Shown here: positions 1 through 64,000 of the stretch, one piece after another | How the letters are laid out: each line of letters opens with the position of its first letter | Numbering within the stretch: position 1 is the first letter of the stretch | Source: Torpedo marmorata | Taxonomy: Eukaryota | DNA: 64,000 nt | Direction of reading: 5' to 3' | Assembly (NCBI GenBank): GCA_977017645.1 | Contig: OZ360223.1 | Location: 74,214,001-74,278,000 of the forward strand | Program-made: the position numbers and the translations under genes | The notes under the pieces: model-generated | What the model was told of the DNA's origin: nothing | The model's database searches: none | Seen by the model: only the letters and a program-made list of their open reading frames with translations

Positions 1-954
1 ATGGCTGTAAATCTATAACCAGGCCCCTCCTCACCTCCAGGAGCTATGTCCATTTCCTCTTCAAAAATCCGAGTATGCCAAGTAATTTAAGCCTGCGGGG
101 TGGACAACGAACCTCCAACGTCTTCTTTCCTTTTCTATTTCAACCTTTTCTTATTCTATTCCTCTCCTTTCTTTCTTTTCGGGGGGTATTGGGTGGGTGG
201 GTTTCTCTTTGTTTGTAATTTTGTTGTTGTTTTTTAGTATAATAGTTAACAGGTGAATTATAGTGACTTCAATCCAACAAATAGTTACTTGGAGGCTAGG
301 TGAGATATCCGTTCATGACCCGTTTCAATTAATTTACTAACAAGTCCAATAGGTTCAAAAACTTTATTTTCACACGATGACTTGTAGCAATCTTCAATGA
401 CTTAAATATCTTCTTTAACAAAATATAAACAATTCTTGATAACGATGCTTAATAATGATTCTTTAAAACGTCTTTAAACTTCCTTTAAACGATTCTTTAT
501 AAATTCCTTTAAACGTTCCTTTAAACGATTCTTTCTAACACTCATTTAAACGGTCAATGAAAGCTATGGCGATCTCACTCACCCTCCTCAAGGTCGCCAT
601 ATTCTACTATACTTCTTCCCCGATTCGCGCATGCTCAAAGCGCATACTCCACCGCGCATGCTCCACGGCGCATACTGCACTCACTTCCCCACTACGCATG
701 CTCCAGCCACTTCCCCACTGCGCATGTTCCCGTCGGCACTCCCGCGCATGCGCAAAGTACTAAATAGGCCCAGCACAGCCTACTAATCTCCGTGTCTCCT
801 CCGAAACCCGCTGAGACCATCGGAACGCAGCGATGAAGGTAAGTAACTAAGCCTATGGCTCTTACACAAATATTATATTTGATAATGTATTACTTTTGTT
901 ATTAATAATATGTTTGGCTTAAAAAAATACAAATAAAATATTCCAAAAAAAAAA
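1..954 (+). mobile_element. 3' UTR and poly(A) end of an L1/Tx1-like LINE, split by a solo LTR at 259-866
   Basis: T-rich then G-rich tract (ttcttttc ggggggtattgggtgggtggg) like the LINE tail at 47790-47900; resumes after 866 and ends aaataaaatattcc + A-run at 945-954. Confidence 0.6.
259..866 (-). mobile_element. Solo LTR of the BEL/Pao-derived family found complete at 35224-40383
   Basis: Aligns end to end with LTRs 35224-35764 and 39845-40383 (t[g>a]tagtgacttcaatcc ... ggctcttaca); flanks tgaat/caaat fit a CpG-decayed 5-bp TSD CGAAT. Confidence 0.92.
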
Positions 955-1554
955 GACTGATAATGCACAAAGATTTGCAATTGTGTTAATGTATTCCCTG
1001 CTTGAGGTGGCAACCAACCTTTCTCATTGTGTCTTGGATTTAATAAACTGAATGTTTTCTTCCAATCTTTCCTTCTGATGTACACATATTCCTTAATTTA
1101 TAAATGTTCTGCTCACTTTTTTTTGCAAGAACACCATCAATTCTTTGGCGACATGTCCTCAATTTATGAGTCTATTTTTCACTCTACTGAGTAAAATGTG
1201 GCTTTCAGCCGAGAGAAAAAAAATCTGCTGAAATACCCATCTGGTTCTTCACTCAGCCTTTACTATTTATGAGATTTCACTTTACAAGAAGTTTTCTGGC
1301 AATGCATGCCTTCTGTAATTGAAGGCGAACGTGTATCTTCTAATATAAGCTCACGCAGAAGCCAAGGCCAGAATGTCAAAAAATTAGTAAGCTATGTTTG
1401 AATTCATCTGGGAAATCTCTTGGCATCAGTATCATTGGTTTTGTAAAACTATCATTGATCAACAAGCTTAAATGACATTTTCATTTTACTCGAGCAAAAT
1501 ATGGTGCATGTTAGTGGAGTCAAGCCTTCCTTGTTTTTATTCTTGACCTCAATA

Positions 1555-2004
1555 CAGCACGTTTCCGATTATCCAAAATGCTTGGGACCGTACCTATCTC
1601 GGTTAAGCGGATTTTTCGGATATTCAGGAATTTTCTCTAAAGCAGCCCAGTAGCATCAGGAGAATACTTGTATCGGCTGTCGCCGATCCCCGACACCTCC
1701 CCATGAGGTCGCCGAGAGTGCGGTATTCAATTCAAATTGTGAGAATGCCACAATGCAATTTATCACAAAGTTGCAGTAACTCATGGCAAAAAATGGCAAT
1801 TTATAAATAAATAATCAGTGCTATCCTTTCCTTCAATGTGTAACCTGTGGACAAATATCTCCTTTGTAAAACTGATTAACTGTAGCCCCACTTGAGCATG
1901 GTGGGTAATTTTTTTTCAAATTGTGACGTCATGTCTCACCCGAAAAAACTTTCGGATATTCGGAATTTAGGTTGATCGTTTTTCGGTTAATCGGAAACGT
2001 ACTG
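1555..2004. mobile_element. Tigger/pogo-type MITE (450 bp)
   Basis: ~25-bp TIRs cagcacgtttccgattatccaaaa / ttttcggttaatcggaaacgtactg; TA on the left, CA (decayed TA) on the right; repeated subterminal ttcggatattc. Confidence 0.85.
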
Positions 2005-3299
2005 CACATGCAAAACAGCTGTTACATCTCTAAAATCCTCAACTTCTGATGAAAGTTTACAAATTTGAATCATTAACTTTGTATTTTTGCTGGCTGAGTT
2101 GCTGAGCATTTGAAGGATCATGTCATCATTATCTCATAGTGTGCAGCAAAACTAACACAAGAAACAGCAAGCACAACTCATGCCCATCATTCTATGCCAG
2201 CTGGACACATTGAAGGGTGAAAAGATATGCATTTGCGAAAATAGCTGGACTCTTTTTCAACGTATAAACCTTTTCCACAGCTTCACATTTTTTCTGAATC
2301 ACATCATGATACAGTGCATGAGATCACCATATGATGATACCTTTCCAATGGAGCTTATCCAACTGTAGCACTTACCACTCTTTCTCCCAAACACAGAAAA
2401 CTTCCCCTCCTCAAATATTTATAAAGTAACGTACACTGAAGAGACAACACAAATGATTCTCTTTGGACACATCCAAAAATTTCATTGGATTGGTGTCCGA
2501 CTTTGCTGAGAAAGGACCAACATTAAAATGTATGCACAGCTCAAAATACCATACCATAAATTGACAATAAAGTTTAATAGAATTTTCTGATTAATGATGG
2601 CACCATTGCTTTCCAAGAATACTTGAAAATAAAAGAAAGAGAAATGGTATTTATTGCAGATGTTAGAATAAAGATGGGGGAGACTCAAGGCCTCTGTGAA
2701 GTTCAAGGCATGCCCCCATTCCACCTCTTCCCACCCTCCTTCAGTTCTACGAGGAAAGAAAATACATTATGCTCTTAGGACCATTGAATGACAGCAGATC
2801 ACCAGACTTCTAGATAGTGAGCCTATTCTTATCACAGACATCTTTGGATTGAGGTTTTAGTTTCCTTCATCCCAACTTTGTATTTATGCCCATCCTTAGT
2901 AACCTCAATGAAAGTAAAACCAACAGTTTGAGTATGATTTTTATAATTGTTAAATTGCATAAAAGAACACTGGGAATGAGTGCTTTCAATATTTGTTTTC
3001 TTACAGACTCTCACATGAAAATAAACCAACAGCATCGATACCAATACTAGTGGCAGGATATTTCACCTTTGGAAACTGATTATACTTGATCAGATCCTAT
3101 TTGATCAATGTGCACGCCAGGCATTCCATTCTTCACTATACTACAGTGATTTGAAGCTGTCCGTTATTTTGTAACATTTTGTAACTGTAATATTTGAATG
3201 TTGCCAAGTTAGAAAGTGATTAACAGTTTCAGATCAGGAATCAAGAACTAAGAGGACTCTTACCAAGTAAATTAATGGGTTTGCTGACTTAACCCACGT

Positions 3300-4628
3300 C
3301 TAAGAGATCGGATATACAATTATTTGGATAGCCAGGAACTGATTAGGGATAGTCAACATGGTTTTGTGAGTGGTAGGTCGTGCTTAACCAATTTTATAAA
3401 GTTTTTCGAGAAAGTTGACAAAGAAAAGGCTGTGGATGTTGTCTACATGGACTTTAGTAAGGTCTTTGACAAGGTCCCACATGGGAGGTTAGTCAGGAAG
3501 GTTCAGACGCTAGGTATTCATGGTGAAGTAGTGAACTGGATTTGACAATGGCTGGATGGGAGAAGCTAGAGAGTAGTGGTGCATGATTGCTTCTCAGACT
3601 GGAGGCCTGTGACTAGTGGTGTGCCTCAGGGATCAGTGCTGGGACCATTGTTGTTTGTCATCTATATCAATGATCTGGATGATAATGTGGTAAATTGGAT
3701 CAGCAAGTTTGCAGATGACACTAAGATTGGAGGTGTTGTGGATAGCGAAGAAGGTTTTCAAAGCATGCAGAGGGATCTGGACCAGCTGGAAAAATGGGCT
3801 GAAAAATGGCAGATGGAATTTAATGCAGACAAGTGTGAGGTGTTGCATTTTGGAAGGACAAACCAAGAAAGGACATACACAGTAAATGGTAGGGCACTGA
3901 GGAGTGTGGTGGAACAGAGGCACCTGGGAATACAGATAGATAATTCCCTGAAAGTGACATCACAGGTAGATAAGTTTGTAAAGAGAGCTTTTGGCATATC
4001 AGCCTTCATAAATCAAAGTATTGAGTATAGGAGTTGGGATGTTATGTTAAAGTTGTATAAGACATTGGTGAGGCCAAATTTGGAGTATTGTGTGCAGTTT
4101 TGGTCACCTTACTACAGGAAATCTATCAATAAGGTAGAAAGAGTGCAGAGAAGATTTACTAGGATGTTGCCTGGACTTCAGGAACTGAGTTACATGGAAA
4201 GGTTAAACATGGAAGGCTTTATTTCCTGGAACGTAGAAGAATGAGGGGAGATATAATAGAGGTATTTAAAATTATGAGGGGGATAGACAGAGTAAATGTA
4301 GATAGGCTTTTTCTATTGAGGGTAGGTGAGATACAAACCAGAGGACATGGGTTAAGGGTGAAAGGGGAAAAGTTTAGGGGGAACATGAGGGGGAACTTCT
4401 TCACACAGAGAGTGAAGAGAGTATGGAATGAGCTGCCAGCTAAAGTGGTAAATGCAGGCTCAATTTTATAATTTAAGAAGAATTTGGACAGGTACATGGA
4501 TGGGAGAGGTATGGAGGGCTATGGACTGGGTGCAGGTCAGTGGGACTAGGCAAAAATATGGTTCAGCATAGACTAGAAGGGCCAAAGGGGCCTGTTTTTA
4601 TGCTGCAATGTTCTATGGTTCTATGGTT
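3300..4628 (+). mobile_element. 5'-truncated CR1 LINE (RT C-terminal half, disrupted)
   Basis: QHGF..GRSCLTN, YMDFSKVFDKVPH, SGVPQGSVLGPLLF, KFADDTK, RPNLEYCVQFWSP, TRGH; ends in the (TTCTATGG)n tail. Confidence 0.95.
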
Positions 4629-5529
4629 AAGTTTGGTAATCAGCTTTCCAGTGAAGTTCCAACTTGGAATATTAGATGTTCATGAAGGTATAAAATTAAG
4701 CTGTTTCACGCCACAAAGTAAATTTCTTTAGGGGGAAAAAATGTCATGTAATGGAGTCCAAATGTGATATACTGAAAATGTATCACCCAACATAATGAAG
4801 TTCCTTTAAAAATCTGAATGTTGAACATCATTTTGGAGGAAAAACAATTTAAAAAAAAAATGAAAGGATTGAAATGAATGAATGCAAATAAAAGCATATG
4901 AGCGCTAATTATCAGGTGACATTCTATTCACATGATATTTAAACTTGATTTTGATGAGCAAAAATGTATAAGAGAATCATTCAGAATTAAGTACTTTATC
5001 AACAGAACTGATCAAATATAAATGAGGTCTCACACTGTTCATCTTTCCGTCCAGTATTATAGGTAAAAGATATTTTAAGAATTTATTGAGATCATGCATT
5101 TGGATATGTTCAAAATTTCATAGGAGAGGCCAATTTTAAAACATGAAGTTAGTTTTGTTGTTTTTCTGATCTTCACTATTTGCCACTGAAGTTTGGTTCA
5201 GTAATAAGCAAGAACCAGGAGTAAGATCACAAATGGAAGTTCATAGTCTCAGCACTCTTTAAATTAACCACTGCTTGTCACTAAAGTATTTATTAGAACG
5301 GGATAAGTTATTCAATCAATAAGCTTTCAGTTCAATCTAAGTTGCACAAACAAATAATTTGTTGCATCAAGTGTTGATGCAAATAATTAGTGGCCTGTAA
5401 TTCTAATGGTCCCTTTGTGCAGTTGAAACAGAGTTCATTGCACAGCCAAATGTAAATTGCAGAGTTAGAAACTGTTGAGAATCATCCTGTGCTGCCTGTA
5501 TCATTGAGGTCTTAAAATTAACAAACAAT

Positions 5530-6430
5530 AAGAATCTGAAGGGACTCAGCCAGTCTGGCATCATGTATAGTTAGAAATAGGCAAGGAACATTTTGGTCAG
5601 GGCCCTTTATTGAGACTAAATTTGTCAACTGGGAGTTCGAACTTAGATCCACAGACAGCGTACTGGTGTTTGGTGAAGCAGTAGCTCAATCTAGGTTAAT
5701 TACCAATGAAAACATAGGCTGGGCAACCTGTTCACTGAGCACCTATGCTCTGTCCATTGGTCCAAGATAGAACTCCTGATTGCCAACCATTTTAATTCCC
5801 CTTACCATTCCTGCACAGACATAGCTGTCCTCAGTCTCATCCATTGTCACTCTGAGACCCAACATAAACTTTAAGAACAACACATCATATTCTTCCTGGA
5901 CAGCCTTGAACACAATGGCATCAATGTTGATTTTTCCAATTTTAAGTGACACCCCCAAACAACCTCAATCTGCTTCTACTTTTTCCATCTCTTCTTTATC
6001 AACTCCCATTCTTTCCTTTCTCTCTAACCTCCCCTCCCTCTTCCAATGGACTCTCCCTCTACCTTCCTCTTCACCTCTCTACCTTCTGTCCAATACCCTA
6101 TCACGTCTTAGCCTATATCCTGTCTCTTCTCCCTCTTCTTTTCCCCTCTTGGTATACATAATATCACTTCTTCCTACTTTAGTCTTGGTAAAGGGTCTTG
6201 ACGCAACTGGGACCATTCTTTTTCTCTCACTGATGCTTCTCAACCCTCTGAGACACATATTCCCCTCTCTGCCATCTGCAGGGACCACTCCCTCCATGTT
6301 TCCTTCATCCACTCATCCCTTCTCACTAATTGCCCCCTTGGTACCTACTACGGTGACCATAGGAAATGGAACACTTGCACCTACACCTCCTCCCTCACCA
6401 GCATTTGGGACCCCAAACAGTCCTTCCTGA
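5530..6430 (+). mobile_element. Decayed Penelope-like fragments (GIY-YIG C-terminus, pyrimidine-rich UTR, pLTR pieces)
   Basis: ANHFNSP...LKEQHIIF..NGINVDFSNF-like remnant at 5780-5945; aagggtcttgacgcaact pLTR remnant at ~6190; inverted pLTR piece at 5530-5620. Confidence 0.7.
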
Positions 6431-6439
6431 ATCTGCAGG

Positions 6440-7560
6440 TTTAAGATGATATATTTGCTTTTGAACTTTGTCTCCATTTATACAGCCCCAAAATACATGA
6501 ATTTCTTTTGCGAAGGCTTTCTTATGTTTCAAAGACATATTCATATACAATAAGGATCATTTAAAACCATCTTAACACTGCACCTTTTATATTATCTTCA
6601 GTCATTCTTCCAACTAAAATACCTCAAAGCATTTTACATGATACTTTTCTGTTACATATTCATCTCTGCCATTGCTTTAGCTTCTATATTGGCTTCCATT
6701 TTTTTAATCCAAGCAACTTTTAGCATTACCCAAGATTGTTGGTATTTCTTGGCAACCGAAGATAAACTCATTGGCCTTCAATAGTGAGTTTCTTATTTCC
6801 CTCTGCAACTCATGATGCATTCCACCCAGATCTGAAGATTTACCTTCATTATTTACAGCCAACCTTCTCAGTATAATCAATCACCCTTGACGATGACTGA
6901 AGTAATACCTTTGCCCTTGGTAAGAAAGATGTAAAGTTGTCAGTTTGTACCTCAGACAAGTCTTCTGCGACATTTTAGTTAGTGTTCTCCCAACCCCTCC
7001 AGTCAATCCATTTTTTAATCATTTATATGACTTCTGCTTTCCCTTTCATATAAAGGGCATCTTACTTTTACTATCTACTTTGCTTTCAGCATTTCCTTTT
7101 TCATTTCTGCTCTGAGGTTCCTACATTCACATTGATTCTTGCAAGTATTATTATCCTGAAATACTCCTCATATTTCATTTTTCAGTTCTTAATGTCTCAA
7201 GGACTTCATTTTCCCCAGAACCTCAATGTTATCCTCAATCAATTTTGACAGTTTCTATCATATTTTTATGCTTATATACTCAACATCTTGTATCATGTTT
7301 TCAGCAAGGTCCATCTAATCACCACTATATGAAAATCCTATGCCTATTTGTGCATGTGCTCACCAATCTTATTGCCACACTATGCTTTTGCACTTACACT
7401 TTGTGAGCACCTTTCCAGAACTTCTTGAACGCTCTCTTAATCTGCTCCACTGCAATATTGTACTGCTTCTTATTTAAATGAGACAATGGAGGTTTCATCT
7501 TAAAAGGCTCTTAAGTGGCCTAATTCTCCACTCCAGGTCCCAGACAAGATACTTCTGTGT
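6440..7560 (-). mobile_element. Highly decayed CR1 ORF2 remnant
   Basis: Minus strand near 6790-6850 resembles KSPGPDGMHPRVL(R)E; EN-RT linker-like sequence around it. Confidence 0.5.
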
Positions 7561-10500
7561 TTTGACATGAACACGAGTAGAAATTGAAGAGGCTGAGGAG
7601 TCACGTGACACAATGGTTGAGATGGCTGCTTAGAACAATGCTCCACGCCGGTGGTATATAATTATCCTTTAAAAAATCACTGTAACAAGTACAAGCTGTT
7701 AAGTGTGCTATGTTGACTCTAAAATTGCACCGGCGTCGTTTCTGAGCAGTTAACTGGTCGGGGTATTTCATGGACCATAATCCTTTGTGGAAGGGACATT
7801 TGGCCATGTTTTGCGCCACTGTGGCGTGCGGGAGAGTTTTATGCGCCATTTTGTTACTTTTCTGTTTAAACGGGGGTTGATGAGTCAGTGTCAAAATATT
7901 GTGATGTATTTGTGTGTTTGTCTTAATTATGACTTCTCTTAATTCAGACAAAATATGTTTCACCACATGGAATATTAACGGACTGGGGAATCCTATAAAA
8001 AGGAGAAAAGTAATGAATAAGCTTAAGAGACAAAAATGGGATGTAGTATTTCTACAGGAAACACATTTATCAGCAGAGGAATCAGTAAAGCTACTGGGTG
8101 GTTTTACAGATCATGTTTTTTACAGTGCAGGGTCAACTAAGAGCAGAGGTGTAATAACACATAAATAGACAGCTGCAGTTTAGATGTGAGAAACAGATCA
8201 AAGATGTAGCAGGGAGAATTCTTATTATTTTGGCAGAAATACGAAAGCAACATATTTTATTTTAGCAAAACATATATGCACCTAATAAAGAAGATGCAGG
8301 CTTTTTTGTGGATCTTGAAAGAAAACTACACTCTATTGGAGCTTATGACATCATACTTGGGGGAGATTTTAATTTGGTAATGGATCCAATCATTGACCAT
8401 AGTAAGATATTATCTAGAACCTCAAAGCCCACTGTGATGGTACAAAAAGTGTGTAAGGCCCTTAGGCTTGTAGATGTTTGGCTCCTTATGAATCCCAGTG
8501 AGAGGGACTACACTTTTTTTTTCTGCAGTTCATAAAACATATACAAGGATTGATTTCTTTCTTATATCTAAGTCACTTACTCAGTCGGTATTTCAATGTG
8601 CAATTGGTAATATTATTATATCAGATCATGCTTGGGTTTGTCTAGAGACAATACCTCAGTATAAGAGAATACAGTCACATAGATGGAGATTTAATTCATC
8701 CTTGTTACAAGATTCAATATTTAGGCAAGCTAAGAGACGACAAATTAAGGAGTATTTAGAGTTAAATACACCTACGGCCTCTTCGGCAGGGATTAATTGG
8801 GAAGCCCGGAAGTCAGTTCTGAGGGGATATACTATTCAACATACTTCTTATATAAAAACCCAGAATAATCAGAAAATTACAAATTTAGAAAATAAAATCA
8901 AAGAGAGTGAGACAAAATTGAAGCAGCAGATGTCATCCAAAGACTTGAGAGAATTAACACGGCTGAAATATCAATACAATCTAATATTATCCCAGAAAGT
9001 AGCATTTTGGCTTTTTAGGGCAAGACAAAGGCAATTTGAATCAGGGGAGAAAGCTGGCAAGCTTCTGGCAAGGTGTATAAAAAAGAAAGAATCAATGTCT
9101 ATCATCCCAGCTATTAGATCAGCAACTGGTGATATTTTGACGACACCTAATATATACGTCTACCTCCAACTCTAGTGAGGACAAAATTGATAGTTTTCTG
9201 AGGCCATTAGGGTTACCTAAGTTGACGAAAGAACAACAACAATACCTTGATTCCGCTATAACATTGGAAGAAATTATATCAGTGATTAAGATGTTACCTA
9301 ATGGGAAAGCTCCTGGTCCAGATGGATTTACTGCGGAATTTTTTAAATGCTATCTGGAGGAGCTAGCCCCACTACTGTTGAATATGTATAATGAGTCTAT
9401 AGAGCGGGGTAATTTACCCCCTACTTTATCAAAAGTGCTAATTACATTGATTCTGAAAGAGGGTAAAGACCCGTGTGAATGTAAGAATTATAGACCAATT
9501 TCCCAAATTCCAATTGATGTGAAAATCTTATCAAAGAATCTTACAAACCGTTTAGATACAGTAATAACTTGCTTGATACATAGTGATCAGGTGGGATTTA
9601 TTAGGGGCCGCAGTTCATCTGATAATATCAGGCACCTTGTGAATATTATGTGGTCGGTGGCCGATAAACAATCACCTACAGCAGCTATTTCACTCGATGC
9701 TGAAAAAGCATTTGATTGGGTGGAATGGGGATATTTGTTTAAGATTCTTCAGTTTTTTGGATTTGGACCCATCTTTTTAAAATGGATTAGATTGTTATAT
9801 AATAACCCTGAGGCAGCGGTTCAAACTAGTGGTTACATTTCACCTTATTTCTCTCTTAGGAGGGGTACCCAACAGGGTTCACCACTTTCCCCAATGTTGT
9901 TCTGTCCAGCATTAGAGCCCCTGGCAGCAGCTATTAGAGAAAATGAGAACTTTTTAGGGATATCTGTGGGAGGACATGTTCATAAACTGATGCTTTATGC
10001 GGATGATATTTTATTATTTGTGTCGGACCCTGGTCGGTCGGTGCTATGTCATTTGAATATTATAAAGTCTTATTCTAGATTCTCAGGTTATAAGGTTATT
10101 TGGACAAAATCAGAAGCATTACCGTTGACTGCTTACTGCCCTGCATCTGCTTTGTACATTATTGCAGAAAATTTCAGGTGATGTAGATAGATGGTCATCA
10201 TTGTACTTGTCAATGTCGGGAAAAGTAAATGCCTTGAAGATGAATAGTATTCCAAAGGTTAATTACCTATTCCAATCGTTACCAGTGCAAATCCCATTAA
10301 CAGATTTTAAGCAATTTGATAAAATAATTAAGGCTTTTATTTGGAATGGTAAATGCCCACGCTTGAAACTTGATAAATTACAATTGCCAGTTGAAAGGAG
10401 GTGGGGCTTAGGTTTGCCAAAGTTAATGTACTATTATTATGCTTTTACTCTTAAGCATTTAGCACATTGGTCTCTCCCTCCGGAGAGAGATCCTCCTTGG

Positions 10501-10933
10501 ATTCATATTGAGTGTTCTGCTCTTCCTCCTATCCCTCCATTACAATGTTTGTCTATCAAGTTACCTCCTGAGGCAAGATTTCACTCAATTATATCACATA
10601 TGCATTTCTTCTGGAATAAGTTAGCCAGATTATTTAAATTTAATTCATATTTGAATGAAGCCTCGAGTATTTGGATGAATCCAAAGTTGTGTATTGATAA
10701 GTCCCCTTTTTTCTGGAGGGAATGGCAAGGGAAAGGTATAAATAAATTGGGAGACCTTTATAATGGTGACAGTTTAAAATCTTTTAAACAGGATGATATC
10801 CCTAGGTCACAATTTTGGAGATATCTTCAACTGCGTCATGTGCTACACACAACTTTTGGTTCTACACAGCAATCCCCACAAGTTGCTATGATACTGTCTA
10901 CTGTACTGGCTGCATATGGTAAAGATCATGAAA

Positions 10934-11044
10934 CACAAATCTTTGATGAAGGGCTCAAGCCCGAAACGTCGGTTATGTATTTCTACCTTTGCTACATAAA
11001 AGACACTGTTTGACCTGCTGAGTTCTCCAGCTTTTGTGTTTTTT
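10934..11044 (+). mobile_element. Penelope pLTR fragment with hammerhead-like motif, inserted in the L1 ORF2
   Basis: ttgatgaagggctcaagcccgaaacgtcggttatgtatttctacctttgctacataaaagacactg; same sequence ends the Penelope ORF at 43956-44054. Confidence 0.85.
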
Positions 11045-11457
11045 GTCTCAGGGGATAAACTTCTGTTGGATCTTAAAAGAGCGTGGGAAATAGACCTGTG
11101 TGGTTTTTGAGATGGAAGAATGGGACAAAATTTGTAAAAATATCAAAACAATGTCAAGAGACCTGAGAGTGCGCCTAATTCAGTTTAAGATTCTGCACCA
11201 TTTTTATTGGACTCCAGCAAGGTTATATAGATTAGGGTTGAAAAATACCCCTGAATGCTCGTGCTGTGAGGCGGATAAAGGGGACTTAGTACATGCCCTT
11301 TGGTCTTGTCCCAGAATTCAAGAATTTTGGATTATGATACATAAGTATATTGGTGAAGTTTCAGGTATTCAAATTCCTTTTTTCCCCCAGACTCTTTGTC
11401 TTGGGAGACACACTTGGGTTATTTGGGGATAAATATTCTCAAAATTGGATTCAGACA

Positions 11458-11573
11458 TCGGTTATGTATTTCTACCTTTGCTACATAAAAGACACTGTTT
11501 GACCTGCTGAGTTTCTCCAGCATTTGTGTTTTTTACTTCAACCACGGTGTCTACAGATTTTCGTGTTTTACTT
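11458..11573 (+). mobile_element. Penelope pLTR fragment inserted in the L1 ORF2 3' end
   Basis: tcggttatgtatttctacctttgc...gtgtctacagattttcgtgttttactt, matching the 10934 and 16971 copies. Confidence 0.85.
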
Positions 11574-12561
11574 AATTATACTTAGAGGTTGGAAGAATTT
11601 GGGGGGAACCATCATTTCAGGAGTAGGCCTCAGAAATGGCCAAAGTGGCAGCGTTTGAACGCATGTCTTACAAACAGTTTGATAAATTGGACATCTATAC
11701 ACAAAAATTGGGCAAATATCTAGGTTTCCTGGGGGGGGAAATAATGGTGGATGTTGTGGTGAAGCATATTAATTAACGGCAGTTTTTTCTGTTATTAGAG
11801 GTCTAAATAAACACATATGGTTATTATATTGATATTTTTTGCTGCCATGTTTGTTTCTATTTTATGGATAAGTTTATGTTTTGTAACTTATGATTTACAT
11901 AACTTTAACACTGACTCAAGGGTTTGGCAAATTTTTTTTTAAAGAACTCAATAAAATTTAAATCATAAAAAAAAGAAATTGAAGAGGCTAAATTGGTTGC
12001 CTTCTCCTTTGGTGCATAATTACCATGGACATTACGGTCAATCCCTTTTTTGTTGCTTCTGACCCACCTCAAAAAATAAAAATATTCAGGAATATCAGCA
12101 GCAAATCCCACATAAACAGTTGCATTAAAAACAAGAAAAATGCCTGTTCATTCTGTTTGGTAAAAATGCCCCAAAACACTTTTCAAACTTCCATCATAGT
12201 GACATTGGAGAGAAAATCATTTTGTTCAGATCAGTTTAGTCAATGCTGGTGTTTTAAAACAAAACTGAAAATATTAAAGTTTGTGGACCCACTCACTTCT
12301 TGATTTATCATGATACACAAGCTCTTAAGTTTTAACTGAAATCAGATGCAATTCTAATGTTGAATTGCTGGGATAGCATCATATAATTTGTGCACCCTAA
12401 TCAGTTTAAATAAAGTTTAGAATGTATTTTACAAGCTTTTCAATTTGAACTATCACTCTCACTCCTGAACTCAAAAATGTGTATTTTTGTTCCAGCCACA
12501 TTGGAAGATGAGACTCATTCCACCAAAAAACATACAAAACAACCTGAAATACAATATCTAC

Positions 12562-12657
12562 CTGTCGAATGTGATGGAGCACCACAAAGCAACACGACTC
12601 CTTGTCCCTCTCGGACAGACACGTTATTTCTCAATTTTCCTTTGAAGTTTTCAAGAT
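12562..12657 (-). CDS. CNTN3: Internal 96-bp phase 1-1 coding exon of a contactin (start of Ig domain 2); CNTN3-like, paralog within CNTN3/4/6 not certain
   Basis: Acceptor cttttctcttgtgcag|AT, donor ACAG|gtagat; reads (Y)[31 protein letters not shown], matching the contactin motif [32 protein letters not shown]; too short for the ORF track. Confidence 0.9.
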
Positions 12658-12939
12658 CTGCACAAGAGAAAAGTGGAAGAGCTATTTTGTAAGATCATGT
12701 CACTTTGAAAGCAAATATTATTTGAATTAATAAACTTCAGAAGTGAATGACAAAAGCAAAACTACAGACATGTGCTCCTTCCTTCAGATGCATTAAAGAA
12801 TAAATTATGGTTCACGTTCACAGGACAGAATAGCATTTTGTGATAACGAATTTGGGAATAAACTATAGATACAAATTTGACATTACATGCACCCGACTTT
12901 ACTGGATTTCACTGGTAGTTCAGCACAGATCAGCATAGG

Positions 12940-14502
12940 TCAGATTTCAGATTTATTGTCAGAGTACATGCATGTCATGACATACAACCCTGAGATTCTT
13001 TTTCCTGCGGGCAAGGCAGAATTACCACTTATTGATAGTGCACAAAAACTGTACACAACGTACAGGTGTAAATACATAAAGAATTGTAAACAGATACAAA
13101 TGTAAACAAACTGACTGTGAAATACAGAGAGAATAAAAAAATAAATAAAGTGCACAAGTAAGAGTACATAAATGAGTCCCTAATTGAGTTTGTTGTTGAG
13201 GAGTCTGATGGTGGAGGGGTAGTAGCTCTTCCTGAACCTGGTGGTGCGAGTCTTGTGGCACCTATATATCTTTCCCGATGGCAGCAGCGAGAACAGAGCG
13301 TGTGCTGGGAGGTGTGGATCCTTGATGATTGCTGCTGCTCTCTGTCGGCAGCGTTCCCTGAAAATGTTCTCGATAGTGGGGAGGATTTTGCCTGTGATGT
13401 CCTGGGCTGGGTGCACTACCTTTTGGAGGGCTTTGCTCTCAGGGGTATTGGTGTCCCCATACCAGACCATGATGCAGCACACTTTCCACCACATATCTGT
13501 AGAAATTTGCCTGGGTTTCTGGTGTCATACCAAACCTCCGTAAACTCCTGAGGAAGTAGAGGCACTGACGTACTTTCTTCACAATGCCATTAGTGTGTTG
13601 GGTCCAGGAAAGATCCTCCGAGATAGTGACTCCCAAGAACTTAAACGTGCTCACTCTCTCCACCTCTGATCCCCCAATGATCACTGGATCGTATATCTCT
13701 GGTTTTCCCTTCGTGAAGTCAACAATCAGCTCCTTGGTTTTGGTGAAATTGAGTGCAAGATTGTTGTTGGTGCACCATTCAGCCAAGTTTTTAATCTCCC
13801 TCCTGTATGCTGACTCATCACCTTTCTTTATACAACCCACTACCGTGGTATTGTCGGCAAATTTGTAGATGGTGTTATTGTCGTACTGTGCCACACTTTC
13901 GTAGGTGTGAAGTGAGTAGAGCAGGGGGCGAAGGACACAGCCCTGCAGTGCACCAGTACTGATGGAGATTGTGGAGGAGATGTTCTTACCAATCCTCACT
14001 GATTGTGGTCTGGCGGTGAGGAAATCCATGATCTAATTACACAGTGAGATGTTGAGTCCCAGGTCTTGGAGTTTGCTGATCAGTTTTGAGGGGATGATGG
14101 TATTAAATGCCGAACTGTAGTCGATAAAGAGCATCCTGATGAATGCATCTTTGCTGTCCAGGTGTTCCAGGGCTTTGTGTAGGGCCAGTGAGATGGCATC
14201 CATCGTAGACCTGTTACTACGATAGGCGAACTGGAATATATCCATGTCATCTCTCAAACAGGAGCTGATATGCTTCAATACCAGCCTTTCAAAACACTTC
14301 ATCACTGTTGATGTAAGTGCTACTGGTCGATAGTCATTAAGGCAGGTTACTACACTCTTCTTGGGCACTGGTATCATTGACGCCTGTTTGAGACAGGTGG
14401 GTACCATGCCCTGCTGGAGTGAGATGTTGAAGATATCCGTGAATACCTTGGTAAGTTGGTCAGCACAAATTTTTAATACTCGGCCAGGTACTCCGTCAGG
14501 TG
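12940..14502 (-). mobile_element. Rex1/Babar-type LINE, 5'-truncated, disrupted RT
   Basis: [52 protein letters not shown]; tail caataaatctgaaatctg. Confidence 0.92.
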
Positions 14503-14718
14503 TCAGTAGGTTTCAATAATACCTCACAACACAGACATACCAAACTTACTAGCTACACTGCCAGCAGTTTCTTACCTAGCTCCATCAAGGGACATAATGA
14601 GAATTGTTGTGCTGCAAGGATAGAGGGTCAGAAGAATGTAGATTATTACACTTTTTGAAATGCCTCATTTTCTTAATAACTTAAATGTGCTTCAAGTATT
14701 GTTAGTTGATTTTGTTTT

Positions 14719-17143
14719 AATCAGAATCAGAATCTATTGTCATGAACAAGTCATGAAATTCGGTGTTTTGCGGCAGCATCATAGTGCAATTAACATTCAT
14801 ATTAACCATCTAACGAAATTACTATAAAAAATTATAAACAATAGTGCACGAAAAGTAAGGCAGTGTCTTTGGTTCATTGATTTTTCAGGAATCTGATGGC
14901 AGCGGGGAAGAAGCTGTCCTTGTGCCGTTGAGTGCTCGTCTTTAGGCTCCTGTACCTTTTTCCCGATGGAAGCAGAGTGAAGAGGGCATGGCCTGGGTGG
15001 TGGGGGTCTTTGAGGATAGAGGCTGCTTTTTTAAGACACCGCCTCATGTAGATGTCCTCGATGGAGTGAAGTTTGGTGCCTGTGATGTCACAGGCCGAGT
15101 TAACAACCCTCTGGAGTTTACTCTTGTCCTGGGAGTTGGCGCCTCCATACCAGGCAGTGATGCAACCAGCCAGAATGCTCTCCACGGTACACCTGTAGAA
15201 GTTTACGAGAGTCTTTGGTGTCATACCGAATCTCCGCAGACACCTCACAAAATATAGCCGCTGACGAGCCTTCTTTGTGATTGCATCAACGTGAATGCTC
15301 CAGGACAGATCCTCGGAGATGTTGACACCCAGGAATTTGAAGTTCTTGACCCTCTCCACAACTGAGCCCTCGATGAGGACTGGGTCATGTTCCTCATCCC
15401 CTGACTTCCTCCTGAAGTCCACAATCATCTCCTTGGTTTTGCTGACGTTGAGCTCAAGGTTGTTGTCATTACACCATTCAACGAGCTGATCTATCTCCCT
15501 CCTGTACGCTTCCTCATTGCCGTTTGTGATTCTGCCGACAACTGTGGTGTCATCGGCAAACTTGTGGATGGCATTGGAATTGTGCCTGGCCACACAATCA
15601 TGGGTGTATAACGAGTAGAGCAGTGGACTAAGCACGCATTCTTGGGGTGCGCCTGTGTTGATAATCAGTGAGGAGGAGACGTTGTTTCCGATTCGTACTG
15701 ACTGTGTTCTTCCGATGATAAAGTCAAGGATCCAGTTGCAGAGGGGGGTACAGAGGCCTAGAGTTTGTAGCTTCTTGACCAGCACTGAGGGAATAATAGT
15801 ATTGAAGGCTGAGCTGTAGTCAATGAAGAGCAGCCGTATGTATGAATTGCTGAATGGAGAGCCAGCGATATTGCATCTGCTGTGGAGCGATAGTGGCGAT
15901 AGGCGAATTGCAGTGGGTCCAGATATTTGCTTAGGTATGTGTTAATTCTGGCCATGACCAGCCTCTCAAAGCATTTCATCACAGTAGAAGTTAGTGCTAC
16001 TGGGCGGTAGTCGTTGAGGCAGCCCACACTACTCTTCTTGGGTACCGGGATGATTGATGCCCTTTTGAAGCAGGTGGGAACCTCTGACTGCTGCAATGAG
16101 AGGTTGAAAATGTCCGTGAACACTCCGGCTAGTTGGTTGGAGCAGATTTTCAATACCCTGCCAGGTACGCTGTCAGGGCCTGACGCCTTGCGAGGGTTCA
16201 CCCTCTTGAATGATGTTCTGACGTGGCCCTCAGAGACAGATATCACAGGGTCCTCAGCATTTTCAGGGATTCTAATAGGCACTGTTTTGTTCTTCTTCTC
16301 AAAGCGGGCATAGAAGGTGTTCAGCTCATCAGGTAGTGAAGCATCACAGCCGTCTATAGTGTTCGTCCTCGCTTTGTAGGCTGTAATGGCCTGCACTCCC
16401 TGCCATAGCTGGCGTGTATCTGTTTCTGTCTCTAGCTTCCTCCGGAATTGCCACTTTGCTTCAGAGATGGCCTTCCGCAGGCCGTGCCTGGACTTTTTGT
16501 AAAGATCCCGGTCCCCGGCCTTAAACGCCCTTGTTCTCGTCCTCAGCAGGTTGCGAATTCTCTGATTCATCCAGGGCTTCTGGTTGGGGAACACCCGGTA
16601 TTTGCGCGTGGGCACACACTCATCCACGCAGGTCTTGATGAAGTCAGTGACACCTGTTGCATATTCATTTAGGTCTATGGCTGAGTGCTTGAATATGTTC
16701 CAGTCCACCAATTCAAAGCAGTCCTGCAGACGCTCCTCCGCCCCCCTCGACCATACTTTCGCCGTCCTCACCACTGGTGCTGTGGTCTTCAGTCTCTGCT
16801 TGTACGCCGGGAGTAGAAGTACAGCCAGGTGATCAGACTTGCCGAAGTGTGGTCGTGGTATGGCTCGGTATGCGTTCTTCACGGTGGTGTAGCAGTGGTC
16901 GAGTGTGTTGGATCCCCTGGTCTCGCAAGTGATGTGTTGGTGGTAGTTTGTCAGTGACTTCTTCAGATTGTGTATTTCTACCTTTGTTATGTATTTCTAC
17001 CTTTGCTACATAAAAGGCACTGTTTGACCTGCTGAGTTCTCCAGCTTTTGTGTTTTTTACTTCAATCACGGTGTCTACAGATTTTCGTGTTTACTTCTTC
17101 AGATTGACCTGATTGAAGTCTCCCACAATGATCGGGAAGGCAT
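14719..17143 (-). mobile_element. Rex1/Babar-type LINE (EN C-terminus + RT), interrupted by a Penelope fragment at 16971-17092
   Basis: IIVGDFNQ (17110-17143), GKSDH, KASGPD, KFADDT; (ATTCTG)n tail at 14719-14735. Confidence 0.93.
16971..17092 (+). mobile_element. Penelope pLTR fragment with 14-bp TSD
   Basis: acttcttcagattg at 16957-16970 and 17093-17106; body matches the 11458 copy. Confidence 0.88.
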
Positions 17144-19400
17144 TCCAAATGTTTTCATTCTTGTCATATTGTACGTTTATTTATTTCAATCTTTTGTCAA
17201 TGCTTGACAAACATTGGCTTAGTTTGTTCTGCCTAACTGTGTCATCCACTTTACATTATTGGAGGCCCCTCTGCTGCTCAGGAACTTATCAGCCAGGACC
17301 AGCGAGATCAGTCTTCTGGATATAAACAAAAAATATGCTAAGGATAATGCAAGTCGCAAGACCCTAAAGGGAAAATCTGAGCTTCAAACATTTGTTTGAT
17401 TTTAAAAATGCATAAACTCAAAGTTAAATGAGGAATCTCATATGGCCTCAACGAATGCATTTTATTCCACTGATATAATTTCATGTTGAACTCTTGAGCT
17501 TGATTAACACAATGGCATTGATGGTGGGATTGCCTCAATTGATCTTTTGGGTGGAACCTGAACTTGTGCGACCTCTGTTTCTCTATCATATTCTATTGCT
17601 ATCTTTTGATGCCCTCTTCAGGTATTTATGGGGCAAAAGCACTGTTTGGCTTGGTTCTTATGACCCTAAGAAATAGAAATGACAAAAATATCATCCAGTT
17701 TTATTTGTATAGAATGGCTGTTTAGTTTATTCCAAATGGTCGCATTCTGATTAACAAGGAGGCTGAATTTTGTGCATCCTCTTTCCACATTATCCTAATA
17801 CATTACCATCAAAAATGCAACCCAGGCTTCATGCCTGAATCTGCATGACCAATCTTTAAAATTTATCACGCCTGAACTGGTAGGTACAATAGCAAATACA
17901 CAGAATGTTGTAAACCAAAGTGTTTTAAATTTATTAACTCAAAGGATAGTGCAAAATACTGGAAATATAATACTAAACGTGTCTACTCAGCTTAATTATT
18001 ATGAGACACAAAATGACAGGTAATCAAGTTAATGGCTGAATGGAGGACCATATATCACATTCATGAATACAGGACAGAACACACAGAAGCAATTATGAAT
18101 TCTATGGCAATGAAACTATTTAAATTGGGAAAAAATGCCAAATGTACTTCATGCCCGATTACACAACATTGCAATTTTTTTTCAAACTGTCTGTATAATC
18201 CAAAACAGCAGTTCAAACAAATGATTAGATAAAAAATATTTTGTTGATCACAGTTATAGGACTAGATCTTAGGAAAGTAGAAAAGTATGTATTTAATCAT
18301 CAGCAAATGCTCTAGTTCAATCTAATTGTTCATAATCACACGATTCCATTCTATGCCAACCTGAGCTTTCTCTTCATTTCAGATTTTCCTTGATTCTACA
18401 TCTTACGTTATCCTTCACTTTTCCTGCATTAGCCCACCTGAAACTAAAAGCTCACGTGTTCTTTTGGCACTTGAGAAAAATTTCTTTTGGCTATGGCATG
18501 GAAGGTCCAAAGGGAACTGCCAGCAATCAGGAAGCAGCTCACAGACTTACAGGAACTCACTTCTTCTGAGTGTCCTTTTTATGCTTCTTTGATGCTATTC
18601 TACCCAGAAATAAAAACAGAAAATTCTGAAGATACCAAGTAAATCGGGCTGAGTTCATTTTTTAGGTCAAGGACCTTTGTTTCTCTCACCAGGATGTTGC
18701 TGACCTTTTGAGTATTTGCAGCAGTTTCTGTTTTGATTTCAGATTTTAATTTTCTGCAATTGGTTGTTTTTCTACATGGCCAAATCTGACTTGGGTTTAG
18801 TGACTCCATTGACTTGAGTAGGGATTCCAAACCCTGCAAACTGAATTCCTTTTTATTTCATTTCATGTTAATTTATTTATTTATTCATGGTATTTTATTC
18901 ACTTTTGTTTTACTTTGGACAGCCTGAATCTTGTTTATATTCTCTTGAACATGAGAAAAAATTTAAAAACTGTGAAATAAGAACATCACATCTTTAACGG
19001 AAGGCACACTGCCCCCAACACCACCCAAAACAGCCTTGGTTAATTTTAAACACTGTTAGGGCATTCTTGGTCTGGAGCCTCAAACATTGCCTGAGGCTTA
19101 CTTGTAACTCAGGCATCACTCAGAGTTTTATCCTCTGAAGGATAAGCTTTATCAGTCAACTGCATCTGGCTCAGCTAAGTGTTGGTGGCTTGGAACTGCA
19201 ACCCAAATCTACTTTTATTTAGCTCACTGACTCCAATGCAAAATTGGTCTTCCTTTCATACTTCACCCTGGGTTAATTTAAATAATCAAAATTCACCAAA
19301 TTATGCCCCATCTCACACAAGAGCCGACCTCATCATCCTGCAGGTTCAGTTCAAAAGTGTTAGCTGTTTGTTTAAAATCCCATCATAAATTATCCCTTTT

Positions 19401-19648
19401 TTTTAGACATACAGCACAGTAACAGGCCATTTTGGCCCACAAGCCCGTGCCGCCCAATTACACCCAATTAACCCACACCCCCGGTACATTTTGAAGGGTG
19501 GGAAGAAACCGGAGCCACCGGGGAAAACCCACGCAGACACGGGGAGAATGTACAAACTCCTTACAGACAGTGAGGGATTTGAACCCTGGTCCCGATCACT
19601 GGCGCTGTAAAGGCGTTGCGCTATCCGCTACGCCAACTGTGCTGCCCC
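19401..19648 (-). mobile_element. tRNA-derived V-SINE (HE1-like)
   Basis: A-box tggcgtagcgg, B-box ggttcaaatcc, V-domain gagtttgtacattctccccgtgtctgcgtggg, CR1-like tail gtgctgtatgtctaaa. Confidence 0.9.
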
Positions 19649-19995
19649 TACGCCAACCATGCCTTCTATTCTTATAATTACAATTATCCACCCACACCCC
19701 AAGAGCTCTGTTTCAGGATCTCTTTCATTTCTACATTACCCCACTTCCAGTGACTAGTCTTGCTTTCATCTTCTTGGCCTCTCTAAATAAAGAACCATGT
19801 TAATAATGTCAAATAATGACTAAATAGATGAGAGAGCAATTATGTAATAAAATTTTAGTGGCAACATTTTGATCACTGCATTTATGCAGAAAGCATTGAT
19901 CATAGGCAAATAATACTATATGAATATTAAACTGCAGTATGACAGCACATAAACATTTCATTTCATTATAATTCCAGAAAAATCCCTTGGTTAAT

Positions 19996-20210
19996 GGATG
20001 GCATGGTTAGCATAGCAGTTAGCACAATGCTATTATAATGCCAGAAAGCCAGGTTTGAATGCGGCACCATCTGTAATGAGTTTGTATGTTCTCCCCGTGA
20101 CCTGCGTGGATTTTCTCCGGATGCTCCGGTTTCGTCCCACCCTCCAAAACGTACGGGATTGATGGGTGAATTGGGTGTAATTGGGCAGTACGCATTTCAT
20201 GGGCCGGAAG
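19996..20210 (+). mobile_element. V-SINE (HE1-like), diverged
   Basis: gagtttgtatgttctccccgtgacctgcgtgg..ctccggtttcgtcccac core; inverted relative to the 19401 copy. Confidence 0.85.
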
Positions 20211-21059
20211 ATAGAATTTTTAAAAAGTTGAGGTAGTGCTTCAATTTTCAGAGGTGATAATATCAACATGTACTAATATATATATATTAAAATAATTATT
20301 ACACTGTGTCAACAGATGCTGATCTTCTAAAGCTCACAGGGGAATCAAACAGAAGATTTTCTTATTTGTTAATTATTTGTAAACAAACACAGCTCATCAA
20401 AAGCTACAGTGGTTCCCTAGGTATGCTGGGAGCTGTTTGCATTATCAATTTGGAAGCAAGTTTTAAATAATTTGCAGTCAGATTTATCCATTGACCAAGT
20501 TGAGAAATTTCATTTATCTCAAAATGTAAATGTAATTAAACCGGCAACACTGAATTTTTCCAATTTTTAAAAATTACTTTATTTCTTCCTATACCTGTAC
20601 ACACTACGTTGTGTAACATTTTACAACATTTTACTGGTATATTCTGGATCTGTTGTAATAAATCGAGAGTCAGTAATCCACAACTGAAAAGAGTAAACAA
20701 TCGAAAGAACCAGGAAAGAGATTTTCTGAGTTAACTGTGAACAGGCATGCCATCCTACCAATGAGGAGATCACATAACATTGCAATGTCAATTTCAATTT
20801 ATATATCATCTAAAACATTACAGTGCATACCAAGGCCACCTCATGAGTGTGAAGCAAATCTGATCCCAAAACAAGGAGAATATCGGGGCAGATAGCTAAC
20901 ATTTTGATTGAAGATGGCTGAAGAATTTTATGGAGTGTTCCAGAAATAAAATCCACAAAAAGAGAGAGGATAAAAAAGGACACTGCAGAGTTTAGAGCTT
21001 TGGCAAAGGTGGACAAGGTTTCCAATTATGGAATTAGAGAAGAGAAAATATCTGACAAA

Positions 21060-21852
21060 GATCATAAGAACAGAAGAAATAGTGGGAGTATGCTATCTGG
21101 TCTATCAAGTTTGCTCTGCCATTCAATAAGATCGTGGCCATGGTCTCATCTCCACTTACTTGCCTGTTCCCACAACCTTTAATGCCCCTATTTTTCTAAA
21201 ATCTATCAATCTGTACCTTAAAAACATTCAATGAAGCAGCCTCCATTGCTTCCTTTGGCAGATAATTCCACAAATTCAGTATTCAATACTATTTGGGAGA
21301 AGCAGTTCCTCCTTATCTCAGTCTTAAAACTATTCTCCTGAATCTTGACGCTATGTCCCATAGTTTTACTCTCACTTGCCAGTGGATACAACCTCACTTC
21401 TATTTTAGCAATTTCTTTCATAATTTTATATGCCTCAGTAAGATTCCTCCTCATCCTTCTGAACTCCAGAGTATAGTCCCAGGCGACACAATCTCCCCTT
21501 CATTTCCAGAATCAACCTGGTGAACCTCCTCTGCACTGTCTCCAAAGCAGCATATCCTTTCTCAAGTACCGCCAGAACTGCTTACAGTACTCTAGGTGTG
21601 GCTTCACTAGAGCACTGTACAGTTGCAGCATATCATCCTGATCTTAAATTCAATTCCTCTTGCAATGAAGGCGAACATCTCATTTGCCTTCTTGATTACC
21701 TGCTGCACCTGTAAACTAACTTCTTGTGCGCACACACCCCCTGGTCTCTTCACAATGACATGCTGCAATTTTCACCGTTTAAATAATAGTCTGATCAACC
21801 ATTTCTCTTTCCAAGGTGGATGACCATGCATTACTGACGTTGTATTCCATCT
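21060..21852 (-). mobile_element. CR1 3' remnant
   Basis: RRNLTEAYKIMK, TMGHSVKI, RRNCFSQ; shark-type CR1 3' UTR. Confidence 0.8.
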
Positions 21853-21989
21853 AGAATAAAGCTGGAAAAAAATGACAAAAACAAGGAAGGTGTCAGTTAG
21901 GCAAGAACTGTTGTGAAACTGGGTTAGATTCAGATCTTCCTAAATTTGATAAGAGTTTTAAAGATGAGCTTTGTTTTTTTTAATTATTC

Positions 21990-22220
21990 ACTTAAAACAC
22001 GGAGAAGCCGATTCCAGCCATTGAAACTCGTGCTGTCCAATTACACTCAATTAACCAATCAACCCCAAAGGTTTTGGAGGGTGGAAAAAACCAGAACACC
22101 CAGGGAAAACCCACATCCAGGGAGAACATACTAACTCCTTACAGACATCGCTGGACTCAAACCCGGGTCGCTGGCACTATAGTTGAGTTGTGCTAACTGC
22201 TATGCTAACCATGCCATCCA
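21990..22220 (-). mobile_element. V-SINE, diverged
   Basis: aattacactcaattaacc..gggaaaacccac..agggagaacatactaactccttacagac. Confidence 0.75.
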
Positions 22221-22259
22221 TATTGTGGGATGCAAGGTGGGAGATTGGCCAATAAAGCC

Positions 22260-23215
22260 TTTCCATCTACTACAGGGACCACTCATCCCTTCTCACTTAC
22301 CTTTCCATGAACCCTGTTACTTTCCCCTGCAACCATAGGAAGCGCAACACTTCCTCTTACACCTCCTCTCTCACCACCATCCAAGGTCCTACACAACTCT
22401 TCCATGAGAGGCACATCCTCTAACCTCATCTACTGTGTTCAGTGCTCCCGATGCAGCCTCCCCTACATCGGTGAAACCAAACACAGACTTGGGGACCGTT
22501 TTGCAGAGCACCAATGTTCTGTTCGAAATGGTCATCCTGAGCTTCCGATTGCATAATGTTTCAACTCCCCCACACATTCCCAGATCATCTCAGATGGGTC
22601 TTCTCCACTTCCAAGGTGAAGACCAATGTAAACATGATAAACCACACCTCATATTCTGCTTGGAAAATCTACAGCCCAATGGCATGAAAGTAGAATTTTC
22701 TAATTTCAGGTAACAAGTCCCCCTCCTCTTATTCTGTCCCCCTTCTGCTCTTCCCTATCCCCTTTCTTCATCACCCTTCTCACCCACCCCACACCCAGCC
22801 CCCTATCCATTCTCATTCACACTCTTTTGGGTTATCTCCCATTGCATTCTTCCTGTATCTTCCCTCTTTTGATTCCCTCTGGTCTCTCTTTATCCCACCA
22901 TTCTCACCTTCTCTTCTTATCAGATTCCAGAACTGGCAACCTTTATATCTAATCACCCACTCCACCCTGTATGACTCATCTCCCTCCACCTGACCCCTTT
23001 GTTTTTCTAGGCACTCTCTCTCCCTTTGTTTGGCATCTGTCAATCTACTACCCTTGACCTTCATGTTTCACCTCAACCTCATTCACCAATCCCATACAGC
23101 ACCCCTGTGCCATCCCTCGCATCCTGTCCTCTTCAGATTGGTTTCTCCTACATCTCTCCAGTCTCTTCCTGATGGTGGTTGACCTTCTGAGTTCCTCCAG
23201 CAGAGTGCATTTAGC
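22260..23215 (+). mobile_element. Penelope GIY-YIG fragment and 3' UTR
   Basis: SSNLIYCVQCSRCSLPYIGETKHRLGDRFAEH motif at 22415-22512; HLIFCLENLQPNGMKVEFSNFR. Confidence 0.85.
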
Positions 23216-23390
23216 ATCATAAAAATAGCTAGTTATTTTTCAGTCAATTAATTTCAGATGGGTTTGGTGAGATAAAATACAAATTAGGTGCAAAATTGCA
23301 AAATTAAGGAACACATTCTCACTGTTTAATCTGTTTCTATGATAGCCTTCAGTGAAAAAGTAAGACAAATAAGAGAAATAATGTGAATAT

Positions 23391-23601
23391 TTTAAATTTA
23401 GACGTACAGCACAGGAATCTGTGCTGCCCAATTACACCCAATTAACCTACAACCCCCGCACTTTTTGAAGGGTGGGAGAAACCGAAGCATCCGGAGGAAA
23501 CTCAAGCAGACACGAGGAGAACGTACAAACTTCTTACAGAGAGTGGCGGATTTGAACCCGGGTGGCTGGTGCTGTAACCACATTGCGCTAACCGGGCCGC
23601 C
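23391..23601 (-). mobile_element. V-SINE (HE1-like)
   Basis: V-domain and tail match the 19401 copy. Confidence 0.85.
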
Positions 23602-24419
23602 TTATGAACAGAACAGAAATTAAAATTGCCTGAACTGGGCTCGGCTGCAACATTTTCATTAACACACAGCAAACCTCATTAAAATGCATTAATAATTTAA
23701 GGTTTCATGTCACTTCACAGTAAAACCTACAATGCAGACATTATCTTGAATGATTTTGGGCTTGACAGAAAGCTCAATAAAATTACTTCAATTCATAAGA
23801 ATATTGAAAGGCGCCTTTCTCCACACACCATGCGCCCAACACAGTGTCTTTAAATTGATTCAGTCCAGTAGTGAACTCATTTAATTTTGTCTGGTAACCT
23901 CTTGAATGTCAACTGCTAAATTGAAACATGGATCACTCACGTGACTGTTCTTATCATACATCATGGAAGTATTATTGATAGCTCCGAGCACAAAAAAAAA
24001 AAGAGGCTTACATTTGTCTTTGTACCATCATAAAACTGACAAATTGGAGTCCAAAGAATGAGTTAGTAAATTTGATAATCTCTGAACAATTTATTCTGGA
24101 AAGGTCATTGGGTATAATGTCAAACATAAGAGTTGTTTTCAAGATCTGCACTTGAATCAGTCCTCCAGCTCACAGGGGATGGAGTAAGAAGGCAAACTTC
24201 CCTTGCAACTTGAACAGATACAGCACAATATGAAAACAGTTAATTTCATTGCTACATGTTATCTGCTACATTGCCAAAAGAAATATCTTGAATATATTGT
24301 TTTATTTTCCAAAAACAGCTGAAACAGCATAAGATTTTGCTCACACAAAAAGCATATGGAATTGCCTTTTGGTAATGACCCTGCTGATCTTACATTGTCT
24401 CTGAGCAGTTACAGAACTT

Positions 24420-24894
24420 TTTTCAAAGGGGAGGGTGAGCAACCAGAGGTCATTGCGCACATTGGCATCAATGACATCAGTCGGAAAAGGAATGGGGTCC
24501 CCTGGAGTTAATTTTGGGAGTTAGGAAAGAGACGACTGAAAAGCAGGACTACAAGGATAATAATCTCTGGATTACTCCTCGCACATTGTGCTAGAGAGGT
24601 TAAGAATGGAAAGACAGGCCTCATGAATGTGAGACGAGGAGCTGGTGCAGGGAACAGGGATTTAGGTTCTTGGATTATTGGAAGCTGCAAAGCTTCGGAC
24701 CGGAAGTCAATGCAGAGATTTGCAGGAGGATGGGAACCAGAGTGCCAGAGCAGAGCAGATAGAGGAGTGGAGGAGGGAAAAGATTATGTGAAAATTTCAT
24801 GCATTGTTAGAAGTCAACGGGTTATACGTAGTGGAAATCTTCTCAGGTGCATCTATATCAATGCAAGGAGTATTGTAGGAAAGGCAGGCGAGCT
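24420..24894 (+). mobile_element. CR1 ORF1 (SGNH esterase) / ORF2 start remnant; a CR1 3' tail follows at ~25640-25750
   Basis: KGEGEQPEVIAHIGINDI, RIIISGLL, LRCIYINARSIVGKAGEL. Confidence 0.8.
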
Positions 24895-25633
24895 TGTGGC
24901 GTTAAGAGACATTAAGTGGCTGTGGATCTCACTGCCACCTTTAAAGTCACTACCTTGGGTAGCCACACAACCTATTGTTCAGTACTGAATGGTATATTGA
25001 GGTAGCCAAATCACATCTCCTAGATATCTGGTTCTGAATTCCCAAATCATTGGAAGACATCTACACTCAAGTCCTTTTGGGTGGCCTGCTTGCCATCGCA
25101 CTTTCATAAATCCTGGGCACAATTCCTGTTCCCAGAAGCCTATTGACAGCAAACTGCTGCCTGGTGTGAGACCATCTGCAGCTAAGCCCTGAGCTGGTAC
25201 CTGCCATAGCAGCCACATTTAGCTGTGTGCACTCCAAACAGCAACCCAGCAGGACAGACAGAAGACTCCCAAGATATATTTTTTTGACTGGGCCCTGACT
25301 AACCTGGCCTGCCGCTGTGGTTCCCCCCTCTCAGCTCGATTGTCTTTGGAGCTCCTACTCCAAGGCAGTGTGGTATTGTTCTACTCTGGTATCCTGTTCC
25401 AATCTGCTGCTTCCTTGGCTCTCTCGATGTCTGGCAGCCGAACATGGGCACCACCAACTTTGATACGGACCTCTGAGGACATTCAAGCAAGAATCATTGC
25501 TGTCCTATTCTACAGAAATTAAACTTACTCCAGAAGTTCAGGCGGGTCGGCCAGGCAGTAGGACCCTGCGGAGAAGCAGCAGAAGGCTGTGTCCTGATCC
25601 TCCCGGGTCTGCTACGGCAGTAGTGCCGCCATA
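24895..25633. mobile_element. Probable solo LTR inside the CR1 remnant
   Basis: Ends tgtggcg ... cgccata (inverted, CA>TA); non-coding; no clean TSD. Confidence 0.45.
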
Positions 25634-25994
25634 GGAAGGGCTCAGAAGAATACGGAACTAATGCAGTCAAATGTGACTGGCCCAGATAGCTAACTTGGTC
25701 AGCATGAATGAGTTGGGTCAAAAGTCCTTTTCTGTGGTGTCTGACTCTATGCTGATTCTTCAATGAATGATCCAGCTTTTGTTGCATGCTTCGGATGTGT
25801 TTAGTGGATCTAAACTTATTGAAATGGTAGCTTAGATAAAATGTGGCAACACCTTTTACACAGAGGAATTCATTCTAATTGCTCTCTAATGCAACACTAA
25901 TTTGTGTGATGGAACCACATTGCTGTGCACTGGAGCAGTTGCCAGGGAATAGTAAATGTCGTGCACTTACATTTTCTTCAAATGAATTCACTTG

Positions 25995-28900
25995 TGATAC
26001 AAATTCAAACCAGCAACGACAGAAGACACAATGCAAAAGGGGTAATATTGAAATTTATATTTATTAAAGACAATTAAACATATAATTTCACAACAATTAA
26101 CCCCACTATAAACGTCTATAAACACTATTCTTATCTAAAAGGTGTGTGTGTGTGTAAAGCCCAGACCATTACAGTCTGTGCCCAACCCTCATGTAAAAAT
26201 GGAAAAACTTTCCCCAAAAACCCCAGGTCAGTCATAAAAACAAGTCAGTCCCAAAAATACAGTCCACAAAAATTCACTCTCTATGTTCAGGGTCCAAATT
26301 CAGCTCTGTGTGCTGGCAAGCAGCACTTCTTAATAAACGTTGGAGAGAGACAATGTCTGTTTATGCTTACGAATACTTGGCTTGCTTTTCTTCTCTGATG
26401 ACTTTCCCTTTTGGTGTTTTCACAAGGATTGCGAATTCAGATCCGTTTTGGATTAAGGCGTGTACTTGGATCTCACAGTCTGTTCTTCACAAAAGCTGCT
26501 CTCAACTCAGGATTTTGCTGAATCATCAAGAGGCCTTGTATTTCTCCCAGCCGTTTCCCCTGGGATACACAAGCCTGGATTTTTCTGATTCAAGAGACTC
26601 TGTGCTATTCTCCCAACTTCTTCTCTGGGATGCACAAGCCTGGATCCTGCTGAGTTCTTCCGCCTTTGCAACTCCAAAACTGCCACTGATTCAGTTTTCC
26701 ACGACTGAACTTCAGGCCTTTCTGTAGAGAGAGTTTTCTCCAGCTCCCTTTTTCAAAAGTTCCACACCCAAGTATATCTTTCCACAGTTTGTGTCCCCCT
26801 GGTGTCACTCTCCGGTAAATACAAGAAGTCCTGGGCAAGTTAACTCTTTCAGTACCAGGTACCAGTGTGTACTCCAAAAGACTTCATCCTTCCTGCTTAC
26901 CGTCCGCAGTCCAAATTTTAAGTCATGGTCCATAACACCTCCCACCCACAAAGAAAATTTTGGTCTGCAAAAACAAAATTTTGGAAATTGAGGTGTTACA
27001 ATATAAACAAAACCCACAATGTTCATCCACAAACACAAAATATGAACTATTTTCATTTATAAAGTTTAGCATCTAGAAAGACAATCAGCAATTACATTAT
27101 CTTTCACTTTCATATGTGTTATTACCAAATCATATTCTTGCAAAATTGGACTCCAATTCAACAACCGTCGATTCTTATTTTTCATTTTACAAAGAAAAAC
27201 CAATGGATTATGGTCAATATACACTATGAGTGTTTTTTGAGCTGTACAGATATAAACATCAAAGTGTTGTAGAGCCAACAACTCTTTTTCTATGGTTGAA
27301 TAATTCCTTTGATGATCATTGAACTTCTTCGAGAAGTAGGATACCGGATGGTCAATGTCCTCTTCGTTCTTCTTCTGTAACAGCACCGCACCCACAGCTT
27401 CATCGCTGGCATCCACGACTAAAGAAAACGGCTGTTCTAAATTAGGTGACTTAAGCACAGTTTGGTGGCATAACATAGCTTTCAATTTGACAAATGCTTC
27501 CTGACAACCTGTCGACCATACAAATTTTTCTCTCTTTCCAAGAAAATTTGTGAGAGGGAGCGCAATATCAGCAGTTTTTACAGAACTTGCGGTAGTAGCC
27601 AATCATTCCCAGGAACCTCCTCAGAGTTTTCTTACCAGTTGGAACAGGGAACTCGGAAATAGTCACAACCTTTGCCTCTACTGGTGCCAAATTCCCCTGG
27701 CCTACTACATAACCCAGAGAATTAACAGTCCCACGACCCTCTCTGAAACTGGTTTTATCTGTCTCCTCCTTACCCGTCAATAACCAGTACCTCTGGTAAA
27801 TGTTCAGTCTCTTTGTGCGGCACCTGTTCAAAATATGGCTTAATCATATTCACATGACAGACCTGTGTGTCTCGTCTGCGATTAGGTGTTTCTATGACAT
27901 AGGTGACATCATTAATTTTTGACTTAACTCTATAGGGTCCTGAAAATCTAGCCCTAAGAGGATTTGAATGGATGGGAAACATAACTAATACATTCTCACC
28001 AGGTTTAAAACTTCTCATCTTAGCCTTTCGATCATACCAAACCTTCATTCTCTGTTGAGTGGCCTTTAAATTCACCTTTGCCATCTCACAAGCCCGATGC
28101 AACCGATCCTTAAATTTGGAAACATAATCTAACAGATTTAAATGCACATCACTATTAATCCACTGTTCTTTTAATAATCTTAAAGGACCTCTCACCTCAT
28201 GTCCGAAAACTAACTCGAATGGACTAAAACCAAGTGATACTTGGACAGACTCCCTCGTTGCAAATAACAACAAATGAACCCCCTCATCCCAATCCTTTTC
28301 CTTCTCACAACAATAGATTCTAATCATGGTTTTCAAAGTCGAATGGAACCTCTCCAAGGCCCCTTGACTTTCTGGATGGTACGTAGAGGATACAATCTGT
28401 TTAACTTCCAGTCCATCAACCACTTGTTGGAAAACGCCTGACATGAAATTACTGCCCTGATCTGATTGAATTTCCCTTGGCAAACCTACCAAGGTGAAAA
28501 ACTTTATCATAGCCTTTACAATCGATTTTGCTTTAATGTTTCTCAGAGGAATGGCCTCTGGAAATCTGGTGGCTGCACACATAATTGTTAACAAATACTC
28601 ATTCCCCGCTTTGGTTTTGGGCAATGGGCCAACACAGTCCACAATCACTCTCGAGAAAGGCTCACTGAAAGCAGGGATAGGTTGCAAGGGTGCCACCGGG
28701 GGACCCTGATTAGGTTTACCCACCACCTGACAAGTGTGACAGGCCCGGCAAAAGCTTACAACCTCCCTTCTCAAACTGGGCCAATAAAATTGTTTTCTTA
28801 CCTTCCTTATAGTTTTCTTCACCCCAAGGTGACCACCTAAGTGTGTGCTATGAGCCAAAGTTATTATTGCATCCCTATATACTTTAGGGATCACAACCTG

Positions 28901-31900
28901 CTGCACGACTGCCCATTATTCATTGGCAGGAACATCACAATGTCTCCACTTTCTCATCAACACCCCATCTTTTTCATAATAACCCACTGGCACCTCTTTA
29001 ATCTCCTCTTCAGGGAGAATCTTATCCCTCACCTCAGCAAGATCAGGATTGTCCTTTTGCCTTGCTGTTAGCTCCTGTCGGGATAGTGACAAATCTGTGC
29101 CTTTTGGTGTCTTATCAGTGGATGGGTGTAACACAGAAGATTGCTCAACCTTTTCCAGGTGTTCTTGATTATCACTGACTTTTTCTTTCACCAAGTTATT
29201 TTCCACTGCCTTCTCTACAGTGACATTTTTCTTAGACATGGCCCTGGTTATGGCACATGCCGGATAAATATCAGAGTCTTTCTCTGACTTATCAATGACT
29301 GGCTTCGTGGTCATTCTCACTGCAGGAACTACTTTACCCTTGGCCAAGTCATTGCCTAGCAACAGTGAGACTCCTTCTACTGGCAACTCTGATCTCACTC
29401 CTATTATAACAGGTCCTTCCACCAAGTCTGAGTCCAACACTATTTTGTGCAAAGGAATGGACTCAACATCACCACCAATTCCTTTAATTAAATTCATGTC
29501 ACCGGTGTCAGTAGCTTCACAAAATTCCAAGACACTATCTAACACAAGTGACTGAGCAGCTCCAGTATCTCGCAAGATTTTCACTGGAACTTGTTTTGAT
29601 CCTGCCTTAACTGAAACAAAACCATCAGTCACAAAAGGTTTAAATATATCCCTAACTTTGTCAGTAAATTTATTTCCTTCCTGGGTGTTATGCCTCTTCT
29701 CACTCTGAATACAAGCATTAGGTGTTGCATCCTTTTCTCTCTTCTTTTTCAACACTGGACAGATTGCTAGCATATGACCAGCCTTCTTGCAGTCGTGGCA
29801 AATGGGACCCGAGTGGTTTTCCCTTATCCACTTTCTTTCATCCCTTTCCTTAACACCACTTCCAAATTTACTTTCCACTTGCTTGGGATTATCCACATTG
29901 ACCTTTTGGAATATTCTGCCTGACGTCCACTTAGGCTTGTGGGTTAAAGCATATTCATCTGCTAACTTAGCTGAATTTTGCCAAGTTTTCACCTCCTTTT
30001 CATCTAAGTATGCCTTAATATCCTCAGGAACACACCTTTTTATCTCCTCGATTATTATCAATTCTCTCAATTGATTGTAATCATTGTTTACTGCCTTAGA
30101 TGTGCACCACCGGTCAAAACACACAACCTTTTAATAGGCAATCTCTGTGTAAAATTGGGTTGCTGATCTTTTTAAATTTCTAAACTTTTGTCTATAAGCC
30201 TCTGGAACTAACTCATAAGCCTGGAGTATAGCCTTTTTCACCGTTTCATAATCAGCAGCTTGCTCCGTGGTAAGAGTAGAATAAGCTTGCTGAGCTTTTC
30301 CTTTTATTACACTTTGTAACATAAGAGACCATTGGTTTAGTGGCCATTTTAATTTCACAGCCACCTTCTCAAAATGCTGGAAGTACTTATCTATTTCTGC
30401 CTCCTCAAATGGAGGGACCAACCTAACTTCTTTACCAGCCAAAAACCCCTCAACAGGATGACAAATTTTATCTTTGTGCTCTTGTTTCCTCTCATTTTCC
30501 AACTTTATCTTTTCCAGCTCATTTATCCTATTTTTCTCCTTGTTCTCTAATTCTATTCTCTTTTGTTCCCTGGCTACCTCCAATTCTAATTTCCTTTGTT
30601 CCAATTCCATGTTCTTTCTTCGAATTCCCTGTCTAATTTCTTTTGTTCCAATTCCCTGTTCTTTTGTTCCAATTCCAATTTCTTTATTTCCAACTGTATG
30701 TTTTCAGAAGTTTTACCCTTGGGAAACTGCTCTAACACGCTCTCCTCAAACTTTTTTTCTTTTATATAGTATTTGACTATTTTTCTCCCAATCTCTGCCT
30801 TTTTCATAGATGGTTTTACAGAAGCAATGCCCAACTCTGTTGCTATAGCCACTAACTGTTCCTTTTTCGCCTTTTTTAAAAGTATCAGGTTCAGGTGATT
30901 CCAAAATATTTTCTACATCCATTGTTGCTGGTTTTTCGTTACACACACACTAGCTTTTTAATGATCTTTACAAAAGGAATGTCTTAAACCAGACTGGATT
31001 CCTTCAATTACCAAGATGTATTTTGATTCAAATCCAAGGACAAGCCCCCAATTTTGTTACAAATTCAAACCAGCAACGACAGAAGACGCAATGCAAAAGG
31101 GGTAAAATCGAAATTGATATTTATTAAATACAATTAAACATATAATTTCACAACAATTAACCCCACTATAAATGTCTATAAACACTATTCTTATCTAAAA
31201 GGTGTGTGTGTGTCTGTGTGTAAAGCCCAGACCATTACAGTCTGTGCCCAACCCTCATGTAAAAATGGAAAAACTTTTCCCAAAAACCCCAGGTCAGTCA
31301 TAAAAACAAGCCAGTCCCAAAAATACAGTCCACAAAAATTCACTCTCTATGTTCAGGGTCCAAATTCAGCTCTATGTGCTGGCAAGCAGCACTTCTTAAT
31401 GAACGTTGGAGAGAGACAATGACTCTTTATGCTTACGAATACTTGGCTTGCTTTTCTTCTCTGATGACTTTCGCTTCTGGTTTTTTCACAAGGATTGCGA
31501 ATTCAGATCCGTTTTGGATTAAGGCGTGTACTTGGATCTCACAGTCTGTTCTTCACAAAAGCTGCTCTCAACTCAGGATTTTGCTGAATCATCAAGAGGC
31601 CTTGTATTTCTCCCAGCCGTTTCCCCTGGGATACACAAGCCTGGATTTTTCTGATTCAAGAGACTCTGTGCTATTCTCCCAACTTCTTCTCTGGGATGCA
31701 CAAGCCTGGATCCTGCTGAGTTCTTCCGCCTTTGCAACTCCAAAACTGTCACTGATTCAGTTTTCCACGACTGAACTTTAGGCCTTCATGTAGAGAGAGT
31801 TTTCTCTTGCTCCGTTTTTCAAAAAGTTCTACACCCAAGTATATCTTTCCACAGTTTGTCTCCCCCTGGTGTCTCTCTCTGGTAAATACAAGAAGTCCTG

Positions 31901-32004
31901 GGCAAGTTAACTCTTTCAGTACCAGGTCCCAGTGTGTACTCCAAAAGACTTCATCCTTCCTGCTTACCGTCCGCAGTCCAAATTGTCAGTCATGGTCCAT
32001 AACA
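25995..32004 (-). mobile_element. Gypsy (Gmr1-like; integrase before RT) provirus with RT core deleted
   Basis: LTRs 25995-26937 and 31055-32004, TSD CTTG, PBS-Pro-like at 31032-31050, PPT gggtgggagg; gag CCHC (CHDCKKAGHMLAIC), PR LRDTGA, IN HHCC + DDE (27770-28906), RT end and RNase H (27066-27740). Confidence 0.95.
31032..31050 (-). promoter_or_regulatory. Primer-binding site, tRNA-Pro-like
   Basis: tgggggcttgtccttggat versus canonical TGGGGGCTCGTCCGGGAT, 4 nt inside the 5' LTR. Confidence 0.8.
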
Positions 32005-32523
32005 CTTGTCAGAAAAACAGATAAAACCAAATGATTAACAGTATTGTTCTGGCAATGCAGTGGACTTCAGTCAGTAATTACATCATCCGTGGCTAAATGC
32101 ACAGCACCAAGTTTTACCACCATATTAACTCTGGTTTTCATAAAGAAAATAGGGATGCTATGGATACATGTATGCCGTAAGGTATACAAGCGAAGACCTT
32201 GCTTATAAAGGTGGATTAAAAATTATGCTTTGGTTGTGTAACACCTTAGTCAGAGCCCACTAAGAATTCTGCATTTGGAGCACTTCGAGGAATAAACTGG
32301 ATGTGGAACTGATTTAACAGAATTGCAACTGGGTTTACAATGAAAAATAATGACAGTACTTTGCATTTAGTTGTCTCGTTGCTTGAATTAAGAACATTGC
32401 TGGATAATCTACTTGGGGTTTAAATGTTAAAAGACATCCGACAAACTATGAAAACTATTCCTTCTGATGGAGGGTCAAGTTAACAACGGTAATCTCAGAA
32501 CGAGAACCAGAATTTAAATTATA

Positions 32524-32752
32524 ATTTAGACATACAGCACGGTAACAGGCCATTTTGGCCCATGAGTCCATGCCACCCAATTTACCCCAATTAACCTACA
32601 CCCCCAGTGCGCTTCGAACGGTGGGAAGAAACCGGAGCCCCCGGGGAAAACCCACGCAGACATGGGGAGAATGTACAAACTCCTTGCAGACAGCTCGAGA
32701 TTTGAACCCCTGTCCCGATCGCTGGCGCTGTAAAGGCATCGTGCTAACCGCC
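32524..32752 (-). mobile_element. V-SINE (HE1-like)
   Basis: Close match to 19401-19648; flanked by tttaaatt repeats. Confidence 0.88.
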
Positions 32753-34159
32753 TTTAAATTAAATTAAATTAATTTAAATTTAAAAATGCAAAATTAAAGC
32801 TAGAAACAAAATCATGCAGAATTTCTTACACATAATGGAAGCAGAAATGTGTAATTATCTCCATCCCAAGAGAGTACATAATAAACTTGAACTGGAAAAG
32901 TGGTGGAATGACTGCACCTCCTGAGACTTTGCTGAATCCACTGTGTGATAAACAAAGTAGGTTTGGGTATCAAGGAACATGGAGTATTTTTTAATCATGG
33001 AATGCTGTTCCAAAGTAGATCAATGGGATTAATTTGAGATTGCTCAGGCAGAGAAAAATCATCGGTACAATGGCTGGAAGATTTTCTTCTAGTTTGTAAA
33101 CTGGTACTTTTTTCTCATTCATTCACAACAGACTGGAATTGACTGTGCAGCAGTTGCCCTGATCACCTTGTAACACTGAGATGCAGAAACGATCTTGGAA
33201 GAATGTCTTACAGTTAAAGCAACACCATTTGTTTGTATCATTGTTCAACATTTGGAAGCAAAATCACACAACTGAAACATTGAGAAAATTGTGCTGATAA
33301 CTTCATCTAATTTTGAAAAAGGAATATTCAAAATGTTATTGCCCAATCTGCATGTCTACATTTTGATCCTAAAATTTATTAATAACATGTAATTTATTTT
33401 CAATGACTGCAAAAGTAAGGTTATCGAGGTTAATAATTTTCTTTGAGTTGATCATGGATCACATAGTTTATTCTGGTCATTTCTATTTTACCATTATAAA
33501 AATCTAAACCTGCATTTATTCAGTCGAATAATATCGACACTAAAGCAATGGAATACAATGAATTTAAACCAAAAAAAATTCAGCATTGTATTGAAAGCAC
33601 AATTGGTAAACAACTGTTTGCAACAATTTCCAACTTGTCAAGTGCAACCAACTCTTTCAATGCCACAATAGCTCACTACAAAAAAAAAATCATTCATTTA
33701 TTTGGTAAGAAATGAGATTTGGTTATTTATCACTGAAATGGGTCCACTGGAATAGTAAATCAGATGAAAAGTAGCCTTACATTGGAAAGAAGTTTTTGCA
33801 GGGGTAAATAGGTAGATTGTTACTGTGGATTGATTTTTATTTGAAATTATTATCTTCTTCTCTGCAGTTTCAGTTTTACATTCTTGATTCAGCATGGCAA
33901 GCATGTTTTGCCAATTCAAATATAATTAATATTTCAGAAGCAAAGTTCAAAGTCAATGTATTTCCTTTCGAAACTTAAAACCATGGCAAATATTATAATA
34001 ACCACATTTCCTTCGATGAACCAATGTCTGAAAACCTAAAACTGTGACCTATGATATGGAACAATTTGAGACAGTTGATGGAAATTTACAAGACTAGTAG
34101 TTGCTGAAGTAAATGCTTGGTGTAATGTATGTTTAACAAAATGGGTAAATGCAGTTAGG

Positions 34160-34520
34160 TAAACAAGAAAATCTGCACATGCTGGGGTCTAGTGCAATAC
34201 ACAAAAGTACTGGAGAAACTCAGCAGATCATACACCATCCATAGGAAACAAAAGGCAGTCGACATTTCGGGCCTGAGCCCTTCATCGGCAATTCAGGTAG
34301 ACGCCTGAATAAAAAAGATGGCTGGATGGGGGAGGCTAACAGGCAAGAAGTTATAGGTGGATACAGGTGGGAGGGTAGAAGGACTGAGAAGCATGGCTAT
34401 CTGATAGGAGAAGGGGGAGGGAAGGGGCTGGGGAGCTGGAGGAAAGGAGACTGAAGGATGAGAGAAAGAAAGGGACCAGTGGAGGGAGAGAAAGAAAATT
34501 GGAGGTTAATATTGATGTCA
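34160..34520 (-). mobile_element. Penelope-type pLTR and purine-rich UTR remnant
   Basis: Reverse complement ccgatgaagggctcaggcccgaaatgtcgactg...ctgctgagtttctccag. Confidence 0.75.
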
Positions 34521-36306
34521 GTACATCAATAGAAGTCAGGGGCACCAATACCCTTGAGCGTATTGTTTGGGTGTTTATGAAGTATACCATGGAATGCAAT
34601 CTTGATATTATACTCATTTTAAATAAATAATTATTAAATGTTTGAAATGCAAGATTGATTGGCTAGATTTGTCTTGACCTATACCTGAGTGGGAGAACAG
34701 TTGGAAAGCGAAGCTGAGCCAAATATCAACTCAGCCATAGTTTGATTGTAGAATTCAGGATTTAATCAAAAATACACATTTTTAAAAAAATATGCGCAGT
34801 TCAAGCAATATCTCTGTGTTCTCAAATACATTTCGAATTGTGGTGGGACCCAAATTATCAGGATAGCAGGTGCACAAACTAACGTTAACTTAGATGTTAA
34901 AATGAGTCAGGACAAGTCAAAGAGCATGGAAAATCTGACAGACTTAACTGCATTTCTTTTAATGCAAGTCTGACAAGCAGAGGATGAACTCAAGGCATGA
35001 TTTGGTGGATGGAACTGGAATATTATAGTCAGAACAGAAAAGTGGCTGGGGATGGGGGCAGGACAACAGCTCAAGGTACCAGCGTACAGATGCTACAGGC
35101 AAGATAGTGGAGGAAGGAAGAAAGGTGGGAGTGCTGCAATTTTGATTCAGGGAGACATCACAGCAATACTGAGAGAGAATATTCTTGGGGATAATCCAGT
35201 GAAGCTATATGGGTGGAAAATAGTGTAGTGACTTCAATCCAACAAATATTCACTTGGAGGCTAGGTGAGATATCTGTTCTTGACGCGTTTCAATTGATTT
35301 ACTAACAAGTCCAATAGGTTCAAAAAATTTATTAACACACGATGACTTGTAGCAATCTTCAATAACTTAAATATCTTCTTTAACAAGATGTAAACAATCC
35401 TTGATAACGATGCTTAATAATGATTCTTAATAACGTCCTTTAAAACAATTCTTTATAACGTCTTTAATAACGGTCAATGAAAACTATGACAATCTCACTC
35501 ACCCTCTTCTAAGTCGCCATATTCTTATAATACTTCTTTCCTGAATAACGTGCATGCTCCACAGCGCATACTCCACCACGCATACTCCACCGCGCATACT
35601 CCAGCCACCTAACCCACTGCGCATGCGCCCGTCGTTACTCCCGCGCATGCGCAGAGTACTCAATAGGCCTAACACGGCCTACTAAACTCCACGACTCCTC
35701 CGACACCCACGGTATACATCGGAACATCACGATTAAGGTAAGACATGAGCCTTTGGCTCTTACACCGGCCCCTAATTATTATAATGAGACGCAATGTCTT
35801 AAATAATAATTACACAATCAATTACAAATAATAATAACCATATAACATTCAAGCAATATACAAATCTTCTTTCTTCTTTCTTCATAAGACCAGAGTTTAC
35901 CATCACTCTGAATCAACAAAAGTCTGTAACCTGTGTAGTGTACAAAAACAACAAAATACAGTCAGTTCGTACTTATCAAACTTCTTTTATCTTTAGAATC
36001 TTTGAGTTAGAACGTCGACCAGTAAACCTCAAATCTTCCTCAGACAAAATAGATAGTTTTTCTTTTGAATTTAACACGAGGTACTTCTTCAGCATGTCGT
36101 TTCTCATATGAAGAATTTAAACTCTTAGAACCAGAATTTGAATATTTATCTGATCCTCTCGATTTTAATAAACGAGTCTCTTTAACCTTTCCTGCATTCA
36201 AATCTTTCAATAAGAAAGTACTTCTCTCATTATCTTCCGATAAATTAATAACTTGACCTGAAGTGAAAATATCATGTGATACATTGGTACTTCTATTGTC
36301 AACCCT

Positions 36307-36577
36307 GCTGCGGTAAACTTGAAATTTTCAAATTTCTTCATCTTGCTTGTTACATTGCTGCAATGCAATATCACTTTCTTTCTGCATTGTTAGTAGCTAG
36401 GTCTTCAATTTACATTCTTGATTGTTTTCTATAGTCAGCTGTTTTGTGTTATTAACCAATAACTTGTTCTCTTTCAAAATATGAATCTCTTCCTCCAACC
36501 TTTAACATCTTGATAATGCTGAATCTCTTTCTTCAATAACTATTTATTTCTTCAATAACTTTGTCTGCTGTAACCTC
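36307..36577 (-). pseudogene. MIPOL1: MIPOL1-like coiled-coil fragment captured inside the BEL element
   Basis: VIEERDSALSRC*RLEEEIHILKENKLLVNNTKQLTIENNQECKLKT*LLTMQKESDIALQQCNKQDEEI*KFQVYRS; about half identical to recalled vertebrate MIPOL1. Confidence 0.75.
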
Positions 36578-36844
36578 TGAGCTACAAAATCTACTTTCAC
36601 ATTTGTTCTCAGTCATTTGCTTTATTCCTGCCTCAGATTCAATTACACAGGAATGATCACCAGTATTATTTGCAACATCTTCTAATACTTCATTTTCATC
36701 CATTTCTGATGAAAATAATTCCTTCAATGTTGTGTTAAATACCTTTGATTTATTTTCATATTGATCTATTTTGTTTTCTTCAAAAGTGAATTTCTTATTT
36801 ACAATCTTTTGCTGTTCCCTTAACTCATCAAATTTCACAACCAA

Positions 36845-39201
36845 AATTCTGTTAACATTTATCGCTAACTGCTCCTATGCAATATCATTATTTCTTTCCA
36901 ATGGTCCATTAATTGTCCAACCAAGCTTGGTTCTACTCCATATTACTTCTAGTGGTTCCAAAACCTTTGGTACATCTGAACCAATCAGCATTTCTATCTC
37001 AGAATTAACATCAGGTAAATAAACCTTCCACAGATAAAACAAATGAGAGATATCATTTTGATGCAAATGTTTCCTCCATGCACAAGCATAGTCTTCTGAG
37101 TATATAAACTTGGAAGATCACAACATTTTTCGTCATGCAATCCAGAAACCTCTAATCCTGAAACAATGCTGGTTTCAACGAGCTTTTCTTGTCCCATGGT
37201 TTTCAACATAATTCTTGACCTTCTTCCTTGAATATTAAGTTTGTTCATTAGTCCCACCATGCAAAAAGATGCAGTGCTGCCTGGGTTGAGAAATGCGTAT
37301 GTATGTACTGTTGCATTCCTGTTCTTGATCTTGTACAGGCACTATTGAAAGTTTGCAGTTATCCACACCAGCCCCAGTAAGACCACTTGTCTGAACCGAG
37401 GTTATAACATTGTTTTCTGATGTTTCCTTTGTTTCTATTTGCTCCTTTTCCAATTCCTTGTTTCTTTGATGGATATGCAAAATTATAGGATGCTTCAAAT
37501 TGCATATGTTACAGTTAATTCACTTCTCGCAGTTTTTACTGATGTGCCCTTTGCACAAACAGCTAAAACATATTCCATTTTCCTTTAAGAAAGCGATCTT
37601 CTCATTATGTTCCTTCTTTTCCAACTGTAAACACATTTCCAAAGCATGTCCACCTTTACAGAACAAACAACTCTTCTCATTAGTCAAACTTTCCTTTTCC
37701 TTATTTACTTTACCTTTTTCTTTATTTACACCTGACACATTAGTAGCAAAAGTACTCCTTTTCAATTTTGGACTAGGCTGTGAGTTAGACCTCCATACAT
37801 CTTTGTTCCCCATTGAATTGTCTCTGGTATTTCCATATATGGGATCTGTTTCAATGTACACCTGTCGTTGAAGAAAATCTACCAAATTCTTTAAGGTAGC
37901 TCGTTGATCGTAATTTTCTTGTAAATCACAAGCCAAATTTCTCCATCTATCCCACATCTTGTAAGGTAATTTATCTAAGATAATTCGCATATTAGCAAGC
38001 ACGTCAAGCTCACGAATATTATCAATATCTTCCATGGCATTACAACATCCTCTTAAAAAGAGAGTGTATGCTTGTAGAGCCTTTACATCATTCGATTTTA
38101 TTGATGTCTATTTAAGAGCTTTATCCATATTAGCTAAAGCAATTTGATGCTTGTTGCCAAAATGCTGTTCTAGTAAAAACTTAGCTCTTTCTAATCCTCT
38201 TTCCGTGGACATGTGTTTTGACAACTCTTTACAAGTTCTCTTGGATGTCCTTCTGTGAACATTTCCAAATAATAAAGAAATTCATCAGGGTCTTGCCATT
38301 TATTTTCAATATTGCTTCTAAAAGATCTCATGAACGCTTGGTACTGAAGTGGATTACCATCAAAAGTTTGAATCTCTTTCTTGGGCAAAGAAGAGAGAGA
38401 CTGTAACTGAATCAATGATGCAGCGATTTCATTTTGTCTTCCTATAGATGATAATACATTGCTCTGTTCACCGCCTCTTGTTACAAGTAATGATCTGGAA
38501 ACCTCACTGGTGTAGTTTCTCCCGTATTTCTGATGCTTGACTTGAATGCCAAAGAATCTGCATCGTTTGACTGAACCCACGTCGCCGCCTTGTCTTCGGA
38601 TGTTAGCACTGGTACGTGACTTGATAACACTATGCTCTTGAAGGCTTTGTCCTTGTATTTGCATGTCTTGTACCCGTGGTACTAAAATATCTACCTTTTT
38701 GGTTGATTTATTTTCCTGTGGCTCTTTTTTAAAATATAACTTCTTATCATCGCACACTTTAGATAATTTACTCCGAGCACCAGACACCATTGAGCCTTCT
38801 AATACCTTTATTTTGGCTCTGGCAATAGCAATGTTTGCTTCCAGCTCCTGCTGCTCCTTTCTCTGCCTTAGCTGCTTCTGTTCTTGCCTTAGCTGCTGCC
38901 TCAGCTGCTCCTCTTTTTGCCTTAGCTGCTGCCTCAGCTGCTCCTCCTTTTGCCTTAGCTGCTCCTCTTGTCCTTCTAAAATATGTTTATCCTTAAGCAA
39001 ATTTTGTTGCGCAAGAAGAGTGGCCAAGTCAACTTCAACCTTTATACGTGACGATGCAGAACTTGAAGTGTAAGAAACTCTGGAGCTCGAACCAGAAGAA
39101 CTTTGTTTGCTTCTCCTGCTTTCAACATTTGAGACACTGTCATATGCTTGTATTTCGTCCTGCAGGTCAGATGTTGTCTTCTTACTTACCTCTTTCTCCA
39201 A
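36845..39201 (-). pseudogene. BEL/Pao gag-protease, frameshifted
   Basis: ORF-track pieces 38191-39201, 37520-38035, 37235-37498, 36994-37260 and 36875-37066 carry BEL gag and aspartic protease motifs. Confidence 0.88.
38864..38970 (-). repeat. Coding tandem repeat (~33-bp unit) in gag
   Basis: Encodes QEEQLRQKEEQLRQQLRQKEEQLRQQLRQEQKQLRQ. Confidence 0.85.
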
Positions 39202-39529
39202 TTTGAATTGTACATCTTTTCACTTCATCCTCTTCGTTTTCTTCATCACCATTTGATGACACATTTTCAGCCATTTCCACATTGCTGTCTTCATGTTCAG
39301 TCATTGTCTTCTGCAATGAGTTTGCAATGTCTTCATACCCATCAACCGAACCCGCTGCCTCTTCTACCTTTGCCAGCTTCAGTCTTGCAAAGAGAATACT
39401 TTTATTTCCACTTGTATCTAGTTTATGTCGCTTCAATTTTTCTTTGAGATCCGCAACCTTCATGTCTTCAATACGATGTTCCTCAACAGCAACATCAGCG
39501 ACTGCTGCGTCAGCTGCTGCTGCGGCCAT
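39202..39529 (-). pseudogene. SAP-domain (SAFB/SLTM-like) N-terminal extension of gag
   Basis: MAAAAADAAVADVAVEEHRIEDMKVADLKEKLKRHKLDTSGNKSILFARLKLA followed by an acidic tract; ATG at 39529. Confidence 0.8.
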
Positions 39530-42500
39530 TTTACTCGTCTTGTTCCACCGTCCTTCGAGAATACACAACACTAGCCAAATCAACAGTCAATAATATCGCT
39601 GATTTTCAAGAAATGGTTTCTCCAACGTATTTATAGGACACTTTGCAATAAGATTAGAAGCTCTAAATCCCTCTCTGGCTGTTACTCATGGCAGATGGAT
39701 GTGAATTACAAACTGCCCCTAACTCGAGGCATTTCCAAAATGGCCGCCATTTTATTTTAAATATCAGTCCAAAGCACAGAGAGCTTATTCTATCTTCTTT
39801 CCTTCCATTTTCTGTTCCAAACAATAAGTTTTCATTGACTAAATTGTAGTGACTTCAATCGAACAAATAGTCACTTGGAGGCTAGGTGAGATATCTGTTC
39901 TTGACGCGTTTCAATTAATTTACTAACAAGTCCAATAGGTTCAAAAACTTTAACACACGATGACTTGTAGCAATCTTCAATAACTTAAATATCTTCTTTA
40001 ACGAAATGCAAACAATCCTTGATAATGATGCTTAATAACGATTCTAAATAATGTTCCTTTAAAACAATTCTTTATAACGTCTTTAATAACGGTCAATGAA
40101 AACTATGACGATCTCACTCACCCTCCTCTAGGTAGCCATATTCTTATAATACTTCTTCCCTGAATAACGCGCATGCTCCACCGCACATACTCCACCGCGC
40201 ATACTCTACCGCACATACTCCAGCCACCTAACCCACTGCGCATGCACCTGTCGACACTCCCGTGCATGCGCAGAGTACTCAATAGGCGTTGCACGGCCTA
40301 CTAAACTCTGCGACTCCTCTGACACCCGCAGTATACATCGGAACGCCGCAATTAAGGTAAGACACGAGCCTTTGGCTCTTACAAATAGAAATAAGAAGGG
40401 GTAAGTACTTTGAATAGTCAGCAGCAGTTAGAGGGGCAAATCTGTCGGGAGATTGCAGACAGCTGTGGGAATAACAATGTCATAACACTTGGTTACTTCA
40501 ACTTCCACCCCATCCAAAGGGCCTGGATGGGGTGGAATTCATCAAATGTGTCCAAACAATATGTCGACATAAAGAGGGTGCAACATTGGATCCTCTAAGG
40601 AAATATGGGAGGGCAAATGATGGAGATGCCATTTGGATAGCACTTTGGAACTAGTCACCAAAATTAATTGTAAAATAAATATGGAAAAAATAGGACTGGT
40701 CTGCAATTTCCAATCCTAAATTTGGGTGTCTAATTTGGATGCCATTAAACAGAAATGTGAAAAGATTAACTGAAATAGGCTGTTTTCAGTTAATGAGGCA
40801 TTTAGCCCATTAATTATACCCAATGACTTGGTCTCCAAATTCTTGTGGCAACAAATTCCACAGATTCACACTCATCACTGTTTGAAAGGGACTTCCTTTT
40901 ATTCTGAAGCTTGCCCTCTTGCTCTAGACTCTCCTACAACTGGAAACAACTTTTCCACGCCCACTCTATCTTGCTGTTTCAAAATTTGGAATGTTTCAGA
41001 GATTCCCCCTTATCCTTTTAAACTCCAATGAGTATAGGCCCTAGGATTTCCAAATCTGCTACTTCTTTGCCCATTCTCCCAGCCTATCCAAGTCCCTCTG
41101 GAGACTCCCTACTTCCTCAACACAACCCACTCCTTCACCTCTCTTCGTATCGTCCATAAACTTGGTCACAAAGCTGTCAAAGTGTGACAAGTTGCAGACC
41201 CAACACTGACGCCTGCTGAACACCACTAGTCACTGGCAGCCAGCCAGAAAAAGGCCTCCTTTATTCCCACTCTATTCCTGCTACCTGTCAGCCAATCTAC
41301 TATCCATGCTGGTACCTTGCCTGTAATAACACATAATTCTACCTTGTTTAGCAGACTCATGTGTGGCACCTTGTCAAAGCCTTTCTGAAAATCCAAGGAA
41401 ACAACATCCACTGACCCTCCTTTGTCCGTCCTCAAAGAACTCCAACAGATTTGTAAGCCAAGATCTCCCCTGAAGGAAACCTTGCTGACTTCAGCCAATT
41501 TTATCTTGTGCTTTCAAGTACTCTGAAACCTTTACCTTGAGAATTTTGCCAACCACTAAAGTGATGTAAACTGGTCTACAATTTCCTGGCTTTTGCCCTC
41601 TCCCTTCTTAAAGAGTTGAGTGACAAGAGTGGATTCATCATTTAGGCAATTGGAATCAAGCCAGTCCTTTAAGCAATGTAGAGGATGTAGGAGTCCACTT
41701 AAGAGGGATAATAAAGAGGTAAATGAGGAGGTATGAGATGGCTCTGGCAGATAAGATTAAGGAGAATCCTAATAGATTCTGAAGTATACTAAAGGTATAA
41801 GAGCAATTGGAGAAAGAATATAGCCCTCTAAAGATAATCAAAGTTGTTAATGTGTGGAGCCACAGAATGTGGGGAAGTCCTGAACATGTATTTCTCATGT
41901 GTATTTACTGTGGAAAAAGACATGGATATTCGGGAACCTGGGGAAGTATATTGCCATGTATTGAAGAGAGACCCTGTTACAGAAGAGGAGGTGCTTGAGG
42001 TCTTAAAACACACAAAGTTAGTAGATAAATGTCGGGGCCTGATCAAGCATATCCTCCGACATCATGGGATGCTCAAGAAGAAATTGCAAGAGCATTGGCA
42101 GAGATATTTTCATCATTATTAAACATGATTGAGACATCAGAAGACTGGAGGATGGCTAATGTTGTGCCATTATTTAAAAAATGCTGCTCAGACAAGCCAG
42201 GGGACTACTGGCCAGTGAGCTTAACGTCAGTTTTTGGTAAGTTACTGGAGGGGATTCTAAGAGACTGAAAGCCAAGGACTGGTTAGAGACAGTGCATGGG
42301 ACATCATGTCTCACAAATATGACTGAGTTTTTTTGAAGATGTGATGAAGAAGATTGATGAGCACAGGGTGTAAATGTTGTCTACGACTTTTGAAAGGCCT
42401 TTGACAAGATCCCCGCATGGTCAGCTAGTCCGGAAGGTCAGATCGCATGCATCCAGGGTGAGCTAGTCAATTAGATATAGTGTTAGTTTTATGGTGGGAG

Positions 42501-42749
42501 ATGGAGGGTGGTAGTGGAGGGTTGTTACTTAAATTGGAGACTTGTGACCAAAGGTGTGCTGCAGATATGGATGCTGGGTCCTTTTTTGTCTGCACTTTGG
42601 TAGGTTAAACTAGGGCAGGGCATGGTAAATGGTTGACCCTTGGGGAGTGTTGAAGAACAAGAAACTTGGAGGTATTGGTACAAAGTTCCATGAAAGTGGT
42701 GACACAAATAGACAGGGAGGTGAAGCGGATCATACAGCGGAGTCCCAAT

Positions 42750-42920
42750 GCACGTTTGTACGTTCTCCCTGAGACTGCGTGGCTTTCCTCTGGGTGCTCC
42801 GGTTTCCTCCCACCCTCCAAAAACATACTGGGTTTGCAGGTTAATTGGTGTATGTGGGCAGCACGTGCACGTGTGCTTGAATGGCCTGAGTCTGTACTGT
42901 ATCTCTCAATTTAACTTAAT
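42750..42920 (+). mobile_element. V-SINE 3' part
   Basis: gtttgtacgttctccctgagactgcgtggctttcctctgggtgctccggtttcctcccac. Confidence 0.8.
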
Positions 42921-42924
42921 ATAA

Positions 42925-44054
42925 CTTTTTACTCTGGTTGAGTATCCTCTTCTCCCCAACCCTCGGACCTCGTCCCCTCTCTCTGGCTGCCCCCCCTGCC
43001 CTCCTCTCCCCCCTCTTGCCTCCCCCACCCCCCACCTCCCCCCTCCAACCTCCCCCACCCCCACCTCCCCCCTCTGGCCTCCCCCAACTCCCACCTTCCC
43101 CCCCTCTGACCTCCCCAACTCCCATCCCCCCGCAGGCACCCCCAACCCCCCTCCTCCTCCCTCCAACCTCCCCCACCTTTCATCTCCACCCTCGGACCTT
43201 CCCAACCCTCTCCCTCCCCCCCAACACCCTCCACAACACCGATCCCCACTCTAACCCCTGCTTGGTTTTTATTATCCCCTCTGACCTTCGCCTCTCTGAG
43301 ACGGAGCGCTCGGTCCTCAGTAGAGGCCTCACCTTCGTCCCCCTCCGCCAACACCTCAACGAGTTCCGTGCACACTGCAATGCCAAACTCTTCTTCCGTC
43401 ACCTTCGCCTCTGGGCTCACTTCCATGACCGTGACTCTCCACCCCGCACCCAAGACCCTTTCTTCCGCTTCAAGACTTCTTCCTCTTCCTGGACACCTCG
43501 TCCTGGCCAGCTGCCCGCTCTGGACCTTTTTATTTCCAACTGCCGCCGAGACATCAACCGTCTCAACTTCACCACCCCCTCTCGTATTCCAACCTCACCT
43601 CCTCAGAACACTCTGCCCTCCACTCTCTCCGCAACAATCTCAACCTCACCATCAAACCCGCAGACAAGGGCGGTGCAGTTGTGGTCTGGCGCACTGACCT
43701 CTACCTTGCCGAGGCCAGTCGACAGCTCTCAGACACCTCCTCCTACCGACCCCTCCCTTGGGACCCCACCACTACACATCAAGCCACTGTCTCCAACACC
43801 ATCTCCGACCTCATCAGCTTCAGTCACCTCCCCTCCACGGCCACCAACCTCATTCTCTCTCACTCCCGCACTGCCCATTTCTACCTTCTACCCAAGATAC
43901 ACAAACCCAACCATCCGGGCAGACCCATTGTTTCTGCCTGCTAAAAAAAGATACTTTGATGAAGGGCTCAAGCCCGAAAAGTCGGTTATGTATTTCTACC
44001 TTTGCTACATAAAAGACACTGCTGAGCTTCTCCAGCATTTGTGTTTTTTTACTT
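42925..44054 (+). mobile_element. Internally deleted Penelope element (C-rich leader, ORF N-terminus, RT start, pLTR)
   Basis: LSETERSVLSRGLTFVP, KPADKGGAVVVWRTDLY, FYLLPKIHKP..PGRPIVSAC, then directly the pLTR at 43943-44054. Confidence 0.9.
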
Positions 44055-47000
44055 ATCCCAGTTGTTCAGTGTGTTTATTGTCAATTTCATTGCCAAAGAT
44101 CCACTTCACAATCAATAGCAGCTCAAATCCTAGTAGAATCTGGTGAATTTGTGTGGAAGGATTGGAGGTCTATGGCAAGCTTCATCTCAGCACTAGACCA
44201 GAAAAATCATGCCTTATAAATAACCAGGACACCAAGGAATCTGTTAAATCACTGATTGTAATAAAATAATATTCACAGATACAAAATAGAGACACATAGT
44301 GGTAGAAAGCTGAAGACGTCAAACATGTTTTTTTCTTTTTGACAATGAATTCAAAGTGTGAAAGTTTAAAAATAGTTGACACTGAGATTGGGACCCAAGT
44401 CAATGTTCTCATTACTTTTCAAAGAAGGGTGATGATTTTTTTAGACTGTTATGAATTGTACAATTTGGAAAGCTTTCAATCTTGTGAGCCAACATGCTAT
44501 TAATTCCATTTCTCACAATATTATTTAAAATTTAATCGAAGAGCATGTCTTCAACTCTACTGGTTAGCTCATCAGACAGTTACCGTGGATTTGTGAAGCA
44601 TGGCCCAATACTGCAAAAACCATGACCAATTGCTGCTCAAACTAAATTTCCCTTTGAGTTTCTGTGCCCTTTGGTTGAATGATGACAGCATACTGTCAAA
44701 CCTGTTTAGCCTTTTTCCTGAGTGCTGACTGATCTTCAATTTTCTGCTTGATGCTTCACATCAATTTTGAATATTGAGATGACCTCTGGTTCAAATACCT
44801 TTGTTCATGAAGTTCCTGAAAAGATTAATACAATCATTCTCTTGTCACTCATACATTAGATTGAGGATTTCAGCATCAAACCTTGTGGATCTGTAATGGT
44901 TTAATTTTTATCACAAGGCATGCACTGCTGACCTTCACAGAAGTGTTAGGCTTTGAAGTCAATATGAATGATTTATATTTTCTGATATTTTCACCTTGGT
45001 TATTCTATAAGGATCCGAATGGGCATTTATACTGCTTCTCTGCACAAAATGTTCAATATCGAAAATGCTTTTAATGTTTGCTCTGTGCAAATATATATTT
45101 TTTCCAAAATATATTTATTGAGCATCAAAAACAACTTCATACACATTATGCAGATGTTCATTGTGCTCCTATTTTCTTTTTATTTTAAACAGAAAAACCA
45201 ACACACATATACACAAATGTTCACACACACCCTCAGATGCACGCCCAGATCCCCACCTCCTGACCACCTTGGCACCTTTGCTGACAGAATCATCAGTATA
45301 TCATCGATTGTACTGGTACAACCGTCTCACAGTTAGTCTTTTACTCTGTAAGTACTCATAATTCAGAGAAAAAACACATAAAAGGTTGCCGTTTGTGGAA
45401 AAATTTTCCGGTGGACCCTCTTAATGTGTATTTGATTTTCTCTAGTTTGATAAAGAAACTGATATCCTTAATCCATTGTGTAATAAAGAACCCCTATCAG
45501 ACTTCCAGTGTAATAAGATTAGACGTTTGGCTAATAGGGATGTAAATGCTATCGCGTCTTTCTGCAGGGAATTTAGGGAGTTGTCGAAGATTCTAAATAT
45601 TGCAGTCAAAGGGCAGGGTTGCAAATTGACTTTAAATATTTTGGATAGCGTGCTTATAGACTCCGCTCCAGAACCCTTGTATTTTGGGGCATTGATAAAA
45701 CATGTGACTTAGGTGGCAAGGGGAGCCATTACACTGATTGCTTTTGTCCTCTATTTCAGGATAAATGGCTGACAGTCTGGATTTTGAAAAGTGAACCCTG
45801 TGCAGCACCTTGAACTGAATGAGTCCCAAGCGAGCGCAGGAGGTGGTAGAACAAATTCTATCAATAGTCTCTTCCCACAGTTTCCCCTCAATTTCCATTT
45901 CTTGCTCCCATTCTGTCTTTATTTTGAAAAGTGAATGACTTAATCGACAGAATAGAGCTATAATTTTTTGAAATTGTCCCTCTCACTCCTGGATTAGCTG
46001 ATATTAAATCTTCCCAGGGTTGTTTGGCAGGTAAATGAGGGAAGTTTGGGAAAGCCTTTGAAATAAAATGTTAAATCTGCAAGTAACAAAATAAGTGTGA
46101 TGCAGGTAAACCATATGTGTGTGACAGAGAGGTGAAGCTGCTAAACACTCCTTCTGCATAAAGATCTTGAAGACATTGGATACCTTTAGTTTGCCATGTA
46201 TTACAAAAAGAATCAGACTGAAGGTGAAAATAAGTGATTGTTATTTAAGGGACCTGAACGGATGCCGCTGCCCACTTAAAGTGACGTCTAATCTGGTACC
46301 AAAGTATTACCGTATTGAGCACCACTGGGCTGTTGGTGTGGTTAGAGGGTTTTATGGGCAATGAAGAATACTGTATACCATGGTGGCTAAAGACGACGAT
46401 TTACAAGACGACTCTTCCAGTTTACACCAGGAAAGCTCAGGGGAATACACCCAGTAATTTAGCTTATGTAAATGCTGCCCAGTAGTAAAATTGGGAATTG
46501 GGAAGAGCGAGTCCTCCACGAACCAATTTGCAATAATGCCTTTTGGACCCTTGGAGATTTCCCCTTCCAAATAAAGGATGAAATTATTTTATCCAGCGAG
46601 GTGAAAAAATATGTTGGAAGAAATAAAGGAATGGTTTGAAACAAGAAAAGGAATCTTGGTAAAATATTCATTTTGACTACATTTATTCTGCCCATTAGTG
46701 ACAGGGGCAAATTGCTCCATCTCCGAAAATCTGATTTCACCTGGTCGATAAGAGAAGTAATTTTTTTTATTAGGAGATTGGAGAATGTGCGTGTGATGGT
46801 TACACCTAGGTACTTGAAACCTGATTAACGAAACTGAAAAGGCAGGTCTGATTGGTAAAGTTGCAGAGCTGCTGTGTTGATGGGGTAACATTCACTCTTT
46901 TGAAGATTCAATTTATAACCTGAAAAAGAGCCATACTCCTCCAGAATGGATAGAATGGAGGGAGTGCTTCTCTGTGGGTCTGTTACAAACAGCAGCAAGT

Positions 47001-47667
47001 CATCAGCATACAGTGAAACTCTCTTTTCAAGTCCATTTCGGACAATGCCTTTAAATGTAGGGGAAGACTGTAACATAATTTATAGTGGTTCGATTGCAAT
47101 GGAAAAATAAGAGGAGATAGGGGACACCCTTGTCGGGTACCGCGTTCCAAAGCAAAATAGAGTGAGTATTGTTTGTGTGAACCGATGCTTGTGGTGCAGT
47201 GTATAGAAAGTGAATCCAGGAGATAAACTTGTTACCAAATCCAAATTTCTTTAATACTGCAAAATGATACTACCACTCTACCCTATCAAAGGCTTTTTCA
47301 GCATCTAGCGAAATTACAACTTCCGGAGACTTTGTCGAGTGTTTAGAGTAAATGATGTTGAAGAGTGTACGAATGTTAAACGACAAGTGACACTGTTTTA
47401 TTAAACCATTCTGCACTTCAGATATGATCTTTGGTAACACTCCTTCTAGTCGAGATACTATGACCTTGGCTAACACTGACATCAGTATTAAGCTGAGATA
47501 ACGGCCTATAGGAGCCACATGACATGGGATCTTTCTTCAGGAGGAAATTTATTGATGCTCTGGTTAAGGTAGTTGGTAAAATTCCTCGCTCCAGTGCTTC
47601 AGTCAACACTGATAATAATAGTGGGACTAGTTTATCATTAAACTTTTTATAAAACTCCATTAGAAAT

Positions 47668-48001
47668 ATTTAAATATGTTGCCCTGCATCCCAGGCCCCG
47701 CTGACTCTCCTAAGTTTAAATTTGAAGAATGAACATTGCTGAATCTCTTACATCGAGCCATGGATGTGTATAGATATATTTTCAATTGTGCTTTTCCATT
47801 CTCTTTTCCTTTTTAGTTCTAGTATGGGGAGGGGGTAAGGGATGGGAAGGGTGGAGGGTGGGTTGTTTTAGTAAGGGTGGGTTTAGATGGGGTTAGATTC
47901 ATGGTAATACGAAACTACTATGTTTTGAACTTAACTGATGTGTAATGTACATTTTACATTATTTTGTATTATTGTGAAAAAATTGAAAACCTTAAAATAA
48001 A

Positions 48002-48040
<39 letters not shown>

Positions 48041-48041
48041 A
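47668..48041 (+). mobile_element. Short L1 3' tail with long poly(A), inserted antisense into the L1 RT region
   Basis: AATAAA followed by ~32 A; TSD agaaat at 47662-47667 and 48042-48047; host frame rejoins as ..RFLMEFYKK. Confidence 0.85.
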
Positions 48042-48615
48042 AGAAATCTGTTGGAGTCTGGAGACTGCATTGCTTTAATTGACAGTGTAATCTCATCCAA
48101 AGTGAGTGAGACATCCAGTTCCTTAACCTGGTTAGGGTTAATGATCAGAGTAGTAAAATGGTTAAGAAACTGGTTCATTTTGGTGTCATCAGAAGCTTAT
48201 TCGGATTTGTAGAGTGACGAGCAGAAAGATTTAAAGGCAGCATTGATTTCCATGGGATCAGATGTTATGTTATTGAGGGGTCTCTAATTTGGGGTATCAG
48301 CCTTGATGCAGCCTGATGTTTCAGTTGGTGGGCCAATAGGCGGCTTGCCTTTTCCCCATGTTCGTAATGTGAACCATGAGTTTGCATTAATAACCGCCCC
48401 GCCTGTGAGGTTGATACAAGATCAAATTCCACTTGTAAATCAAGATGTTACTTGTATAATTCTGGGGATGGACAAACTGCGTAGCATTGATCCATTTCAC
48501 TAATAGCGGATGTTAGTTCATTGATCCCAGCAGTGCATTTCTTATTTAATGATACTGAGTATGAAATTATTTGACCCCTCATATAATACTTAAGTGACTT
48601 CCAAAGTAGGGAATA

Positions 48616-50087
48616 GGAGGTCTTCACAGACATCTTCAACACCTCACTGCAGCAGTCCATTGTTCCCGCAGAGTTCAAGACAGCCACCATTATCCCAATA
48701 CCAAAGAGGGCGACAATAACAGGCCTCAATTACTATCGCCCTGTGACACTGACCTCCTCCATTATGAAATGCTTCGATCGTCTGGTGATGGAACACATCA
48801 AAGCACACCTCCCAGAGATGCTGGACCCATTTCAATTCACCTATAGAAGAAACCGTTCCACAGACGATGCTATAGCCTTGTTGCTTCACTCCGTCCTGGC
48901 CTACCTGGAGAACAATGCCTCACACGCCAGGCTGCTGTTCATTAACTTCAGCTCGGCATTTAATACGATCATTCCCCAGAGGCTAGTGGAGAAGCTGCCC
49001 TCGCTGGGAATCAACACCCCTCTCTGTAACTGGATTTTGGACTTCCTAGTGGAAAGACCGCAGTCTGTCCGAGTCGGTAACAGAACGTCAAGCCCCGTCA
49101 CGCTGAGCACTGACGCACCTCAGGGTTGTGTGCTCAGCCCGCTCCTGTTCACGTTACTGACCCACGACTACATCACCAGATCCAGCTCCAACAGTGTCAT
49201 CAAGTTTGCAGATGACACAACAGTAGTTGACCTCATCAGCAACAATGATGAGTCGCATTACGGAAAAGAGGTGGAAAATCGCGTGAAATGGTGCGAGAGT
49301 AACAAACTGAGTCTCAACGTGGACAAGGCAAAGGAGATGATCGTGAACTTCAGGAAGACCAGGAATGACCACCCTCCACTACACATCAACAGCTCTGTAG
49401 TAGAGAGAGTGGAGAGAACCAAGTTCCTTGGAGTTCACTTAACTAGTGACCTATCGTGGGCACACAATATCTCCTCACTTGTCAGGATGGAGCAACAGTG
49501 ACTACACTTCCTGAGAAGACTGAAGCGGGCAAGAACCAGCTATGTCAACCTTCTATGGGAGCTCTAACGAGAACGTCCTGGCCGGCTGCATCACAGTGTG
49601 GTACGGTTGCTGCAGAGAAATGGATCGAAGATCAATCCACAGGACCATAAGAGTAGCATAGAGGATCATGAGAGTCTCCTTTCCCCCATCGACGTGATCT
49701 ACTGGGATCGTTGTCTGAAGAGGGTGCGCAAAATAATTGAAGACTCCTTCCACCCTGCACACAGAATCTTTCAGCTGCTCCCATTGGAAGAGATACAGGA
49801 ATATCAGAGTCAGCACCACCAGGCTGAGGAACAGCTTCTTCCCACGGGCAGTGAGAACACTGAACAACCAAAGGAACTGTTTACACTAACAATCCGAGGC
49901 TCTCATATGTACAAAACAATATTTATTTGTAAAGATTAAATACTTGACCTGCATATGTATTGTTTGTATATATGTGTGTTATGTCTGATTGTGTGTCTGC
50001 ATGTTTTGCACTGAGGACCGGAGGACGCTGTTTCAGTGGGTTGTACTTGTCCAATCAGATGTCAATAAACTTGACTTGACTTTACTT
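48616..50087 (+). mobile_element. Rex1/Babar-type LINE inserted in the L1
   Basis: [26 protein letters not shown]; tail caataaacttgacttgac; ggaggt at both junctions. Confidence 0.9.
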
Positions 50088-51224
50088 GGGGAGGTTGACT
50101 CTTTTTGATTGTGAGAGAGGAAATCACTGATAGAGTCTGATATATGTTCACAAAATTTTTGTCTGCCAGAAGAAGGGAATTAAGTCTCCAGCGCGGTGGG
50201 TTAATGGATGATTGGGTCGTTGAAGGTCTAATAATAATGGTGCCGATCAGAATACTGGAATAAATGAGAAAACTACACATGGATTGAGAGAGCCATCCAA
50301 TAAGAAATAGTCTATCCTAGATTATGAATTGTGAACTTTAGAAAAGATTGAACATTTTTTGTTGAGGGATTGCAAAATCTCCAAGGGTCAATCAGCCCGT
50401 TCTGTAGCATAAAATTAGTAAACGACCTGGCCATGGTGGATCGGGAAGTGCTGTGGGGGTTATATTGGTCTTGAACCGGATCCATAACACAACTTAAATC
50501 CCTCCCCTCTCCCCAAATTACCATGTGGGTATCTAATGAGGGAAGCCTACTTAATAGCATGTTAGCAAATGAGACGTCATCGAAAATGGGTGCATAGACA
50601 TTGACCAGTAGCACCTGTTTCTGCAAAAGCTTACCTGCCACTATGATTTATCTACCATTTCTGTCTGCTATCACATTAGATGGTACAAATTGGATATTTT
50701 TATTTTTTAAGGTAGTGCCCCCTCGTGATTTAGAGTTGAAATTGGAATGAAAAACCTGACTTTCTCTGTGCTAGCACTGTCAACTGGGCCATCAAACCAG
50801 AATTAAGAGATGGTGGGAAGAAGCTACAAGATGAGTGCATGGAATGATGTTTTTTTCTCCTGCACGGTATCAATGAAGGATGTGATTCTGAACCTTTACT
50901 CGATATTTTAAGGTTTGTTCTCGTTATTCAGGACAACAGTAACAATGTTGGCCATGAAAGAAGGTACAGCTACATCATTTACAACTAAGTCCTCACACAT
51001 GCACTACGATGGTGGCCATTTCTCCACCTACTCTTTTATACTTAGCACTAGCTTGGTATTTTTCAGAGCAGGTCAAAGAGGACATCGCACATTGAGTCAC
51101 ACAACTGACATATGACATCACTATCATGACAGCACCTGCATCTCATCTTTCCCCTTTGTCTTGTAGAAAACAGTAGCAGTTGTGTGTATCAATAACAAGT
51201 GAGGAACTCTTCCCGTTCAAGGCA

Positions 51225-51530
51225 AATGAGAGTGGATGAATGGTGAATGAGGTTCTTCCACTTTCTCATCAGCATTGGGGTAACATAAGCCATTGACAGT
51301 ACAGCCAAGAAAGCACATAAACACCTCTACCTCCTGAGAAGCCTGAAGAAAGTCAGCATGTTCCGAATGTCGCTGACCAATTTTTAAAGAAGCACCAGAG
51401 GAAGTATCATGCCTGGATGTATCCCAGCTCGGCATGGGATCTACTCTCCCCAAGACTGCAAGAAATTGCAGAGTTGTGAACGCAACTCAGGCCATCACAC
51501 ACACCAGCATCCCTTCCACCTGCTTCATAA
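51225..51530 (+). mobile_element. Old Rex1-type RT C-terminal remnant
   Basis: TAKKAHKHLYLLRSLKK-like reading. Confidence 0.65.
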
Positions 51531-51534
51531 TCCA

Positions 51535-52154
51535 TGTGCTTGTGCCTGGAGGGTTATCTGACCAGGCAGGTCAAAAGTCATTTCATCATGCCAATTAAGG
51601 TTAGATCCACCCACCTTACGATTGGCTCTCTTGAAGACCTTGCCTCATTTGGGCATACCTGAGCCAGACCCTCTAGCCAGCTACAGTATAAAGCCCACTA
51701 CATGGAGAAGCTCTCTCTTTTTTCCCCCTGAGAACGAACCCCAGCTCCAATCCAGGTTGCGAGCCGTGGATGACTCTGGAGAGTCAATTGTAAGGTGTGT
51801 ACCGGTAAAGGGTGTTGTGGTGCATACCTAGAAAGGACTGCTGTGCCTTATTCTTGTTATCAATGTGATTAGATTCTGTCATTAAGTGGGATACCATGCC
51901 TGTGGGTACTGTTTGTTTAACCCTCGTTTCACTATCGGGAGTTGCGATTATCAGTGATTTATCGGGAGGTTACGATTAGCAGTAATTAACCAGTGTCCGA
52001 TGCGCATGAATTGTGTGTAGTTTCTTTGTCTGAGTGTGTGAGTGTGATCCCTGTTGCAACTTCCCCCGTGTGTAAATTAAGATCCTTGTTTGTTATTGAA
52101 CTGTGTTCAGACTCATCCCTTCTTGGATCCTCCAAACTTGTTCTCCACATCACA
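51535..52154 (+). mobile_element. Solo LTR related to 56898-57532
   Basis: Shared blocks caattaaggtt, tataaag, ccctgttgc, ctgtgttcaga; ends catcaca; left boundary uncertain. Confidence 0.6.
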
Positions 52155-53415
52155 GGCACTCAGGACATCCCAGTCAATATTGGGGAAATTAAAGTGATTG
52201 CACCTTTCTTACTTTTGATCTCAACCCATATTATCTCAGTGGATGAGTCCTCCAATATGCCCACTCTCAGTGCAGCTGTGGCACTTACCTTGATTAGTAA
52301 TGCAACCCTCCACCTATTTTAACTCCCTCTCTAACCCATCCAAGACTTTACAAACAAGGAATTCACGGCAACAACATTGTTATTCCATGTTCTCATCCAG
52401 GCTCGAAGTTCATCTGCCTTATCCATCGTACTCTTTGTATTATATAAACACATTGTAGTCTATTAATCTGATCAATGCCCCTTCCTTTCGGACTTACTTG
52501 CTGTAACATTGACCACCCCCCAACTCTATATGCTGTCTTCCTGTTCTGGTACTCACCCACCTGCCACTTGAGTTTAAACCCTCCAAGTAACATGAGTGAC
52601 CCTCCCTGAGAGGATATTGACTCCGCTTCAGTTTAGGGGTAACCCATCCCTCTTATACAGTTTTCACCTGCCCTATAAGAGAGCAAGTGATGAACATATC
52701 TGAAGCCCTCCCTCCTGTGCCAGCTCCTTAGCCACATATTGAAATGCACTTTCTTCCTATTTCTTGCCTCACCATTATGAGGTTAAAACCATGGATGTTC
52801 TGCTTTTTAAATATACAACCAAACTTCCTAAATTCATTCTGCAAGACCCCATCTCCCTTCCTACCAATATGGACCAAGACCACCCTGCCTCTTCCGGAAT
52901 GTCCTGTAGCTGCTCAGAGGCATCCTTAATCCTGGCACAAGGGAGGCATACGTCATCCTGGAGTCTCACTTGTGGCCATAGAAATGTCCATCTGTGCCCC
53001 AGCTATTTAGCCCCCATCACAATCACTCTGCCTGACTTCACCCTTCCCTGTTGTATCACAGAGCATGGTGCCACTGACCTGGTGTTGCTGTTACCCTCTG
53101 ATGGGGCATCCCCGAAAACAACATCCAAAACAAGTATCGAGGGGAATGGTTGCAGGAGAGTCCTGCACTGTCTGCCTTCTCCATTTACCTCTCCCAGTGG
53201 TCGCCCGTCCCTGGGTGTGGCTCTATCACCAGAACTCATATCTTTGATCCTCTTTGCTTCCCAGATAATCTTGAGTTTGCCCAACTCCAGCTCCAATTCA
53301 TCAACTCAGTCACTAAGGAGCTGCAGCTGGATGCACTTCCCACAGCCATTGACACCAGGGACAGTGAAATTTTCCCTGATAACCTACATTCTGCAGGAGG
53401 TGCATACCTTATGAC
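52155..53415 (-). mobile_element. CR1 ORF1 (Zn finger/coiled coil + SGNH) and EN remnant
   Basis: CIQLQLL..ELELELGKLKIIWEA, RVIVMG, DSRM motifs. Confidence 0.75.
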
Positions 53416-54798
53416 AATACAGCTATTAATCTGTTAAGGTTAGCTAAATTGCAAATTTACAGCCTCCCTGCTTTTAATAGCACTGAGAGAGATGGTTATG
53501 TAGAGAGTGATTGAATATCAGGTATGGATATTTTAAGAAGATCACATACCTTTAAGTGTAAAACCACTTAAATGGACTGAATAATTCTGCCAAAGTGAGG
53601 AAGTGAATACCTCATAGCTCTGTCACTAGCGGAGGTATTATTTGCCCTTCAGTAAAAGTTGTTCAGTCTTTTGCAGCTTTGATTGTGAGGCATAGTTCTG
53701 GCTTTCAGAAGTGAAGAATGGACTGTAACTTCTTGACAATTGAGTTTCTAAGCCAGATAGTGCATGGCGATGGTCCATTATTTTCCAATAATAATCTCCC
53801 TGTTTACAAGAGGTGTGTATGGAGCAAATTCCTGAAAATAAGCTCTGTTCATTATTTGATTCTGACAGCATACTCGTAAAGGACATGCATACATTCCGCC
53901 AACATTTCTCCCTCTGCCATCTGCTCTGCACACATGCAGCAAACAATGACCAAGTAATTAAACCTCCACATACATAGTTCAAGGTACTTCAAAAGAAGTA
54001 CATGCACCACAAACTCATCTTCAGGGCCCTGGTAAATGCACTGAAATCTTCATTATCAAAGTGCTCAACTTCACCCTCTGAACCAGGAACAGGTATTCCA
54101 CAAGATCCAACTGTCTGTGCCAAGTAACATGTGAAATATTACAGAAAACATACTCTTGTTTCACAAAGAAAGCAAATGGAGAGAAACATTACTGCATTCA
54201 AGTTTGGGAGGTTCTGAATGCACAAAAATCTGAAATTTTCTCATACTTTTAATAGCCTCTCAAAAGTTGTGGAAATGTGCACTGCTCACTCTTCATTTTG
54301 ACTCAGCATATTCCAAATGCTGGGAAGCACAGGTCTTTGATGTCTATCAGCAGAACAGTCAAGCAGAGGTGCATAGCTGGAGTGTTGCCTCCTAAAGCTT
54401 GCCCCACTCTATCATCAATGACTCAGCCGAGAGCTATAAATAGAAGAATGGCTCCTTGCTCATGTTGAAGGAGATAGTTACAGGCATCACAGCACACCTT
54501 CCCCACCTTCCTTGGTTTATCTCTTAGGCCCACTCTGCAGTTCCATTGGATCTGTTCAGAAGGAACCTTGGGCAAGAGGTTATGTGCAAAAATGTTATTG
54601 CTCATCACTGCAAGTTGCAGTGCTGATTTTCCAGACTTCCCTGCAGCAGACTATAGATGAAAGTGAAAATTTCCCTGAGAGAGTAGTGGAATCTGGGGAT
54701 CATTCGTTCGATAATACAATTTTATTATCACCATGAATTAATGTAGAATTTGTGTAAATAGTTGCTTGATGGTTGATGAGGGCATAGTGGGACAACAT

Positions 54799-56612
54799 GA
54801 GACACAGCACTACCCCGCAGGGTCCTACCACCCAGCCCGACTGCCGATGGCTCCCTACAGGCTTTAAACGTCCTGTTAAAGAGCCAACAGTGTTTTATTT
54901 AAAATCCTGCACTGTGGGGTCGAGGGCCAAGAGGGCGGCACCTGTGAACCCCCTGAATGGGCCTTGAGGGGGTTGCGGACTCCGGGCAAGCAGTGGACCG
55001 GTGCAAGGCACCAGTAATTGGGAGAACACCCACCCCGTTCAGAAGGAGAAGCAGAGGAGTCGGCCCTAAGGATGGTGAAAATGGTGGCGGACCAATGAGG
55101 GGGTCTGTGGCTGAAGGACACACACAGGCAGTGAGCTGTTGGCAACTTGCGGCCAAGGAACCCACACAGGCTAGGGGCTGCTGGCAACTTGAGGTTTAAT
55201 GGCTCACACCAGTCTGTTGGCTGCTGGAGTTTAAGACTCCAGTGCTGGAGACTGGCTCATGAGAACTAGGTATCAGAACCAGGAGTTAAGATGATGCTGA
55301 GGGCAAGGAGGGCTCCCTAATGGTCCTGGGTGCTGGAGGCTTCCTCGTCGTGTTGGAGGTTTGGATCTGGACTCGGGTTGCTAATGGTTTGAACTGAACT
55401 GGAGTCCTTGACTTTCTCATTGGAAGACCACAGTCAGTATGAATTGGAAACAACATCTCCTCCTCACTGATTATCAACACAGGCGCACCCCAAGGATGCA
55501 TGTTTAGCCCACTGCTCTACTCATTATACACCCATGACTGTGTGGCCAAGCACAATTCCAATGCCATCTACAAGTTTGCCGATGACACCACAGTTGTCGG
55601 CAGAATCACAAACGGCAATGAGGAAGTGTACAGGAGGGAGATAGATCAGCTCATTGAATGGTGTAATGACAACAACCTTGTGCTCAACGTCAGCAAAATG
55701 AAGGAGATGATTGTGGACTTCAGGAGGAAGTCAGGGGAACACGACCCAGTCCTCATCGAGGGCTCAGTAGTAGAGAGGGTCAAGAACTTCAAATTACTGG
55801 GTGTCAACATCTGTACTGGTGCAATCACAAAGAAGGCTCGTCAGCGGCTATACTTTGTGAGGTGTCTGAGGAGATTTGGTATGTCACCGAAGACTCTCGT
55901 AAACTTCTACAGGTGTACCGTGGAGAGCATTCTGGCTGGTTGCATCACTGCTTGGTATGGAGGCGCCAACTCTCAGGACAAGAATATACTCCAGAGGGTT
56001 TTTAACTTGACCTGTGACATCACAGGCACCAGACTTCACTCCATCGAGGATATCTACAAGAGGTGGTATCTTTAAAAAGCAGCCTCTGTCCTCAAAGACC
56101 TCCACCACCCAGGCCATGCCCTCTTCACTCTGCTACCATCAGGAAAAAGGTACAGGAGCCTAAAGATGACCACTCAACGGCACAAGGACAGCTTCTTCCC
56201 CGCTGCCATCAGATTCCTGAATAATCAATGAACCAAAGACACTGCCTTACTTTTTGTGCACTATTATTTATATATTTTTTATAGTAATGTCGTAAGATGG
56301 TAATAATATGAATATTTGCACTATGATGCTGCCGCAAAACACCGAATTTCATGACTTGTTCATGACAATAAATTCTGATTCTGAGTCTTGTGTGGCTGCA
56401 GAGACTGTGAGAGCGCTGGAGGCGAATTTAGGGACTCTCGGTGACTCTGGGGGGCTCTCTTTTGCTTCTTTTTCTCTGACTGTAAGGGGAGCTGCGCAAT
56501 GTTAATGCAAATGACAAGTCTTTGTCTGCCTTATGGCAGACTAAAGGCAATTTTGTGTAATACTGTATTACATTTCTGTTTTATTACATGACAATAAATA
56601 GTATCTCATCTG
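54799..56612 (+). mobile_element. ORF-less retroposon (copy 1) split by a Rex1 insertion
   Basis: Colinear with the reverse complement of 61688-62510; ends tgacaataaa. Confidence 0.75.
55407..56382 (+). mobile_element. 5'-truncated Rex1 LINE, same subfamily as 14719-17143
   Basis: Near-identical RT C-terminus and 3' UTR; tail aattctgattct; TSD gagtc at 55402-55406 and 56383-56387. Confidence 0.92.
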
Positions 56613-56897
56613 ATATATAGTGCAACAGTGTGAAAGACCAACTATTTTTCTGAGTCAGAAAAATACAACTCAATTTCAATTTTCAACGTTCTACATGAGT
56701 ACTGCATGACAGATGGTAAGAGTCATAGAACATGGAAAAAGGCCCTTTGGCCCACTATTTCCAGACCAACTATCATGCATCCTTTTCAACAAATTCTACG
56801 TTCATACAATTTTATTCTTCCCACATACCCATGAACTGCCTCCAGATTGCACAACTCTCTTTGGGGAATTTACAATGGCAAAATAACCTTCTAACCT

Positions 56898-57532
56898 TGT
56901 ATTGAGGAGGGTCATGGCTGTCACGTGACAGCACTGCCCATTAACTGGTCGGAAGACACTCCATCTGTCAATTAAGGTTTGGCTCCGCCCCACCCATCAG
57001 TGCACACCTGACCATTGGCCCCTTGAAGTACCTTTGTACTTGGTCTTGGGCCATTGGCCTTTGTAATCAATTAGACCTTGCTAGCACCGAGCCATTGGCC
57101 CCCTGTAGATTACCTGGGCTGGACTCCCCAGCCCTCCAGTACTATAAAGGGCTTGCCTCTTTCTCTCTTTGCCATCTCCGAGGGACCACCCTGCTTCACT
57201 CCAGGCTGAGTACCGTGGAACGGCGCTGGAGAAATCGTTTGGTAAGGTGTGCACTAATAAAGGGTTGGGAAGCATCTTAGTTAGTGTCCTGAGTAGCAGA
57301 GAGCCATGCCTGCACTGAGTCAAGGGGTGGCGGGTATTGTTTCTTTTCCTTGATTGTATGTAACAGCACTGTGTACTCTAGTTCCTTGTTGTGTGTGTGT
57401 GCGCGCGTGCGCACTTTATCCCTGTTGCGATCTTCCCACGCGCATCTTCTTTAAATAAAGTCATTTACTGTCAGACTGTGTTCAGAGTCCTTGCTTTTGA
57501 GACCCATCGAATCTGTTCCCTCACTCACAACA
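56898..57532 (+). mobile_element. Solo LTR inserted in an old SINE
   Basis: tgtattgag...ctcacaaca, TSD AACCT (56893-56897 / 57533-57537), TATAAA ~57144, AATAAA ~57454. Confidence 0.88.
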
Positions 57533-58147
57533 AACCTATAAATCAAAAACAAAAGCTCGAACACAATCAATATTGTTGTGCACATCATTAGGAGCATGTA
57601 ATTAAGTAATGAAAATAAATAGCTGACAAAAAAATTGCATTTAAACCACCCACTCTTGGACTTCTGGTTTAAAAAAAAAAGGAATTGAAACATTTTCAGT
57701 CTGAAATCTTTTTGGGTATGAAAGCGAAATGTGTGCTTTTTCTGTCCATTTTGATGAATTAGTCACAAAAAATGCACGAAGCTGAAATGCAATATTACTG
57801 CAAAGCTAATTTGAAATGGACTTAAGATGTGGTAAAGTTGGAGATGTGGGGCAATTTCTGTGCATGTGAAATGCGTCAACTTTACTTTTGCAATTTACAT
57901 AAATCATTATTATTTTAATCACATACATTTGTAAGTTACAATAAGTGATTCTACCTGCAAATGATTTCATGTTTTTTTTTCCAATTGATCTGGGTTACTT
58001 ACAGAGAATATTTCTGCTGTAATTGCTGGTGGATCAGATGAGACTCTAAGCATTCACATTTGGATCTTGGATTTGAACAAGAGTAAAGTTTTGCCATTCC
58101 ATGAAATATCAAGGTATTTAAATGCAATATTTAAGGTTTGTCTAAAG

Positions 58148-58522
58148 CAGTGGTTTTCAAACTGCCCCCCTAAACTCTCATTCCACCTTAAGCAATCCCT
58201 ATGCCATAAGTGCTCTGTGATTGGTAAGGGGTTGCTTAAGGTGGTATGTGAGTGTGAAGGGAAGGTTGAGAACCACTGCTATAGACCCAATTATTACTGA
58301 AATATTTTGCTTGAGAAAAATTTGTCATTGGCCCATTTCCTTTGGAGTTATGAAACCATGCACATAACGAGTCAATTAGGTATGATTAAAACAGTGTTTT
58401 TCAAACTTTTTCTTTCCACTAACATACTACCTTAAGCATCCCTTACTAATCACAGAGCACTTATGGCATAGGGATTGCTTAAGGTGGAATGTGAGTTTAG
58501 GGGGGCAGTTTGAAAACCACTG
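58148..58522. mobile_element. Composite hAT-Charlie-type MITE: two inverted 131-bp units plus a 113-bp spacer
   Basis: TIR cagtggttttcaaac; perfect 8-bp TSD gtctaaag at 58140-58147 and 58523-58530. Confidence 0.92.
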
Positions 58523-58841
58523 GTCTAAAGTTAGTCTACAGAATACAGATCAAATCTGCTGACTAAAACTGACCTCAATTTCACTGTGGCAATGACAAAG
58601 AAAACAGAAAATTCTCAGTGAATGTCCACATGATAATTCTTCAACTGCTTAATTAAGAAATTATTTTTTTTTGTTCTATGCATCTTCAAAAAACTGAAAT
58701 AATCATAAACAATTATGAGATCATCACATTGCTTTCTTTGGAAAAATTGTAACACAAGTGCCTACAACTTGAAAAATACACCATAAGCTTTGAAACATGC
58801 TGAGAACATAAGAAAGATAAAAGAAATCCAAATCTACCACA

Positions 58842-59920
58842 CATCAGAATCAGAATCAATTTATCGTCGTTCACACTACATACATAGCATAAAACAAAAA
58901 TAAGTATCCCCGAACAGTGCCCATAAATCACAAGACAATGCCTCTGACAAACAAGACAAAACAAGACTAACCAAGACAGCCCCTGCACGCCACTCAGCCT
59001 ATCCAGGAAGCCACTGCGGATTTACGCGCTGCCATCCCAAACAAGCGAGCAGCAAACATGAGCACCAGACAAAACATATGACCAAGCCCAAACCACTTAC
59101 CCGCCACGATCTACGAGTCGCCATCTTAAGCACGTTTGCAGTAAGGACACACTAAACAACACAAAAATCACAAGAGACACCAAATACACGAATAACCCCC
59201 CTCGTTACTGCACAGTGACTACAATACAGCAATCAGTAGGACTAGACAATAGCCTCTACTGCAACAACATAGTAGTGGGCAAGATGTTAAACATCCACTA
59301 GTTACAGCACAGACCCGCCACCCAGTCCATTTAATCCCAGAGTTCCTCAGAGTTCAGTGTCCCCGCGCCATTGTCCAGAAGGGGAGAACCCCCACACTGT
59401 ATCCATGGCCGCCAATGTCGCCACCGTCTCCCTCCAACACTGCACTCCGAAGTGCCCGCTATGACCGGTAGTCCCGTTGTCCGCCCCGGCCGACCTCGCC
59501 ATCGTACTCCTCTGTTGGTCTCCGCAACGTTCTCCAGTCCTCTCAGCCGCAGCTCTCCGTGAGTGCCTGCGTGGAATGGGTCCCAACTCCCGTTCCTCCA
59601 AGCTCCAACCTGGTCGTTCTGCCACCGACTTCTGAACCCGTCCTCTGCCACCCATACCTCGCACCGCATCCTGTCCTCGGCCGCCGACGCCACTCGACAC
59701 CGCGTACTGGAGGCCTGCTACTGCAGTGGTGGGCTGGTCCGTCAGCAGTGCCCGGGGACCTCACCCAGAGGTACCCCAGTGCTGTTGTTGGGTTCCAGAT
59801 GATCCCCATTTGTCCAATCCTCCAGTTTGTTGATTGTGCACGGTTCTCAACTTAACAAACAACGTGCACATGCCCGGAGGAGCCGCTGCGAGATGCTCGC
59901 GCCGCCGCCATCTTGGGACA
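58842..59920 (-). mobile_element. ORF-less Rex1-tailed retroposon (~1.08 kb)
   Basis: 5' tcccaagatggcggcggcgcgagc; 3' ataaattgattctgattctgat tail; CpG-rich, no RT. Confidence 0.75.
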
Positions 59921-59960
59921 ATCTTGGGACAAGGATGTTGCTCATCACATCAAATTTGGT

Positions 59961-60130
59961 GGTAAACAAAAACATCTGCAGATGCTGATGTCCAGTGGTG
60001 TACACAAAAGTGCAGCAGAAACTCAGCAGGTCACGAATTCATGAAGGGCTCAGGCCCAAAACATTGACTGCTTTTTACTTTCCATGGATGCTGTGTGACC
60101 TGCTGAGTTTCTCCAGCATTTTTGTGCACT
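59961..60130. mobile_element. Inverted Penelope pLTR pair with 14-bp TSD
   Basis: acatcaaatttggt at 59947-59960 and 60131-60144; arms agaaactcagcaggtcac / gtgacctgctgagtttct. Confidence 0.82.
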
Positions 60131-61687
60131 ACATCAAATTTGGTAGCTCTTTTGGTACAAATTAATTTCATCCACTTACATATTTAAAACATGTTAACGT
60201 CTCCACAAGAATACCCTTTTCTCTTGACAGGGTGTCTTATCTAAAATCTCAGTCTCATGACACCTCACCTATTTTTCACTCAAAGCCAGACAAAAATATT
60301 GACAAAATAATTGACAGTGGGAAATATCGTCAACCCACACAATCATATATGATGTCCACCCAAAGTTCATTCCTGCCTAATTTTGAATACAAATCACGAG
60401 GCACCAATTATCAGCAGGAACATTTGATGAATCATTTAATCCATAGCCTATGAATACAGAGACAAATGTTATATCCCTTGAATATATCAGCTGGGACCTG
60501 CATGGCTCAGTAACGTATCACGTATGAACAAGACAATCAAGGGAGCTCTTGCTAACAAGAACTGTGAATGAAAATTAAGCTGCAGAAATATTTTATTTTC
60601 ACCTACTCAACCCAAATCAAAGTTTGTTTTTCAACACAATTTGAAAATACATTCTGTAGGCTAATCATACTCCAAGTTTTATTTTACTGCACCTGCCTGG
60701 TGCACAACCTGAATGTTTGGGGATAAATGTTGTGCTTCAAATTGTGCTGAAGGATAGGTGCTTTGGAGTCATGGGCTCCAATAAGTTGATGTTAATTCAC
60801 TAATTTGTATCCTCTTTGAGCCCTCCAGTCCTTTTAGAGGGAAGGGGGTGGGGAAGAAGAACAATTTCTGGGCTGGCCATGACATTTCTGTGTCCAATTA
60901 CAGCCATCATGATATAATAGTATCACACCAGATGAGAAATTGAATTAGAGTAAATGTACTCTTGAGCACTTTTTTTGTGCACCAATTGCCCATAATGCAT
61001 GTTTTTGGAAAGCTTTGCACAATTTCTACATACTTTAGGTTGAAGAAACATCCTCAGAAATTTGGCATTACGGCAGGAATTGCCCAGTCTAATGTCATTG
61101 CTCTTAACATCTTTTAAATGAAATGTCATTGAGAACAATTTGTATTATTTTAAACAATATAAATTATATCAAAATTCCTTGATTAAGTCAGGTTCAACAA
61201 GGAGTGCATTATATTGAAAATCATGCCGTTTAACATGTCCTGCAGGATAGCTTTCTTCTATTAAAACTCATTCTTTGACATTTTATTTCTGTGAAAATAT
61301 GTTGCTATCCATCCTTGGTACAGAATTAGGCTTCAGTAATTGCAGATGCCTCAACCTGTCAACAGATGCTGGGCTGCAGTTGATGATAGAGGGTCAGGAG
61401 CACCCACAGCCACAAAGCACAGTCAACCAATTCCATGCTCAAAGACAAGTCCCCAGAAACTCTCAATGTTATTTGCTTCTCTCCCTTGCACCACTGTTTT
61501 ATTTATGAATCACCAAAGTTCCTTTGACCTCATCTTTCCAACAACCTGAAATTTACAAGGAGATATCTGCTCAACAGTGCCAACCCAGAATTCAAGTGCC
61601 ATTGCTCCTGCAAGCCAATGCAACAGCAGAATGTGAAAAATGCATAGGTTGGATTTCAAGAGTTCTTCAAGAATGCAAAATCATGAT

Positions 61688-62510
61688 TTCAAGGTTCATG
61701 GTTCAAGGTTCCTTTTATTGTCACATAATACAGTACATTTAAAGTGTTTAATATACCTGATATATTTTAACTTTTGTCTGCCGTAAAACAAACGAAGAGT
61801 TGCCATAAGCCCGGCTCCCCAAACAATAGAAGAAAAAGAGAGTCCCTTCAGAGATACTGAGTGTCCGTGGATTTGCCTCCAGCGCTCCCGCAGCCTCTGC
61901 AGCCGCACAGACTCCAGTTCAAACCATGGGCAACCCAAGCTCCATTTCCAAACCTCCAATACAACCAGGAAGCCTTCAGTGCTTGAGGCCCTTCGGGAGC
62001 CCTTATTGCTGTCAGCACCCTCTCGAATCCCAGCTCCTTTATCTGGTTGCCTAGAGTCATTTTCCAGCAGCCCGCAGCTCGTGGGGGTCCCCTGATCGCA
62101 AGTCGCCTGCAGTCTGTGTGGGTCCTTCAGCCACTGAGGCCCTTGTTGGTCTGCTTCCTTGGTCACCGTCCTGTAGGGTCGTCTCCTCTGCTTCTCCTTC
62201 TCACCAGGGATTGTTCTCCCCAAACCTGGTGCCCTAAGCAGGTCTGCTGCTCCCCCGAGTCTGAAATCCCTCGTGGCCGCTGCCGAGCACAGGTGCCGCC
62301 ATCTTGGGCACAGACCTAGTAGTTGCAGGATTTTACTTACAAACACCACTGGCTTCTTTAACAGGCCGTTTAAAGCCTGTACAGAGTCACCGGCATTAGA
62401 ACCGAGCGGTTGAACCCTTCAGAGCAGCGCTGTGTCTGCGCTCTCTGCTCTCCTGGGTTTGCACCAGCGGCAGCACTGCTGTTACAGCAGCTTTGGCAGC
62501 ATCGCCATTT
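61688..62510 (-). mobile_element. ORF-less retroposon (copy 2)
   Basis: 5' aaaatggcgatg, internal caagatggcggc, 3' tgacaataaaagg + (aaccttg)n-like tail. Confidence 0.78.
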
Positions 62511-62689
62511 TTTTCCTTTACTTCCTTGAAGTAAGGATGTTGCAGTTTTGCTTTTGGTTTGGTGGTATCTTCCAGTGCTACACCAAAAATAAGTATAATT
62601 CAATTATCAAAGGTTCGCAGAGTAACACCTCTCCAGCCCATTGTTTCTATAAGAAGCATCAAGCACAATTTACAAAAACCACACGCTGA

Positions 62690-62890
62690 TCTCACTTTAC
62701 CCTCCCATACACATCAATTAACTTACCAAGCTGCACATTTTTTTTTGGGGATGTGGGAGGAAGCCAGAAAACGTGGAGGAAACCAACAGAACATGCAAAC
62801 TCCATGTACATGGCATTGGAAGCCAGGACTCGGGTCACTGCAGTTGTTAGAAAGCAGCTCTACTCAGTGCTTCCTTGTACCATGCTACAC
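62690..62890 (-). mobile_element. Old V-SINE remnant
   Basis: ttggggatgtgggaggaagccaga..ggaggaaacc..agaacatgcaaactcca. Confidence 0.6.
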
Positions 62891-63189
62891 TATCTCCTAT
62901 CATCCATCTCCTCTGGAAAGGGATTGCTTATTGTCACTGACATCAACTTTGTTTTGGAAATTTTAAAGCCATAATTTGCATGTGATATGTCATAGAAAAA
63001 TAAGGCAATGAAGTAAGACAGCAACAGGAAAAATTAAGAAGGTAATAAGAGAACAAAACTAAGATGAAACAAGCAGGATTAAAAGTCAGATGGAAAGAAC
63101 AACTGAAACATGAATGAGAAGATGGAATTCACTGTCATAGTCAGTGATACTGAAATAAATAACAACCGACCCAAAAACTATTCTAAGCA

Positions 63190-63660
63190 CCAATATTTTT
63201 CTCATAGTTGGGTACTGATTCTCCTATATCCCATGCATTCTATAAAATCATCTTGCTTACAAGATCTTGTCCCTCAGCTGATTATCCTGGTGACTACGTT
63301 ACTTCCTTTCTTGTCTCCCATGTTAATTGACACGGTTTTTTGTTCTCTCCCCTTGGGTTATTATCGTGTTCTCTTTCAAATCACTCATCATCATCACATC
63401 ACTGCTCAAAAAAGCAACCTTTGAATCTGTCCTTTTGAATTCATGTCTCACCTCCAACCTCTCTTTCATTTCCAGGCTTTGAACACATTTTAGTCAAGTA
63501 GATAATATCAAGCTTCTCAGGATTCCATTTTTGAAACATTCCTCTTTGGCTTTCGTTTGTCCAAATTCAACAATATATCCTGTATGACAGTGTCAAAAGT
63601 AAAGCATCTCTTCTCCTTCTTCTCAATCTTTTTTCAGCTTTTGACATGGTTAATCACACC
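63190..63660 (+). mobile_element. Decayed L2-type RT remnant
   Basis: LLLLLNLFSAFDMVNH-like (L2 LDLSAAFDTVDH) and SNLSFIS-like motifs. Confidence 0.6.
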
Positions 63661-64000
63661 AGCCACCCGAGTTATTCCAAGTCTGGTTAATCAATCAGCC
63701 TTGTTCTCATTGATAAATGTTGGCTCCCAAATATGCAAGACCTTGATTTAAAAAAAACTCCTTTTTTATATAATCCATTAAGGCCTTGCTCTATCCATTG
63801 CTAAAATCTTCTCCAGCTGTACAACTCATCGAGTTATGTTTTCCTCGATTTCTTGTCTCTTTGGCATAACATGCCTGCAGTTGCCAAGGCTCTAGCTTTG
63901 GAATATATTGAAACATATCGAAACATAGTGCCATGGAAGACAGATCTATCCCTATCGATACAGGATCTACTTGGGTTAACCCCACTTTACAGTTACCAGC

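Follow-up and report, generated by a model that had tools for sequence, protein, structure and literature searches.

In acutely transforming retroviruses, coding sequence from the host continues the Gag reading frame, the replication genes are lost and a helper is needed. The maize LTR element Bs1 is described as having a chimeric ORF made up of fragments from three unlinked host genes (PMC13317346, PMC5131818). For animals, Tan et al. 2016 reported LTR-mediated retrocopies, in which partial intron-less mRNAs stand in place of internal ORFs, with microsimilarity at the switches, multi-gene chimeras, further non-autonomous cycles and one mosquito case in a BEL element (PMC5131818). Dong et al. 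2016 described circRNA-derived pseudogenes with a non-colinear exon junction, no poly(A) and an association with LTRs, including 33 high-confidence pseudogene copies of mouse circRFWD2, and termed the underlying mechanism mysterious (PMC4897178). Finally, the TR-GAG elements described in plants, with a Copia-derived example, have LTRs and a Gag ORF, contain no reverse transcriptase (RT) or integrase (IN), and are mobilised by an autonomous partner (PMC8704663).

The window analysed here is a 64,000-nucleotide stretch of Torpedo marmorata DNA, and on its minus strand it contains a BEL/Pao-type element (35224..40383) with 5,160 nt between paired target-site duplications (TSDs; Table 1). The original prediction of an intact 5.16-kb provirus holds for the paired LTRs (497 of 537 aligned bases identical, K2P 0.079), the AATAG duplication and the length, but not for the word intact: relative to other copies the cargo is about 210 nt shorter and the 5' region about 135 nt shorter, a catalytic codon of the protease (PR) is changed, and alignment to an unbroken natural relative falls into six pieces in three frames with 10 stop symbols. 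What had been called a polypurine tract is a purine-rich stretch upstream of the 3' LTR that is not purely polypurine and is present in pol-bearing relatives (helpers) too. The proposed solo LTR at 259-866 is related to the LTR of the element, with which it shares 475 of 532 aligned bases, but it shows no clear TSD. In subfamily A of the family, 5-bp TSDs were detected by scan in 4 of the 19 copies having an LTR pair.

Table 1. Positions of the element's features, and of a related LTR, within the window.
Feature	Position	Strand	Remarks
Related single LTR	259..866	-	89% identity to the element's LTR; no clear TSD
TSD AATAG, left copy	35219..35223	+	
3' LTR	35224..35764	-	92.5% identity to 5' LTR
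BEL 3'UTR and purine-rich stretch preceding 3' LTR	35765..35975	-	Both common to helpers
Remnant of last integrase codons and native stop of the family	35976..35997	-	Native stop at 35978-35976
Cargo from Elongin A (ELOA), with relics of two host exons	35998..36189	-	83% and 91%
MIPOL1 exon b (5' part)	36192..36307	-	82% to host
Probable back-splice junction between MIPOL1 exon h (donor) and the earlier exon b (acceptor)	36307..36308	-	
MIPOL1 exons f (tail), g and h, intron-less	36308..36554	-	85-88% to host exons
BRCA1-derived cargo, two spliced host exons	36546..36814	-	71% and 85% nt identity; 59% aa to Narcine BRCA1
BEL aspartic protease region	36815..37400	-	Window copy has a changed catalytic codon and a broken frame
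BEL-type gag: SAP, coiled repeat, capsid-like part, three Cys/His knuckles	37460..39529	-	Frameshifts and stops in window copy
SAP domain near Gag start (ATG 39529)	39377..39472	-	Pfam PF02037; also in pol-bearing helpers
5' LTR (TG...CA)	39845..40383	-	
TSD AATAG, right copy	40384..40388	+	

Among the 10 window ORFs scanned, the SAP domain (PF02037, E 1e-9) was the sole Pfam match above cutoff. As predicted, RT, RNase H (RH) and IN are lacking: none was matched in these ORFs, nor were they found in the unbroken 1,354-aa frame of a young natural copy. Since RT, RNase H/Pao peptidase and integrase are absent here and present in relatives, the Torpedo element is a non-autonomous derivative of a BEL/Pao LTR retrotransposon. 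This family assignment fits the BEL-type gag, with its three knuckles, and protease, and the gag-protease part shows 81-86% nucleotide identity to helpers having a Pao peptidase. In a sister copy, the capsid-like part of gag matched DUF1759 (E 9e-7), and the protease region gave a below-cutoff match to DUF1758/Asp_protease_2; the ESM Atlas gave gag-like leads only, all sub-0.9. The changed catalytic codon recurs in 5 of 23 A copies, and it is likely a recurrent CpG hit; it was not counted as a subfamily trait. Branch-specific gag-PR changes in subfamily A (5 synonymous, 14 non-synonymous) are too few for a test. Gag does open with a SAP domain, but SAP as a component of this capture was rejected, because the autonomous relatives' own Gag has it; a specific SAFB origin would be no more than a candidate, and the only PDB match was the SAP of MKL1 (E 0.0035). 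The motif KKICILLE (35871-35848), taken earlier for a BEL integrase terminus, lies about 105 nt past the native stop, in the 3'UTR; helpers carry the same 3'UTR behind the true end ..CLLLETEEL, and judged from these sequences the motif is a chance reading.

In place of pol, the family carries intron-less pieces of three unlinked host genes (BRCA1, MIPOL1 and ELOA), in frame after SAP-Gag-PR. The 1.1-kb segment downstream of the protease had been read as one unit with a MIPOL1-like part; the MIPOL1 homology is real and could be matched to host exons, while the single unit gave way to BRCA1, back-spliced MIPOL1 and ELOA pieces. The host counterparts of these multi-exon pieces were found at three loci, on contigs C61, C40 and C41. 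BRCA1 and MIPOL1 cargo gave no Pfam match and were both named through homolog searches; host BRCA1 was not located by a BRCT family search and was located using a non-captured part as query. Older (B) copies join, without introns, four BRCA1, six MIPOL1 and five ELOA exons at 92-98% identity to the host exons, and the later, commoner subfamilies have drifted 13-17% from the host genes. The Elongin_A Pfam domain found in older copies is deleted from these later subfamilies. By eye, capture in three older copies ends mid-exon at short shared words, and four capture junctions show shared words of 2-6 nt, with filler at one.

The junction between protease and BRCA1 occurs as 17,786 exact matches in the genome, which sets the family size at no fewer than 17,786 copies, and the equivalent pol-bearing motif (PR|RT) occurs as 282, with 0 matches for the reversed-pattern control in both cases. 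Cargo carriers thus outnumber pol-bearing helpers about 60-fold, and for this multi-copy family a post-integration insertion of the 1.1-kb segment was rejected. Unbroken ORFs of 1,797-2,134 aa were present in five of nine fetched pol loci, and one scanned pol locus gave SAP, RT, Pao peptidase and integrase matches. The predicted helper-dependent element with an autonomous BEL partner holds, and the sequences make it likely that the element moves with the RT and integrase of these relatives. Outside the cargo, the young natural copy, an intronic chance find with an LTR identity of 99.7%, matches helper L074 at 90-100% identity in each 250-nt bin, from which we infer that backbone and helper keep recombining. 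In a protease tree of 36 rows the cargo carriers do not form one clade (AU p 2e-5). The trees omit two short B rows, one short C row, one short pol row and four protease-less pol rows, and the copies studied were mostly top similarity matches and no random sample.

The MIPOL1 piece contains a join of exon h to the earlier exon b that falls exactly on the splice sites, both in phase 2. Because a late-exon donor is joined exactly to an earlier-exon acceptor, the join has the form of a back-splice junction, and the piece most likely derives from a back-spliced circular RNA. This junction has 4,419 exact matches in the genome (reversed-pattern control 0) and, together with the MIPOL1 coiled segment, is kept in all subfamilies. 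In the six copies examined the MIPOL1 piece matches only exons b, c, d, f, g and h, without poly(A), so that all captured MIPOL1 lies within b-h. The captured part amounts to about 590 of the 780 nt of exons b-h, and at under one circle length it holds no rolling-circle repeat that would prove a circle. A linear RNA with scrambled exon order, i.e. the mRNA of an allele with tandemly duplicated exons b-h, since lost, or a trans-spliced mRNA, would give the identical splice-exact junction and also fits the incomplete circle. A present-day tandem duplication was rejected, since host MIPOL1 has every exon once across 320 kb, with one match each in the genome (G000) for the flanking exons, so a duplication of about 200 kb would have to have been lost; moreover, both capture ends fall inside b-h, as a circle predicts. 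We regard a linear source as improbable. Far less probable still is that RT, while copying linear MIPOL1 mRNA, switched templates and so made the h-b join, at a shared word of 2-3 nt that happened to coincide with the exon edges. The exon ends do have AG in common plus one further matching base, and the remaining capture junctions are probably template switches, but such a switch must strike donor and acceptor together (about 1 in 1,000 or less by rough arithmetic), and 0 of 6 outer capture ends lie at an exon edge.

The prediction that host exons are carried in frame after gag-PR, with an open frame through the segment, agrees with the unbroken 1,354-aa natural copy and with the 13 of 15 shared non-splice junctions that keep the frame (binomial 3e-5 at one in three), a test that is inflated because the older copies were chosen by protein search; short-repeat deletions within coding DNA may also favour in-frame outcomes. 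Both frame-breaking junctions are near the 3' end. Five of six older copies are out of frame at the ELOA-to-integrase junction, and 18 of 31 A copies at one late junction. Over 325 codons, 0 stops were found against 8.0 expected (p 0.0002), while amino-acid-changed codons numbered 84 against 89.6 expected (p 0.12). Given near-neutral amino acids, excluded stops and a kept frame, the sequence comparisons suggest that the cargo is probably a translated spacer and not an oncogene-like product. The likeness to acutely transforming retroviruses therefore stands for structure, but not for function. It is unlikely, though somewhat less so than a linear MIPOL1 source, that the chimeric BRCA1-MIPOL1-ELOA tail has a function as a protein and gives the 60-fold advantage in the manner of a transduced oncogene, for instance by helping particles to assemble through a coiled coil or by acting as a decoy for host factors. 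Such a tail would fit the frame maintained across three waves, the retention in every subfamily of both the coiled segment of MIPOL1 and the back-splice junction, and some constraint on the ELOA relic (9 changed codons against 14.2 expected, p 0.005, one of 16 such subset tests), which together with an overall pN/pS of 0.61 leaves room for protein-level selection on the cargo. The BRCA1 and MIPOL1 parts, however, are at neutral expectation (41 changed against 41.2, and 34 against 34.5), an MK-type test gave no significant sign of constraint on the cargo protein (p 0.19), and the Elongin_A domain was lost on the way to the later subfamilies. The host-gene pieces could also act as an RNA-level shield, in that silencing the element would hit BRCA1 and ELOA too. 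Such gene-capture conflict is a familiar idea in plants, and the high identity of the older copies to host exons would suit it; yet the drift of the later, commoner subfamilies would have eroded cross-targeting, and a shield leaves the open frame unexplained, which makes it very unlikely.

Altogether, we hold with good confidence that the window contains a decayed copy of an abundant non-autonomous BEL/Pao element, in which spliced BRCA1-MIPOL1-ELOA sequence of probable template-switch and, for MIPOL1, probable circRNA origin replaces pol, and which likely uses helper RT and integrase. Host RNAs would have been captured inside virus-like particles and their pieces were likely joined through RT template switching, the MIPOL1 piece being likely taken from a back-spliced circle. 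Repeated recombination would then renew LTR-gag-PR from whichever helper is current, with the cargo inherited while shrinking from about 2 kb to 1.1 kb. Selection would maintain the translatability of the cargo and not its protein sequence, the likely reason being that ribosomes running close to the 3' end let the Gag-PR mRNA, doubling as the genome, escape premature-stop decay. That a circRNA was reverse-transcribed along with BRCA1 and Elongin A mRNA, and that the product came to rank among the most abundant elements of a 6.2-Gb genome, lasting through at least three waves by backbone swaps with a helper that it outnumbers about 60:1, its cargo serving as a selected spacer, we consider likely, if a little less firmly. 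With the same degree of belief, the family can be seen as a dated fossil that a circRNA left in the genome, and as showing a direct mechanism by which circRNAs are retroposed. Packaging plus template switching inside an LTR element would offer a concrete route for the retroposition left open in the account of Dong et al. (PMC4897178), with an ancient back-splice event preserved in thousands of datable copies. With full-length copies, the family would take up no less than 0.1 Gb (17,786 x about 5.5 kb), and it may serve as a natural system for testing selection that acts on translation but not on the protein. In this lineage, tens of thousands of sequences resembling BRCA1, MIPOL1 and ELOA will complicate annotation, read mapping and circRNA calling, and they may feed small RNAs against BRCA1.

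The literature searched, chiefly titles and abstract openings of open-access journals, gave no account of this family; as precedents there are Bs1, TR-GAG, LTR-mediated retrocopies and circRNA pseudogenes, each by itself, and neither the combination nor the scale turned up in that literature. With acutely transforming retroviruses the family shares the in-frame host fusion, the lost replication genes and the need for a helper, whereas no env was seen, the family is germline-resident and there is no sign of cargo-protein selection. Like the TR-GAG elements it keeps a Gag ORF, has lost RT/IN and has an autonomous partner; those elements, as described, lack host cargo (PMC8704663), whereas the Torpedo family is BEL, non-plant, and has a protease and a cargo extension. 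It resembles the circRNA pseudogenes in a junction made exactly of a splice donor and an upstream acceptor, with no outside-circle sequence and no poly(A), but its junction, with 4,419 exact copies, keeps the frame and lies within a complete LTR element, flanked by probable template-switch junctions. As in LTR-mediated retrocopies, intron-less partial host mRNA replaces the internal ORF; the cases of Tan et al. considered here are young single loci, whereas the Torpedo family outnumbers its helper about 60-fold, and the word 'circular' is absent from their main text, whereas the Torpedo family has a back-splice (PMC5131818). The family may thus be seen as a vertebrate counterpart of Bs1 and TR-GAG: as in Bs1, pieces of three unlinked host genes form a chimeric ORF, but in a vertebrate BEL/Pao element with one piece probably back-spliced, a backbone exchanged with a live helper family, a cargo that looks like a frame-keeping spacer, and at least 17,786 copies.

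The element in the window is a non-autonomous derivative of BEL/Pao, not an autonomous member, in which host-derived cargo replaces pol behind SAP-Gag-PR. Its LTRs were identical at 497 of 537 aligned bases (K2P 0.079), and SAP was the sole Pfam domain above cutoff among the 10 window ORFs scanned, none of which matched RT, RNase H or integrase. The provirus without these enzymes that had been proposed is therefore upheld in its LTR pair, its TSD and its missing domains, but it is not intact: this copy is decayed, lacking ~210 nt and ~135 nt found in other copies, and its alignment to an unbroken relative falls into six pieces with 10 stop symbols.

Features of the window and of related loci (G000, the genome assembly searched, with contigs C1, C22 and C40; L028, a fetched locus)
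Feature	Position	Strand	Remarks
BEL/Pao-derived element	35224-40383	minus	LTR pair, TSD AATAG
Cargo	35998-36814		Lineage changes from host strand-biased (C>T 42, C>A 21, G>T 0); copy-private changes differ
MIPOL1 exon h-to-b junction	36308/36307		Splice-exact
Gypsy-type LTR element	25989-32024	minus	LTRs 91-97% alike; SCAN-like gag
tRNA-like match (ARAGORN)	19564-19642	minus	Inside dispersed repeat; probably a SINE head
Long inverted repeat copies	13711-15730 and 55405-56279		Dispersed repeat, 94%, ~40 kb apart
Five cargo junctions	G000:C1:1497815-1517693		4,964-nt spacing; tandem array of whole elements
Three helper motifs	G000:C22:96504145-96518817		7,325-nt spacing; tandem array of whole elements
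Four cargo copies	G000:C40:64323001-64643000		Within introns of MIPOL1 itself; not clearly above genome average
Tandem repeat in a subfamily B copy	L028:5836-6945		405 nt, perfect; back-splice junction present three times

In the Gypsy-type element integrase precedes RNase H, a Gmr1-like order, and most of the RT core is seemingly missing.

The cargo consists of pieces of three host genes. The MIPOL1-like segment named in the original prediction is present, but not alone, since the window copy, a member of subfamily A, also retains relics of BRCA1 and Elongin A (ELOA), all at 71-91% identity. In the older subfamily B, identity to host exons was 92-98%; here the segment preceding MIPOL1 was BRCA1 (13 of 13 matches, 12 named as BRCA1 homologs), the following one was ELOA (PF06881, E 7e-16), and the copies held 4 BRCA1, 6 MIPOL1 and 5 ELOA exons without introns. 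The host loci map to three contigs (MIPOL1 on C40, BRCA1 on C61, ELOA on C41), and the closest homologs of the captured genes were those of the electric ray Narcine, which makes a ray the likely source of the 6.2-Gb genome. The annotated Narcine BRCA1 isoform (P0013) begins with an apparent retroelement gag where the RING exons should stand; the gene model is probably wrong.

The post-protease frame of a natural copy matched MIPOL1 as two pieces in reversed order, and many of the 68 scored candidates from the MIPOL1 search of the assembly had residues 295-385 placed immediately after residues 437-553. In the host, exon h runs up to a GT donor and exon b follows an AG acceptor 206 kb upstream, each MIPOL1 exon occurring once within 320 kb. 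With a relaxed probe, the h-b junction was found in 20/20 copies (L001-L020) and 14/14 subfamily B loci (L023-L036). Because both edges are in phase 2 and exons b-h sum to 780 nt, a circle of these exons would contain no stop. The captured ~590 nt start in the middle of exon f and continue round to the early part of exon d, none coming from outside b-h, and the outer capture ends lie mid-exon at short shared words. The first template switch falls within RT, past its catalytic motif, and the last rejoins the final integrase codons. The motif KKICILLE, earlier likened to the BEL integrase terminus, lies instead ~105 nt past the native stop, in UTR common to helpers, the pol-bearing relatives. 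The host exon b acceptor (L046) is a NAGNAG tandem of which the element uses the first AG; related proteins show a one-residue difference here. The repeat in L028 is 100% identical, which suggests that it arose by a recent duplication in place, not by rolling-circle copying.

Unbroken ORFs of 1,797-2,134 aa were present at 5 of 9 fetched pol loci. One scanned helper had domain matches to SAP, RT, Pao peptidase and integrase; the SAP domain, described as SAFB-like in the original prediction, thus belongs to the family's own Gag and is not part of the capture. LTR divergence was 0.086-0.091 in B (3 copies), and mostly 0.04-0.09 in A (the 19 of 24 copies that have an LTR pair). Among helpers, a set selected by long ORFs, it was 0-0.03 in 7 of 8. 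Two copies of subfamily C, chance finds in MIPOL1 introns, had LTR pairs 97.1% and 99.7% identical; the younger carries an unbroken 1,354-aa SAP-Gag-PR-BRCA1-MIPOL1-ELOA frame. Per bin, this copy was 90-100% identical to a young helper on both cargo flanks, while its identity to the window copy was 79-94%. In the protease tree (36 rows), copies with pol fell at three places among cargo carriers, and a single clade of cargo carriers was rejected (AU p 2e-5). These comparisons point to continuing backbone exchange between the cargo element and its rare helper.

Exact 22-23-nt patterns, with controls at 0, matched the back-splice junction 4,419 times, the protease-BRCA1 junction 17,786 times and the protease-RT continuation of the related helper lineage 282 times. 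Since the second pattern recovers 8/31 A, 6/6 C and 0/12 B sampled copies, and the third 8/10 related helpers and 0/5 from the older pol lineage, 17,786 is a minimum, and the ratio of 60:1 applies to this helper lineage alone. Pao peptidase overall gave 6,618 first-look candidates, and four cargo copies lay within 440 kb of host-gene DNA chosen independently of the element. Contigs of 4/4 runs (four studies, four organism codes) covered the junction position, a hint that the element has spread among relatives; expression is not readable from such contigs.

The original prediction had likened the element to a transforming retrovirus. Over 325 codons, the commonest A codons differed from host exons at 128 sites, and C was lost in a strand-biased way; the cargo composition has drifted toward the C-poor make-up of newer helpers. 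Under this C-loss spectrum, 84 codons were changed in amino acid against 89.6 expected (p 0.12), and on present evidence the element is not a functional analogue of such viruses. With the same spectrum, stops in the A cargo numbered 0 against 8.0 expected (p 0.0002); the two natural C copies had 1 against 9.5 and 1 against 10.5, each lone stop lying in the ELOA part, and 26 of 365 copy-private cargo changes were stops. Of the 15 junctions, from capture or deletion, that copies share, 13 kept the frame, the exceptions lying near the 3' end, in a count for which B copies were chosen by protein search and repeat-guided deletions may favour frame. Our reading is that the cargo is probably a translated spacer; both features of this count speak against it, as does mild constraint on the ELOA relic (p 0.005, one of 16 subsets). 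The cargo frame would likely have stayed open as an escape from premature-stop decay, a problem that retroviral RNAs are reported to face too (PMC2925335).

We consider the full explanation probable, holding the architecture and RNA-mediated capture more firmly than the whole and the decay-escape step less so. In the literature listings searched we found no account of this cargo-carrying family. The element works like maize Bs1 (PMC13317346; PMC5131818), plant TR-GAG (PMC8704663) and animal LTR-mediated retrocopies (PMC5131818), and it has the sequence hallmarks of circRNA-derived pseudogenes, whose mechanism PMC4897178 leaves open. What is unusual is that one family combines a junction of circRNA type, the in-frame capture of three host genes with BRCA1 among them, a very high number of copies and apparently continuing exchange with a rare helper.

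Follow-up and report, generated by a model that had tools for sequence, protein, structure and literature searches.

A non-autonomous BEL/Pao element family of the electric ray Torpedo marmorata carries spliced pieces of three host genes, including a MIPOL1 back-splice junction that likely derives from a circular RNA

The window analyzed here, a stretch of 64,000 nucleotides of Torpedo marmorata DNA (assembly GCA_977017645.1, contig OZ360223.1, positions 74,214,001 to 74,278,000), contains a BEL/Pao-type LTR element of 5.16 kb on the minus strand (35224–40383), flanked at both LTR ends by an identical 5-bp target-site duplication (left copy 40384–40388, right copy 35219–35223). Read in its own direction, the element begins with a 539-bp 5′ LTR with TG...CA ends (39845–40383), followed by a gag and protease region of BEL/Pao type (36809–39586) with an N-terminal SAP domain (E 1.1e-9), which in this copy is interrupted by several stops and frameshifts. 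Next come a spliced BRCA1 piece (36546–36814), in which an exon end is joined (36700|36699) to the start of a large central exon, two MIPOL1 segments (36308–36541 and 36192–36307) and, by mapping to the host gene, a remnant of Elongin A (ELOA) comprising parts of two exons (35999–36196). A purine-rich tract lies ahead of the 541-bp 3′ LTR (35224–35764), whose ends again read TG...CA and which is identical to the 5′ LTR at 498 of 538 bases (92.6%). Both LTRs are present and part of the internal ORF is replaced, the arrangement by which LTR-mediated retrocopies are recognized (Tan et al. 2016, PMC5131818). Elsewhere in the window we found a lone LTR of the same family (256–867), roughly 77% identical to the LTRs of the element, and a second LTR element (25989–32024), whose repeat pairs D3, D9 and D14 are spaced by about 5.07 kb; it has domains of RNase H and integrase, and its gag matches the SCAN domain (E 3.3e-5).

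Of 6,618 candidates in a family search with the Pao Peptidase_A17 domain, 150 were scored, and 11 of these lie in open frames of more than 2,000 codons. In most of 20 such pol-bearing loci, LTR, gag and protease correspond to those of the window element as far as position 36809, where the match, 80–86% identical over gag-protease DNA, stops; homology resumes only at the integrase tail. One of these relatives (L124) holds SAP, RVT_1, Peptidase_A17, rve and DUF5641 within a single 2,134-codon frame. About 3.2 kb of pol is absent from the window element, RT, RNase H and most of integrase being replaced by host-gene pieces. An autonomous BEL/Pao element has these enzymes of its own; the window element has LTR, gag and protease in common with the full-domain elements but not this part of pol, and is therefore a non-autonomous BEL/Pao LTR element.

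The initial annotation had placed a MIPOL1 coiled-coil fragment at 36307–36577, on the basis of a minus-strand frame from 36540 with three stops, and we recovered that frame as given. The assignment to MIPOL1 is well founded: the frame of an open sister copy returned nine matches, all nine named MIPOL1 (best E 7.8e-35, 65% identity), the frame of the window matched shark MIPOL1 in a small database (E 3.5e-23) and positions 36541–36192 are identical to the genome's own MIPOL1 exons at 298 of 350 aligned bases. The 79-codon fragment itself matched nothing in Pfam or PDB, a blank that is uninformative, since shark MIPOL1 likewise goes unrecognized by the local copy of Pfam. The limits of the fragment, however, had to be redrawn, as MIPOL1 runs on past 36307 to 36192 in the form of an earlier exon, while 36577–36546 is BRCA1-derived. 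The proposal that each stop lies one C>T change from a sense codon holds for two of the three, but host alignment and sister copies contradict it for the first. The frame had been taken to be open at insertion, and it was indeed open in the family: 20 of 29 sister loci, chosen by similarity, are open over the same 79 codons, the others carrying one stop (8 loci) or a frameshift (1 locus). Likewise, the fragment is intronless as described, and the match crosses exon-exon junctions at which introns of 29 kb and 78 kb in the host gene are gone. The annotation did not contain the BRCA1 and Elongin A pieces that flank MIPOL1, the in-frame fusion to gag-protease or the thousands of copies reported below.

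We read the host MIPOL1 gene over 400 kb (G000:C40), with the exons matching the captured exon 7–9 piece located within 64492683–64385712. Exon numbers are our own, and exon borders were set from GT/AG in this genome together with isoform and contig breaks. Each of exons 3–9 is preceded by AG and followed by GT, and together they splice into one open frame. The borders are confirmed by run X5, from a relative and presumed to be RNA by guess, in which contigs break at the join base described below and have exon 10 sequence behind it and exon 2 sequence ahead of it. At exon 3 the host gene has a tandem acceptor (64591881), a site at which a single residue distinguishes the shark isoforms P0001 and P0002; the captured join uses the upstream AG.

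In the window, the first MIPOL1 segment (36308–36541) opens with the end of exon 7, passes into exon 8 at 36507 and into exon 9 at 36402, all spliced and colinear, and is followed by bases 1–116 of exon 3, as aligned to the host exons, from its first base at 36307 to 36192. The last base of exon 9 is thereby joined to the first base of exon 3 (36307–36308, minus strand), exactly where the match in the initial annotation had ended. This join (36308|36307) is exact at the host GT donor after exon 9 and the AG acceptor before exon 3, two sites that lie 206 kb apart in the host gene. Capture from ordinary mRNA, as first suggested, is thus not borne out, the MIPOL1 exons being non-colinear at exact splice sites. 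Such a non-colinear join at a donor and an acceptor is the hallmark of circRNA-derived retrocopies (Dong et al. 2016, PMC4897178). Of 95 aligned rows, among which one copy is counted twice, 92 have the two exons contiguous, the exceptions being L032, L050 and the truncated L191; in a first alignment the join was contiguous in 52 of 54 rows. Longer copies (L045) continue from exon 3 through exon 4 into exon 5. Detection of the parent circle in RNA data is a further mark of such retrocopies (Dong et al. 2016). Here the host circle was not observed: none of the runs recorded as RNA contained the host gene, and three contigs of run X3 that bridge the join are indistinguishable from element copies.

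An exact and in-frame join of this kind could arise without back-splicing if an ancestral MIPOL1 had carried a tandem duplication of exons 3–9, later lost, so that a normally spliced mRNA held the junction. We regard this as extremely improbable, given that host exons 2–9 each occur once at 100% identity within the 400 kb, that six named orthologues have the two pieces in normal order (piece 2 precedes piece 1, the reverse of the element) and that a duplication of 206 kb would have to have vanished. A reverse transcriptase jumping backwards on ordinary MIPOL1 mRNA, at a microhomology that happened to coincide with two exon borders, is only slightly easier to accept and still very unlikely. The join does show 3 nt of microhomology, template switching is plainly frequent in the element and a similar caveat is named in the available text of Dong et al. 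(PMC4897178). Nevertheless, of the 12,764 possible backward joins that have 3 nt of microhomology or more, only 9 (0.07%) have both ends on exon borders, and the six template-switch ends of the cassette (into BRCA1, between BRCA1 and MIPOL1, between MIPOL1 and ELOA, and out of ELOA) all lie inside exons. This contrast, a join exact at splice sites among switch ends that fall mid-exon, is among the grounds for reading the template as a circle.

A circle of exons 3–9 would measure 780 nt and would be without a stop over three laps. The captured MIPOL1 sequence lies entirely within these exons, has no poly(A) tail and ends mid-exon 5 against ELOA, in agreement with the confinement to the exons of the circle used as a criterion by Dong et al. 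2016. No match to MIPOL1 exons 2 and 10 was found in element copies. A covalent MIPOL1 circle is therefore the likely template, although short of proof over a linear exon-repetition RNA, which also fits because only some 590 of 780 nt, less than one lap, were captured. The same exact join would result if two MIPOL1 pre-mRNAs had undergone trans-splicing or exon repetition, and a polyadenylated exon 9-3 RNA of this sort could then have been captured. We nonetheless find such a linear template unlikely: the absence of exons 2 and 10 from the captured sequence is predicted by a circle and not required of a linear RNA, and back-splicing is in general the commoner source of such non-colinear joins than trans-splicing or exon repetition.

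The gene content on either side of MIPOL1 was established in the same manner. The 143 codons upstream of the MIPOL1 piece match BRCA1, with two matches among 526 candidates, one to BRCA1 of Narcine (E 1.8e-42) and one to a protein with RING and BRCT domains (E 7.2e-25). The host BRCA1 gene (G000:C61) has the corresponding exons at 25497377–25497229 and from 25488548, and the captured part crosses exon borders. In the window copy the BRCA1 piece is shortened by a deletion at 36546–36554 of about 210 nt carried by most sisters. Microhomology at the BRCA1-MIPOL1 join amounts to 8 nt at the young-tier deletion and 2 nt at the old-tier join. Copies of the older tier, described below, carry up to four BRCA1 exons before MIPOL1 and up to five spliced Elongin A exons after it; in one of them (L180) Elongin A is recognized both by PF06881 (E 6.8e-17) and by the human Elongin-A chain 8oev_M (E 2.8e-38). 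The host Elongin A gene lies at G000:C41. A second, more distant Elongin A-like gene (G000:C25, 175318134–175337565) is not the donor, as it is only 68–78% identical to the captured DNA. About 12 nt between MIPOL1 and ELOA are assigned to neither gene. Overall, the cassette contains 11 colinear exon joins and one back-splice from three unlinked host genes, and the BRCA1, MIPOL1 and Elongin A pieces are all in their native frame and in frame with gag-protease. For an ELOA exon missing in some copies, exon skipping was considered and rejected, since the last bases of the exon remain and point to a deletion. Two further observations concern BRCA1. A Narcine isoform (P0010) is without the RING domain and starts with residues (1–185) that may resemble a retrotransposon gag, and in the 25488548 region three codons are common to element copies and Narcine BRCA1 but lost from host BRCA1, so that the copies preserve an older state of that gene.

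To estimate the abundance of the cassette we counted exact patterns in the genome. A 25-nt pattern across the young-tier join gave 5,840 matches (reversed control 0), and of five copies located by position, one of them that of the window, three contain it; a 20-nt pattern that reproduces both host exon ends gave 239 (control 0). These counts suggest a total of roughly 10,000 copies, a rough figure that haplotype contigs may inflate. The 30,503 candidates of a first pass were rejected as copy numbers. Searching with the first part of MIPOL1 exon 7 brought to light a tier of older copies, which is 93–96% identical to host MIPOL1, compared with 81–88% for the window's tier. LTR pairs have a median identity of 94.8% in the young tier (n = 16, 92.0–99.7) and 91.4% in the old tier (n = 4). 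Switch points are shared across copies, which is the sign of further rounds of retroposition applied by Tan et al. 2016. In a MIPOL1 protein tree, 11 element copies group as a single clade (97), nested with host and Narcine MIPOL1 in a larger one (100) and apart from sawfish and stingray, which bears out the predicted grouping with chondrichthyan MIPOL1. The copies are equally close to host and Narcine, and from this topology we infer a single capture in the electric-ray lineage, probably near or before the split of host and Narcine. A BRCA1 tree was dropped for dating, because its deep-node supports were 10–57 and one row had 8 residues. Element-like contigs also occur in runs from three organisms, and in X5 they include the BRCA1-MIPOL1 join of the old type.

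The two tiers also differ in their relation to pol-bearing relatives. Old-tier gag-protease is 73–79% identical to today's pol-bearing copies, as against 80–95% for the young tier, and the young-tier 5′ join has 6 nt common to the helper and the BRCA1 exon; on these grounds a further template switch appears to have transferred the cassette from one helper lineage to a newer one. As to the capture itself, we consider it highly probable that template switching brought copies of a MIPOL1 circular RNA and of two mRNAs into a non-autonomous BEL/Pao element that a helper then spread. In such a process the reverse transcriptase of an LTR particle would have switched onto a co-packaged MIPOL1 circular RNA (exons 3–9) and the two mRNAs, presumably inside the particle, and the enzymes for the spread of the product likely came from the pol-bearing relatives. 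The fuller scenario, which we hold to be reasonably probable, has the MIPOL1 circle packaged in an ancestral electric ray, copied together with BRCA1 and Elongin A mRNA into one frame, later taken over by a newer helper lineage and expanded into a large family, with the frame kept regardless of the amino acids.

This last element of the scenario was examined by scoring the variants in each alignment column of 63 young and 29 old copies, after removal of three partial rows; many of the young copies had been chosen for similarity or long frames. Open frames crossing the joins measure 500–1,354 codons, and 14 of the 92 copies examined exceed 500. Gag-protease is under purifying selection (synonymous to non-synonymous changes 77:85 when common to at least four young copies versus 144:508 when single, P 4e-10) and the amino acids of the cargo are without constraint (28:105 shared versus 106:372 single, P 0.81; 35 synonymous and 93 non-synonymous changes from old to young tier, P 0.24). 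Stops in the BRCA1 and MIPOL1 pieces account for 0 of 216 lineage-level changes versus 36 of 807 single changes (P 2.5e-4), and among 16 copies selected by their position or by the junction pattern, none of the stops was common to more than two. Weighing against a clean picture are shared stops in gag-protease (one) and in the remnant of Elongin A (two), and the bias in the choice of copies. All eight indels common to at least 19 copies are multiples of three, one being probably a deletion on the host side. Indels are in frame in 12 of 19 events found in at least three copies versus 42 of 117 single events (P 0.04), a modest excess overall, with 1 of 9 for two-copy events. The pattern fits selection for an open frame and not for cargo amino acids. 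The frame may be kept because an early stop would cost RNA stability or packaging, if packaging is coupled to translation, the cargo serving as an open-frame spacer.

The capture could also have occurred as proposed with the cargo retained for the action of its protein, for instance an Elongin A BC-box bringing a cullin ligase to the gag polyprotein. The in-frame state of all three pieces, the Elongin BC-binding region retained by old-tier copies and a count of 4 synonymous to 6 non-synonymous changes between host and old-tier commonest codons in ELOA are in keeping with it. On the other hand, cargo amino acids drift like single mutations, as the P values of 0.81 and 0.24 indicate, and the far more numerous young tier has lost the BC-binding region and much of exons 3–5 by deletions, so that we judge retention for protein function quite unlikely and prefer maintenance of the frame. 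A functional chimeric gene would be transcribed, translated and constrained at the protein level; the cargo is without amino-acid constraint, and no annotated chimeric protein was present among the best 120 of 1,058 matches, which had lengths of 303–966 only and each covered at most 36% of the query.

Several known systems resemble this family in part. Replication-defective oncogene-transducing retroviruses fuse gag to captured spliced host sequence and need a helper. The ray element has the same gag-cargo fusion, spliced host sequence and helper dependence, but is without env, and its cargo, being without amino-acid constraint, gives no sign of selection for the activity of its protein. Maize Bs1, according to the available text of two reports (PMC13317346, PMC5131818), is likewise an LTR element in which three unlinked host genes have contributed pieces to one chimeric frame. 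In contrast to the ray cassette, which is known from DNA sequence, counts thousands of copies, has all pieces in native frame and owes one of them to a likely circle, Bs1 is described there with 1–5 copies, one piece out of frame, and transcription and translation. Capture of partial mRNAs by LTR elements, including several genes and Pao carriers, is already established in the available text of Tan et al. 2016 (PMC5131818), which describes a chimera of two genes in BATUMI, a Pao element, and a mouse case with four genes; the word "circular" is absent from its main text. The ray family shares with these retrocopies the replacement of internal ORFs by partial mRNAs, multiple parental genes, further retroposition rounds and BEL/Pao carriers, may also share the short microsimilarity at the switches, and differs from those described there in its amplification to thousands and its pattern of frame-only selection.

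The closest precedent for the junction is offered by the mouse circRFWD2 pseudogenes, 33 high-confidence copies with a back-splice join, for which the available text of Dong et al. 2016 (PMC4897178) notes the LTR link as an enrichment and calls the mechanism mysterious. Both cases present a non-colinear join at back-splice sites, confinement to the exons of the circle and LTR sequence in the flanks. Unlike the 33 mouse copies, those of the ray number at least 5,840, contain the join inside whole elements with both LTRs, a target duplication and an identified helper family, carry the piece in frame with gag-protease alongside two other genes, and occur in a cartilaginous fish. The route of circular RNAs into genomes was left open in that text, where LTR enrichment was only noted; with a back-splice join within complete elements and a known helper family, the entry route can be read off. 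In the literature covered by our search, largely open-access papers, we found nothing on this element, on circMIPOL1 or on a circular RNA captured in a BEL/Pao element.

If the proposed origin is true, the join is a datable fossil of a circular RNA and direct evidence that LTR particles reverse-transcribe circles, and selection for translatability alone acts on captured cargo. The split between constraint on the frame and constraint on the amino acids would then constitute a natural experiment on the needs of a non-autonomous LTR RNA. The join also predicts a specific, stop-free host circle of 780 nt that is datable by tree. Thousands of BRCA1, MIPOL1 and Elongin A coding copies could feed small-RNA pathways against those genes, and the copies will complicate the mapping of reads, the annotation of genes and the calling of circular RNAs in electric rays. 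Finally, four copies of the element lie within the introns of host MIPOL1 itself (G000:C40, 64340k, 64408k, 64487k and 64495k), one of them oppositely oriented; three fall within the exon 3–9 span and could pair as inverted repeats.

Follow-up and report, generated by a model that had tools for sequence, protein, structure and literature searches.

A spliced SLTM segment with a SAP domain at the start of Gag in a BEL/Pao retrotransposon family of Torpedo marmorata

The best explanation for the SAP domain at Gag's N terminus in a BEL/Pao retrotransposon of Torpedo marmorata is that gag acquired, in frame at its start, the 5' end of a spliced SLTM mRNA of the host and that the retained domain is likely a DNA-binding module holding Gag complexes on DNA (probability of roughly 0.55). 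The family displays an SLTM-derived segment that has lost its intron and is fused in frame to Gag, relatives that encode reverse transcriptase (RT), RNase H and integrase, and a SAP pattern in two diverged branches. The copy considered here lies in the window, the whole 64,000-nucleotide (nt) stretch analyzed (GenBank assembly GCA_977017645.1, contig OZ360223.1, positions 74,214,001 to 74,278,000), and has the following features.

35224-40383, minus strand: LTR element of 5,160 bp, classed as non-autonomous BEL/Pao, delimited by its LTR pair and 5-bp target duplication
40384..40388, repeated at 35219-35223, minus strand: 5-bp target-site duplication, read at the element ends
39845..40383, minus strand: 5' LTR of 539 bp with TG...CA ends, from the element ends and LTR comparison
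39355..39559, minus strand: SLTM-derived segment, comprising the end of the 5' UTR, the ATG at 39529, the coding part of exon 1, and the first codons of exon 2
39374/39373, minus strand: SLTM exon 1/exon 2 junction, from alignment to spliced host SLTM
39371..39472, minus strand: SAP domain (Pfam PF02037, 38.5-40.6 bits)
39220..39354, minus strand: acidic linker, with the frame break of the window copy near its downstream end
38191..39219, minus strand: Gag, with a Ser-rich stretch, a coiled-coil repeat and the start of DUF1759 (capsid-type), from the ORF translation
37235..38107, minus strand: remaining Gag in two ORF pieces, with three Cys/His knuckles read from the translation
36875..37341, minus strand: protease region, broken in the window copy (Pfam DUF1758 in siblings L044 and L102)
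36555..36830, minus strand: A-rich coding cargo at the expected RT start, limits approximate, not in autonomous-type relatives
36192..36554, minus strand: MIPOL1 exons in permuted order, late E-F-G then early A, with a back-splice-type junction at 36308/36307
35998..36189, minus strand: Elongin A remnants of two exons (36085-36189 and 35998-36053), 83% and 91% identical to host exons (G000:C41)
35224..35764, minus strand: 3' LTR of 541 bp, from LTR comparison

The 5' and 3' LTRs of the window element are 91.9% identical over 542 nt, and its coding region past the linker is split into several ORF pieces. Neither Pfam nor comparison with relatives revealed RT, Pao RNase H (Peptidase_A17), integrase, or DUF5641 in this element, and because these are missing there, we class the copy as a non-autonomous derivative of BEL/Pao, the BEL/Pao assignment being made from Pfam domains. 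DUF1759 was scored in sibling copies but not in the broken window copy. Elsewhere in the window, a third LTR of the same family (261-843) is 81-92% identical in aligned blocks. Two direct repeats separated by about 5,066 bp (~25989-32024; 91-97% identical) possibly mark another LTR element, and a coiled-coil-type tandem repeat near 30579-30709, within this repeat region, resembles the element's own. Degenerate non-LTR retroelement ORFs, judged by the look of their translations, occupy 42920-44146 and 45400-49500.

The SAP motif, which the initial annotation had recognized at 39371-39472, lies within a 115-codon minus-strand ORF that starts at the ATG at 39529, and it is confirmed by Pfam (PF02037; 38.5 bits, E = 8.2e-10, cutoff 23.9), matching model positions 2-33 of 37. 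As had also been observed, the frame is broken in the window copy between the SAP ORF and the gag ORF at 38191-39219. Among 45 other loci, taken as the top matches of the SAP query, SAP and the next Gag segment are both present in 43 and share a frame in 41 of these 43, and natural single ORFs of sibling copies hold SAP together with the Gag domain DUF1759 (Pfam). The fusion of SAP to Gag is the family state. Two findings that would speak against capture, i.e., a SAP domain native to BEL/Gypsy gag and other copies out of frame, were both looked for, and the idea of capture came through each. The 102-aa N terminus had no match in a search against longer proteins, and a PDB sequence search returned generic SAP domains only (best, MKL1, E = 0.0023).

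Host SLTM was found on C68, and two SAFB genes were found on C54; the latter (G000:C54:17.10-17.16 Mb and 18.17-18.21 Mb) share a strand and are separated by about 1 Mb. All 71 protein matches of the N-terminal 115 residues, from a search that scored 8,000 candidates of 331-1,054 aa, are SLTM-type SAP proteins, of which 68 are named SLTM. In host-like copies, the match to SLTM begins 38 nt before the ATG, covers exon 1, and runs straight into exon 2 (89% identity over ~207 nt), such that the 1.2-kb SLTM intron is missing and the junction falls at the exact splice site. The window copy has 67% nucleotide identity to spliced host SLTM over 207 nt. When graded by identity to host SLTM, 73 distinct copies form a series, with 24 at 90-96%, 5 at 84-88%, 1 at 79%, and 43 at 72-77%.

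The SAP DNA of window-type copies is 73% identical to host SLTM, whereas identity to the host's two SAFB genes is 54% and 64%, and its synonymous distance is 0.80 to SLTM versus 3.2 and saturated to the SAFB genes. A tree built from 99 nt of 20 copies and three host genes groups all 20 element copies with SLTM, apart from SAFB (100/99), and a clade of window-type copies plus SAFB is rejected (p-AU = 0.034). A Ser-Gly-Asn-Lys motif, with Val in SLTM, does occur both in window-type copies and in the two SAFB genes of the host, and the copy series places the SAFB-like residues late within the element lineage. Because the copy series, identities, tree and AU test all point to SLTM, we read the SAFB-like look of the window motif as convergent, and an SLTM origin of the N-terminal SAP segment is close to certain. 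A SAFB1 or SAFB2 donor is largely refuted by DNA identity, the tree and the AU test; the earlier proposal of a SAFB-like SAP fused to Gag was right in that a SAP domain of the host SAFB family was captured and wrong as to the donor, which is SLTM rather than SAFB or SAFB2. Nor does the likeness once drawn between the later DGYEDIANSL stretch and SAFB hold, as this stretch is unmatched at the nucleotide level in the host SLTM and SAFB regions fetched (window element and seven other copies). Nucleotide searches found no match for the linker in the host SLTM or SAFB regions fetched, and none for the SLTM RRM and ER-rich region in the eight element sequences compared.

In the 6.2-Gb genome, 33,530 first-look candidates yielded 150 scored matches (79-100% identity), neither figure being a copy number. 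Contigs from four runs, coded as four other organisms, covered all 30 bins of the element. Host-like copies of ~7-8 kb contain RVT_1, Peptidase_A17, integrase, and DUF5641 in that order, and the full enzyme set is present in SLTM-bearing relatives L099, L108, L112, and L113 (Pfam). Because host-like copies carry RT, RNase H and integrase, we consider the SLTM capture to be common to an autonomous-type BEL/Pao lineage and the window subfamily.

A sister BEL family has a Gag that is ~50% identical, a different N terminus without SAP, and both RT and integrase. Of 30 Gag loci, 14 belong to the sister family, 9 have an SLTM match, and 7 fall below the threshold used; of the last, one has a diverged SAP, and in the other six, similarity to the references does not extend upstream of Gag. 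A pre-capture ancestor was not found among these 30 loci. In the look for microsimilarity at the switch points, the sister family aligned only from Gag onward. In sister copies L190, L192, L203, and others, the N terminus is ~80 aa long, is unmatched in Pfam, and may represent a further captured piece of the host. One copy, L204, has its SAP deleted. In a small sample of insertion sites, in which a few "LTR pairs" are probably other repeats, the flanks of 15 SAP-bearing copies had a G+C content of 0.405, and those of 7 copies without SAP had one of 0.454 (P = 0.42).

Between window-type and host-like copies, net dN/dS is 0.32 for SAP (38 codons; 42 window-type and 24 host-like copies), 0.98 for the linker, 0.62 for the capsid, and 0.28 for the knuckles (9-20 copies per group for these three regions), with dN biased downward because copies were picked by protein similarity. 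The dS of SAP is 0.59, about twice that of other Gag regions (0.22-0.34), probably due to CpG loss (6 sites to 2.2), and once a Gag-wide dS is used, the SAP ratio is near 0.6, like that of the capsid. In neutral simulations on the host exon to equal nucleotide distance, a stop was gained in 50-61% of trials, and, with each of the two rate settings, 0 of 1,000 stop-free simulated products attained 90% of the score of the host. The local SAP HMM was built from proteins retrieved with the window SAP and favors the window type (55.9 bits versus 45.1 for the host); Pfam SAP scores, which are independent of this profile (45.3 bits for the host, 40.6 for the window copy, and 43.4, 39.1, and 31.4 for three siblings), agree in direction with the simulation. 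A second diverged branch, found through Gag and not through SAP, retains a SAP-like pattern in seven copies (19.6-46.4 bits with the local HMM, two of them weak). The projected SAP segments of the copy series contain no family-level indels, and about 11 of 34 SAP residues differ from host SLTM in the window type. Taken from these comparisons, selective constraint on SAP is very probable; it is likely but moderate, because the 38 codons, high SAP dS, biased choice of copies and biased profile temper both the ratio and the simulation.

The window subfamily carries pieces of host RNA where its relatives carry pol; the initial annotation captured the SAP-Gag fusion and missed that the element is non-autonomous, with further captured mRNAs. 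The A-rich cargo at 36555-36830 has no Pfam or PDB match and no counterpart in autonomous-type relatives, and some copies have this cargo, upstream of MIPOL1 (window 36555-36830; L107:5230-5800), in the reading frame of the protease. The coiled-coil part of the cargo is MIPOL1, whose best protein match is from Narcine; most host MIPOL1 exons are 86-96% identical to the Narcine protein. In the least diverged copies, the exons, which we letter as found, run from mid-E through F and G and continue with A, B and the first part of C, at 92-97% identity to host exons. In host MIPOL1, exon A lies ~206 kb upstream of exon G, and in the element the exact donor of G is joined to an acceptor of A with the reading frame kept. 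This junction is spanned by 18 of 18 sequences with a match (41 examined, the window included). The middle exons match one locus only; within 400 kb of host MIPOL1, matches are confined to exons E, F, G, A and B and the beginning of exon C, with no second exon set. The piece extends from inside exon E to early exon C, which is under one turn of an A-to-G circle.

Because a late-exon donor is joined exactly to an early-exon acceptor, the simplest explanation is a circular RNA template, from which the MIPOL1 piece was likely copied. Other conceivable sources of the same order are a pair of template switches on linear mRNA, trans-splicing, and tandem duplication within the host gene. The junction overlap of 2-3 bases is in keeping with template switches, which are described in parts of PMC5131818 as using short similarity, and other routes to non-colinear junctions have been noted (PMC4897178), but the exact splice sites, the intact frame, the span of less than one turn, and the single set of exons at one locus make these routes unlikely. 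At least three MIPOL1-carrying copies sit inside introns of host MIPOL1 (G000:C40:64.40-64.50 Mb), and the tails of L032-L047 contain two different deletions within the MIPOL1 cargo of window-type copies, with the window copy and L035 keeping the downstream frame.

Downstream of MIPOL1, fuller copies match four spliced host exons of Elongin A (C41) at 89-97%. The piece with the Pfam Elongin_A region (L101:3748-4320 and similar) has 136 genome matches, mostly element copies, and the host Elongin A genes lie at C41:39.0 Mb (the parent) and C25:175.3 Mb (a paralog). Introns are lost at exact splice sites in the SLTM exon 1/2, MIPOL1, and Elongin A pieces alike. A further SLTM-bearing subfamily, of which at least 40 copies are 94-100% identical, carries isoleucyl-tRNA synthetase; in L104:3167-4794 (G000:C11, minus strand), the cytoplasmic enzyme is fused in frame after Pao RNase H, with integrase replaced.

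By the mechanism that we favor, a co-packaged SLTM mRNA would have been joined to the element by a template switch during reverse transcription, as inferred from LTR-mediated retroposition (described in parts of PMC5131818). The capture would have given Gag a new start codon and a new N terminus, after which selection would have kept the SAP fold while its surface residues drifted from SLTM. The SAP would hold Gag-containing complexes on DNA, putatively host chromatin or the element's own cDNA. In a later derivative, pol would have been replaced, in the same reading frame, by host RNA pieces (the A-rich piece, MIPOL1 circular RNA, and Elongin A mRNA), and this derivative would spread with the enzymes of autonomous relatives. 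The SLTM SAP is called DNA binding in portions of PMC10901741; by analogy with the DNA binding described for SAFB-family SAP domains, together with the constraint, we put a DNA-tether role for the Gag SAP at about even odds.

Alternatively, SLTM may have been captured as a passenger that supplied a 5' UTR, a start codon, and a soluble folded N terminus, with SAP kept since unfolding would harm Gag. The family often captures host RNA (MIPOL1, Elongin A, isoleucyl-tRNA synthetase), its MIPOL1 cargo is near neutral (net dN/dS = 0.82), and about a third of the SAP residues have changed. Moreover, SAP is unnecessary for transposition, because the abundant sister family without it has RT and integrase. 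Set against this, the linker drifts freely and SAP does not, the SAP segments are free of family-level indels, and the SAP pattern is kept in two diverged branches, all of which makes a mere passenger somewhat unlikely.

A distinctly less likely reading, and one weaker than a tether, is that the Gag-borne SAP acts as a decoy that competes with SLTM and SAFB for chromatin sites or partners, thereby derepressing element RNA. SAFB1, SAFB2, and SLTM bind and restrain L1 RNA, and their depletion in mouse cells raises LTR/ERV transcripts (from portions of PMC10901741); the donor is one of these repressors. The repression is, however, described as acting via RNA binding, and the RRM and ER-rich region of SLTM went unmatched in the eight element sequences; in addition, the most numerous matches are about one-third of SAP residues away from SLTM, a drift that a mimic would be expected to avoid. 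It is largely refuted and highly improbable that SAFB was the source of the window-type SAP, that SAFB mRNA converted it, or that it is native to transposons and resembles SLTM: the shared Ser-Gly-Asn-Lys motif, an Atlas lead (a "SAFB family" cluster at 0.89), and the SAP domains known in Zisupton and some Penelope-like elements (parts of PMC8557442) are outweighed by the synonymous distances, the AU test, a 5' UTR that is SLTM's, the intermediate copies linking host-like to window type, and the lack of any Gag domain among the families listed for 88 representative-protein matches, which are mostly multi-SAP proteins. SAP-Gag proteins may nevertheless exist elsewhere; such elements are seldom annotated as proteins.

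With capture and tethering as the preferred reading, a tentative broader view, held at somewhat less than even odds, is that a vertebrate retrotransposon took the DNA-binding domain of SLTM, one of its own repressors, and adapted it step by step to tether Gag to chromatin or cDNA, and that this lineage, together with a derivative spreading a host circular RNA copied in frame, helped expand the 6.2-Gb ray genome. If true, the copy series would document reverse domestication, from host to transposon, in readable form, and the MIPOL1 piece would be direct fossil evidence of LTR particles packaging and copying circular RNA. In most captures that have been traced, sequence passed from transposon to host, or host fragments ended up as dead cargo. 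Here a host chromatin-binding domain, from a family that represses retroelement RNA, entered Gag in frame and under probable constraint. Since intermediates survive, the change of function is testable on natural sequences. The permuted MIPOL1 piece, with its back-splice-type junction situated within an LTR element, bears on how circular RNAs are retrotransposed, a point left open in PMC4897178. In annotation of this genome, element copies will yield many false matches to SLTM, MIPOL1, Elongin A, and IARS1.

The capture of mRNA by LTR elements, circular RNA-derived pseudogenes, and SAP domains in transposons are already known. Among titles and abstract beginnings, with few subscription journals covered, the literature on SAP with Gag or BEL yielded no description of a host SAP retained on Gag, and that on gene capture by LTR elements or circular RNA within them, MIPOL1 circles, and electric-ray repeats (titles and abstract beginnings) yielded no paper describing the element family, which may already be annotated in repeat collections. 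The presence of an N-terminal PHD finger in some BEL Gags was not confirmed in the literature checked and was not used.

With BEL/Pao (Belpaoviridae), the family shares TG...CA LTRs, a 5-bp target duplication, a DUF1759 Gag, three Cys/His knuckles, and a DUF1758 protease, and its relatives share RVT_1, Peptidase_A17, integrase, and DUF5641 in order; unlike BEL/Pao, it has the SAP of host SLTM at the start of Gag and a window subfamily with host cargo and without RT, RNase H and integrase. As described in parts of PMC5131818, LTR-mediated retroposition replaces internal ORFs with partial spliced mRNAs, can join several genes, and produces chimeras that can re-transpose; Pao elements are named there among the LTR elements that capture mRNA, and Bs1 of maize is also cited. 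Unlike those cases, the capture reported here sits in the gag of full-enzyme relatives, appears constrained, and occurs in several subfamilies and very many copies.

SAP is an accessory, putatively DNA-binding module in Zisupton and in Chlamys Penelope-like elements (parts of PMC8557442). These are likewise mobile elements with SAP, but they are DNA transposons or non-LTR elements, and here the donor gene, exons and intermediate steps are traceable. From the host proteins SLTM, SAFB1, and SAFB2, the element differs in that no RRM or ER-rich region was found and the window type has about one-third of its SAP residues altered, although its SAP exon and Ala-rich start derive from SLTM. Circular RNA-derived pseudogenes have non-colinear junctions at splice sites, and LTR sequence flanks a set of 33 circRFWD2 copies in the mouse (PMC4897178). 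The MIPOL1 exon-exon junction of the element is likewise non-colinear at splice sites but, unlike those pseudogenes, lies in frame in a polyprotein ORF between two LTRs and is copied with the family.
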